A program made the position numbers and the translations under genes. Positions 1-64,000 of a DNA stretch of 64,000 nt are shown piece after piece. The stretch comes from Podarcis melisellensis (lineage: Eukaryota). The stretch is taken from NCBI GenBank assembly GCA_964234715.1, contig OZ174281.1, one strand, 5' to 3'. The notes under the pieces were generated by a model that had not been told where the DNA came from, made no database searches, and saw only the letters and a program-made list of their open reading frames with translations. Each line of letters begins with the position of its first letter. The first letter of the stretch is position 1.

Positions 1-438
1 CAGATGTGTTTCCAAGGCAACTTACTAAAGATACTTAGAAATCTAAAGATAGATATAATAATGTCAGTAGCTAAATAATATTGTTCATCTTGGCCTTTTT
101 CTCTTTAACAAATGTGAAATATTTAAGATAGATTCAGAAGCCTTCTAACTATTGCTGTTTTGGGCAGTTTATTGCAGAGTTAGTTCATGTTAGAGCAAAG
201 TGATAAAGGAATACACAGTGAGATGCACAGGGAAAGGAAGTTCCCTGTTGGCAGGCAGGATTGACTTGTTTGGCCATCCCATTTTCTCAGCCATATAACT
301 TGATTCAAAATTCTCTCCCAGGTTTTATGTTCTGGACAAACAGCTCACTTTGCTGCAAGGAATGTTTGTGGCCAAGGGTTGAGATGGATTACTTTTTTAA
401 GTAGCAAACCTGTTTAAGGCATGAGCCTAAGCACATTT

Positions 439-792
439 AAAGGAAAAGGTACCCTTGACTGTTAGGTCAGTCGCGGACAACTCTGGGGTTGTGGCACTCA
501 TCTCGCTCTATAGGCCAAGGAGCCAGCGTTTGTCCGTAGACAGCTTCCGGGTCATGTGGCCAGCATGACTAAGCTGCTTCTGGCGAACCAGAGCAGCGCA
601 CGGAAACGCCATTTACCTTCTTGCCGGAGCGGTACCTATTTATTTATTTACTTGCACTTTGTCATGCTTTCAAACTGTTAGGATGGCAGGAGCAGGGACC
701 AAGCAATGGGAGCTCACCCCATCACGGGGATTTGAACCGCCGACCTTCTGATCGGCAAGCCCTAGGTTCTGTGGTTTAGACCACAGCGCCAC
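439..792 (-). mobile_element. Sauria SINE (near full length)
   Basis: tRNA-derived head with B box GGTTCAAATCC on the minus strand, body GGTCATGTGGCCAGCATGACT, (ACCTTT)n-type tail. Confidence 0.9.
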
Positions 793-2168
793 TGAACCCT
801 GTGCAACTGATTTCTAAGAAAATGTGCTACTTCATTGAACTGTAGGATTCTCACAAAAGCTGTATGAAGTTAGTTAAGCCTTTTTATGTGGCAGTCAAAG
901 GCAATACTGTTTACTGCGGTTTCATACCTAGACAAATAAATGTTTGAGTGTAAAGTGTTGTTCAGATTTTACGAAAAAGCACAAGCAATTAGTTTTTTTA
1001 CATATGCAAACATAGATATCCTGTATATATTAAGAGGAGAGTTGCATATGGTTGGTGTATTATCATTAGAGTTTTATCAGACATCTGATGCAACGAGAAC
1101 TTTTGAGCAGCATATAAAGGTAGTGCTTGTTTAAAAACAAGTGCCTTAGAACAACCTGTCATGCACAGGGTTTAAATACTTATGTGTGAGAAGGAAGGTT
1201 GTCAGGGTCCCATTGAGGCTGCTATTGCCTTTCTACCAAAAAGCTGATCCCTCTGCACTGTTACTATGCATGGGGGTGGGGGCGACATTCATCTTGCAGA
1301 GGAGGGATTGGCATGGAAGTAAAGTACAAAATACCTTGCCATTTACAACCTTAAACAAATCTTCACTTTGCCTTGTAACTTTCACTAAATTTTGCCAAAA
1401 TAGATATGCTGTGGAGGATCTATGATCAGATCTCCAAATGTTGTGTATTTTCACTTAGAGCTGCTGCTATTATCCCTGCCAATTTGGATCCTGGCCATTG
1501 TTCTGAGGGAGGAGTTAACTCTTTTCTCTCAGTACAATGTGAGAACCTCTTCTGTTGCCACTCTAGCAGCAGTTTTGAAAGGTGATTGGAGTCAGGGAAA
1601 CATCTGTGCTTAAAGCAGTGTCACAGCCCAAATAAAAATCTTAAAGTGCTTGTAGTTGCATCTGAGCAAAAGGAAAATGTGTTGGAAGCTCCAATCACAG
1701 AGTAGTGTGATCCTTCCACAACTGTATCCTACAATATGGCATCAGGAAAGGGGGCTATATGTCTGTTTTAGTGGCATCATAAGCCTTAGAAAAGCAGTCA
1801 TATCCAGCCAGCACTCCAAATTACAATAGCTCTACTATTATGGGAAAGAGAGAGATTTTAGGTTTATCCTCTAAACCAGGAGGGGGGGGGTGTCTAATCT
1901 GTTGCCCTCCAGATCATGTTGAGACTCCACATTCATCATTCCTGATGCTTCATCGCGCTAGCTGGGGCTGTTGGTTCCTGGAGGCCGCAGTTTAGCCACT
2001 GCTGTTGCAAAACTAAAGTGGTTTATTGAGGAGAGACGTATAAGCCTGCAAATGAACAACAGCTTCTCATTTCCTGTAAACTGGAAATAACCTAGCACTT
2101 CTCCCTGCTTGATGTCTGCTCTTCTTTAAAACTTTAACACCACACTTTTATTTCCTGGTAGTCAGCCT

Positions 2169-2182
2169 GTTGCCATAGCAAC
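2169..2182. promoter_or_regulatory. RFX X-box motif in GNAL intron
   Basis: GTTGCCATAGCAAC inside the near-perfect 20-bp palindrome cctGTTGCCATAGCAACagg. Confidence 0.5.
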
Positions 2183-2966
2183 AGGTGTTGGAAATTCAGG
2201 TAATATGAGTCAGGGCTAATCCTGCTAATACGTACATCTTTCCTAGGAGCCTTGTCTTGGTACTTCCCTGTCTTATGCTTGTAGCTGTGCCCTGTATCCC
2301 TTGTGAAAATAAACCTTTTGGTGGATTCACAGGGTTCTTAAATCTAAAAGTAATGCAGGGCACGTTATCTTGTTGATAGGTTACGGGGGGAAATATTTTA
2401 AAACTCAAGTAAAAACATTAACAAGCAATGGTCCACATACAACAAATATAAATAATAGGTGAGCTCTTTCGTTAATCAGAGTAGCCCCATTGAAATCAGT
2501 AGACTTAAGTCTTTCCATTTTAATGGGCTCTACTCAATTTCTTAGTTGGCCAATAAGATGGGTAATCTAACAATAAATATGCATTATGATTTCTTAAAAG
2601 ATTGTATTTTAGAAAGTGACGGTGCTGTACTGTTTCTGCAGAGATACACTAAACAATGCACATCCACAGGGTTGTTATGGTGGTTGCCCAAACTTCTTTG
2701 TTGCATTAGCTTTTTAAAGTTCTGAATATCACCTTTCACATCTTTCTTGACAGGTAATTAATCCAACATTTGGATTGTATAGGCTTTTATTGGGGGCCCT
2801 TGTGCTGTAAAAAGTATTGGATAAATGGTGTTTTGGCTGCAACTTTAACCATGTTTCTTAGATTACCCACCATGTGTACCACAATAATAGTGGGGATGAG
2901 GCAGCTGTTATTGGGTGTTTTAGATATATTAGATTTTCCATGGTTAACAGCTGTGTTTTCTTTCAG

Positions 2967-3021
2967 CTTTCTAGAAAGAATAGACAGTGTCAGTCTGATT
3001 GATTACACACCCACAGATCAG
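2967..3021 (+). CDS. GNAL: G-alpha-olf exon (FLERIDSVSLIDYTPTDQ)
   Basis: tttcag| ... CAG|gtgagt, 55 bp. Confidence 0.95.
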
Positions 3022-4148
3022 GTGAGTAAAGTGGGAAACAACTGGCTGTGAACTGTAAGTCATCTTCATATTTTTTTATTAAAAAAATGTGTCCAGTGGT
3101 GTCCATCTGCTGAGAGAATAAAACGTGTCAGTGGAACAGGAATGCAGTGTCTGGTATTTCCCTTGCATGCTCTATGCCACTGAAACCTGCTCCAGAAGAG
3201 ACTTCAAAAAATTGCCTCCGTCCCTGTTCTACTGGTAGATTTGTTTCATGTGTGCACAGACAGCACTGGATGCAACCCATAGTATTTAATTTTAAATATA
3301 CTAATTTTAAACCGTTTGGTGGGGGGAATGTCTCAGATGAAGGATGAGTTAATTCTGTCATGTTTGCTTCCTTAAAATTCAGAGATCACAATCACAGAAA
3401 GAACGTAGATCATTTGTTGAATTGTTCTAGTCCTTCATCCACGACTGGTGAATTTAGTTTTTGTGAACAACAGGGGCTTTAACTTTTTCCCTTTCATGCC
3501 ACGTGGCAGACTGCTTTTGAACTGTGGGCGGGGGAGGGAGGAGAGACATTAAAAACAATTTGTTGTATTACGGGGTGGAGGCAGTCATTCAAAGAACAAA
3601 AGTAAAATAGTTCCACCTTGCTTGATTCTAAGCAGGTCTTCAGATCCTGGCCAGTATCAAAAAGTAAATATCACCCGACTCCTTGTTTGCATTTCCTGAT
3701 GCCCAAGAAGCAAAACACATCAGCCCTTTTCACTGCTGATTGTGAGGCACGTGCCATCCTGGTGTCTGGCATAGACACAAAGGCACGCCTTTTCAGAGGG
3801 AATTTAGCCAGGTATGGTAAGAACTGTGCAGTTTGAGAAGTTACTGAGAAGAGAGAGCCAGCTGACGAAACAGTTGTGTCAATTCACATTGTGCATCAGT
3901 TGCCCTGAAATGTTGATATATATCAGTTAAAATTGTATAGTCCGGGGTAGACAATGTGATGCCTCCCAGATGTTGTGGGCAACAACTCCCACCAGACCCA
4001 GCAGAATGGCCAAGAGTCAGGGGGTGATGAGGGCTGTCATTCAAAACATCTGGAAGAACTACGTTGGCTACTCCTGTACTCCTAGTATAAACAAGTGTAT
4101 TTTTAAACCAAAAAACTACATACTTCTGATTCTGTTTTTCCTTTCCAG

Positions 4149-4222
4149 GATCTCTTGAGGTGCAGGGTTTTGACATCAGGGATTTTTGAGACAAGATTCC
4201 AAGTAGATAAAGTAAACTTTCA
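4149..4222 (+). CDS. GNAL: G-alpha-olf exon ([25 protein letters not shown]; switch I)
   Basis: ttccag| ... CA|gtgagt, 74 bp. Confidence 0.95.
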
Positions 4223-4896
4223 GTGAGTACACTAGTACTGTAGTAATCTGTAATTTTTGTCATTATGGTAAAGTAGAGGTGACCAAATTGACTTTAAAAA
4301 AATTATAGAACCTTTTTTTTTTTCAAATAACCTTGTGGGCTGCAGCAGGATTGCACAAGAGAAGAGCAAAACTTGAAACATATACAACAGCTCCATTTGT
4401 TGCACAAGCCATTGCTGATTATTTACTTCTTTCGGGAAATTATGGTCCTTGAACTTTCAAATTTCAGATGAGGTCTTTCCAAGGCTTTATATAATGATAA
4501 TGAAAGAGTGGAAGTGTTATTTCACGAGCCCTAATTCAAATAGCACATTAAAATCCCTGGGTTTTGAATTTTTATATTTGATACCTCCGAAAGCAATGAT
4601 AGCTACTACAAAGAGAAATTTAATTAACAACTAGGCTATGTTTGCTGTTAATACTTTTTTCTAGTCTGACTGCAGCAATGAAACATTTCCAATGAACCAT
4701 TTTAATACTTTTACCCATTTGAAATTTTTGGTATATTCTGGAATGTTCTTAGGCCTAAAATATATGCTGCCTCTCAAAATGATTACATTCTAAACAGTGC
4801 TTATAAAACTCTAGTAAACCTGAATAACTTTCTCAGCCTTGTAAAAGTATTGTAGGAATGTCAAGTTAATTCCTTCTGTCCTATGAATCACTAGAG

Positions 4897-5032
4897 CAGG
4901 CACAGGCAAACTCGGCCCTCCAGATGTTTTGGGACTGCAATTCCCCTCATCCCTGACCACTGGTCCTATTAGCTAGGGATGATGGGAGTTGTAGTCCCAA
5001 AACATCTGGAGGGCTGAGTTTGCCTGTGCCTG
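4897..5032. mobile_element. hAT-type palindromic MITE
   Basis: Long TIRs CAGGCACAGGCAAACTC...CCCTCCAGATGTTTTGGGACT and reverse complement; degenerate 8-bp TSD ending TAGAG. Confidence 0.8.
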
Positions 5033-5302
5033 AGATAGAGGATGCTTGCCCTTTTTCTCAGTAGACTTGTTTGTCCCACTTTCTTGTTGCATCTTGGGTC
5101 TTGCCTTTGAGACATGTTTGTAAATTTGCACTCTCAGACAGACTCCCCCCCCCCCTTTTCACAACTGATCTGTGTTTCCCCAACTATCTGTTAGTATATA
5201 AATGAAACATTTTCGGGAAGCTCTGAGGTAATGTCCCTTTTTTCATGCAATAAATACTGCCATTTCATTTGGAAGTTTAACAACATAGCATGCAAAGTGT
5301 AA

Positions 5303-5413
<111 letters not shown>

Positions 5414-5646
5414 TAATATATTCACATTACATGTTCTAAGAATGTTTCCAGCCCCCTTATTTTATGTTGTAAGTGGACATAATTTAGGTTGATCTGAGTT
5501 TCTAAACCTTCAGAAATCTTTACCATTTTGTCTGTATATCCTAGATTACATTTATATAAATACCATCATAAAACATGTTTATTTACTGTGGCAATGAATG
5601 CAACACAGTAAAAATCTTATTCTCTGGGTGTTCTGTTCTCCTCTAG

Positions 5647-5767
5647 ATGTCACAGCTATTATCTTTGTCGTGGCCTGTAGCAGCTACAACATGGTCATAA
5701 GGGAAGACAACAACACAAACAGATTACGGGAGTCCCTGGACCTCTTCAAAAGTATCTGGAACAACAG
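5647..5767 (+). CDS. GNAL: G-alpha-olf exon ([41 protein letters not shown])
   Basis: ctctag| ... AG|gtaaaa, 121 bp. Confidence 0.95.
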
Positions 5768-6113
5768 GTAAAATTCCCATACAACAGAGCAACTATATTG
5801 GGAAGGGGGAACAGTATGTAGCATTTCTAGCTCTCCATCCTCTGCTGCCACCAGGTAAGCACTGGCACACTGGCCTGGGATGGGATACGCAGAGAGTGAA
5901 GATCACTTTCTGTGCTCCCCATCCCCCACCACCACTGGGTGCAGCAGGCGGGGGCAGGACACATCATGTGATGCCAGGCCCCTTCAATGGGGGGCAAGTC
6001 GCCCCGCCCCTGCTTCCAAGCTTCCTTGCCTTGCTTCTGCGTTGCCAGAAGCAACTGGCTGGCTGCTGTTGGAAATTAGGACACTGAATGATGTTTGTAT
6101 GAGATTATTCTAA

Positions 6114-6290
<177 letters not shown>

Positions 6291-8021
6291 TAGCTAGGGT
6301 AATCTTTGGTTTCCTTTAAGGTCATGCATAAATTCCTTAAATAACATATATATCAAAGTAAATATATCAACGCAGAAGTTAATATATATTTTGTTCCAAG
6401 TAACACTAATAAACCTTTAGACAACCAATAGGCTGGGTTAGTTCAGATGGAAGTGTGGCCTTGCTTGGCAGTCACCTAAGAGAGGAAAACCAGCAGGGAA
6501 GGAGGAAAGAGTGGTGAAAACGTCCAGCAATTGGGCTGAGCTGCAAACCATCCTCAGGATTGGTGGGATGTCAGTAGCACCCACTACTTCTGCCGCAGCA
6601 GGTCTGAGCAGAAGATCTGACAAAATACGCCAGTCCCCTCTGCTGCTCTGACATGGTCATGACAGAAGCAATTAACAGCTGCTGCCTCAGACAACCTTTT
6701 TGGCAAACTCCTTCCTCTTCCGAAACTTGGAGAGCTCAGAAAGGTAGTTCTTTCCTGACTTCGCATGCAGTTTCAGAGGGCCATAGTTCTGTAGTGCAAA
6801 AGGTTCCAGATTCAATCACTAATATCTCAAGGTAGGACTAGAAAAACTCCTCTGTCTGAAGCTTTGGATAACTGCTGCCTGTCAACGAAGACAATACTGA
6901 CAGGGACAAATAGTAGCTTCCCATGTCCCCACATTTCAGAATGCCTCTGCAGGTCAGTACGATATCAGAAACAAGGCCCAGCACCTCCCTCAGAGGTGGG
7001 GTGGGGCCACTGGCAGGCACAAATTTTGGCTGACTATCAAGATCAGATTTGTAGATCCCTGCCCTTGTGGTGCCTTGCTAACAATCCTCTACTCTGCCAC
7101 ATTATCTTAATCACTGTTCCTTCAGAGCCCTTCTATAGTCTCCCTTTGCCTCAGTAAGTTTTTTTCTCTCATTTTCCACCTAATTTTTGTTCATATTTAT
7201 CTTTCTCAGTCCCTTGCCCGCTTTTCACTCTTTCATTAGCCTTCTTGCTTCTGGACTTTCTGCCCTTTGGGTTTCTTAATTTCCAGATTCTTTTCCCAAA
7301 CTGCACCAGACAAAGTAACAAATACTCAAGAGCAGCTAAACTGAAAACTGCTTAGCTCCTTGAACTACTGAGCATTCCATGTGACTACACCAGATGAGAA
7401 TCATGTATGAAGGTTTCATTGCCACAACTAAAATGTACATAGCCTGGGAGCAAATCCTCTATCTTGTTTAAATGTTAATGCGTTCTGTGTATTATTCTTC
7501 CTATTTCAGACAACTGTTGCTTTGTTGAGCAATTCCTTTCTTCCAGCTCCTCACCATATTGCGTCGTGTTAGGGCACTTCCCCAACAAACCCACCTTGAT
7601 GCCAAGCCCTCCTACCCTGTTCACAACCACCCTAAAGGCTGCCTGCTTCCTCCTCCTCCTCAGCAGGGAGGAAACCAATACAAAGGTCTCTACCTGCCCT
7701 TGGCTCTGGTTCCACCTACTGTTGGCCTCCCTGCATTATGCCCTACTAGCCCAATGAGCACCAGTCACCACTGGTTAGACGGTAATCAAGAGAGCATTTG
7801 CCCACATGGGAATATTTTAGCTGATGTATATTACAATGATGAAAGTACAAAAGTTGTAGATAATGATGTACCTAAATGTTACTATTGCAAGGAATGTTGC
7901 TTGTTCAGGGACTTCTGGGGATTAAGTGTGTGAAATGAGGTTAGTTTTATTTAAGTTAATAAATGTTCTTACATTTGACAGTATTAGCCATAAAATTGTA
8001 CTGAGACATAAAAGGCAGTAA

Positions 8022-8216
<195 letters not shown>

Positions 8217-8575
8217 TAATTTACTGTCGATAAGCTCATTTGACCAGAAAGGAGTTTTAGTATAATCTTTGAACATTATAGAAAATGCGTAACAGCTTGA
8301 AATCCAGCTGTTATTTAATTATTAATCAACAATGTCCCCGTTTTATAAATCAGGAAAACATGCCTGGTCACCTGTCTAGTGCGTAGAATTATTTTGTCTT
8401 CTATCTGGTATTCCTTTTAGAATGACTTGCCTTTCACCTCCAGCCCATTTGTGTGAACCAGATAACTAAGATTAATTCGTGTAACCTTCTGGTTTTAGAC
8501 TGGACACACACGCACACTTTGCCATCTCCAGGTCTGCCTTCCACTTCTCAAAGCAGCACTTTGTTGTGTTGATAG

Positions 8576-8791
<216 letters not shown>

Positions 8792-11700
8792 TTGAGAACA
8801 CCATGGAGCCTGTGGTTTTAAACATCATCTTTTTTTCCGACTTCTTCATGTGAAGTAAGAGGGAGATGCTATATAGATACACGTCTGCCTCCTCAGTTTG
8901 TTTACTTTGATTAGCCTTTCAACCCAGTTCATGCTTTATGGGACGATGTGTGTGCTTTATTTTTATATGCCACTTCTGTGTCATTCCACTAAGGCCTTTG
9001 GCTACCTCTGTTTCCTTAGGTTTGGTTGCATTTTTGTTTTGTTTTTAATTGGACATAGCCTGCTAGTTGTTTTTCCCCCCCAGCAGGTTTGTTCAAGCTG
9101 GTATCTGCTAGTTGGGCGACACCATGTCATACTTGCAGTGTGCATGGGTTTCCTTTCTACCGTGACGCTGAAGAGTACTTGATAGATTGGGTGGGGGGAG
9201 AATAATGCACTTTGTTTTAGGGTTGTGAAATACTGTTGAGGAGATATACACGCGTGATGTAGCAGCACCACAATATTAGTCACAGTTTTTAACATAACTG
9301 AGTTGCAGGTCAGCTGACAAAGGTGACCACCTCTTCTAAGCCATTATTGGCACAGGAAATAGACTAGATAGTGAGGCACAGGGAAGATGAGCAATTTTTC
9401 TGGAGGTTTGGAGCCAAGAGTCTCTACACACCTCAGGCATTTGAATTCAGAGCTACTTTTTCAGACTACTTGCATCTAGGCAGAAAATTCACCCTCACTT
9501 TTGTTTCTTCTGTCCACAAATGATCCAACTACTTTAGATCATTTTTGGACAACAGTCTTCTCCCTATATATATATAATATATATAATATATATATTATTT
9601 TTGTTTTACTGCTGGTTTATTATTATATTGTACAGACTGTAAAGTGTAATATTATTTTGTACAATTTTATTGAAGATAAATACTTGTAGAAGATCTTTGT
9701 GCCTTGATTATGGCTGTACCTGTAAAACAAGCTAAGATGTAAGTATGTTTTTGATTGCGCTGTACAGCTTGATGTCAACTTTACCTGCAGCAGTGACTGA
9801 AGGTAAAAAACTTCTCTGTAGAGTTTAGGGTTTTTCTGGTTTATATAAAAACAAATGCTCTTTAGTATAAAAATATATAAATTATGCAAATTTTAGTCAT
9901 ATACCTTTGAAAGTAAGTTATTACTGCCACCAGATGTTGCAGCAAATATGCCTTTCTCAGTCTTAGCTTTAAAACACTGAAATTGATTCAAGTGTCCAAA
10001 TTGCAACCTGGTGTTTTCATGGAAACCAAGGATTTTGTTTTACCTTTAAAAAAAACCTATGTTCAGTAATTCTTTGGTCATTCATAGCCAATTTCACAAT
10101 TGCAGATTGTGAATGTGTAGAAGCACCATTAGATAAAGGCTCTTCAATCTCTGTTGCAACAGCCGCTTTCATTGTGCAAATTGGAAGAAAGAAGAAAAGG
10201 TTTAACCCTTGTGTCTGGCCTAAGAGAATTACAAGATGACAATTTTATTTCTCTTAATAAAGAGACCTTAGAAAATGGTTTTATTTTAAATATTGTAGAA
10301 TCACAATGTGTGGATATTTCTCAAACTTGAATAATTTATGCAAATGACATTCACAAAATAAGTTGTGGTACAGTATAATATAAAAGCAAGAATTGCAGTA
10401 GCAATAAGGCATGTCCTTCTCAGTACTATAACACTGCTTTTATATTTTATACATAGGTGTTATGTCGGAGTACATAGTTTCCTGTGTCCAAGGTAACCTG
10501 TACAAACGTTTAAAATTTGTAATTGCAATAACAAAATTTAGAAGTGTTAGCCTACATACCTTCATAGATTATGTAACTCTTGGATTATCTTCATCCTTTG
10601 CTTTAAATTTAAAGGCAAATTACTCTTTGAAATATTTTCAACCACCCAATGTGAATCAATTCTTAAAGGAGGATAGCATGTTTGTTATTTATGTAAGCCC
10701 AGACGTTTTTCCCTGACAACTGGGCAGACATGTTGTGGTTGTAACTCTGCAGAGGGGGTCACATTAGTAATCTTTCTAGGTACTGTATTTTCTAAGATCC
10801 TTTTCAACACTTTAGTTCCACTCTGAAACTGCTAGTTGGATATATTTTAATGATTTTTCAATAATGCTAACCATGCATGTTTCCAAAACGTTAGAAAGAC
10901 ACAAGTGTTTAGAATCAAAATGCAAGATTCTGACAACACCATTTCCCATAAAGCGCATCACTAATACCAAGCATCAGGCCTTTCACTCTTACTGCATTTG
11001 CCCATCATGGTAAACCATAGTTAATAGCTTACCTGTAACCTAAAGATGGCTCCTGCCACAAAGTGAGCAGGAGAAACAAATCACAGTCCTGGCTTAGTGT
11101 AACATGTGGACTTGAGGATTGTGGTTTGTTTCACTATGAACAGACCACAGTTGGTAAGCCAAGAAATAAACCTTGACTTCCCTCTGTGGTTTGGGAGTAA
11201 AATAAACAACAATCCTCAAGTTTACACAGGGGATTGTGGTTTGTTGCTCCCATTCATGCTAGAGGAGAAATTTCTGCATTTACTGTAAATCATTTGCTAT
11301 GGTTTATTGCAATGACGCACTAGGCCTATATATAAAAATATGGGGGTGGGAAGAGAAAGGAGCTGCTTGCCTTCTATTCCAGAGATTAATTTCAGCCAGA
11401 CATCATAGCACGTGCCAGTGGGATACATAATACGTCTACAGATCTAAGAGGGTTGTCCTCAACTTTCAGGCAAGGATTTTGATGATTGGCACATGACTGC
11501 CATCGAAAATTACATCTAACCTAAAACAAGGAGACTTCTCTGAGGCCAGTAAGCTACTTCTCCCAATAGCCCTTTTTTGTAATATCTTATTGTAAAATAA
11601 CTCTACATCAAGGAAAAGAAGTACTACACCAGATGGTCTCGCAGCAATAACACTTTAAAATTATTTCCAATTAGAAAGACTGAGCCTCTAAGCAGCATAG

Positions 11701-12020
11701 GACACTAGTGCAGACACAAGAGGAGGCTTGTAGGACTTATAGTGTACAGTTACAAACTTTTAATATACATATTTGATACAAAAACTTTAGCAAGAAAATG
11801 ATTCATTTGATTGTAGAATACAATATTTTTGTACAGCATGAAGCATTCAGTTAACTTACCCTGTAGTATAAGTCATATCAACTGTATAGGACTTTCTGTA
11901 TGTAAAGGCAACCTGCCTTTGGGCTAGCAATTCAAGTACGCATTTGCTGGCATGAATGTAGTCTGATGGACTGTTCTTTAGCTTTGGTGTGTCAGTGACC
12001 GATTACAAGTGTCTGACTCT

Positions 12021-12203
12021 TCATACTGCTTTATATTTAGTGATTAATCGCTGAACAAAATGAAAAGGGGTAACGAGAGGGTGAAAGTGAGCTAGTACGA
12101 GGACCAAAAGCACAGCTCCTGCTGCACAGTAGATAGTAAGAACTGTGTTCTCGAATGGAAGAAAGCACTTAGAGAGAGAGAAGTCGGTTGGTGTTATACT
12201 GCC
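12021..12203 (-). CDS. MPPE1: MPPE1 last coding exon (GSITPTDFSLSKCFLPFE...TM...LITKYKAV*)
   Basis: ctcag| acceptor, TGA stop at 12023-12021; TM helix plus KxKxx ER-retrieval signal. Confidence 0.95.
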   Translation of the reverse strand, partial: GSITPTDFSLSKCFLPFENTVLTIYCAAGAVLLVLVLAHFHPLVTPFHFVQRLITKYKAV

Positions 12204-13479
12204 CTGAGAAAGAAAGGAAAACAGCATTTTATAAGATATGGGGCAAGTGGTTGGGAGCCTGTATGCTTTACAATTATACTAATGGTAGAGTTCAGTTTCT
12301 CTCATAGCATCAGTGCTCTCAACTGTCCTGTGGATAAGAGATGCAGACAGCTTTAAAACCTATGTTAGATATTCCATTTGTTAAGCACTCAGCTGCCTTG
12401 AGACTATTTTGTGCCATTTGAAATATTTTTTTTTTCAGTAAAGAACACAGCAGCTGCTATTTGGCTGGGCAGCTACTCAGACCGCATAGAACCTGACCTG
12501 GGGAATGACTTCCACATAACTATGTAGGATTGCAGGCTAAAGGTGCTTAATTGTGTTGGATGGTGGCCACTAAGTAGGTGACAAAGCATACGAGATAAAG
12601 CCAGATTAATAATACTTGGAGTGTTGGGGGAGGCATAACTGGTCTGCAAGTAATCTAGGCCAACAGTCAGACACCATCTACTCCTCAAACTGCTGAAAAC
12701 ATGATATTCTGAAGTAAACTGGATTATCTGGTAAGTAAACACTCTAAACAAAATTAGGGAGACAACATGCTTTCCAAGTACAACTGTTTTAACACTGTGT
12801 TACTTACTGAGTGAGGAATAACTTTCATCTATGAACTAAAAATTATAACCAATTTGCTTTCCCCCATGCACAAGAGGCTGAAAAAGTAAACTTAGCACAG
12901 AACTGGTTTTTGAAAAGAATAAATATTTAAATGTGTTTTAGAACTGGGAAACTTTTTGTGCTTCAGGTTAATCTATTTAGAGTTGTAATCTAGGATACCC
13001 AAAGTAAGCAAACTGTGAATTAGGTTCATCTGATAGAATTTTGCTGCCCTATGAGATAGTAAGTTTGCACTTTTGAAAGACAGAAGAACCATGCAGAAAA
13101 TATTTGGTCCTGTGGATAAATCAGCTAAGCAAAAACAAGTCTTAATACTGTTTGTTGCAGACTACTGATGATTGTTGCAGTCAAATTGTTTACACTGCAT
13201 CCTCTTTATAGAAACATACTAAATATAGCTTGTATGTAGACATGTTTGTAAAACCTACAAAAAAAATACTTTGCACTATACAAGCAGGATGGCTACGCAA
13301 GTATGTGCTTTATAAAGTGGGTGCTTTGTATTCAACTTAAGTGTACTTTTGGAGAGGATGGGAGGAGCTGTTTTGTTTTGCTTTTTTACAGGTAGCATCA
13401 GTCTGAGAAAATAGCTGATTGCTATGTTGATTTATATTATGAAAAATTATCTGACAAAATAAAAACTATTTAAACTTAC

Positions 13480-13620
13480 CACTATGAAACTAGGATTGTT
13501 TCTGTTCCTCCAACTGAATGACGGAATACTGATTTCTGGGATTTTCCCATTATGCAACACTTCACAGGCACTGTGGGTGTGACCACTCAAAATGAGCCGA
13601 GGATGAAACCACCATAGCAG
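13480..13620 (-). CDS. MPPE1: MPPE1 exon ([47 protein letters not shown])
   Basis: 141 bp, GHTH motif. Confidence 0.95.
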
Positions 13621-14585
13621 CTATGAGAGTAAAACAATGTTGGCATTTTAAAATGTCTGATTTAAGAAAAAGAAAAGTGCCACACAGCTTGATATATTTT
13701 TACTTTGCTTTCAAGTTTCCCCTTCATTTCTTTAAGTCAATGCTAGCACAAGTTTTCACCCACACATGCAGTAAGATGCTCTCAAATAATGCAGGGAACG
13801 ATCACACATACAAGAGCACAGGTGGAGGAAGGAGGTCTGCTCTTACCCTGGGTTCTTGGCTCACTGGGCAAGGCCTAGTAACCAGCATGCAGTTGCAGCA
13901 GCCTGACAACCACTACAGACTACCTGCCCAGCCTTTCTCTGCACCTCAGCTCCAGAGCACAAACCGGTTAAGGATCAAAACATCTACTTTCCTTGGGTTG
14001 GCTCCAGCAATCTCTCCTACCCAGTTCAGTTGGATCCTCTGAACATGATCATCCTCAACTGCATGAGTGGAGGAGGGGGTTGATTAGCTAAGGCAGGACT
14101 TCATGCATGTACCAAATGCACAGCCTGACTCAAGAGCAGACTCATGCAGCCTTCCTGACTGACTCTGAACATAACAGGCTGCACGCTTCTGTGCATACTT
14201 TGCAGAAGCTGCATTATATTTCTAGTAGGCTTATTTGAGTATGCTCATTTATGACCATAAATAGGAATGCCATTAGACAAGGAAAAACAGTTTTATTTTG
14301 ATGGTAGTAAAAAGCCGCCATTACAAACACTATTGTTACAAGAATAGCTCAGAAATCAATGAAATTAAGAATGGATCAAGCAGTGTATGACGGCGGTGGG
14401 GGGGTGGGAGAGAATAAATAAGAAACATGCCATTCTTAAGATTCTTTGACTATCCAAGTGCCCTGTTCACTGATACACACGACATTAAGCAATAATAATA
14501 AAAATTACAATTTGCCAACAAAATAGGCAAGCCTTTCAGGGCAGCTAGTACACATCTTGACAAAGATAGAACACATCCAACATAC

Positions 14586-14708
14586 CTTTTGAGAAGCTTC
14601 TTTTGAAACCACATCGTACTTCTCTTTAAAGATGTAATTCTTTTTATCCAAAGGAGCAGAATCATCTCCTGTACATTTTGCGTCACTTCTTCGATAAAGA
14701 GGATAATG
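14586..14708 (-). CDS. MPPE1: MPPE1 exon ([41 protein letters not shown])
   Basis: 123 bp, tttcag|...AAG|gtatg. Confidence 0.95.
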
Positions 14709-14813
14709 CTGAAAGGGATTAAAACCAAGAAGGAAACAGCACATTAACAAGACCATAATGCATTTACACTAAATAAAAGTGCAAAAATGACCCATTTCCC
14801 AACACAAACACAC

Positions 14814-14885
14814 CTGTAATAGAATTGGAGCTGAAGGTGGGAGCTTGTCTACATCACTGCACCTTTTTCTGGACTGACTTTGTTC
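14814..14885 (-). CDS. MPPE1: MPPE1 exon (EQSQSRKRCSDVDKLPPSAPILLQ)
   Basis: 72 bp, gacag|...CAG|gtgtgt; SAPILLQ conserved. Confidence 0.9.
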
Positions 14886-15519
14886 CTGTCAACAAAAACC
14901 AAGCAAGTATTTGTGCACAATCCTATATCACACGATAGAGGAGCAAATAGAAGAAGGCTATTTTCAGGAAAAATCATGAGAGATTAGTAGGTCCAGTCTA
15001 TGGAAAGACAACTCCCCGCCTAGAAGCTCTAACACAAGATGTGCCTACCATGTACAAAGTACTGCTGACAGTGTTGAGACAGCGGATGTATCAGAGATAG
15101 ATAGAAAAATGGCTAAACCATACAAAGTGGACTACAACAGAATAACAACACACACACAACTGCAATTGGGTGACAAATAGCAGAAAGCAGCAGTTAAACA
15201 GCCTAAGGTTCAACAAGAAATATAAAGTCTGCTGCTAGTTTACTGTTAAAAAGACCAAGCAAATTGGTCTGCTGAAAATACATCAGATTTGCCAGACAGT
15301 GAGCCTCACTGAAGATGGCATTGCACAAATGGTGCTAGAACACAGAAGGCCCTTTCTCCAGTCACCACACTTCAGATAATCATCACCACTTAGAATTGCG
15401 CCCCAAACGCCAACCTGGGTCATATTCAGTGGAATATGATCCTGGTTACTAATTGCCAGCCTAATTTTTGTACTAACTTGAATTTTCAAAATAAATCCTG
15501 CACACAGCAAACTGCAGTA

Positions 15520-15739
15520 CAGTGGTACCTCGGGTTACGTACTTAATTCGTTCCGGATCTCTGTTCTTAACCTGAAACTGTTCTTAACCTGAAGCACCAC
15601 TTTAGCTAATGGGGCCTGCTGCTGCACCGCCGGAGCACGATTTCTGTTCTCATCCTGAAGCAAAGTTCTTAACCTGAAGCACTATTTCTGGGTTAGCGGA
15701 GTCTCTAACCTGAAGCATATGTAACCCAAAGTACCACTG
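15520..15739. mobile_element. Tc1/mariner (Tigger-like) MITE
   Basis: TIR CAGTGGTACCTCGGGTTAC / GTAACCCAAAGTACCACTG, TA TSD. Confidence 0.85.
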
Positions 15740-16304
15740 TAATCTAATCTAGTAATTATCAGGGAATGGAAAACTGGTCAGTTATCTGTAAGCAGGGAAG
15801 AACAATGTTGATGCACCAGCCTAAACTTGTGGAAGCAGGGAATACCACAGAAGCCACTTGAACCTCTAGTGACAAGTAGCCTCCAACTACAAACCTGGTC
15901 CTTCCGGGTGAGTGTTACCCATGCAGGACAGGATGGCACTCTTATGGTCAAGCATCCTCCAACAGCATCTCCATCTTATCTGGGATGAGCTTCAGTTTAC
16001 TGGCCTTCATCCAGTCCATAATGATTTCAAGTACTGGCTTAGCACTACGTTCCTCTGAGAAAGGGTATGATGGAATTTAATAACAAATACTACCACCCAG
16101 AGGTGGAAGAGAGTGGAGGTAATGAAAGCTGAAGCAGGGTAACTGTTCAGTGCCCAAGCCAGATACAATTACCTTTGCAACAATCACTATTTTCACATGC
16201 CCTAATTCAGTGATGGGATGCTGGCTCTTCTAATGCCATGCAGATACTTCACCCATAAATGTTTTTATATTCATTTTAATGGAGGGTGGCTGCTGAACAA
16301 CTTC

Positions 16305-17537
16305 AGGCATTCCTGGAGGATGCGGACCATTTGGATCCCTTCCAATCTGGATTCTGGCCTCATCATGGGCTGAAACTGCCTTGGTTGTGCTGGCTGATGA
16401 TCTCTGGCGGGCTAGGGACAGAGCTGTTTCCCAGTTCTGCTGGATCGCTCAGGAGCCTTTGATACCATCGATCATGACATCCTTCTGGACTGTCTAGAGA
16501 AGCTGGGGGCACTGTTATACAGTGGTTCCACTCCTTTCTCCTGGACTGTGTCCAGAAAGTGGTGTTGGGGGATGAGTGTTCAGACCTCTGGGCTCTCACT
16601 TGTGGGGTGCCTCAGGGTTCCGTCCTCTCCCCTATGCTTTTTAATATCCATATGAAGCCAATGGGAGAGATCATCAGGGGGTTTGGGCTGGGTGTTAATC
16701 AGTATGCAGATGATACCCAGCTCTACCTCTCTTTCAAATCAGAACCAGCAAAGACGGTGAAGGTCCTGTGTGAGTGTCTGGAGGCGGTTGGAGGATGGAT
16801 GGCCGCTAACAGATTGAGGTTGAATCCTGACAAGACTGAAGTACTGTTTTGTGGGGACGGGGCAGGTGGGTGACAGACTCCTTGGTCCTGAATGGGGTAA
16901 CTGTGCCCCTGAAGGAGCAGGTGCGCAGTCATTTTGGACTCACAGCTGTCCATGGAGGTACAGGTCAATTCTGTGTCCAGGGCAGCTGTCTACCAGCTCC
17001 ATCTGGTACACGGCCTAAGACCCTACCTGCCTGCAGACTGTCTCGCCAGAGTGGTGCATGCTCTAGTTATATCCCGTGGGGCTACCTCTGAAGGTGACTT
17101 GGAAACTGCAATTAATCCTGAATGCAGCAGCTAGACTGGTGACTGGGAGTGGCCGCCAAGACCATATAACTGAAAGACCTACATTGGCTCCCAGTACGTT
17201 TCTGAGCACAATTCAAAGTGTTGGTGCTGACCTTTAAGCCCTAAACAGCCTCAGCTCACTGCAAGAAGTGAGATTACAGGGAACAAGGCAGAGGACCTTC
17301 TCAGTAGTGGCGCCCACCCTGTGGAACGCCCTCCCATCAGATGTCAAGGAAATAAACAACTATCTGACTTTTAGAAGACATCTGAAGACAGCCCTGTTCT
17401 GGGAAGTTTTTAATGTTTGAAGTTTTATTCTGTTTTTAATGTTCTGTTGAAAGCTGCCCAGAGTGGCTGGGGAAACCCAGCCAGATGGGTGGGGCAGAAA
17501 TAATTTATATAATTTATTGTTGTTGTTGTTGTTGTTA
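16305..17537 (+). mobile_element. 5'-truncated, degenerate L2-clade LINE (RT fragment plus 3' end) in an MPPE1 intron
   Basis: GVPQGSVLSPMLFNI...QYADDTQLY...RLNPDKTE; frameshifts; (TTG)n tail. Confidence 0.9.
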
Positions 17538-17793
17538 TATGGAGGAAGCAAGTTTCCAAGCATTAAGAGAAACAGCACATCCTTATATAAAGTGAGAAGG
17601 CGGAGAGATGCAAGAACTCCATGCACACATTAGAGCAACTGAACTTCTCAGTAATAAAAGTCACACATAAAAATAATGTATGCAAAAACAATGTATGCCA
17701 AGAAATCACAAAGAGAAGCCAGTTTAGAAAGATTATTTTGAGCCCCTCAATATACACGGATGAAGCTTCCCAGTGAGGCAATTCTATCCTTAC

Positions 17794-17902
17794 CTGCAGT
17801 GAACAGTTGAGTTGATGGGAGAGTTCTGCAAGCTTTGCTTCTGCGGTTTTACAGATGATGCAGCCGTCACCCTCAAGAGCAACACTGTTCACCATAACAA
17901 AG
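17794..17902 (-). CDS. MPPE1: MPPE1 exon ([36 protein letters not shown])
   Basis: 109 bp, tgtag|...CAG|gtaagg. Confidence 0.95.
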
Positions 17903-18847
17903 CTACAAGTACAAGAGAAGAAATAATGGCATTGATGTGCAGTATGTCTGCAGTAAGAAGCAGCTCCATGCTCAAAATCAGGAAAACTCAACAAGGTAGA
18001 CATCCTGCATCAAATCCAGAGAGTGCTGTTTGGTACACGCTCCAGCTGCAGTGCAGTGTTTTCTCAAACCATTGCCCTAAATTCAGCCACTCTGACGATC
18101 CAAAAGGCGTAGTATTCTACATCATTTTATATGCTAACAACAGGAGTTGGCAACCCTGGGCCAAATCAGGGATTCTTCACCTTTCCATCTCATTCCTTGC
18201 AACCATGTGGCCCCAATCTTATCTCCATGGGTCACATCAGGGAGGTGCAGGATTTCTAAAGATACAAGGAAGGACACGCTGCACATAAGATGGGAATCAC
18301 ACCTAGGAAAAATGCATTCACTGTGGAAAAGGTGGAACGTCACATTCCTTCTCCTTTTTAGTAATTGCTTCTTTACTTGGGATAGGTGCCAACCAAGCTG
18401 GTGAAAGATGGAAGACATGCATGTGTGGGAAAGGGAGAAAATGCATAGGGGAGTGAGCTATGTGTGCACATGCTTATTCGCCAGTGTGGACCTCCAACCA
18501 ATTGAAAACTGAAACTGCAACCTTCTCCTTATGGATGATTCTTTGATCCCTTAGCACAAAGCAAAACGGATATTGTTTTAAGTTCCATTACCGTCCTCTA
18601 TATTAATACTCATGATATTTTTGAACATAACAGTGCACAATAGGACTCATTCCTAGGTTGATGTGCAAGACTGAAGCCTAAATATGTCCTTACGATACAA
18701 ATGCTGCAGACCAACTTGGACAAGTGTCTTCAACCATTTCACGAATTTACACCCCACATAAGGTTAAAACTGATACCTTCCTGCCAATGGCAGATACAAA
18801 ATGTAAATAAATATTTAAGGTGCAAGTGAACAAAAAAAAGGACTCAC

Positions 18848-18928
18848 TTTATCCCTTTCCGAGTAATCAGCTTTTCTGAAGTGAAATTGAAAACCTCTGA
18901 AAAACGTTGCAACTTGTATTCCGTCATT
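18848..18928 (-). CDS. MPPE1: MPPE1 exon (MTEYKLQRFSEVFNFTSEKLITRKGIN)
   Basis: 81 bp, cacag|...AA|gtgagt, phases fit neighbours. Confidence 0.9.
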
Positions 18929-19412
18929 CTGTGTGAAATTTAAAAAAAAATCTACTTAATTTAAAATAAGTTATAGTGATCTTTTTTCTGAAGCTTTAAT
19001 TTAAAAAGCTAACTATCAAGCTTCAGTCAGATAATGTGTGTATCTAAATGTTAGTTTAAAGTACAGTCCGTTGCAGTTCCTTTATAGAAGTGCTTCACAA
19101 CAGTGGGGCAGACTTTCCAATGAGCATTGAATGCCTCAAAATTCACACAATTCTCACAACTGCTACCCTCCAAAAATCATCATTAATGTTAACAAGATTT
19201 TGGTTTTGAACTAGTTTTCATTTTGCACCTGTGTATTTTGGAGGCCAACATAGCAATTTATTTTCACCAGCTTTTTGTTTTTCATTTCTCACATTTTTCC
19301 CTTTGAGAGACTTTCATACACATGGTCCTGCTGTTGCATTCTTCCATTTATCTGCCAGTTCCTGGATGTCAGACAAGTCAGGGCTCAAATCACTTCCTTC
19401 TTGAAGCAAATA

Positions 19413-20035
19413 CTGTATTTTTCGCTCCATAGGGCGCACCTAGTTTTCAGAGGGGGAAATCAAGGGGGGAAATTTGACACACCCGCCCCAGCTCTGGGAG
19501 CAGCAGACAGGCTGCACGCAGCCTGTGCACTTCTCCCAGACCCCCCTGCTATTGCGGGAGGTGGGGGAATTCCCCCATCTCCCCCAAAAGCCCACAGGAG
19601 GGAGAAGGGACTGACTTGGCCAGTCAGTCCCTTCTCCCTCCTTGGGGAAAAGCCCCCAAGAGCAGCGCGCTCTTTAAAGGCTGTGCGGATCCTGCGGGCT
19701 TTTCCACCGAGCTTGTGGGGCTGGCGGTGGGGGGAAGGGCTGCTTTTCCCCACCGCCAGCCTCCAAACCAGGTTGGAGAGTAGCGCGAAGGCGTCGTGCG
19801 CCTTCCCGCTGCCCCCCAAGCTTGTGGAGCGCTGCTTTCCCCCACCGCCAGCCTGAAAGACCAGACTCTCCTGGCTTCAGCGAAAGCAACGCGAAGCCTC
19901 CGGAGCACAGGCTTCAGAGGCTTCGCGTTGCTATCGCTGAAGCCAGGCAGCCTGCATTCACTCCATAGGACGCACACACATTTCCCCTTCATTTTTGGAG
20001 GGGGAAAAGTGTGTCCTATAGAGCGAAAAATATGG
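19413..20035. mobile_element. Tc2/pogo-type MITE with internal GC-rich hairpins
   Basis: TIR CTGTATTTTTCGCTCCATAGG / CCTATAGAGCGAAAAATATGG, TA TSD. Confidence 0.82.
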
Positions 20036-20101
20036 TAAATTCACTTCTTGGGGGGGGAGGGCAGGAAAACATATACATTCCTGATCTAGCTGCTTGTAGT
20101 A

Positions 20102-20420
20102 CAGTGGTGCCTCGCAAGACGAAATTAATCCGTTCCGTGAGGCTCTTCGTATAGCGGTTTTTCGTCTTGCGAAGCAAGCCCATTGACAGCTTAGCGGATT
20201 AGCGCTATTAGCGGTTTAGCGGCTTTTAGCGATCAGCTGCTAAGCGGCTTATCAGCGGATCAGCTGATAAGCGGCTTAGCGGCTTAGGGAAAGGGGGGAA
20301 GGGGGGGAACCCGCAGGAACTTGCAAGACATTTTCGTCTTGCGAAGCAAGCCCATAGGGAAATTTGTTTTGCGAAGCGCCTCCAAAACGGAAAACCCTTT
20401 CGTCTAGCGGGGCACCACTG
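20102..20420. mobile_element. Tc1/mariner (Tigger-like) MITE with internal TAGCGG tandem array
   Basis: TIR CAGTGGTGCCTCGCAAGACGAAA / TTTCGTCTAGCGGGGCACCACTG, TA TSD. Confidence 0.85.
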
Positions 20421-20977
20421 TATATGGCCTTTAAAGACAGCTCAGTATTAAAACCTGTCCTCAAAAGAAAACAGGCAAAGAACTGAGAGTGTGAACAGCT
20501 GGGTGGAAACTACACCAAGTGTTCTGCAATCCTGGCACCACAATCAGCTAGTAACACAGGATCTGATGCTGAAAAGAGAATCCTTTTAGGCAAAAGGGAT
20601 TATCACTCTAGGTGAAGCCTTGATGTCCACAATACAGCTGGGTTAAAAGGTTTTGCACTCATTTCCACTCCCCTTATCCTTAATTTGTTGACATTTGGGG
20701 AATGCTTGAAATGGGCAAAACATTTCCCCACTGCCCTGGCAACATGTTCCATGTTTATACTCAACCTGCAGCAATGGAGCTGCTGCAGAACAACAAAACA
20801 GGAAGCATCACTTCAGAAGTGCATTAAAAGAAGAAGTGGTGCATTAGCTGGAAATGGATTGAAGCTTCCCTCAAAAACGTTTTTAACAGAAAACTTGCAA
20901 TACTACAACTTAAGTCCACGGCAGCTGCATATTATGGTATGTATCTAACACTTGACTTCAGTGTTGTGTAAGTACTA

Positions 20978-21204
20978 CAGTGGAACCTCGGGTTGCGAAC
21001 GTGATCCGTGGCACATTTGCAACCAGCACCAACACGTCTGCGCACACGCAGGTCACGATTTGGCGCTTCTGTGCATAGCACGATTTAGCACTTCTGCGCA
21101 TGCGCCGAAACCCGGAAGTAACCCATTCCGGTACTTCCAGGTTCGGCGCAGTGCGCAACCCAAAATCGCATAACCTGAAGGATCTGTAACCCGAGGTACC
21201 ACTG
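20978..21204. mobile_element. Tc1/mariner (Tigger-like) MITE
   Basis: TIR CAGTGGAACCTCGGGTTGC / GTAACCCGAGGTACCACTG, TA TSD. Confidence 0.85.
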
Positions 21205-21466
21205 TAAATGGCACACTTGTTGCTACCAATAGATTGAAGCATGTTAACACTGAATATGGAGCAAGGCTCCTCCAGCCCTCTATGTGCACAGGCATAAGAA
21301 GGGACAAAGGAACACTCTGTATGATTTTGCATGTGTCCAATAAATATGTCCCCCCCCCCAATAGATTCAAACCTATCTTAAAGCATTTAGTTTTATAATG
21401 GAACGTTCTTCTCATTTTGACAATTCCCATCTCAGTACTGCATCCTGTTAAAAAAAAAATACTCAC

Positions 21467-21570
21467 TCATAATGAAAGCCAATGTCGTGGTTGCCAACAA
21501 TAGCAATTAGCTCAACAGAGGCTGGATGCCTAAACATTTTCTGATAGCGTCTTACATCATCTGACCAGGC
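21467..21570 (-). CDS. MPPE1: MPPE1 exon ([35 protein letters not shown])
   Basis: 104 bp, GNHD motif. Confidence 0.95.
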
Positions 21571-22389
21571 CTGCAGGAAAATGTAAAGGTTCTAACTGTG
21601 TATAATCCAATTTAAATAACTATTATTAGTTATTGCAGTTTGCCCCATATTTCTACTGTCAGTAACAGCAATATGTCATTACTGTTACCGTGAGCTGGTT
21701 AAAAGCATATTGTGGTTGTACAGCGTTAATACTGCAATAAGTCAATAAGTGACCTGCAACAATGCATTTAAGCCCACATAAATAAATCAAAGTAATGTGA
21801 ACACTGGGCAATCTTTCTCTCCTCAACCCCAGCAGGGCAACTTTGACATGGGCAGGACCATCCACGTGTCAATCATCCGAGGTCATGTGCTTGACAGGCA
21901 GACCACCTCACCCATCTGTCAAAGTTGGCCCGTGGAAATATTCCTAAGCAATACTGAATTCCCCACACATCAGTCGCTGCATGAAGAATTGAGTCCTGCT
22001 TTTTGCAGCCACATCTCCACTTGTCCTACATCCATCATTTGATGCCAGGTGAGGGTCAGGGAAACATGGCCTGGGGAAAATGGCCTTTTGGACCATGAAG
22101 TGCCTAAAGCATCTTCTTTTGCCTGAATGCCAGAGACTCCCCAACCCACCTATATTAAAATAAAAAATCAGTAACCCAGTAACATTTATCAAAATATAGC
22201 ACCACATTTCTTTTTGCATGACTCTGAGTAAGGGTTATGACTAATTGGGCACTAATAAGGGTACTGACTAACTGGACACTAATATTGACAAAGGATAGAT
22301 TCTCACAATCCTTAACTGCTTAAGTCAACATAAATTGCTTTTCAGAATCTCTGTGCATGCTAAATCAGTCATGTGACTCACTAAACCAA

Positions 22390-22673
22390 TACTCTGTATA
22401 CCTGAAGGAGCATCTCCACCTCCATTGTCCAGCCCAGACACTGAGGTCCAGCTCCGAGGGTCTTCTGGTGGTTCCTCCACTGAAACATGTGAAACTACAG
22501 CACCCACCCTGTGGAACACCCTCCCAGCAGATGTCAAACAGATAAACAACTATTTGACTTTTAGAAGACATCTGAAGGCTCAGTGAAGTTTTTAATGGTT
22601 GGTGTTTTATTGTGTTTTTAATGTTTGTTGAGAGCCGCCCAGAGTAACTGGGGCAATGCAGGCAGATGGGAAG

Positions 22674-22730
<57 letters not shown>
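22390..22730 (+). mobile_element. L2-family 3' end fragment with (ATT)n tail
   Basis: Shares CCCTGTGGAAC...AACAACTAT.TGACTTTTAGAAGACATCTGAAG with the 3' end of 16305-17537. Confidence 0.8.
22674..22730. repeat. (ATT)n microsatellite (L2 tail)
   Basis: About 19 perfect ATT units. Confidence 0.9.
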
Positions 22731-22731
<1 letters not shown>

Positions 22732-23677
22732 CTACAGCTGCAGCGTTCTAAATAATGTGCTGAGTGGAAATCCAAGGTGGGATTCACCTAAAGAAACCTT
22801 TCACAAGATCTGCACAAGGGCTCCCAATTTTACAAAATTGGCCCTGGAGCTGGCAGGGGGGAACCCCCAGAACAGTGCAGGGGACTTTCATGGCAGGCTG
22901 GAATACCTGCATGGATGGAACAGTGCAATGTTTAATTCCACCCTCAGCTTTTAACACACACGCAAAAATAATCTACTCAGCACATTCACCTAGTTTTAAC
23001 TTGACAACAGCAAAAACAACAATAAAAAACCTATGCAGATACATTTTCAAATAGCCTCTATCTAGGTCAGGAGTTGGGAAGCACTTTCATCTGGTGTGTC
23101 AAACCCAAATGTGACACACAGGTGGTCATAGTTGGCTAAAATGGCCCTGTGGGCCAAATTAGGAACTTTAGTGGGTCTAATTTGACCCACAGTAAGAAGT
23201 TTCCAATGTTCAATCTAGGTTTTCCTCACTCGTCTTTGCTATGGACAGAAAATATTTGTACTGATCCCATGTGTAGCTTACTGCTAGCTGATGAATGCCT
23301 ACATATTATTGATGCATCTCTCACCTCATCTTAAATTAAGCACTAGGAACTACTGGCAAAAAAAGCATAACATATCTGTGTTAGCAGATCTCTCCTAAAA
23401 GCACTGAAGCAACTGCCTAGTACTTGTCAAATATGCCTGTAGGAACTACATAGTCCAATGTGCTACCTAGTAAAGCAGAATTTAGAGCCCAATGACTTCC
23501 AAGTTCTTTAACTTAACTTAGTTGCTACTGATCAGGATACCGGTTAGCAAAGATGACTGAACAACTAAGCTTTAAAAGAACTATATTAGTTTCCTGGTCT
23601 CATTCTTTTGTGCAAAACACTTTCAATGAAATCTTATTTTGCTTCATGAACACTTTAATGTTTCACACAATACCAAC

Positions 23678-23786
23678 CTGGGAAGAACTCCATTTCCCTT
23701 CATCAAAGATATCACCCAGGATAAAGACTATTTCTGGCTGCAGAAGCCAGAGAGCAGTTTGGAAGGCTCTCTCCATCTGCCATTCC
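23678..23786 (-). CDS. MPPE1: MPPE1 exon ([36 protein letters not shown])
   Basis: 109 bp, ttag|...CAG|gttggt. Confidence 0.95.
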
Positions 23787-25597
23787 CTAAGAGAATAAAA
23801 AGGGGTATCAGTTCAACATACTTAAGTGACTATTATAAGCACTTGTACCAATCTGTCCATGTTGACCTGCTTTGCTTTGATTTGTCTCCACTATACTGGG
23901 TGGATATTGTAGTTCCTAAGGTAAATGTTTTAAGTCTGAAGAGATGTGGTTGTATTGCAGGGCATGACTGTAATAGATTTTGTGATCCTTCTGAATGAAT
24001 GCTAGAAATATGTACGGGTTAGTGGTCAGTGGGTTTCATATAATTTCCAAGTGATGCAAGTTTAAATATGGATTATTTTACATACATTTCTACTGAGTTT
24101 TCTAACCATTAGGTTGAACCTTTGCAGTGGCAGACTATGGGGGTCTCAAATTTCAGTGGTGCCCTGTGTGATGCTAAAATTTCCCATCACCACCACCTCT
24201 CACCTTCCATTCCCCTGAGGTGCCTCACCGCTAAATCCGCCTCTGACCTTTGTGTCAACATAATTTATTTTAAAACTCAGAGGCTGAAATTTTGCAATTT
24301 CAATTTGTGCACTTTTTATTTCTTTTTTACTTGGACTGAAGCATACAAGGTATGTGGTCAGCTTGATAGCAAAAAAACCACGGCTTTAGCCAAGCTATCC
24401 TACACACGTAGAATACTGGAAGTGCATAATTTGCCATCAAGAGATCAAATAACCATCAAGCCTGGCTACACGCAGTCATTACCTCCTCTAACACAGTGAA
24501 TTATTTGTGTGAACTCTAAGGACTTTATTTTAGCCTAGCAATAGTCAGGATATTACCATTCCATCAGTTGGGAACCAATTTTAATTGGTAAGACTTTGAA
24601 TTATTTTTGCTACCAAGGGGATTTCCATTCTTTTATCAATGTTTATACTACCAGTCCAAATAAAAAAGCTTTAGAAATAGGCTGACGAAAGGCTTCAATA
24701 TTATTACATCACAGCACATCTTGTATTAAAAATAGTTTCAATTAGGATGCAATCCTAACCTTAGATCCGCCAGAATGAGCAAGTTAGAACGTGGCAGACC
24801 TTTGGCTCAGCCAACAAGTTCCCAGCTCAGCCAGACTACACTAGTATAAGAGGCTCAACTGGAAATATGGTGGCATAACTCCCTCATCCCAACTAATACA
24901 GGGCTAACTGAAACCAGTAGAACTTGTGCCATTCCAGAAGAGGTAAAATCGGGGAAGGGGCTTATGCTGAATTATAACTCTGTTGAGTTCAGTCATGTGT
25001 CCTGGCAACCCAATGAAATTTATGCCAGCAAGAAGGTATAAGTCAAACTCTATTTTAAAGGCTTGTTTCCCTTTGCCAGCCTCAGGCCAGCTCAGCCAGC
25101 AATACCCCTGGCTCCTTCTTGAACAGTTTGGATCTAGCATGCTTTATACCAGCTCAACTTAACCCCATGCTACAGTCTGCATTGCGCTCCCCAAAACGTT
25201 GCAGAGCCGAAGAAATGCAAAATGAGTATTAATTCAAATATTACCACAAGAACAATTCTGGATTCTCAAATTTAAGACAGTTTTCTGATAACAGTATAAA
25301 ACTCATTAAAACCATTTCAGAATACATGTGCTTTTTATGTTATTTTGGTTCTGGTGTGTTACTCTGGTGAGTAATAGCTTATGATTATCAAATTGTAAAA
25401 AAAAATCCACTTCTTTCAATATATATATACTAAAGTTTTGGCAATATTCAAATATGAATGAATGGTTTAGCATGTAAATAATCAACAAGTCACGGGTATT
25501 TAGTGGTTCATAACCCTGGTTTTCATGCATGCAGAGGCCAACTGGAAAATATATGTTTACAATAAATTGCTGTCTGTTACTGATATTTAATTCTTAC

Positions 25598-25872
25598 CTC
25601 CTCAGCTTGTCCAGCCAGTGACCACTGAGTTCACCTAGTAAATGAGTATCTGATAAAAACATAGCCTTCAAGACAGAATTGGAAGTCTTTTCAGTAGCCC
25701 TTGGAGCCTGAGCTTTCAATTGCGGCCAGTGACAATGAATTATAACTACGTAATAAATAAAAAATTCACAGAAAACGAACACAGAAAGAGTAAAACACAA
25801 AAGCTTCAATGCAAAAGTGCCTCCTCTCTTCTCCAAAAAACTGTTTGGGATCCTAAAGTGCAAAAGTGCCAT
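25598..25872 (-). CDS. MPPE1: MPPE1 first coding exon (MALLHFR...FLSDTHLLGELSGHWLDKLRR)
   Basis: ATG at 25872; donor AG|gtaag at 25597; the exon probably starts at acceptor ttctgcag|25988. Confidence 0.93.
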
Positions 25873-26311
25873 ATCAGCCTACAGGCAGGTCTTTCTCCCC
25901 ACAGATGGTACCAATATCCACCTACTGAGGCCAGTAAACCAAACCAAATGTGTTTTTCAATTTTTGTTCTTCACATCAGACAGGAATCCTGCAGAAGACA
26001 AAAAATAATAAATACTATGAATTCAGTAAGTGATCCAAGCTGCTTCCTCTAGACTCCAAAACACAATGTGAGAATGTTGATAAAAGTGATCTAATTTACA
26101 GGACTGGTGTAAGAATTACTTAAGTAGCATAATACCTTCTAAAGCTTTCTATAAATATTATTCTAAGTCAACAATAGTATAATATATTCCTTAGGACCAA
26201 CTAACACATCATCAAGTAGCAAAGCAAGCCTTTGAGTTCACCAGAATTTTCTACAGAGCAACATTACAGGGGAGAGCAAAGATGTTCCTGTGTGTGATGA
26301 AAACGCTTCTG

Positions 26312-26515
26312 AAATAAATAAAATTGTCCAGTAGCACCTTGGAGACCAACTAAGTTTGTTCTGGGTATAAGCTTTTGTGTGCAAACAAAGAAGTGTGCAG
26401 GCATACAAAAGCTTATACCCAGAACAAACTTAAGGTAGCTGGTCTCCAAGGTGCTACTGGATAAGATTCCCCCCCCCCCCACTGCGTCAGACCAACACAG
26501 CTACCTGCCTTAATT
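26312..26515. mobile_element. Penelope-like element remnant (inverted pseudo-LTR) with 14-bp TSD
   Basis: Inverted repeat TCCAGTAGCACCTTGGAGACCA...TGGTCTCCAAGGTGCTACTGGA (26327-26461); TSD TGAAAACGCTTCTG at 26298-26311 and 26516-26529. Confidence 0.75.
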
Positions 26516-27186
26516 TGAAAACGCTTCTGTTTGCAATTATACCAATAATTTATATTTATTTCTGCAGTTCACCCAGTGAGCACCTTTGGTAACAATCGAG
26601 CTAACACGAAGCAACAGCAAAGTTCAGGTGAAAGCCATGGAATGAAGCATCTTTTCTCTCGCCATTTTGTGTGTGGAACCTCCAAGAGCGAAGAGCTTTG
26701 CTCAACTCAAAAGCTTGCTCGCTCGCTACTGTTGTGACCCGTTTTTTAGTTGGTTGTAACAAAGACATTATACATCGGCTGTATTTGGATGGAAATAGAG
26801 AGATAACGATGTTTAATTTTACCTAATGGATCAGCGAGGCAACTTGCAATTTTTGTCAGCTTTTAAGAGCCACCCGACTACTTTGCAAGCATCTCCCAGG
26901 TACTGAGTAAACGGCATCATAAAACGAGCCCGCCTCTATTACAATGACCCTCCTACCGCCAAGGAGGAAGGAAAGCCCCAACAATATATTTCTTTTTGGT
27001 AGACCTGAGAAAAGGTCAAAGAGGCAGAATAAAGCCAGGCTTGTACATATAACTTTCTCCTGCAGAAGGGGAGGCATTTCTAAGGGGAAACTACCGAAGG
27101 CGGAAGCAAACCTCTTTCCTCTCACAATAAACAACCCGCTTCAAGGTGGTGCTGTTACTGCTGCTGCAGCAGCTGCTGCTACTCAC

Positions 27187-27570
27187 CCCTGAGAGGAAAC
27201 TCCCGCCAGGAGCAGAGCGAGGCTTCCCGCGTGCAAAGACGGAGGGCGGATAAACTCCCCGCCGCTTTGCACGTGTCCCCCCGCACGTCTGGAGCGGCGC
27301 TTCCTGCGGCATCCGTGGAACGGCGAAGAGCTCCCACTCCGGAGGTCAGGAAAGCGACCGAAGCACTTGCTATTGGATGCCTCGCTTCCTGAATCGCCTC
27401 GTTCTCCAGTCTTGCGCGCCTCTCATTGGCGCCGCGGAGGCAGCAGTTTGATTGGCCGCCGCGTCGCTCTGGGCTGGAGCATGGCGGCTGCTGCTCGCTC
27501 AGAGATGGTTATCCTGGGCAGCTGTCCCTGCGCAGCTGAGGCGGAGGGCGCGCAAGGGCGATGCAGGTGA
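27187..27570 (-). promoter_or_regulatory. MPPE1: MPPE1 CpG-island promoter and probable non-coding exon 1
   Basis: CpG-rich. Minus-strand donor AGGG|GTGAGT at 27186. Three CCAAT boxes (ATTGG at 27372, 27425, 27451), E-box CACGTG ~27270, YY1-like ATGGCGG at 27481. Confidence 0.7.
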
Positions 27571-28907
27571 CTCGGGGTAGTTGGTTTCATGAACTTAGCA
27601 AGAGGAAACAATAGTTCGTTCAAATTTATTCATTTTTATTATTTATTAGTTCATGCACACACAGCATTCCTTTCTCCCATCTCTCTGTTTTGTGTTTTTC
27701 CTGCCTGTGAAGAGCTTGTAAGCTTTGTAGCCTCTTCAGAGGCCCTCGCCAAGTGTGAAGCGACTGGTAGCTACTGGAGAAAAGGCTTTTTTGGGCGGTG
27801 GCATCCCAGTTACAGAATGCCCTCCCTAGAGAAGCCAACCAGGCGCCTTGTGAGCCTTTGAAACCACTTGATCTTGGATCTGCTGCCTGATGCAGTGGCA
27901 AGATGTGGCTTAACAGAAGGTTACTCTAACCAAGATTTAAGAGCTGCTCATTGTGAGACAGACTCTGGAATAGGAATTCAACTGGTTTTGGATGGGGAAG
28001 TACTCCTTTCCATATTGGATCACTGCAGCAGGTCTACCTTTGAAGAGTCTTCAGAAGTTACATTTCGCCCAGAATACAGCAGCAAGCATGTTAATGGGTA
28101 CTTGTTCCTGCCCTGTACTTGTTACTAGATTCCCTTTCAAGCATAAAGCAAAATGTTGGTGATTGCATTTGAAGCCCAAAACGACTCAGATGCAGGATAT
28201 ATTGGGAACCACCACCTCTCACCCTCTAAAGACCCAGTAAAAATATCCTTCTCTGTGTCTCACTTGCAATGGAGGTGCAATTGGCCAGGAATGCCCATGC
28301 CCAGATTATGAAATACCTTGCCCCAGAAGTATTGTTGGGCCTGTTGGGAGTTTGGTGGGAGAACTATAGTTAATGAGCATACAAGGATTGTGTTTTTGTT
28401 TCTCCACCCCACCCCAGCTTAATTTTAATGAATGTGTTGTGTTTGTTGTTTTGTTTTGTTTTTGTAAAAATGCCTTGAGTTGCTTGTGGTGGGAAAAGGC
28501 ATCTAATAAATGTAATTAATAATAATATATCAGTTTCATCATGGCTTGTTTGAACTAACCACAATGACGCACCATGGGTATAATGAGGATTTGTTCAAAT
28601 TAAAACTGAATGCTTCTGATCTCTGTCACATACGACAGAAAGAGAGGGGACCGGGGTTTTCAAGAACAAGGTTCATGAAGGTACATTCATATAATGCTAA
28701 ACCAAAGTTTAGTGTTACATCCAAAACCGAGAAATAACTTATTAAAGATTCAGAAAGGCATAAAGGCACTGCACAAATTATGCAAACAATTAAAAATTGG
28801 TCAAAGTCATGATTTTATTGCAAAATAAGTGCCTTCCTCATAAGCAAGTTAATATTACAAAGTACAGTCAATATTAAACTGTTTATTCATAATCTTGGTT
28901 GAACATT

Positions 28908-29078
28908 TTATTTCCACGATTTATTTAAAGTTCCACGATGGCTACCAGCTGTTAAAGTTGATGTAAAAGTGATTCCATATCTTGAACTTAGTTGTTTCAA
29001 ACACTTTTCATATTGAGTATTAAGTTTTATGGCTTCTTGAAGTGCATATTTTAGATCTTCTATTTCATCAAAAAAATC
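28908..29078 (-). CDS. CEP290-like gene exon 7 (DFFDEIEDLKYALQEAIKLNTQYEKCLKQLSSRYGITFTSTLTAGSHRGTLNKSWK*)
   Basis: tttttag| acceptor, TAA stop, AATAAA about 20 nt downstream; FF[DE]EIEDLKY motif as in the CEP290 C-terminus. Confidence 0.9.
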   Translation of the reverse strand, partial: DFFDEIEDLKYALQEAIKLNTQYEKCLKQLSSRYGITFTSTLTAGSHRGTLNKSWK

Positions 29079-29672
29079 CTAAAAAGTAATACCACACACA
29101 GTATTTTAATTAAGTACTACTTCCTAGTTTGTCCATTCTTGTATTCATCACTGAAGTAGTCTTATAGGAAACAAACCATCTTTAATAAAAAAAAAAAGTT
29201 TTACAAGAACTCAAGATTTGCTAATGAAAAGCCCAAATTTTAATTTGCTTGGAATATTACTCCTCTTAACATCTAACAGATGCAAGATTCTAATCAATGG
29301 AAGATTTTGTGAACTACAATGTGTGCCAAATCCTATTCAACAAGTAATTAGAGGACTTCTGGACAAGTTCACAGTGTGGTACTGAAGGCTTGGCTTGATT
29401 ACAATTTTTTTCCGTTAATTTCTCAGTTAGTTTGGGATGTTGTTTTGTTTGTACACTGAAAAAGACCAGTCAAAGAAATGAATTCAACTGCTCATTTATT
29501 AAACCTAAACTGTTGGACTGCCCCTATCCTGCGACCTGTCCAGTCGGATTGTCCCTTCTCCCCCACTTTACATTTTATAACATTTATGTGTTTTAGTATT
29601 TGAAAACTAAATCACCTTGGATGTTTAGGCAGAAAGGTGGTATATAAGTGCAATAAGTAATGATAAAGTTAC

Positions 29673-29770
29673 CTTATCTAACGCAGCAAGCTCATTTCTC
29701 AACATTCTTCTTTCTTTAGACAATGATTCATTTTCCATCTTCAGACGCTGAATCTCAAAAAGCAGTTGGT
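29673..29770 (-). CDS. CEP290-like gene exon 6 (DQLLFEIQRLKMENESLSKERRMLRNELAALDK)
   Basis: tactatag|...AAG|gtaac, 98 bp. Confidence 0.88.
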
Positions 29771-30025
29771 CTATAGTACAATAAAAACCATTAGGAGCTC
29801 ACTAAAAGATAAAATCATGTTACATATTCATATTTTTAAAAATATGCTTATATCTTCAGGCAATTTTCTTTTCTAATAACGCCCTGTATCAAAGAAAGTA
29901 TTGGAATTTAACCCAGCTAGCTGGAAACCTCCATGAATATTGTCAATACTGTTTCAGTTATAATTTTAATAACTTTATTCAGACATAACATGCCAAAGAA
30001 ACATGATCACAAAGTATATGTTTAC

Positions 30026-30194
30026 CTAAATATTTGCAGGAACAGCTCCCCTTCTTTTTACACATACATTTGTAAGACCCATTTTTTTTCTGTAGTGGAT
30101 CAGTTTTGTCCTTTGGTAACATCTTTTTACTTTCCAGCTCCTTCATCTTTTGGTTTGCTAAGTGAAGTTGGTGTTCCATATCATTAATTTTAAT
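30026..30194 (-). CDS. CEP290-like gene exon 5 (IKINDMEHQLHLANQKMKELESKK...YKCMCKKKGSCSCKYL)
   Basis: ttttatcatag|...G|gtaaac, 169 bp. Confidence 0.85.
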
Positions 30195-31055
30195 CTATGA
30201 TAAAATAGTAGAGTATTTGTAATAAGCATTTAAATTAATACTATATCTAGCATCCTTGGAAGCACACTTTACACACTTTACTAAACTTTATTGTCATCAG
30301 AAGCTAGCAACAAAAATGTGAGAGAAAGGGAGTCAGATTCCCATCAAAATCAAAAGATGAAAGTGTGAGATGGAAATGAGAAATATTATAGACTCAATCT
30401 ATGCCTGCAACATTTCATACATTGCATATTGTTCATTTTGTGTCAGTTATATGAACTTTTACTAGCGTCTTCAGGGCTGTCTGCTATACTCATCTGTTGG
30501 CAGGGGTGCATGCAGCTCCAATCCAATAAATGCACTATGCAAGCAACTCCAAACACTAAACACAATGTCTTTCATCCATACAGGATCTTAAACATGCAGC
30601 CACGTTTTAAAGAAAATATCTGCTTGCTTATTTTTTTCTTTATGCAAATCACCTTTGCTACATCAGATGCTGAAAGCTAATGTCTATCCCATGCTTCCCA
30701 AGAGTTTGGAGCTTATAGTAACAGTTAGGCACAATAAAAACAAAATGTCCAATTAAATTATGGTTAATTATCCAACACTTGACTAATTCTGGCTATTAAA
30801 ATGCCAGCCTAAAGAAGGCTCCTCCCCTAACACCCCACTACTTATTGCATTATCCCCATATCAGATAAAACCTAATTTACAGTAGGGAATCACTGAGATT
30901 GGTATTGTTTGAGGGAAATGTCATGAGGACTATGCAGATTTGATGGAAACACAAATAGCTGAAAACACACAGTAAACTCCAGTGTGGACAAGCCCTAAAT
31001 CTTGAGCATTCTTTTAAAGTAAGAGTTTACATGAAATCATATGACCAGAACTTAC

Positions 31056-31146
31056 AGAAAGTCTTGCAATGGTTTCACATTGTCCTTGGTTTGTTTTTAA
31101 TTCTTTATTATACCTTTTCTGTAGATTATGATACAACTGGAGTACT
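31056..31146 (-). CDS. CEP290-like gene exon 4 (VLQLYHNLQKRYNKELKTNQGQCETIARLS)
   Basis: tgtttcag|...TCT|gtaag, 91 bp. Confidence 0.85.
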
Positions 31147-32002
31147 CTGAAACAGCAAACAGACAAGAATGATAACAAACTGCTGATTTTCCTAATACAG
31201 ATATAGAAATGCTTGTTCAAACCCCTCTGAAACGAACTGGCAGCATCTGGCAGCAGGGCTTGGTGGATTCTATTCACTACATGCAAAATGTTTGTTTTGA
31301 TTTGATTTGATAAACACTGAAATCCAGGATGTGAAAGATGAGGTTTACGGAGGTGGAGTGGCTGGGTGTGGGTGACAATGATGAGTAAAAAAAGAGAAAA
31401 AGGCAAGTATACCGGGAGAGGCCTCAAAGAACCAACAAACTCAGGGCTGCCCTTGGCCTATCACTGCTGGCCACACTTCCAGGACTACAACTCAGCTGGG
31501 GAATGAAGCAGAAGGAAGCTGAGATGGGGAAGTTAGAGACATGACCAGCAGAAAATGACTCCCTGCCCAACTCTACAGATCTGAGAAAGACTATAGCAAT
31601 AACAGCAGTGGCAGCAGGAAGGGGAACCCTAATTCCCTACTGTCCCCAGTGAGATCTAGAGTAAAAAGAATCTAACTGAGGGCTTGGTGACACAATTTTA
31701 AAATGGCCTAGCTGACAAAAGCAAGATTTGCTAGCTGATACTAAGTGTTCATTGTGAGAAAATAATGTAACTCACACAGCAGTAAATTGGATGAATCCAC
31801 TGACAAAAATGTAATACGCCAAAATAGAAGCTCATTTTTAAAAAATGAGAAGGAATTGTTTTTCTTTATCCTCTGCTGCAATACTATTCACACTTAACTG
31901 GAAATACATCTCCATGACCGCAAGCAGACTAATGTTTTAAGTAAATATGCAAAGAATCAGATTCATAGCAGAGATACATCTAACTATACTTGCACAACTT
32001 AC

Positions 32003-32089
32003 CTAGCATTTTCCTTTACTCCTTCATGTTCCTTACGATAAAACCCATCGTCTTTAAGGGGTAAGTGGATTTCTGTTTGAACTGGCACA
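32003..32089 (-). CDS. CEP290-like gene exon 3 (DVPVQTEIHLPLKDDGFYRKEHEGVKENAR)
   Basis: acttag|...AG|gtaag, 87 bp, phase 2-2. Confidence 0.8.
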
Positions 32090-33374
32090 CTAAGTTAAAC
32101 AAATATGATAACTTAAAATCTCTTCCCCAAGCATGAACATTTTTCTCTTTCTTAATAGTATATTCTGAAGCAATTAAAAACGTTAATGCGAAAAATAATC
32201 TGTGGCCTCAAAAGCTACATACTTGTATTTTGATTTTTATCATCTGGATATATTAGGAAAAACAGCAGTGAGATAACGGAAGTTCAAAAAAGTACATTAT
32301 CATTGATCATAGAACATGGTCCCATAGTCTAAAGGCACAAGCACATCAGAACATGGTATGAAGGCTATCAGTTTGCTGAGGCTAAGCAGGTCTAGGTCTG
32401 GCAAGTACCTATATAGGAGACACCCTAGGAACCACATGTACACTGCTTTGGGGTATGACTGGAAAAAGATGGGATATAAATGTATGGGGGGAACTGAATA
32501 TATATGTTCATTAATTTTTTTTCAGCTGGACAGTCAAGATTTACATTTGGTGAAATGGGTTTTTTTTTGCTCAGACAACAATATTTTCCCCCAGAAATAA
32601 TATTTCCACCTCTTAAAAAGCATTAATATATCCCATTTTCAGACAATGAATAAGTAATTCATTCAATGACAAATTTACTTGCCCCAATTTTTATTATTAT
32701 ATATAAACTACTACTGTGAACATAGTCCTTGTTCAATGTCTTCAACTCACACAGACTTGCTTTAGGAGTACTTTAATGTAAAAACTGTGCAAATATTACC
32801 TAAAGTACTACATCAAATATGACCATAAGAACAATTATGGATTCTCAAACTACTGCTTCTTAAGTCAGCTTTCCTATAATATCTCATGGCTGCAGTCTGC
32901 ATTAGGTACGTCAAAAAGCTATGAAGTCTGTGGAAGTATATAATGAGCTATTTGAAGACCCAGCACAATTTACAGAGCATGGCTGCGCATGGGAGACAAT
33001 ATCTGCCTAATCATCCCAAAAAATCTAATGAGTCAAGAAGAGGAATTAATGTTCAATATTTATCCTTCTTCAAGAGAAAAGTAAGTATAAACCCATCTAT
33101 CCAGAAACGTACTTTTTCATGAGTCATAGTATAAACACTCCCAAAACTCAAATTTAAATGTTTTGAAGAGTGTTTAAAATTATTTCCCAGGCTGCAAAGT
33201 GCAACCTTACTTCAAACCTGATGCATAGCAAACTACAACCTGTGCTCTCCCTGCCCAAGGGTTTGTCAAACTACAGATCCTATCACCCCTGGCCATTGGC
33301 TATGCTGGCTGGGTCTAAACCAGATCTTTAGCTGGGAACATGGACATCTAAGGAGCAAAGGAGCAAAATCTTAC

Positions 33375-33517
33375 TCTTTCTTTGTGACACAAATAGGCAG
33401 CGACTTCTTTTGCCCTTGCAGTTTTTCTTGTAACTGTGCCCAATCATATTCCAACTGCTTGTTTTTTAGGCGCACATGCCTCAGCTTTTTAAGCAGCAAC
33501 TGATTTTCTTGCTGGAG
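33375..33517 (-). CDS. CEP290-like gene exon 2 (LQQENQLLLKKLRHVRLKNKQLEYDWAQLQEKLQGQKKSLPICVTKK)
   Basis: ttcccttttccag|...GA|gtaag, 143 bp, coiled-coil character. Confidence 0.85.
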
Positions 33518-33956
33518 CTGGAAAAGGGAAGGAAAAAACGTTTCTTATGTTAGAAACAGATGCAGTTAGTTAACTAGTGCAATGGAATAGTTCTCACTGT
33601 GTAAAACACCCTACTTTAGCTTTCCTTCTTTAAGGATGTTCTCCCTTTAACCAAAATACTTGCAAAACCTAACCTAGAATAGAAAGTTCTTTGCCTGTAT
33701 TATTATTATTCCGAAGTGAGATACCACAACCCAAAAGGCTCTCGCTGCAGGTAACGGGGTGGACGGGGTGTGGCAGTAAGAAGGAAATTTGCAGAGGACC
33801 TCAATGCACAAGAGAGGCTGCTGTGTGTTTGGAACAAGGGCAGAAGATGCGGGGAGACAGCGGGAGCCGTCCAGCTGCCACCGCCTTGTGGTGAACCGAA
33901 TGCGTCTCTCTAGACACTGACAGAAGCCGCCCGGGGAGGCACTTTCCGTCACTCAC

Positions 33957-33989
33957 TTGGAGGCACTTGTGAACTGACGGCAGCGCCAT
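33957..33989 (-). CDS. CEP290-like gene exon 1 (MALPSVHKCLQ)
   Basis: ATG in CpG island, donor CAA|gtgagt; start codon choice (33989 vs 34034) uncertain. Confidence 0.7.
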
Positions 33990-34039
33990 CCACTTCCCTC
34001 CTACAGCCTCCCACACGGAGTGGACGCCAAACATCCGGG

Positions 34040-34560
34040 GAGGGTCACGTGCCCTTCCCCGAAAGATACAACCAATGAAACGGCGGGAGGGGAGGGGCCT
34101 TCCTTTTTAGCGGGCCGTAGCCGCCGGGTTTCCAAGTTCAATGGCTTAAACTTAAAAGCCTATTATCTGCGACGAGTTTGCAAAGGGAGAAAAGGCCCCC
34201 ATGTACGAGCTGTCCAATGTCGCGCCTGCGCTACATGAGTAAAAGTAGTACGGATGGATACAGACGGATAAAACCATGTATCCTGCGCCCGATGAATATT
34301 ATAAAAACCCTGCCTACTCCTAGGCGGGCCCCACGCCGCTAAAGCGCAAGTGGTGAAAGGTAGCGAAACCGACTTGTTTATGTTGGAGGGACGAATTCTA
34401 TGAGGTCATCCAAATGCGACTGCGGTTTCAGGCCCCCCTTCGGAATTTCGGCTTCTGGGTTACCATGGTGACAAGATTCTGACTTGGCTAAGTGACCCCG
34501 TGTCACCAGCCCAGCACTGAAACGTAACAAAGGGATAGCGATTCGGTTTCGAAAGGAACT
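34040..34560 (-). promoter_or_regulatory. CpG-rich promoter of the CEP290-like gene with RFX X-box (GTTACCATGGTGAC, 34459-34472)
   Basis: The reverse complement GTCACCATGGTAAC matches the X-box consensus GTHNYYATRRNAAC; CCAAT motifs near 34072 and 34214; CpG-rich. Confidence 0.65.
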
Positions 34561-36538
34561 TCCTTTGTAGTCAAAGCTCGTTGAGAATATAGGAGAATTA
34601 ACATGCACGCAAACACTTACGAACTTAAATCTGCCAAAATATAGTATAGCATTGGCTTTTGTAGAACTCTAAAGGCACACATTTATTATGGGGAAATTGT
34701 AAGTTTTTAAGGGTCCACAATACTCTTTGTTTTCACTGCAAGAGACTCTCACAGCTTCCCTTCTGGAAACTGCCAAAATATTAAAAATTTGATGTCGTGG
34801 GTGTTTAATTAATGTCATATTGCCAATCTTTTAAGGCTAAATAGTATATCTGAGAGTTATCCTGCACTGTCTGAGAATCTTAGACACCTGCTTAACTTAC
34901 TGGCAAAAGGAATTAATTGAAAGTTAGGTGAGCAAACCTTTTATATAAAAATACAAATAACTTTTCATTTTATTTGAAGCCTAACAAACCAGGCTATTTT
35001 TTGCTGGATTAACTAGACAAGAACAAAAAGGAACTGGAAAGTAAGGGTTGTGTCCTGCTCTGGCCTATCATAATATATGTTAAGCCTTTAAAAGATGAAT
35101 TATTAGAAAACTTAAGAAACTGGATAGCCGTAAAATCATGCAGTGCTAAATTTAGATGCACAATGCATCTGCTTCTAGATGAGTGTTTACAGCATTGCAG
35201 CCATAAGCTATTTAGCTATGAGCCTGTATCCACATGAGTCCCATTCTGTAGGATTTACATCTAGGGTTACAGTTAGCAATTTAAGCAAAATTATTCCTAA
35301 TTTACCAGCTGGCAGCTGCACAGGTTACAGGGACGTTTGTTTCAATTTCAAGTTAAAAGACCAGCAGACCTATCGGAAAATTTAGTACGGTAAGCCCACA
35401 AGTTACACACATATAACTTGTGCATATTCAGCTTTACACACTTAGTCGTCCCCCCCTTTGGGGGGGGAGTAGGCATCTGGGGAAAATACTTTGGCAACCA
35501 ATGTGTCTTGACTCTTGACTGTACACAATTTTGGCTTTAGGCACAATCCCCAGAATATTAACCCCCACATAAGTTGTGGGCTTACTGTAATTAACGACAA
35601 CAAATGCAATTACAGTGAAAGTGAAATAGATCAGAACACAGTCTCAATACAAGATCACTATTAAGATCAAATATATGTAAAGATTCCTAATATTTATAGC
35701 ATACAGGGATGAGGCTACTTGTTACAATTACTGCTAATTTATCCTCCCCAAACATCTCTAGACACACTGCTGACTAAAAATGCAACTAGGCCACACACAC
35801 ACACACACACACCCTTTAATGAAACCTGGTTTGGGGCAAAATGCTTGAAAATGCAATCCATACGAAGGCATCCACACCCCTTCTCCACCCACCAGGCATT
35901 GGACAATTGGGAAACACATATGTGCAAATGTGATAGAAATGCACTGGTAATGTTCACACAGCCTCAGTTACCGATTGCTGGTGTTTGTAGCCATCATAAT
36001 GGATGCCCAAATTAGCTGCATCTGCAGTTTGTATGCTAACATAATCTTGCCACAATTAATCTTGCAAACATCCAGGATTCTCTGGGTTTTTTGTTTTACT
36101 CTCATACTAATAAATAGAGCTACCTAGGAAATTTATTTGGAAACTTCAACTAGTTCAGAGCAGTGTGACCAGCTGAACTTAGACAATCATGCTGATCAGG
36201 TATTGCCAGTGCTGAAAGGCCTTCACTGCCTTGCTATTGATTTTGAGACCTAATTCAAAGGACATTTTATTTGTTTTTTTATAATAATAAAAAAAACTTG
36301 TAAAGTCCTATGTAGCCTCTCTGAGCACTAGCCTACTCTCTCTAGTTCATGTGACCATATTTCTGGATAGGAATATGTGAAGGAATAATCATAATCACAT
36401 ACCATGGCAATACACTCTGGAGGATCAGGAGAACATGTGGCAGGGGAAGTAGAGATTTTTCCACCAGACAAACAGAAATGCTTGTGCTGATGGAATTATC
36501 TCCTTAGTGCTGCATTGAATTCCGCCCCAAATCTGCTT

Positions 36539-36657
36539 GGGTAGTATTCAACTAAGTTTTACACAGAGTAGAGCCATATAAATTAATGGACCTAACTTAG
36601 TCATGTTCATTCATTTCAGTGGGTCTACTCTGACTATAACTCAGTTGAATACTACCC
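36539..36657. mobile_element. Short palindromic MITE-like element
   Basis: Perfect 15-bp TIR GGGTAGTATTCAACT / AGTTGAATACTACCC with an inner inverted CAGAGTAGA / TCTACTCTG. Confidence 0.7.
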
Positions 36658-37408
36658 CATATAAACGTAGGCATGTTGGCTCTGCAGTGTGATCAGGAAC
36701 TCTACAAAATGCAGAGTCTCCAGATATACAGTATAGCAATTCCATGTCTATGCCAAACTTTCCAAGTAATAAAGGCACAATCCTACTCCCATCTCCACAA
36801 ATTCATTATCATGGTTATGATTGCATGAACATGGCTCCAAGTAACACCAATAGGATATTAAACAAAGAAGCAGTTCGATTTTTTATAGGAAAAGAGGTGC
36901 TGGAACTCACCCTTGTTCTCTTAGAATGGCACCGGAACTGAGTACTGGTGAGTTCCAGATGAAAAATAGCCCTGCAAATAAGTAACTGGCATATGAATAT
37001 GACTAATCCAACAGTCCTGTTAAGTGTGACTTACTCCCAGGTAAGTGTGTATATTATTGCAGTCTTAGTAGTATTCATAGAATCATAAAATTGTAGAGTT
37101 GGAAGTAACCCTGTGTCATCTAACCCAATCCCCCGGCAATACAGGAATCTTGCTCACAGCCATCCCTGGGTGGACTCGAATCACCAACCTTCTGGTAAAT
37201 AGGCAGATAAACTGACCCACTGCTGAAGGGACTCCTCACTGTAGATCTTTCTGTTAAAGGAACATAGGAAGCTGCCCTCTAGTAAGTCATATCATTGGTA
37301 TATCTAGCTCACTACTGTTAACACTGACTGGCAACAGATACACAGGGTTTTTTTCTCAGCCCTATCTGGAGACACTTGGCATTTCTGCTAGGACCTTTTG
37401 CATGCAAA

Positions 37409-37704
37409 TTCGAATCCCCACAATTGGGTGAGCTCCCGTTGTTCAGTCCCTGCTTCTGCCCACCTAGCAGTTTGAAAGCATGTCAAAGTGCAAGTAGATA
37501 AATAGGTACCACTCCAGTGGGTAGGTAAAAGGCGTTTCCGTGCGCTGCTCTGGTTTGCCAGAAGCGGCTTAGTCATGCTGGCCACATGACCTGGAAGCTG
37601 TCTGCAGACAAACGCCAGCTCCCTCGGACAGTAAAGCGAGATGAGTGCCGCAACCCCAGAGTCATTTGCGACTGGACCTAACGGTCAGGGGTACCTTTAC
37701 CTTT
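37409..37704 (+). mobile_element. Sauria SINE, 5'-truncated
   Basis: Same body as 439-792; tail GGTACCTTTACCTTT. Confidence 0.88.
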
Positions 37705-38867
37705 TAGACATGAAAGATTGTGCTGTTGGATTTTGATCCTTCAGAGGCAGAGTAATTTTTTATTTCATTGCATTTCTCTAAATTAAATCAGGATATAGAA
37801 ACATTGCACATTCATTCTACAGAAGATAGAAACTGCAGAGACCTGAGTGAACTGCAACTTTTACAGAGGCTACATGACTTTTTAAAACATAATGACACCT
37901 GGTGATCAAATGGATTTCAGTCTCATCAGGCAGAGGCTATTTTTAGTTAACAGCACCGAGAAGTCAAGTTATGAAAGTCTGTGGTTATGAAATATCGACT
38001 TCCTGGGGTTATGAAAGGTATATTAGAGCACGGTTCAACAGCTAGGAACCACCTGTCATTCACAGTAAACTAAACTAAGGAGTTGGAGGGACTGGGATAA
38101 AAATACAGCTCTGTTGTTATCACTGTTCCATTGAGCTATGGTTCTTTCCCCAGAATCCTTTTGAAATTCTTAATCCTTACTTACAGCAAGAATTGGAAAC
38201 GTGGCAGTTACTGCACTCCCAGCTCCCACCATCCAGGACCACTGGCCATAATGGCTGGGGCTGATGGGAGTCCAGGGACATCTGGAGCAACACTGTTTCC
38301 CTCCCCTGGGACATTTTAATATACTTTCAATATAACTTTGCAGCATGTAATTTCAAGAATGAAAATTATATTTGCACAGGTATTCACTGTTGTTCAGTGA
38401 AACCAGGGTGCTCTTAAATAATAAAACTGACAAATATTGGTTATTTATTATTTATATACCGCCATCAATGTAGATGGCCGTGTACATAATTAAAATAAGA
38501 AATTCTAACCCAAAGAGTGTACAATCCAGTTCAGTGCTAAGTATTTGTATAGCTGCAATGCTTAAGTGTCCACAGTATCTTTATAAGGGAAGATGTTGGG
38601 GAGAAAAAAATGGGAGCAACTGGCTACACCCCTCTGAACTGATTGGCCATGCCCCCATGACTTCCTCGCAGCCCTTACCAGTCTAGTAGACATGGTGGCA
38701 AGTAGCAGGTTTGGCGTGCACACACACACACAATTAAAACATAATGCAAATGAGATGCATATTTTTTCAAAAAAGAAAAGAAAAAGATAGGATTGTTAAC
38801 AGTCTCAGCTTTATTGCTACATACAGGCTCCCTGTTCTGTCTGCTCTGTTGTGCAAGTCAGGAGGTA

Positions 38868-39047
38868 AAGCTAAAGCTAAAGGACCCCTTACCGTTAAGT
38901 CCAGTCACGAACAACTCTGGGGTTGTGGTGCTCATCTCGCTTTACTGGCCGAGGGAGCTGACATTTGTCCATAGACAGTTTTTCCAGGTCATGTGGCCAG
39001 CATGACTAAGCCACTTATGGCAAACCAGAGCAGTGCACGGAAACGCC
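38868..39047 (-). mobile_element. Sauria SINE 3' half with 12-bp TSD
   Basis: TSD AGTCAGGAGGTA at 38856-38867 and 39048-39059. Confidence 0.88.
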
Positions 39048-41148
39048 AGTCAGGAGGTAGAAAGCCCAATTGAATTCAATAGCACTTACTTCTGAGCAGG
39101 CATGTTTAGGACTGCACTGTAAATCCCCCCCCTTTTTTTGTATGTTGGTACTTTGAAAATAAAACTGTCAATAGTAGTTTTAAAGAGTCCCCAAACTGTC
39201 TGTGATTCATCATACCATAATGAATCAATATTTGCATTATTATTCAGAAGCTGATCCTGCCACTTCTACACTATGAATAAAGTGGAAGCAGTTTTCTACA
39301 AACCAGCCTTCATGCTCCAGTGAGTAAGATTTCATTATGCATAATTCCGGCTCCACACAGAATGTCTCCAAAGCATGCCCTAGCAAGAAAAATCAGGGTG
39401 GAAAAATATGTTAGCTGCAGCTGGAACATAAAGCTGAATACCAAATGAATATGTGGGAAATGTGCTGGAAAATTATGCTCATATCACTGATAACCAAACA
39501 ACAACAGATATTTTTAAAAGCCAGAAGAGTGTTAAATTAAATTTCTATTTTTCACATTTGCATAATTTTTTATAAAGTGTGTTTGGAATTATAGTTCGTG
39601 TTCCAATGTTTAATTAAACTTTCACTAGATATTGCATACAGACAGAAAGAGTGACACACACGCACACGGTTGCATTACAATACTATCCAGGATGATTTTC
39701 ATAAAATCCATAATCTTTTAAATAATATTACTTAAATTCCTCCCCTACTGTTATATTCTTTCAAAAGACTACTACTGTGATCATAGTATGTGCCACTGTA
39801 CTTGAAAACTGATTATAAAGGCTTCACAGGGTACAGTTTGTGGAGGCTCCTGAATATTGGAATACCATTACACTAGTGTTTTAGGATCTGCATTCTGGTT
39901 TCCATTCACACCTGTGTTCTACATTTTCTGTCCCAAGTATGTCTGTTCGTGCCTTTCATGTAGTAGGTATGAACAAGTTACAATATACTTTGGTTGCTAG
40001 AACCCTGTAACTCAGGGATCACCACTTTTGGGGCCAGTGAGCACATTTCAAATTTTAAGAGTGCTGTGGGCACTGGTTAAAAAATGACTGCCATGTGGGA
40101 CATAGCATAACACAAAATTAAGAGAGAGCACAGTCATGGTGAAAATTTTCCTACAATTGTATTTCCACAATAGAAAATCCTAGCCTGATAACTATCTGGC
40201 TGTCATACAGCTGTTACTGGCACAATAACCCTTCCCCCCTAAAGCAAAGTCTAAGCTGCCATCCTAAAAGAGTGCAAAGAGACTTACTTCTGAGTAGACA
40301 TGTATGCCACTGTACTACCCATTAACTGTACAGTGAATTCTTAATGAGCATCTGACCTTTAGTTCCTGCACAGGAAACATGCCAAAGCCTATTTCGCAGG
40401 AGGGGGTTCTTTAACATTCTGTAGTAGCATTTGCAGAAAATAGCAGGTAGTAGCTATCTTGGATGAACCCACCACAGGGAGGAAAATATAATATCGGGGC
40501 TTAGTCCAGTCAGACTGTCCCCTCCCCACCCATAAGGCCAAACGTCATAATTGTTGGGAATTTCAGGCAGGTGAGAGACCCATTTACTAGAAGTTGCTCC
40601 CAGTACCAGTCACCACACGGACGGTTTGTAGGTTGTAGGCAGATATGGATATACACAGATACATAAAAGTACAAAGTATCTCTGTTGCTCTAAATAAGTT
40701 CAGCAATTCAAGATGTTACACTTGACAAGTAACACTGACTGGCTAATTGATTAATGGACACTACTGAGTTGACATGCATCTATCACAGTTATAGTAGGGG
40801 CACTGGGCCATTACCATAACAGCTGGCTTGGCTGGCCATGAACCTGCAATTAACTTATCCATGGAGTGATTTACACTTTTGAAGGAAATGAAACCCTTCT
40901 CATGTCCAGTTACTCCAACAGTAATCTACCCGTGAGAAGGAAGAAGGGAGTGGCCAAGGCAAGTTAAGACAACACTAAGACCTTCTCCAATCAGACTTCC
41001 CTCTCCCCACCTAGGGCTAACTTTACATATAATATATTTTAGTATTTTAAAATTATAAACTGCTTGGAGGGACTTGACAGAAAGGTGATATATAAATGCA
41101 ACAAATAGGTATTTTGAAAAACTGTGAGCATATTTTAAGCATTATGCA

Positions 41149-41149
<1 letters not shown>

Positions 41150-41180
<31 letters not shown>
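41150..41180. repeat. (TG)n microsatellite
   Basis: Direct reading. Confidence 0.9.
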
Positions 41181-41182
<2 letters not shown>

Positions 41183-42149
41183 CATTTTATTGTCCACAGA
41201 TATGAGATTATATTGCTCAGTGATACAATAAATACAGATGTGTGTATTATTTTCTAAGTTTATATACTAAAACTGTAAACTCCCACAAAACTTTCACAGC
41301 CTGGAAATATAAGGTGCAGGTTAAGATGCAACATTCTCATAACTTAGGAACAAATGTAATGTTAGGCTAGGAACTGACCACATCATTGGTTCATATTTTC
41401 GGGTTCTGATCTATTTATGTAACATATCCAATTTCTGCAGCCAAATGCGCCATAACAGGTACATGAAGAACCTGATCCTTTGTGCATTTATGTACATCTG
41501 TTTTTAAACCTACAAAATGTACAGCCTTGACAAAGTGAGTAGGAGGCATGGGAATGGGGTGGAGATGAAAGCAGAGGTATTAAGGGTTCTGCAGAACAGG
41601 AGGAAATTGTGGCTTCCTAACTGGGGTGGGCCACCCATAAGGCAAGGATGTAGATCTTAACTCACTGCTTGCTCCTAGATTTTAACTCACTCCTCCTTCC
41701 CTGGAGACGAGGGAGCACCATTTTGTGGTTCACCTCAGAAGGGCGCAATTGTGTCTTGGTCCAGCCCTGACTAGGCGGAAGGTGAAAAGTATGTTAACAG
41801 ATGCAATGCGTGGGAAGAGGAAGATGTAGGAGCTTTCCGTGGGGGTGGTTTGTGTGCAGGAGAGGGGAGGCATGGATATTTCTGCAGAAATGCGGTTGGC
41901 AAGCTCCATAATTACATGTGGTGGGAAAAGGCATTTCTCCGGTGTTAAAGTGAGGGGAAACCGCGCCGGGGGTTGGCAAGCTGAACGACCCTGTACAGCA
42001 ACAATGACAAAGTGCTCTGCAGTCAGAAGCAACTTCAGAGAGGAAGAGGTGAGGATGAGACCAGATCTTAAACTGAGGCGGGCGGCTGCCTGAAAGAAGC
42101 GAGTTACTTCCTGTGAGCCACATCCTATTTCTCTCACACAAAAACACAC

Positions 42150-42860
42150 ACATACCCGAGCCCATGATTCGTCCTCTGCTCAAGGGCCCAGCCTTTGCGG
42201 CTGCTGCCACAAGCAGTCTGAACGGCGTCCTAAAATTAGCAGCCAGCGAGCGGGCTTTGCGTGGCGAGGAGGCTGCCGCTCCTGGATGGGTGCAAAGCGC
42301 CGTCACTCTCGCCCAAGGAGGCGGCGCCTCTGCCGTCAGCGCCTCTCTCGCCTCCCCGAGCGAGGAAAGAGGACGCGGGAGCCAGACGGACGAGGAAAGT
42401 CGGAGCGGGGAGGCAGCGGGGCAGCAGAAGTCCAGCAGCGAGCGGGAGAAGCAGCAGCAGCCCTAGCCAAGCGGCGGGGAAGTTGCACGAGCGCTGCGCC
42501 CGGGCCCCCTGCTCGCCCTCCCCGCGCGCTGGGGACCGAGGAGGGGAGGCCGCCTCGCTTGGGCCCCGAGAAGGCGGAGGCGTCCTGGAAGGGAGGGGGG
42601 CAGCGGCTGCCATGAAGGCCAGCGGGGAGCAGAAACGGGGCGAGGCGGCCGCCAGCCCGGGCGACCCCTGGAAGGAGTGCATGGAGGTGGCGGTGCAGCT
42701 GGCGCTCCGGGCCGGACAGGTGAGCAGGCGCCACGTGGGGGGCTCTGGGGAAGCAGGGCTGCAAGGGGGAGCGGGGCGGCGGCGTTTCTTTCCGCTGCTG
42801 CCCCTCCTCCGGCCCTGCGGGGTCTGTAAGCAAGAAGAAGCTCCAAACACGGATTGACAT
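42150..42860 (+). promoter_or_regulatory. IMPA2: IMPA2 CpG island / promoter
   Basis: Very GC- and CpG-rich stretch around exon 1. Confidence 0.75.
42612..42719 (+). CDS. IMPA2: IMPA2 exon 1 (MKASGEQKRGEAAASPGDPWKECMEVAVQLALRAGQ)
   Basis: Kozak gctgccATG; CAG|gtgagc; CpG island. Confidence 0.93.
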
Positions 42861-42906
42861 GCCTTTCTGTCTCCTTTTGAGATTCGTGTGGGACTTGAGA
42901 AATCGC

Positions 42907-42910
<4 letters not shown>

Positions 42911-42962
<52 letters not shown>
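42911..42962. repeat. Compound (TC)n(AC)n microsatellite in IMPA2 intron 1
   Basis: Direct reading. Confidence 0.9.
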
Positions 42963-44069
42963 CAAAGTTACCTGCTGGGCAGCGAAGGGCCAGGTCTCCT
43001 GGTTGCGGACAGAGCTTCTGAGTACTGCAAGCCTTTTGCACGCAGCCTTGTCAATTCTGGCTGGCCGGTCGAGTTTGTGCATGTTTGGCGGGGACGCGAG
43101 GTGCATTTAGTTTAATAGCTCCCTCTTACTCCCGAGCAAGTGCATAAGATTGCACGTGGAGAAAAGAATGGGGAGATGCTGGTGAAAGAGAACTGGTGGA
43201 CAGAAGTACTTTTTCCAGAAATGAAGTCAGATGTGGGCTAACTGTGGATTAACAGTTTAGGAGGTAAATGGGGTTCAACTGGGCCAGGTCAAACAAAAGG
43301 GCAAAGGAAACCAACCTTGCATTTCTGGACATTACAGAAATGGCTCTTCTTAACTGCCTGGCCTAAAAGTAGCCCATGGTAAAATATCAAAGAAAACATT
43401 GTTGGAACACTTAGTTTTTAAAAAAAAAAAAAACCCAACACATTAATTTGAGGTTGTTGAATGGGTTTAAATGGGAGTAATCTGTATTGCATCATTGTTG
43501 TATCTGCATTAATGTGTTCAGTGTCAAGGATGTATCTTGTTAATATTCAACAAGAGTTTGGGTAAGAGTCTGTAGTCCTGATTTCACTAGGAATGCCTTG
43601 CTTTTCCATTGCCAACTTCAGGTACCATTTAAGGAGCCACATTGTTAAGATGTGACCCCTTTTTTAAAGGGCAATGTATAGGTTGAAAAAAAAACGAGTT
43701 AAAGGAAATACTGTATCAGTTTCTAGCCAATAGCATTCCATTAACTGGTAGTTGAAAAGGTGTTTTGACATACAGGTAAGGGGAACTATGCATTATAAGA
43801 AATCCTAGTAAAATGACCCAGTAAGAACTACTGTACATCAATATGCAAAAATAGAGCAGTATTTGAAGGTAAGAATGATCCCATATATAATAAACAGGTT
43901 CTCTTTCCAGGCCAGGTTGATTGTAATTTCTTTTCAATGTCAGAGTTCAGTCCTGAAATGTGAGGACTGTTCTCACAAGGACAGGACCCAACTTGCCTCA
44001 GTCAGCAATCTGGCCACTAAATTCTGTACCAGCTGCAGTTTCCGAACAGTTACCAGGAGGAGTCATGGG

Positions 44070-44240
44070 GAAGGGCCATAGCTCTGTGGAAGAGCAGAAG
44101 ATTCCATGTTTAGTCTCTGACATCCCCAGCTTGGGCTGAAAGAGACTCCTGTCTAAAATGGTGGACAACCATTATACACAGTATACACATTACTGAGCTA
44201 GATGGCCCCATGGCCTGTGTCAGTATAACACAGCTTCTTC
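44070..44240 (+). mobile_element. Degenerate tRNA-derived SINE with CR1-like 3' end (Squam3-like)
   Basis: GGCCATAGCTCTGTGGAAGAGCA head; ACTGAGCTAGATGG...TCAGTATAA.CAGCTTC tail. Confidence 0.55.
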
Positions 44241-44983
44241 TGAGTTGTCAAATTAAAGCAGAAGTAATAGGTAAATTGGGTAAGCATGCCCTGCTACCAT
44301 ATGGTCGCATTCTGAAACCATTTTGAAGGAAAGGGATTTAATCCAAAAGCAATTCCTTTTGATTTCAGTTGAAATAACAATGTGTAAAAATACTGTCTTG
44401 TTGAAGTCTCCCCTTCCTTCGTAAAATTTGGATAGCTATCAAGCTACTAAAGCAGAATTTGGTCAAATGCTTTGGTAGTGTCAAGGGGAAGATATGCCCA
44501 TTGTTCTCGGGAAACAGTTATGTGTGTTTAATACCACATACAGATAGCCCTCCCTCTCACCCATCCTCTGAGTGATAAAACATCTTACCTACTCTCTTCA
44601 GGATAATTTCACCATGGAAATCACTGTGAAACAATATGTAAAAATACATTTGTGCTTATAATAATTTAGAGACAAACCTGTGGCTTCCAACGCAGCAAAG
44701 TTCTAAATGTTGAAAATGTAACCGAATGGCTTTTTACATCCTGATTGTGTACATCAGCACAGACCAGTGTCTCTGAAATATTGGTGACATGTCACAGCAG
44801 TACCAGTTTGATTTTTTTGTGGTGGGGGGAATAATTTTTATTTGATTTTACAAAACCCGTTTGATGTTTTTAAGCAATTCTATATGGGCATAACTGTGAA
44901 CTTTTTTTGTCTATTGTCATTTGAGTCAGTTGAGAGATCTGTGGAGGGAAATGGTAAAGTAATTTCTGATTTAATTTTTCTAG

Positions 44984-45117
44984 ATTATTAGCAAAGCTCT
45001 CACTGAGGAAAAACAGGTGTCTACCAAAACTTCCGCAGCAGATCTTGTGACAGAAACAGATCACTTTGTGGAAAACTTAATTGTTTCTGCTCTGAAAGAA
45101 AAATTTCCCTCTCACAG
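44984..45117 (+). CDS. IMPA2: IMPA2 exon 2 (IISKALTEEKQVSTKTSAADLVTETDHFVENLIVSALKEKFPSHR)
   Basis: 134 bp, GT-AG. Confidence 0.95.
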
Positions 45118-47474
45118 GTAGGTCCAGCTATGGTATTATCCTAGGCAAATTACGTATGTTTTGAACTGGGATTGAAAATGTCATTCTGTGAATAAGAAAG
45201 CTTGGAGAATATCAATACTAATAAGCTGCTTCACACATTGTATGAATGCAGTGACTGAATGATACAAACATGCACCTCATGTACACTAGTAAGAGAACAG
45301 GGATTGGCTACAGTTCTGTCAAGCGTACTGTTGGTGATAAACTTAAATGTGCCACCAATTGTCTGACGATGTCATAAATGGATGGGGAACCGGCAACCTG
45401 TAGGCTAGATGCAGCCCATTGAGCTTTTGCATGCATCCTGCAGCCTCCCCTCATCTGTTTCAGCCCCATGAAGCAATTAGTTGGGACCATTTTTCTTAAC
45501 CCTAATTGCTGCATGGGAGTGATTTTTGTGGCGGTGAGAGCTAGCCATGGTGAGTTAACCTTCCCCATATGTTGCTACTCTTCTAAAGATTGTGAGGAGC
45601 CAGAATGGCAATTAGGCTTAACAGATCCCATTAATGCAAATGGGGGCCTTTGTTCTAAACCTAACTGCCAGATTGCTAGCAGTGGGGGAGAGAAGGGAAG
45701 ATTTGTAAATAACTTATGAAAGGGGGATGGATGAGCATGGGGACGTGTGGTTTTCACCCTGTCTACCACTGACATGCAGCCCTCAACCTAGCTGGATCCC
45801 TAGTTATGCAATAAAATGTATAGCCCATCCCAGTGCTTTGAGACATGTTAGACTGAGAGATAGTCATTCAATGAGTTTTGTGGTAATTGGGGATTTGAAC
45901 CGAGATGCTTCAATTAATCTACCAGCCCCAGAAGAAACCAAGAGCTTCTTTTCCCTCTGGCACAGCACCACAGCTAGGAGGTTATAGTGCTTAGGAAACA
46001 GAAAGGAGCACTTGGGGCATTTGGAAAGTAAGTGAGTAGAGATCTGGGTGGGGAGAGACGAACCTTTTCTCAAAGCAATGAGTAGGGAAAGACAGAACTG
46101 GGAACACTTTACCGGTACTTCACCATCACGATGCTTAGATAGGAGGGGAGGGCTTTTCCTCTCAGCACAGTCCTGTGATGGAGAGGTACCTGCCTCCTGC
46201 TCCTCTGCTGATTGGCAGAGAAAGGGTGACTGATTGTCCTCAGGAGAACAAAAGGTTGACCACCTTCCTGTAACCATTCTACTCCTCCAGTTAAACATCA
46301 GGTGAGAGTTGTTCAATATAACTGGTTGGCCATGGACGGGAGACAACATGTTAAAAGGGTGTGTTCTTTTTTAATTCTCCTGCCTCCAATGTCTTCTCAA
46401 ATCCAGATTAGATTTCCCGTAATGAAATGAATATAGTAGTTTTAGCCTAATCTTAGTGGACATCTGTTCACATGAAAAAAAGCCCAACAGCAGCAACAAA
46501 AAAAGTAACCTTCCCTTTATATAGGATGGAATTGAAGGTTGTTTTCACAAGTATAGCACTAAGCTTCAATAGACAGTTGTCATCTAGTTTTAATTGGGAA
46601 ATAATAGCTATGAAATGGTGGGAAAACTGTAACTCTTCCAGGTGTGGGTAATCTTGTAAAGCTTGATGTCCTTTGCGCAAGCTGAAACTAATTGCTGCAA
46701 TGTACACAAAGTGCAGCAAAAGGTCAAGGGTTGCATGTGCATGTATAGCACAAGACATGTTCAAAAATACATGTGGTGTTCTGCGTAAAAATGGTCCTGT
46801 TCTTGGAAACAAATCATAGTAAGCGTTAATTGCAGTTTAGGCTTCTGATCTCCTTGTGTCCTGGAAAGGGAGGCCAAAGCTTGGTGCAGCTCATTCTCTT
46901 CATGCTAAACCATGGTTTAGTGTGATGTTCAAATATGACAAATGCATGACTAGGGAACCCACACTGCGATTTAAAGCCAAATAAGACACGATAGTGATGA
47001 ACAGGCGTTTTCTATTCATGTGCCTGCCCGGTTCATATATTGGACAAAGGTTGAATCTTACTCAATAGTTTTTATTTCAATAGTAAGAAAACTACTCATT
47101 GCAGATTGACTTGTATATCTTCTATATGTGCTTCTGACTGTCACCAAAATGACACCTCTTACCTGTTGTGATGTACAAACTGTTGCTACATTGTATTCAC
47201 ACACAGCTTTTCATGAGTGAAGATACATGGGTTTCCCTTTGTGTAAGACCCTGAAACCTCCGTAGAGGCCCTGAAAGTCACTTGAACACCTTCTATATGT
47301 GCTCTTGGATAATATGCAAAGACTCACATAGATCCCCTTAGCATAACTTTTAGTACTTTACCTGATGCTTGTTTAAGGCCAAATGTAGCAGAAAACAGCT
47401 ACGTTTGGGAACGCCAGTGCCTAAGTGCCTTCCAATAAGTAATAATTCAGTTTTAATTTTCTCGTCCATTATAG

Positions 47475-47579
47475 GTTTATTGCTGAAGAAGCTACCGCTG
47501 CTGGTTCAAAGTGCATTCTCTGTGACAGCCCTACCTGGATTATTGATCCTGTTGATGGCACCTGTAATTTTGTACATAG
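47475..47579 (+). CDS. IMPA2: IMPA2 exon 3 ([35 protein letters not shown])
   Basis: 105 bp; metal-binding DPxDGT motif. Confidence 0.95.
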
Positions 47580-48587
47580 GTAAATATATAAACAGTGCTG
47601 CAAAAAAGCTACGCCTGCCTTTTCTCAAGCTCTCTGCCGTGCTTTATTTTTCTGTGTCCAACCTATTTGAGTAAGGCTTGTTCGCATATAAGGTTACTTT
47701 CTTGAGTCAACGTCTGCCCCAGTGCTTTGGGAGGAAGACTCTGATGAGTGCATATGCACAAATTCGATTCTAGTTTATGAATTTGGGCTTCCCAAGTGTT
47801 ATTGTGAGGGGAGTGTGCACACTCAATTCCTTTGTTACATAGTTTGGCTACTATCAAGATAGGTTCTTGCCCTTATAGTGCCTTGTGGAAGTCTATTACA
47901 GGTGGACAGAACTGAATAGCACCAAAACACAAGTGCAGGGACAAGTACCAAAAGGGTGTAGTTACTAAGTAGCACAAGAGTTTGGAGCTACCATTGCTGT
48001 ACCACAAACAATCAACAACTGTAGTGGTTGGCACCTTTGTTCAGCATACCAATTACCTATAAAAACCTTATTCTAAAAGAGTCCCTTATCATCAGAGGCT
48101 CTGGCTAAAATCCAGAGAACTATTGGACTAGTACAATGTACCTAAGGACAATAGCTTTTAACAGTATACTTTCCTTCTCCCTGCCATTAGCATGGCAAAC
48201 TGGTTTTGAAACTCAGTGGGGCGTTCAAAAGAGGGAGGGACGGTTGTAGTTGAATCAGTCGTCAAGTTCTGATCAATTGCACAGCATCCTAAGATTTGAA
48301 GAAGGGAAAGGGGTTTTCTAAGAATCAAAGTCAAGTCAGCTATTTCTGCTTCAGCTACAGGGGAAAGGTCACTGCTAAACTGATCCACCAGATCAGGATG
48401 CCCCTAATTTTTTAACCATTGGGCTTGTTTTTAAAAGGTAAAAAGTAAAAATGTGCAATTCCTTTAGATACAAAGACTCAGATTTCTTATCTGAGAACCA
48501 ACACAATTGCATTTCTGACAGGTAAAGTTGTTGAAATTAACTGTTTAGAGAATGTACTAACAGACACAACTGGTTTTATTTACACAG

Positions 48588-48633
48588 GTTTCCGACTGTG
48601 GCCGTCAGCATTGGATTTGCTGTTAATCAAGAG
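48588..48633 (+). CDS. IMPA2: IMPA2 exon 4 (FPTVAVSIGFAVNQE)
   Basis: 46 bp, GT-AG. Confidence 0.95.
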
Positions 48634-50256
48634 GTATAGGATAAAGCCTTATCTGCTGCTACCGTGATTAAGTGAAAGATTAATATCTAACAAACTTAGT
48701 GAGAATCTTGTGAGCGTCATAACAAATAACAAAGTTCACAGAAAGCCATTTAGGTTACTGTATTTATCTTGAAGTGTTAATCTGTTATAACCTTGGTTTG
48801 AATACACCAATCTGCATAATCCTGAAACCAATCCTTCGGTGTTGTGAGTAGTCTTATTATGACCTACCATAAATGAATGGTAGGAATGGAGTCTGGAATC
48901 ATTCTTTGGGTAAAAGAGTATGTATGGCTGGCAGAATGTAAAGGTAGCTAATCCCAGTTTCAGGGACCTGTTTTTATAAGTAGTCTTGCATGTTTTAATT
49001 CTATCAATGTTTAATTGTTTTTTAATGATGGGTTTTCTATGTTTTTCTTATTTTTAATTTGTAAGCCACCTTGAGTCCCTGTCAGAGAAAAATGTGGAGT
49101 ATGTATGTATGTCTCTTTTCTTAAATAAGGTCCATTAAAATCAACAAGACTTTTTTCCAAGTAAATGCATTTAGGAGTGTCATACTTAAGGGAAAGGTCA
49201 CATCAAGCCAGGCTATTCGTTTCCTGAGTGACTGCGCAAGCAGCTTCCAGCTCATCAATCAAGTGGCAGACATACCAGTTGTTGTTGTTTTTTCTATTGC
49301 CATCTACCTACCTGTGCCGCAACATAATTTTTCATTCTTGTCTTGACTGTTAGAAAACCTGTATTGGCAGCCTTTATAAGTCTGTCCTTGATACTATTCC
49401 TTCAAGGGCAGAGTAGCTGACTTTGCATTACACAGATGCAATGGTAATGCAATGCAGTCTTTCTTCATGCAGAACCCGCTAGAACAGAAAAGGACTACGC
49501 TGTAGGGGAAACAACAAATGTTGTCTGTTGGCTGGGACACAACCTTGTTGCTAGATGGCAGGTGGAAAGGACAAAGCTGTTCCATAGAATAATATTTGGC
49601 AAAGACATGTTGGGTAGGGATAATAGTCTTGCATTTAGTTCTTATCACTGCTCCTGTACTGTATATTCAACACCAGATATTAGTAACTCTTAGGATACAA
49701 CTTCACATGCCTGTGTCAGGCTTACTTATTCAAAGCAACTGTAAAATAAGGTATGGAGGTGATGTCAAGTGGTATAGCAGAGATGGGATACTGAACCTTT
49801 TATCTATGGATTTTGTGCTGTAGGTTACTTGAAGCCTCTGTCCTGCTACTCCAGGCAGGACCACTCAACAGACTTAGCAAACAAGAGTTTTTGTGCCAGC
49901 CCTATATCTGGATAGTAACTGGTGCTTAACTTGAAAACTAAGCAGTTGTGTGAAATGTTTGATGTGTTGAGCTCTTGCTCATTGTCATCACTGTGCAGAA
50001 AAGATTTCCAGGGGCTTTCTGAACATGTAAGAATTAGCCCTAAAATGTCTGTGGAGATGCATTAACTAATTTCTTATTGAAATTTTATGTACCTTGTGAA
50101 GTTGAAAGTCTGGCATGCTCAAAACCATTTCTTCTTTATTATCAGTAGCATAAACTGCTATTTATATGCATTTTATATAGTGATAATCTGTTTATATTGT
50201 GAAATATATAATACAAATTGCATTCATGATCTTTTTCCTTTCCCAAAACGCTAAAG

Positions 50257-50365
50257 CTTGAATTTGGTGTAATTTATCACTGCACGGAAGAACGATTATA
50301 CACTGGTAGAAGAGGTCAAGGGGCATTTTGTAATGACAAAAGGCTTCAGGTATCAAAAGTGACAG
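50257..50365 (+). CDS. IMPA2: IMPA2 exon 5 (LEFGVIYHCTEERLYTGRRGQGAFCNDKRLQVSKVT)
   Basis: 109 bp; weak AAG acceptor. Confidence 0.92.
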
Positions 50366-51659
50366 GTTGGTTTAAGCTCTCTAAAAGAAATATTTTGAAT
50401 ATTGTATTATTAGAGAGTCGTTACCATATGTAGGTAGACTTACAGAGCAATCTTCTGCATATTTACTCAGAAGTAAGATCCACTCTGTTTAGTGGAGCTT
50501 ACTTCCAGGTAAGTGCACATAAGATTGCGCCCTTGATGTATTTTCTGCATAACTGAATATATTTTACATTTATTTAAGTAGTCCTTCTTTTCTATACCAT
50601 ACTTTAATTATTGAGCTTAGTAGTTTAAAATAGGCTTTTATAAATCACTGTAAATTTGGCTGCAACAAAACTGGTGACCCTTGCTTAATCTTATGATTAG
50701 TCAGCTCTTGAGTGCCAGGTGAGTGGACATAGTACATACCTTACGAATGGTGCTGGCATGAATCTCTGTACAATTATGTAAAACTACCTGAAAAAATGTA
50801 ATCTAAACATTACAGCCACTGTAGGGAAAGTATTTAAAGTGTACCCTATTTCATGTTGGGGCTGCAATAATGAAGCAGCCTACTTAGGGCTAGCACTGTC
50901 AGCCTGCAGAGTTGGTGGAATTTTAGATTATTTATTACCTATTTCTTATTGAAAAATATGTTGACTTCTATCAGTGGAAGTAGAGAGACTTTTTATTGTG
51001 ATTAAGGAAGACTAGCAGACTTCTCAATGGAAAATTTAAAAATTTTTTAAAAAATTAACATAGGATGTGAAGTATGTATGTATACGCTAAAGAAAAGTTG
51101 TCCAAAAGCTTGAAATTTCAGTTAATTGGTCCAGGAATACTAGGACTTGGGATAGGCTTGTAATGTGTGCAGCTCTGAAATAGCAGCATGAGACTATGCA
51201 ATCACTTTAGAGGCTTTTTCAAAATAATATGTGAGTTCACGGTGGTAGTATTAATTCTGAATTTTGCATGTATGAATTTTGAAAATATGATAGGAATGAT
51301 ATATTCTACTGCAAGATCTAAAATGTACTTTGTGATATGCTTAGAGTTGATGGGATGTAGAATTATTTTGACTGAACATTATTGCAGAATCTGCTGTGAT
51401 TCTAAGAGGGTAAGACTTTGCTTCCAAATAAATATATTTAACTAAAAGTAATAAGCAGATTTGTTTTCCATAATTTCAAGACACAGAATTTTGTTGAAAG
51501 CTTTTGGAAATAAGCAAGACTCGTAAAAAAGAACAGTAATATATGAACATGTGAAGCGATCTTATTGTAAAATATCCAAAGATCCTTCACAGTAGAATTT
51601 GGACAGTGCCTACTTTGAAAAGCTGTTGCAATAATACAAAATAACCTTTTGTCTTGCAG

Positions 51660-51768
51660 ATATCTCAAAGGCCTTGATTTTAACAGAGATTGGCCCAAAA
51701 CGAGATCCTGACACTTTGAAACTGTTTCTCAGCAACATGGAGCGATTGCTTAAGGCCCAAGCTCATGG
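51660..51768 (+). CDS. IMPA2: IMPA2 exon 6 (DISKALILTEIGPKRDPDTLKLFLSNMERLLKAQAHG)
   Basis: 109 bp, GT-AG. Confidence 0.95.
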
Positions 51769-51944
51769 GTAAGATCTTCTTTAAAAAGTAAATAAATCAT
51801 AAACCTTTGTAAAGAAAAGAACCAGCCCCTTCATTAACATTTCAGTTTCTGAGGCCACCTATTTAAATTTAGTGAACCTAAACTTTTGCAGGCATTCTGG
51901 TGCACTTACAGAACTCCCTCTGAAGCAACTTCCCTATTCACTGC

Positions 51945-52099
51945 CAGTGGTGGAGTTTCATGCTCTGGCCCTGGGGGGCGGAGATCAGGCAGGGGCGGGG
52001 TATGCGTCGCCTGTGGGGGCGGGGCACCCAGAGCGGGGGGGGGAGGAGCCGCGATGGCACCCTGCCGGTGCACTCCCCCACACTCTTCCTCCGCCAGTG
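51945..52099. mobile_element. hAT MITE with perfect 8-bp TSD
   Basis: TIR CAGTGGTGGAG / CTCCGCCAGTG; TSD TTCACTGC at 51937-51944 and 52100-52107. Confidence 0.8.
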
Positions 52100-52491
52100 T
52101 TCACTGCACCATCAAGATAGCTTTTCAGTGTTAGAAGTCAGTTAGCACCCCCTCCTCTTTCTTCTTGCTTGGGAGTTATGAAGATGGGGCAGCCTTGCAT
52201 TGCATTGTCAAGTGAATAGGACAAGCAGACATTGCTTGCTGGATATGATAACATTGTAAAGAACGGGGAAGATGTTGAGACAAACACCTGGAAACATATG
52301 ACTGGCTTTTCTTAAGATAATATTTTAACTTGTTGTGAATATGTGAGTTTGTCTGTGCAACAAATCGTTGGTTAAAATTGATGACTTGTTTTTCTAACCT
52401 TGACTCATGAGCAGATCCTCGTGGGTTGGCTTTATCAATGGTTTTCATTCTTTTCACAAGTCTTTTTGCTCCCACCTGTGACTTATTGTAG

Positions 52492-52643
52492 GGTTCGTGT
52501 CATTGGAAGTTCCACGTTGGCGCTCTGTCTTCTAGCATCTGGTGCTGCAGATGCATATTACCAGTTTGGCTTGCACTGTTGGGACTTGGCGGCAGCTACA
52601 GTTATTATCAGAGAGGCAGGTGGTGTTGTGATGGATACTTCAG
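52492..52643 (+). CDS. IMPA2: IMPA2 exon 7 (VRVIGSSTLALCLLASGAADAYYQFGLHCWDLAAATVIIREAGGVVMDTS)
   Basis: 152 bp; WDxAA motif. Confidence 0.95.
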
Positions 52644-52800
52644 GTAAGCAAAAAATATTATTTTTATAGCACATGTTTATAATGCACATTTATTTATAAA
52701 AAAAATATCACCACATTGTAAAAAAGCTGTTTACGACTATCCATCTACCTATCTATCTATCTAAACATAACATTTACATACAGGTACCATCAACTAATTA

Positions 52801-53438
52801 CCGTATTTTTCCATGTATAATATGATATTTCCCCCCAAAAAATTTAAGTTTAAAATTGGGGGTTGTCTTATACACAGAATGTTGCAATTAGATATATAAA
52901 TAAATACATGCCACCATCCATATTATCCCCCCCCCGCCAGCCTCACCTCACTAATGGCCTCACAATAAACCCTGGTCTGGTACTCCCCCCCCAGCAGCCC
53001 CCACTCTGGACATTGTCCTTTCCTCCCGGTTCCCTCAGCCACCCCCTGGCTACCCAGACCTCCCATTCCCCAAGCGCACTCACTCAGGCAGCTCTGGAAG
53101 TCGGAGCTCCTTGATCAGCATTCACATCTGCCAGCGCTTGTGGAGTAAATACGGTACATACTGTAAATACTGAGGCAAAAGTGCAACACACAGGCAGGAG
53201 AGCTGGAGCTACAGCTACAATGGAGTTACACTGAGCTGACAGGAGCAGCTGCCATTACACAGCTTGCCTCACTGTTTGATGTTTCAGTATACGGTACTAA
53301 ATATACCGGTGTTTTGAATATTTAATAAAATATCAAAGTTGTTCGGTTTGGTGTTTAAAATATTTCTTTCTTAATTTTGGGCTCAAAAAATAGGGGTCGT
53401 CTTATACATGGGGGTGTCTTATACACGGAAAAATACGG
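52801..53438. mobile_element. Tc2/pogo-type MITE
   Basis: TIR CCGTATTTTTCCATGTATAA / TTATACACGGAAAAATACGG, TA TSD. Confidence 0.82.
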
Positions 53439-54288
53439 TAATATGGAAAGATAGCCTGCATAAGTCTGGTGACATAGAAAAGTTTTTCAGGAGATGTTAA
53501 AAGCCTGAAACTGAAGGTGCCTGCTCAATGTCTATTGGCAGAGCATTCCACCCTTATTGGGCAGAAAGCATCTCAGTTTTGTTGTTGTTGTCAGATGAAT
53601 CCCACCAACTTGACAACCAACTATGCTGTTGCAAATGCTTTCAGTGATCAAGTTCAGATATAAGAGTTTAGGCATTCCTTAAGGTATCCTGGACCTAAGA
53701 TGTTCATTTACAATGAATGCAAGGACCTTGAACCTGGCTCAGTTACAGATGGGCAGCTAGTGCATATGTTTTAACAATGATGACATATGCTATCAGCCAT
53801 GTGTCCCAGTCAGCAGTGTAGCTGCTGCATTCTACACCAGCTAGAGATTTACAGCAGAGCCAAGGGCTGTGCCTCATAGAGCACATTATAGTAATCTAAC
53901 CCGAGGTTACCAGCGCATGGACTTCTGCGGTCAGGCTATCTCAGACCAAACAACTGGTAAAACTCAGAGGACGCTTGGGCATCTAGTGACAAAAATGTAT
54001 CCAGGAGTACCCACAAGCTGGGCACATGTTCCTTCAGAGGAAGTGCAACCCTATCTAGAACAGGCAACTTACCTATCTCCCAATGGTTGCCCCATCCTAT
54101 GATAGAGGGAAGGTGGGTGCGTTCCAGCTAAGCGTTGCTCCTTAATGTCTTCCCATGAAATGGAGGTCTTGCATCTGATGAATTGTACTATATGGGAAAT
54201 AGTTTGAGCCACAGAGGGGACAGAGTCTCGCATTACTGTTGAATCTCAAGTGCTTTGTTTGACTGATCAAATCCCTCTCCTTTCGTAG

Positions 54289-54404
54289 GTGGACCTCTAG
54301 ATCTAATGTCATGCCGAGTGGTTGCAGCAGGTACCCAGGAAATGGCTGCATTCATAGCTCAGGAAATTCAGACTATTCACTATAGACGAGATGATGAGAA
54401 TTGA
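54289..54404 (+). CDS. IMPA2: IMPA2 exon 8 (GGPLDLMSCRVVAAGTQEMAAFIAQEIQTIHYRRDDEN*)
   Basis: ttcgtag| acceptor, TGA at 54402-54404. Confidence 0.95.
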
Positions 54405-57400
54405 CCGGACTTACATATTCCTGAAAACAAGGAAACTTGTCCTTTTGGAACTACATTGCTTCCTTCAGGATGGCTTGCTTATAGGATAAATGGTTTAATT
54501 GTATGTTTCTTAATACAGTCTATATAGCAAAGGTATTATGAAAAAAAATTACTTGCATTATAGGAAGGTGAAGGGAAATTTTTAATTTTTGTAAGCTTCT
54601 TGGCCCCCTTTTAATGAGAATTTATTTCAGCTATGCTTTTTTTAAAAAAATCACAGGTATCCCAGATTGAGTTGGCTTCTTGCCTCTTTTAGGCTGAAGC
54701 AGAGGGGAAGCGGGGTTTGTACCACATTCAAATATAAATAAAACTCTATTTTTGCAGATCTCAGGTAAATTAGTCTTTCTGCAGCAAAGGGAAAATTGTT
54801 TTGAATTGTGTGCCTAAAGTACTCACACTCAACAGTGCTTGAGAATTCTAAACTTAAAAGTACATGTATAGAACAAAACCTTAGATAGTTACACTTCTAT
54901 TTACTTCTTAAAAAACAACTACACTCATTTATGTAGCACAGTCAAAAGTGGCAATGGCACATATCCTTGAACGGTGTATTATATTTATGTGGGTAACTTA
55001 AATAGTAGATATTGGTGCTGATCAGAAGATAAAAAGCTGTTTTTCCAACATCTGAAAATCTTCAGCTTCAATCAAGCAGCACAACATAAATCACAGCAGG
55101 GTGTGTTTTTTTCCATGACCTAGAAAATTCAATACAACATCACATAAGGATGTGATGGTTTTAACCTAGGTATTAGCACTGAGCACAGAACTAGCTTGGC
55201 AGCCATACAAACACATTGGTCACTGCTACACTTGAGTCATTACTATGGGGATGAGGAATCTTATTCAGGTGAGAACATAAAAAGAGTCCTACTAGATCGT
55301 GCCAAAGGCCCATATAGTCCAGAATCCTAGAGTGGCCAGCCAGATGTCTATATGGGAAGATCAGGCCTCACCTTGCCCTCCACGGGCCCTCCAGCCTTAG
55401 GATGCCATGAGCCCTGAACTCTTGAGCCTTCTCTCCCTTGGCTCAAAGACAGTTTGGACCCCTCTAAGAGAGGGGGGAACCCAGTGGCAACCCCACCTTT
55501 GGCTCCCCCAGGACAGAGGGGGCCAGCTTCTCCACCACCAGAGCTGGGGGTGAGCAAGAATGCCAGGAGGGGAGGCAGGCAAGCTGAGTGGGCATCTCTC
55601 GGGGGCCCAACCTGGACAGTTGCGAAGGAAAGGGAACACCAAGCACTCTGCAATATTTAAGAGACTTGTTTGAAAAACCTTCATAGGATGGTAACCTTTC
55701 AGGGATTCTTTAGCTGTGGTTCCTGCACTGCAGGGAGTTGAGCTAGATGACCCTTGGGGAAGCCTTCTAGCACTGCGATTCTGTGTAGCTCATAAGCAGA
55801 ACCTGAGTTAACGGTGCTCTTCTGATTCCCATCAAGTGGAATTCAGAGGCATGCTGCCTTTGATAGTGGAGTTTATAGAACACTAGCAAAGAAAATCTCT
55901 TTCACTGGGTGCTAATACTTGAAAAGGGCTCTGAAGGGAGATATAGTCAAAGGACTGAAGCAAAGCATTTTAACCAGTTTTTGAAAATAGCATCAGAATC
56001 TTCTGTCTTCAAGTTCCCTATATGTAGCAGTTCTGTTTATTTTTGTATGGCAGAGCATTCAGTCATATAAATCAATGCATGCTGTTTCAACTACAGCCCA
56101 CAAAATGTTTATTTCCTTATCTGTCCTTTGTGGGAGCTAGACTTAGAAATGATGTGAATCTACGGTTATCCACAGTAACTGTGTGGATAATTGTTGTAAT
56201 TTCTGCAGCTACTGAAAGTCAGCATCATGACCAAAACCCAGATAGTAGAACATTACCCCTGAAGTAGTCTGTGTCGCGTTAAGATCCTCTAAACCTAAAC
56301 ACACTGGAAATAACTGCCATTAAAACTAATGATACTTTTAAGCACAAATACTCAGGATTGGGATTGTGAGACTGAGCCAGTTGGTCCCAATATGAAAATC
56401 TGGGACTAGGAATTTTCTTTTGTTCCATAGAAATACAACCCTGGCTTTATAAACAGACATCCTACTGTCTAAGAGGAGTTTACTATTCTATTTAGCTATA
56501 TGTGTGTGCAAGAAAAAGGATTGTAAAGACCCAAAGAATATTAATAAGATGGTGATGTATGCTGCTCTGAGCACAACCCACTCTGTGAATGGAAAAAGTG
56601 ACTTGCAAATATTATAAATAAATGTTCTGAATGGAAGGGTCTGCAAAATCACAAGACATTGCTACATGTTAGCCTTGCTTCTGTTGCATTTTTTGTATAT
56701 GTTTAAGAGCTTCTTTGCTGGAGCACTGTATTGTTTAGGAAGCAAAGCAGCCACAGAAATAATCCTTTAATTTGGTGCATCTGCTTCACCAAAATACTGT
56801 ATAGCCATATGATGGAAACATTGTCACACATTGTTAATTGCATTGCAAAAATATTCTGGTGCCTGTGAGTTGTTTGCTCTGTTCCAGTCTGAACATTAAT
56901 GGCAATGAATGTGTTATCTGTGTGAAATGTCTCATTTTCCCAGGTATAAAGTATTGTGATTTGAGTGTTTGGAAATTGTGGTGTCTCCAACAGAAGTGAA
57001 AACTTGAAGAAAGACATGAAGAATGCGCACAATAAATGAACAGTTTTTGTGTAATTGAACTTGTATGCAGGAAAGCCCTAAAAATGCAGAAACATTTGTG
57101 GCTCACCTTTGTGTCTGTCTCAAGCTTTTAATTTGAGCATAGTTTTTGTGTGTGTTTTGGCAAAGCGAAGGTAGTGGGGAAACAAACTCTAAACCCAATA
57201 CTAGTGCCAACACTAAACTCATGCTGTGCTTGAATGCTTGTCCTAATAGCTTATCTTATGGTTTAAAGGACTGCCAACTCCTTTGCTGATTTTCTGTGGC
57301 TTTACCAGCTAAATGGCAGGGTGGGGGGAATTGGCAAGTTATAGCTTTTTCTGTCAATGACTAGAAGATGTTATTACTGCTTAGTCATCTAAGCAGTAGA

Positions 57401-57842
57401 TGACTACCCCCACCCCCAGTCATTACTATGCAGGTACCTTAATTAACAAATAAGCTGGCAATCTGTTGTTCAGTAATTCTGAAGCAAACAAACTGAAGCT
57501 GTGCCAGTCCTAAACCATGATGTGTGTCTGTCATTGCAAGTCAGACTGTACAAATATTTAAAATTGAGGGAGTACAGTTAAAGCACTGTTGACGTAATAG
57601 CACTTATCATTTATATAGCACTTCAGAATGTTCAAAGCACTTTCCATGTCTCATGTGTAAACCTTGTAAGAGTCCTCTAAGAGTAGTAATATCCTTATTT
57701 TGGGGATTGTGGAGAGAGCCTGCCTAAGACCAAGTTAATTCATTGAATGAGTGAAGATTCAAACAGTCTTACACACATTTAAGGTAATGGTAAAGGGACC
57801 CCTGACTCTTATACACATTTACATGGGAGTAAATCCCATTTG

Positions 57843-58118
57843 GACACAGGTGGTGCTATGGGATGCGGGTGGCTCTGTGGGTTAAACCACAGAGCCTAGG
57901 GCTTGCCTATCAGAAGGTTAGCAGTTTGAATCCCTGCAACGGGGTGAGCTCCCGTTGCTCCGTTCCTGCTCCTGCCAACCTAGTAGTTCAAAAGCACATC
58001 AAAGTGCAAGTAGATAAATAGGTACCACTCCAGCAGGAAGGTAAATTGCGTATGAGCGCCGCAACCCCAGAATCGTCCACCACTGGACCTAACGGTCAGG
58101 GGTCCCTTTACCTTTACC
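57843..58118 (+). mobile_element. Sauria SINE with internal deletion and 13-bp TSD
   Basis: TSD TAAATCCCATTTG at 57830-57842 and 58119-58131; tail CCTTTACCTTTACC. Confidence 0.88.
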
Positions 58119-60956
58119 TAAATCCCATTTGAATACAGTAAAATATATTAGACAAGCACAGGTTGTGCTACTCATGCATCTTTTCATTTCCATTTTTATA
58201 GCAGGCATAGTTGCTAGTTGGAGCCATGTCACTTGAGGGGGAGGGTTGTCAATTGCCCCCCCCCCAATGATTCAGAATGTCTATTGCTCTTCTACCTAGA
58301 ATGATTTTGATAAGCAACTTGGAGAGAGGGTTGGTTTATGAGAATCATGGCACAAGAGAAAAACAGCACCAAAGAACAATGGCATTTGGACTTGGTACAT
58401 TCATTTTTAATATATATACAGTATTTAACCCATCCTTTGAAAAAATAGTGATTGAAGCTGAGTCTAACAAGTCTTGGTATTATGTTGGTTATTTTTTTGT
58501 ATACACATTACTGTTTTCAACTGAAAAAGTAGCAGAAGGAAACTGGCCATGTTGACAACCAAAATGTTAAAAAATAGCAACTCTGCTATTTTTGGGTAGC
58601 ACAAAGTATTTTGTTTTCAGGTGCTGCACAATGAGTTGTTTTGTGTGTGATGTTATTCCAACATAAAGAACTTGGGAGCGCATGGGTTTCCTTTAAATGA
58701 CTTAGTTTAAAATGTTTAGACATAAAAATTATGAATCTGTCTATACTGTGTGATTCTTACAGTAATTGTGCACCATTAACTGTTCACTATTAAACCTATT
58801 CATATCTGTGAAATACTGCTGTAAAATCTGGTAACCCAGACATTTCTACCTCTGTATGGGGCTATGAGGAATAATTAACGTGTTGCAGCAAAATCCTGTA
58901 AATCCTTCTATTGAATTAAATAATATTATCCAGAATTATTAGAAGTATTAATGTATGTTGTCAAAACACTTACATTCTGCATGAAACTGGTTGGTCAAGG
59001 AAGTGCTGCTTCATACAATGTACAGTGAACTCACAGAAGTCCTTGCTGCAAGATGTAGTGTTATCTGTCTAACAGAGCATTGGACTGATTCAAGGAGGGG
59101 TAACTGTTGAAAGCTACTAGCTGTTTTTCTTCAAATATATGTAAAATCTGAAATGAGTAACTTGTTAACCAAAAGCTTAAGAGTACAACCTGGAACCCAG
59201 TGGTGTTTACTAGTATTACTTGCTTTTAGTAGAGCTGTTGTCTACGTCATGCTCATTTATGATCAGCCCCTTTCAAATAGTTAATAGGACTTTCATTTGT
59301 GAAGCACTGTGCAAAATTGCAGCCTTAGAATGCAAGCCAAAGCCTTTCATGTGCAGGGGCCTTTGTTCTCTTTGTAAAAGGGAAATAAATAGCCTAGATA
59401 CATGCAGGGGCTCCCTTCTGAAATGTTTCCTCAAAAAATAAAGCTAGGAATCCTTCAGCCATGAAATGCATACAGATGTGGATCACAGCCATAGAGTGGC
59501 TATAGACTTTGTATAAGTTTAAGCAGTGAGGCCACTGAAGTCTACTTGTCCTATTTTAAGTGTTCAGTCATAAGGGGAAAACATTTGTCATTTGTGTTTA
59601 CACCAGATGCCAGCAGAACATAGCATTGATTGGCTTAGAACTAGTCACATCACTAATCCTCACCCTGAAACAGTATTTGTGGGTTGTTGTTTTTTTAATC
59701 ATTTCTGCTTTTTAAAAAGAAGAGGAATGTACATTTAATTGAGTCAAACAGTATATTCGTAGTGTGTTTGTTTAAGTGAACAGAATGGAAGGAGGGTCAA
59801 GAATACTGAGCTGGCATTAAATTTGCTGGCCATTATATTTATCAAATGCATTTGTGTGGTGATGGTAGTGGGAAAGCCAGGTTTGAGAGGCAAGACGAAA
59901 GGTCACATCAAGTCATGACTTTGTTTTTACCACCAATATGTTTAAAGAGGGATTTTTCAAATTACAAATAAATACAAGTGTGCTTGTCATTGCTTAAATA
60001 TTTCAAAATGAAGTCAAATTGACATTATTGTTATTATTAAATTTTAATACATTTCAGGTTGGTATTATTGCTCACTTCTGTATGTTTGGACAGGTTTTCT
60101 AGCAAACTTGTGCAAACAGTCCTCTAGGAGTTCTGTTAATGTAGTCTACAAATAAAAGATTAATACATTTGAAGGTGAAATTATGATATTTTACTGTCTA
60201 TTACTTCTGTTTTCCAATGTATTCGCATCATGTTACATAAGCACTTGGGAGTAGGGTGAAAGATAATTTAACTTTCCTTAACCTGTGATAACTGGTCAAG
60301 CTAAAATTTAGTTTGCTGGGCCAAAGGGAAAGTTAATAGTTAAATTAATATCCAGTGTTTCCACTGAAGATTTTTGTGAGTCTACTGCTCATGCAACTTT
60401 TATTAAATGATTTATTTAGCACTTGTGTCCATTTTATTTAAGTGAAAATTACTTTTTGGTGATTAAAGGAAAGGGTGATTAAAAATGGTCATGCTCATAG
60501 CAATGATTTCATTATAGTCACTGTAATGTTGTTATCTGCATACTAACAAGATATTGTGCCTCTGGTACTGCTTTGCTCATCCTTTTTGAGGCGGCAATCC
60601 TAACCCCATTTCCCTGGGAGCAACCCACTTTGAATCCTGTGGGGCTTACTTTTGAGTAGACATTGTTAGGATTGTGGTGTGATTTAACCAGTTAGGAGTC
60701 TTCATAAAAGAAGTTATTGCTAAGCTCTATAACTTTATGAAAGGAAAGATGTGTTACAATGTATGTGTCTGAACCCACGTGCGTGTCCACCACTTACATG
60801 TATTCATACACACACTATCAAGAGGTTTAGGACTTTTTGCTGGAGTTACGACGTGTGTTCGTTATGAAAATGTGTTTACCCTTAACCGCATGCCCACAAG
60901 AAGTTCCCACACAAATAAATATTGGTTTATTACATGAAACTAAAGTGACAGAATTA

Positions 60957-61198
60957 CCGTATTTTTTGCTCTATAAGACTCACTTTTCCCCTCCTAAAAA
61001 GTAAGGGGAAATGTGTGTGCATCTTATGGAGCGAATGCAGGCTGCGCAGCTATCCCAGAAGCCAGAACAGCAAGAGGGATTGCTGCTTTCACTGTGCAGT
61101 GATCGCTCTTGCTGTTCTGGCTTCTGGGATTCAGAATATTTTTTTTCTTGTTTTCCTCCTCCAAAAACTAGGTGCGTCTTATAGAGCAAAAAATACGG
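60957..61198. mobile_element. Tc2/pogo-type MITE
   Basis: TIR CCGTATTTTTTGCTCTATAAGAC / GTCTTATAGAGCAAAAAATACGG, TA TSD. Confidence 0.85.
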
Positions 61199-63299
61199 TA
61201 TATAAATGCTGCTTCAGACAGCAAAACTGCAAGTTGAACAGGCAGCAAAATGGTACAGTACACATATGTCTTGATCTAAAGAGTGAAAGAATCTAAAACT
61301 ATTCTCAAAATCCTACAGAAAGCAAGAGTGCCAATTTTGCCACACAACTCACATTAATAGCAAGACAAGAAATGTAGGGGAAGGGTATAACTGTCCTTAA
61401 AGTGAAGCATGTCCTGGTTCCTTGAAAGTGTTGAGTAAGATCCTTGTTGGAACTTGGAGAGCTATTGGGCTTTTGTATTAATTTTAGCCAATATGTTGTA
61501 ATGGAGAAGAGAGGGAGGCTTTGAGATGAGCAAATTACTATAATTTCAATGATTTTATTGTTCTGTTGTCTCTTCCTAGAATTTCCTGCCTACTTGAAAT
61601 TTGAAAGAATATAATCCTAGTGAGCAATGACTAAACAGGTTATCCTTGTTTGTTTCCTGTCTTAAAGTTACCTTTCTTTTATCTTGGTGGCAACCATACT
61701 TTCGCAGGAGCTGTTGATTAGATTTATTGGTCACTAGATTAATGTGCTGATATTTACACAAGGTGTTAGAAGCTCAGGATGTCTCCTCCACACATTTGCA
61801 ATAAGACTGGCACCACAGTCGAGAGTTCATAATGAGGATCTCTTTTTCAGTGAGTGCAATCCTACCCATGTCTACACAAAAGCAATTGTGTCCACCCTCA
61901 GGTAAATGAGGTAATGCTCTGCTGCCTAAACTTCAGGCCTTGAGGTTCAGGTAAAAAAATGTTGCACATTTCTCAGAATTGAGCCCTGGCACTAAAAACC
62001 AGACTTCAACCCCTGTATACATTAATTCAGTGACCTACATAGGATTCTTAAGTGGGAGTGGTGTGTATATCCTGATTCTCTGCAGTCTTTATATCATGGA
62101 CACTTCCAGCCCCTCTGTCACTGTGTTTAAATTGAATTATAACCAAGTTAAAATGGATGGCTGCAGTGCTGATCTTCCTCTTGGTCTGTTCAAGGGTGAA
62201 GAGGAGGAGGGCTTAGTTGCCTGGAGGACAGCTCTTTGGCAAGCTTCAGGTCAGATGCAGGAGAAAAAGATAATTTGGCCAAGGCACAGGGAAGCCTGTG
62301 ACCTATTTCAACCAAGCCCCATTGTCATGTGAGGAAGACTGGACCTTGACTGTAGAAGATGTCTCTTAAAACATAATAGTTATATTTACACTTAGGGCAA
62401 TTCTGTGGTGACAAGGGAGCAGGGCCATGTTTTGAGCGCTGCCCCTGAAATCACATCTTCATTCTGCAACACCTGTTATGTGAGGTTGTGTGCAAAGAAT
62501 TCTTGACATGTGAGCATCTACCAACACAAAGGTAGATGCCTAATTCGGACACCTACATACTGCTGTCCCAATAGCACAGAACCCCTATACGCGTGCAGGA
62601 TCTTATACATAAGTTTTATTTACAGATAACCACACACAAACCCTGCTTGTCCTGGGAAATGGGTGCAAAGGTGGTGGAAGGGCACAGCCTTTAAAAGCTC
62701 CCACAATTGCCCTACGTGTGAGTAACACGTGACCAGGGCTGATGTTTCCTCATGTACATATTATCTTTGTATTTGTGGGGCACCCAGAACTGCTAACATT
62801 TAGTGGAGCCAATCAGTTGTGATAGCATTAGGACAGAACAGGCAACATTCACGAGAACAGCATCCTGCTGGGAGGGGTGCCAACTTTGCCAACTTGAATA
62901 AAATATGGGGGAGGGGCGCGGGGACAAGTAAGCCCTGCCCTGTATCAAAAGACATACTATTTGAATGGCAATGCCCATCAACTCCAGACCCCTCAAATAT
63001 TTTGCTGGGGGCAAAGGGTCAATGACCCTTAGGTGCTGGTTCCGATGCCTGCTGATCTAGGCCTCGGCTGTTGACATCTGCCCCTACTCTTTCGCTAAGA
63101 GACGTCTCATATTTCTCTGGCTCCAATCCTTTATTCACTAATCAAGAAGTGAATTTAGTGGGGCGTTCACTGTGTACCGCCTTATCGCGCAACCCTATGC
63201 ACGTGTATTCAGAAGCAACTCCGCGGGAGTTGCAGGATGTGCTAAAGCCTCCTCCTCATTGTCGCACGTTACCACGGGGGTGGAGGGTGGAGGTTCTTG

Positions 63300-63516
63300 T
63301 CGCCCCCTGCACACACCCAGGCAACCCGCCACGCGCACAGGCCCTTGCCTAAACTGCGTCCCTCCCGAAGGGGCGGTTTCGCTGCGCGCCTCCGCCCGTC
63401 GGGGGCGGGGCTGCAAAGAGCGACGCCTCCCTGGAGCCCCTGGGCTCATAAGAGGGCCGCGGCGGGAGGGGGCGCAGACGGCGTTGCTCGCTGGGAAGGA
63501 AGCCGAAGGTGCAAGG
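63300..63516 (+). promoter_or_regulatory. CIDEA: CpG-island promoter of probable CIDEA with GC boxes and TATA-like CATAAGAG (~63447)
   Basis: GGGGCGGGG Sp1 boxes, TATA-like element about 70 nt before the ATG. Confidence 0.55.
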
Positions 63517-63560
63517 ATGGCGGTGGTGTGCGCGCGCGATTTCGCCGCAGTTTTTTTCCG
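63517..63560 (+). CDS. CIDEA: Probable CIDEA exon 1 (MAVVCARDFAAVFFR)
   Basis: Kozak aggATGG; phase-2 donor CG|gtgagt. Resembles the human CIDEA N-terminus MEAARDYAGALIR as I recall it. CIDEA lies downstream of IMPA2 in amniote synteny. Only 14 codons are visible. Confidence 0.7.
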
Positions 63561-63672
63561 GTGAGTAATCGCCCAGGCGCCTGCTACCCAGGCACGTTTA
63601 CTCGGGAGTAAGTCCCGTCCCGCGGCGACCTTCCTTGGGCGCTGGTTGCCCGATATGCACACATGCAGTTGC

Positions 63673-63726
63673 ATCTATCTATCTATCTATCTATCATCTA
63701 TCTATCATCTATCTGTCTATCTCTAT
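63673..63726. repeat. Imperfect (ATCT)n tetranucleotide repeat
   Basis: Direct reading. Confidence 0.85.
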
Positions 63727-64000
63727 CGCCTTTACGTTTTCGGGGAGCTGGGGTGTCAGCGCCTGCTTGCTTGCCCCCGTTGCTCGCTTGCTCGCTTTCC
63801 TCCCTGGGAATGGGCAGGATCGGTCTCCTGAACTCCTGACCCGAGCAACACCCCTTGGTCTCCGGCTGCCATCTGGCTCCGCCACTTGCCACGTCCTCTT
63901 TGTCCGGCGCTCGAATCCGGACTAGGTGGCGCTCCTCTTTAAATCCAAGCGGGTTTTCTTTGTGTCTTGGAGGGCAGGGCGGGAGGGAGGTCGGCGTCGC

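Follow-up and report, generated by a model that had tools for sequence, protein, structure and literature searches.

CEP290 (NPHP6) is a roughly 290-kDa transition-zone protein whose gene is among the most frequently mutated in ciliopathies, and how its C-terminus attaches to the axoneme is still being worked out. The C-terminus lies on the axoneme side, where it is held by Cep162 and self-associates (PMC10914257). In flies, the fragment Cep290-C (aa 1385–1978) localizes on its own to the transition zone, on its axoneme side, via Cep162 and endogenous Cep290 (PMC10914257). Such a stand-alone C-terminal piece of CEP290 behaves as we propose below for a short natural protein, but Cep290-C is an engineered fragment of ~600 residues rather than a natural gene, and its binding part has not been mapped to the terminal module (PMC10914257).

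The other close comparison is a family of short proteins catalogued in well over a hundred non-mammalian animals, with members of 228–283 aa. These include Podarcis muralis LOC114600757 (278 aa), Pogona vitticeps LOC110078905 (264 aa), a Terrapene XP entry (263 aa), a Chiloscyllium protein (255 aa) and Nematostella XP_032230560 (266 aa), and members are also present in tunicate, sea urchin, mollusc, annelid, flatworm, cnidarian and placozoan. Protein searches returned no family member among the annotated proteins of mammals, frogs and teleosts, as the original prediction had suspected for mammals, though they did find shark members at 48–50% identity. Several of the usual laboratory animals thus have no annotated copy, which may explain the lack of study: literature searches by name and by motif gave gene-list mentions or nothing, and no paper on the family, and a CEP290 review contained no C-terminal domain data.

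We analyzed a window of 64,000 nucleotides from Podarcis melisellensis, in which a seven-exon gene had been proposed between MPPE1 and IMPA2. Judged by its sequence, this gene is the lizard orthologue of the old, catalogued and unstudied animal family of about 230–280 residues just described, and we regard it as virtually certain that the orthologous coding gene is real in the window. Its features, in the order of transcription, are as follows.

34459–34472, minus strand: candidate RFX X-box-like palindrome, GTCACCATGGTAAC, 438 nt upstream of the first ATG.
34401–34420, minus strand: second conserved promoter block, GTCGCATTTGGATGACCTCA, CRE-like; TGACGTCA in Anolis (invariant columns of the promoter alignment).
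33700–34420, no strand: CpG island and promoter region (GC 0.54, CpG o/e 0.83).
34035–34146, minus strand: 5' UTR, at least to 34146 (contig 20 of run X9 extends from exon 2 through exon 1 to 34146).
33957–34034, minus strand: exon 1, coding part; donor CAA|GTGAGT (joint 33517/33957 in contigs of runs X5 and X9).
33375–33517, minus strand: exon 2, 143 nt, first coiled-coil helix (gene model, RNA-like contigs, predicted fold).
32003–32089, minus strand: exon 3, 87 nt, in-frame cassette; disordered linker with a DVxVQTE motif.
31056–31146, minus strand: exon 4, 91 nt, conserved LLQMYNxLQKRYxKExKxN block (gene model, contigs, family alignment).
30026–30194, minus strand: exon 5, 169 nt, end of the long central helix and a basic cysteine-rich linker (KCMCKKKGSCSCKYL).
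29673–29770, minus strand: exon 6, 98 nt, helix preceding the CEP290-like module (gene model, contigs).
28908–29078, minus strand: exon 7, coding part, TAA stop; DFFDEIEDLKYALQ... module, shared with the CEP290 C-terminus.
28800–28907, minus strand: 3' UTR with AATAAA at 28887–28882 and 28819–28814 (contig ends).

The seven minus-strand exons, spanning 34034–28908, have the canonical splice sites, matching phases and intact frame originally predicted: the introns are all GT..AG with pyrimidine-rich acceptors, and their phases are compatible. Because the open frame is 278 aa from the ATG at 34034 and 263 aa from the in-frame ATG at 33989, the 263-aa ORF proposed over 28908–34034 took its length from the second ATG and its end coordinate from the first. 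Across the family it is the second ATG (MALPSVHKCLQ) that is kept as start; squamate models begin 15 codons upstream of this conserved Met.

Expression was assessed in contigs from four public runs, drawn from four studies and three related lizard organisms; they are 90–99% identical to the window and taken as RNA by appearance only. In these RNA-like contigs all six introns are skipped exactly at the predicted joints (29077/29672, 29770/30026, 30194/31056, 31146/32003, 32089/33375 and 33517/33957), all of which read CT..AC on the plus strand; joint 29077/29672 fits equally well one place to the right. A single 882-nt contig of run X5 covers exon 7 through exon 2 plus the joint to exon 1, with 26 nt on the exon 1 side. 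Agreement of this kind at the predicted joints is far beyond chance. Exon 3 is present in all four runs and missing from the Lacerta agilis isoform X2 protein (P0113). At the 3' end the contigs terminate at 28800–28841, two of them 11–14 nt beyond the second AATAAA, and the 5' end lies in the CpG island, both as anticipated. The transcript has a CpG-island promoter, seven exons and polyadenylation ~1 kb upstream of the MPPE1 promoter.

The position between MPPE1 and IMPA2 was confirmed by Inositol_P exons on the plus strand at 50–53 kb of the window and by collinearity of the window, through both neighbors, with the P. lilfordi locus (94–95% identical). IMPA2 lies divergent upstream and MPPE1 downstream on the same strand, an order kept from shark to lizard; the vertebrate neighbors are an Inositol_P gene divergent upstream and a Metallophos gene downstream. 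The Nematostella copy has unrelated neighbors.

Within Podarcis, the gene corresponds to P. muralis LOC114600757, and the same model is in public annotation for P. lilfordi, so it is not the hidden gene it was first taken for. The window exons are 86–98% identical to the 278-aa Podarcis proteins, and length class (263/278 aa), seven-exon layout and N-terminal, central and C-terminal motifs are all those of the family; we found no substantial difference, the gene being an orthologue in another lacertid. The N-terminal M.[LM]P.[VI]H.C.Q motif ends at intron 1 (MALPSVHKCLQ|GTGAGT, 33989–33957), and this exon-1 boundary after '...C.Q' is identical in turtle, crocodile, shark and Nematostella; intron positions are conserved back to Cnidaria. 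The central LLQMYNxLQKRYEKExKxN block and the C-terminal L.NEL.GLDK.FF[DE]EIEDLKYALQ..KLN..YEK module are both present. In the family alignment motifs and invariant residues are kept from placozoan to bird, and the invariant E, D, F, E, D, K, N and Y are all found in the window protein (exons 4, 6 and 7). Against six orthologues dN/dS was 0.18–0.34, not near 1, and lowest in exons 6–7; exon 6 was the most constrained (pN 0.00–0.06 within squamates). Purifying selection keeps the gene, and the call of an intact, expressed coding gene under constraint holds. For the ostrich, caecilian and sturgeon members there is no encoding contig on record.

These data bear on two readings in which the exons would not form a gene in their own right. 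With MPPE1 only ~1 kb downstream on the same strand, they could be alternative upstream exons or a read-through form of that gene, and some annotations do fuse the two genes: the module is carried by the 283-aa 'Metallophosphoesterase 1' of Acipenser and by 'metallophosphoesterase 1 isoform X3/X4' of Poecile and Zonotrichia (374 and 340 aa). The frame, however, stops at TAA and is followed by two AATAAA signals, no contig from any of the four runs extends from its end towards MPPE1, and MPPE1 has its own CpG island at 26900–27800. Most annotations also give a stand-alone protein of ~250 aa, and in Nematostella the gene sits beside unrelated neighbors; we consider a part of MPPE1 very improbable. 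A transcribed relic or chance open frame without protein function would draw on the runs being only guessed to be RNA. Against it stand a frame intact in dozens of lineages, the low dN/dS, the residues invariant from placozoan to bird and the intron positions shared with Cnidaria; we give it practically no chance, as conservation refutes it for practical purposes.

We then compared the protein with CEP290, to whose C-terminus its own C-terminal part had been aligned by eye without gaps. That alignment was borne out: exon 7 is 50% identical to a database fragment named CEP290 across 46 residues, pairwise identity is 48% across 60, neither alignment has gaps, and exon 7 alone matches such a fragment (P0079) with an E-value of 3.7e-4 among 1.84 billion proteins. 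The family profile matches a JGI protein named CEP290 (E 3.6e-12), and hhalign of the family against CEP290-named sequences gave 97.3% probability (E 2.2e-11, 87 columns), the comparators throughout being fragments so named by databases rather than a full-length reference. The profile search with the first alignment scored only those 8000 candidates with the most words in common and went no further than the single sequence did. From these matches the C-terminal module is predicted to be homologous to the extreme C-terminus of CEP290.

The likeness is limited to the last ~60–90 residues, about a third of the protein. Conserved motifs without any CEP290 match make up the N-terminal two thirds, and the label 'mini-CEP290' is not borne out. 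The FF[DE]EIEDLKY motif and its flanking helices are common to both proteins, but CEP290 is about tenfold larger and encoded at a different locus, and the short family matches no other part of CEP290 and lacks the Pfam CEP290 coiled-coil domain. Compared with CEP290 proper, a multi-coiled-coil protein of ~2000–2500 aa with a Pfam CEP290 region, the 278-aa protein has the extreme C-terminal FFEEIEDLKY module as seen in CEP290-named fragments but no above-threshold Pfam hit. The module itself carries distinct signatures, KYALQ(Q/E)S.KLN in the short family and KYNY.E.VKKN in CEP290, and the intron before the FF motif seems to be differently placed. Both module types occur in distant animals, which makes the split ancient.

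Domain and structure searches returned only generic coiled-coil similarity. Pfam searches with each exon, six relatives and 56 aligned members gave sub-threshold matches to generic coiled-coil entries (TMF_DNA_bd, ZapB, HALZ), and sequence searches of the PDB with exon 7 and the family profile gave coiled-coil noise (IpaB, Spc42, MafG) and no solved structure. In the ESM Atlas, exon 7 found nothing above 0.79, and the Podarcis orthologue found assorted coiled-coil clusters sharing ~150/256 features, below the level of true family members; some of these clusters may be the family's own, misnamed.

Structure prediction gave an elongated, helical model (pTM 0.29) with helices at 21–65, 90–156, 186–219 and 222–256, most of them above pLDDT 90. 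The protein is thus predicted to be almost entirely helical, with two long coiled-coil helices followed by a helix-kink-helix C-terminal module of the pattern L..EL.GLDK.FF[DE]EIEDLKYALQ..KLN..YEK. In-silico pairing of the C-terminal 93 residues of the Podarcis protein with a CEP290-named fragment scored 0.53, the best control scoring 0.00, with runs agreeing in at least 87% of contacts and a partner pLDDT of at least 71. Of 78 solved complexes, 51 reached the pairing mark, as did 2 of 108 mismatched pairs; at scores of 0.60 or below, however, only 5 of the 78 solved complexes reached it, along with all 4 passing mismatches. A score of 0.53 falls in this band, where a pass is likelier to be wrong than right, and lends the modeled pairing weak support. 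Homologous helices are expected to lie side by side in pairing models anyway.

Upstream of the gene, the promoter offered a further clue. The X-box consensus is GTHNYY AT RRNAAC, and this pattern has 2 matches in the window against 0.21 expected. The candidate site and the block around it are conserved in Podarcis, Anolis, Eublepharis and Pogona (where the site has 1 mismatch), and Crocodylus has a similar site at -289; a promoter-near X-box conserved in orthologues, as in RFX-regulated ciliary genes, is thus seen in squamates and crocodile. A strict X-box was absent within -1000 to +100 in turtle, shark and Nematostella, and the candidate in the window is over 300 nt upstream of the known 5' end. 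A conserved candidate X-box ~440 bp upstream points to a ciliary role, and on balance we lean towards a role linked to the cilium or centrosome.

The protein might instead be a conserved coiled-coil protein unrelated to cilia, such as a vesicle, cytoskeletal or nuclear adaptor, with FFEEIEDLKY as a generic dimerization or peptide-docking element that is found in CEP290 too by coincidence. This would suit a protein that has just 60–90 residues in common with CEP290 and no known relatives for the rest, whose nearest language-model neighbors are assorted coiled-coil proteins, and whose turtle, shark and cnidarian promoters lack a strict X-box. Mammals, teleosts and frogs, moreover, have normal cilia and no annotated copy, so any ciliary role must be dispensable or replaceable. 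On the other hand, the X-box sits in a squamate-conserved promoter block and recurs as a second good site in crocodile, against a background density of ~0.1 site per kb, and the module has just one known homologue, the tail of a transition-zone protein. We therefore take a non-ciliary function to be possible, though the less expected outcome.

If the ciliary reading is right, the short protein would be an RFX-controlled cilium or basal-body protein that dimerizes through its coiled coils. Its CEP290-type module would dock at the same place as the CEP290 C-terminus, on the side of the transition zone facing the axoneme, either on the CEP290 tail itself or on a common partner such as CEP162, and docking would help or tune the anchoring of CEP290. 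Direct pairing with CEP290 or a common partner is, in our estimate, doubtful. For the competitor or adaptor role first suggested at the cilium, backing comes from the conserved candidate X-box and the weakly supported pairing. More speculative still, and rather unlikely as a whole, is that the family is a pre-bilaterian, RFX-driven partner of CEP290 that pairs through the terminal module with the axoneme-side CEP290 tail or CEP162, sets transition-zone anchoring, and was lost in mammals, frogs, teleosts and apparently flies and nematodes; those losses would then be why it escaped study.

As an annotation the gene is ordinary, since it is already in RefSeq for related species. What the analysis adds is confirmation of the model at splice level, identification of the conserved ATG as the true start, an account of how deep in animals the family reaches, the limits of the CEP290 homology (last third only) and the conserved promoter elements. 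A small ancient protein, found from placozoans to birds, bears only the CEP290 terminal module and has a candidate X-box in its promoter; it offers a ready handle for asking what this module binds.

Two matches were set aside during the searches. The 2551-aa Clavelina protein (P0004), at first a candidate CEP290, comes from a model in which three copies of the short gene, lying in tandem, are fused, and P0011 is a TPR/kinase protein that matched the family by chance.

We read the minus strand between 34300 and 28700 and assembled the candidate exons by script, which gave a seven-exon gene between IMPA2 and MPPE1.

Exons of the gene under study
E1, 34034-33957, minus strand, script-joined exon
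E2, 33517-33375, minus strand, script-joined exon
E3, 32089-32003, minus strand, script-joined exon
E4, 31146-31056, minus strand, script-joined exon
E5, 30194-30026, minus strand, script-joined exon
E6, 29770-29673, minus strand, script-joined exon
E7, 29078-28908, minus strand, script-joined exon

As the original prediction had it, the splice sites are canonical, the phases are compatible and the joined frame is open. Every intron starts with GT and ends in a pyrimidine-rich AG acceptor, and translation from the ATG at 34034 gives 278 codons. The joined translation served for frame continuity only; searches were made with single exons or database orthologues. An in-frame ATG at 33989 gives 263 codons; the predicted length of 263 residues goes with this second ATG, whereas the end coordinate proposed with it belongs to the first. 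The conserved start of the family is the second ATG, the preceding 15 codons being a squamate addition. The predicted CpG-island start and AATAAA were both present: the gene's 5′ end lies in an island at 33700-34420 (GC 0.54, CpG o/e 0.83), and two signals follow the TAA (28887-28882 and 28819-28814).

A search of public sequencing runs returned genomic runs and 18 small runs with 8-14% of the words, about the exons' share. Four of these 18, each from a different study and together covering three related organisms, were examined; they are presumed to be RNA, strand and level not being readable from contigs. Their contigs match the window at 90-99% identity and contain the six predicted joints, each exactly in place (CT..AC on the plus strand, GT..AG for the gene), so that the spliced form is present in four independent data sets. 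One 882-nt contig, from run X5, spans E7 to E2 and includes the E2-E1 joint with 26 nt of E1. One contig reaches 34146, 112 nt upstream of the first ATG, and contig 3′ ends lie at 28800-28841, two of them 11-14 nt beyond the second AATAAA. Introns are sparsely and unevenly covered.

Some contigs differ locally from the window. The contig of run X9 (organism B) reads A>T at 28910 and T>C at 28911-28913, changes that would abolish the TAA and extend the protein by a few residues; the very end of the C-terminus is also variable among family members. In run X10 (organism C), exon 2 is joined 33515/33873 rather than to 33957, with non-canonical ends (AG..CC), which could reflect another first-exon donor in that organism or an alignment effect at 90-95% identity. 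Within intron 2, about 35-40 nt at 33270-33320 are matched by many unrelated contigs with loose ends on both sides (local depth up to 59), probably an interspersed-repeat fragment expressed elsewhere.

Pfam, the PDB searched by sequence and the ESM Atlas returned nothing for the exons. Exon 7 (56 aa), searched exhaustively with HMMER in a library of 1.84 billion representatives, had 91 matches at E up to 0.001, and most of the full-length ones are proteins of 228-283 aa matched at their very C-terminus. Vertebrate members come from squamates, turtles, crocodilians, more than 60 bird species, three caecilians, a lungfish, bichirs, sturgeons, paddlefish, sharks and rays; non-vertebrate members come from a tunicate, sea urchins, Lottia, Capitella, Macrostomum, Nematostella and Trichoplax. 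When family proteins were placed on the window by tblastn, all seven exons were matched. Two 278-aa Podarcis proteins, one of them P. muralis LOC114600757, match the window exons at 86-98% identity per exon, so public annotation already has the gene, under a name that expresses the likeness to CEP290. It is neither hidden, as had been claimed, nor new, and is a further orthologue of a catalogued but unstudied family much older than first supposed; in the literature we found no study of the family, its name occurring in gene lists only and the motif letters nowhere. The slowly evolving turtle protein retrieved 132 annotated relatives, sharks among them at 48-50% identity, and no mammal, frog, salamander or teleost protein. 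The absence of annotated members fits loss in these four groups.

Several database entries are composite. A 2551-aa protein of Clavelina lepadiformis (P0004) has three identical copies of the C-terminal module, at 1953, 2222 and 2486, and looks like three tandem short genes merged in one gene model. Three proteins named 'metallophosphoesterase 1' (P0144, P0171 and P0008, from Poecile, Zonotrichia and Acipenser) also carry the CEP290-like module and are likely read-through or merged annotations of the two neighbouring genes.

Codons were compared exon by exon with six orthologous loci, giving dN/dS of 0.24 for the window against P. lilfordi, 0.22 against Pogona, 0.25 against Anolis, 0.34 against Eublepharis, 0.21 against Terrapene and 0.18 against Crocodylus; exons 6 and 7 are the least changed. 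Alignments of 29 and of 56 family members contain four conserved blocks.

Conserved blocks of the family
Block 1, start: M.[LM]P.[VI]H.C.QL..ENE
Block 2: RD.QVQTE
Block 3: LLQMYN.LQKRYEKE.K.N
Block 4, terminal: L.NEL.GLDK.FF[DE]EIEDLKYALQ..KLN..YEK

In lizard, turtle, crocodile, shark and Nematostella alike, '...C.Q' is immediately followed by intron 1. The same-strand downstream neighbour is a Metallophos gene (MPPE1) in Podarcis, Pogona, Anolis, Eublepharis, Terrapene and Crocodylus, and a divergent Inositol_P gene (IMPA2) lies upstream in Podarcis and the shark Chiloscyllium. The window order matches (G-alpha exons, MPPE1, the gene under study, Inositol_P exons); in Nematostella the neighbours are different. 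The P. lilfordi locus is collinear with the window at 94-95% DNA identity. Its intron 4 carries about 1.8 kb (13622-15417 of that locus, L001) absent from the window at about 30580, an insertion or deletion between close relatives. A second CpG island at 26900-27800 (GC 0.54, o/e 0.78), about 1 kb downstream of the gene's poly(A) site, is likely the MPPE1 promoter, which would make the two genes tightly packed head to tail. At 16478-16870 (plus strand) an open frame encodes a reverse-transcriptase domain (RVT_1, E 8e-17); this LINE fragment apparently lies within an intron of MPPE1.

Thirteen of the 91 exon 7 matches have the variant FFEEIEDLKYNY..., and 75 others have FFEEIEDLKYALQ.... One of the 13, P0079, bears the name 'putative centrosomal protein of 290 kDa', and its last residues, ...SPVNFPIY, are those of vertebrate CEP290. 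Exon 7 alone found it at a library-wide E of 3.7e-4, with 50% identity over 46 gap-free residues; the Podarcis protein is 48% identical to it over 60 residues, again gap-free. The family profile also matches a 412-aa protein named CEP290 by JGI (E 3.6e-12), and hhalign, with fragments so named by databases on the CEP290 side, aligned 87 columns up to the motif (97.3% probability, E 2.2e-11). The proposed C-terminal alignment is thus real and significant, but is confined to the last third of the short protein; the N-terminal two thirds have no known match in Pfam (56 aligned members) or the PDB (family profile). In genomic open-frame fragments of the short family, ...QG usually stands one codon before FF, where it would be a translated cag|G acceptor, and intron 6 of the window lies at the same place. 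In CEP290-type fragments, by contrast, the presumed acceptor is about 12 codons upstream. These differing presumed intron places, with both types present in distant animals, favour, on the evidence of fragments, an ancient split over a recent partial copy. The core of the first interpretation holds: the gene is intact, its tail is of the CEP290 type, and no counterpart was found in mammals.

For the Podarcis orthologue, AlphaFold2 with the 56-row alignment as input predicted four helices (21-65, 90-156, 186-219 and 222-256), most above pLDDT 90, separated by disordered linkers (mean pLDDT 75.9, pTM 0.29). The last two predicted helices kink at LDK|DFF, where exons 6 and 7 meet and the shared motif begins. 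The second linker, KCMCKKKGSCSCKYL (exon 5, 30026-30080), is basic and cysteine-rich in vertebrates and conserved in sauropsids; sharks and sturgeons have looser cysteine clusters there and invertebrate members none. This linker might bind metal or serve for lipid attachment.

The CEP290 C-terminus lies on the axoneme side of the transition zone, where Cep162 holds it and self-association is possible (PMC10914257). On these grounds, the likeliest reading is that the protein would be a dimeric coiled-coil component of the basal body or transition zone, and that it would dock through its terminal module to the tail of CEP290 or to a partner common to both. Predicted pairing of the Podarcis C-terminal 93 residues with a CEP290 fragment scored 0.53 (best control 0.00), with contact agreement between runs of at least 87% and partner pLDDT of at least 71. 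Of 78 solved complexes used for calibration, 51 passed the pairing mark, as did 2 of 108 mismatched pairs, and scores of 0.60 or under held only 5 of the 78 solved complexes but all 4 mismatches that passed. The model weakly supports pairing and shifts the odds little, because homologous helices are easily placed side by side.

A coiled-coil adaptor working outside the cilium is a possible but rather unlikely alternative. That the gene is a read-through form of MPPE1 finds some backing in the fused models of a few annotations, but in the window the frame is closed by a stop codon, poly(A) signals and contig ends follow, and MPPE1 has a CpG island of its own; we regard read-through as very improbable. 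Still less credible, to the point of being negligible, is a functionless relic: dN/dS against the six orthologues is 0.18-0.34, compared with the value near 1 that the original prediction had named as speaking against an intact gene.

Control by RFX factors is the usual mark of ciliary genes. The X-box pattern GTNRCCNNRGYAAC has two matches in the window, with 0.21 expected. The gene's own, GTCACCATGGTAAC at 34459-34472, lies 438 nt upstream of the first ATG in a squamate-aligned block, identical in Podarcis and reading GTAACCATGGTAAC in Anolis, GTCACCATGGCAAA in Pogona and GTTTCCCGGGAAAC in Eublepharis; a second conserved block, CRE-like, comes after it. Crocodylus has an X-box-like site, GTTTCCGTGGCAAC, at -289, and turtle, shark and Nematostella have none within -1000 to +100; background in the compared loci is about 0.1 site per kb. 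The promoter sequence supports putative control of the gene by RFX factors. The other match, GTTGCCATAGCAAC at 2169-2182 (plus strand), is a near-perfect palindrome upstream of the G-alpha (GNAL-like) exons at 5.6-8.8 kb.
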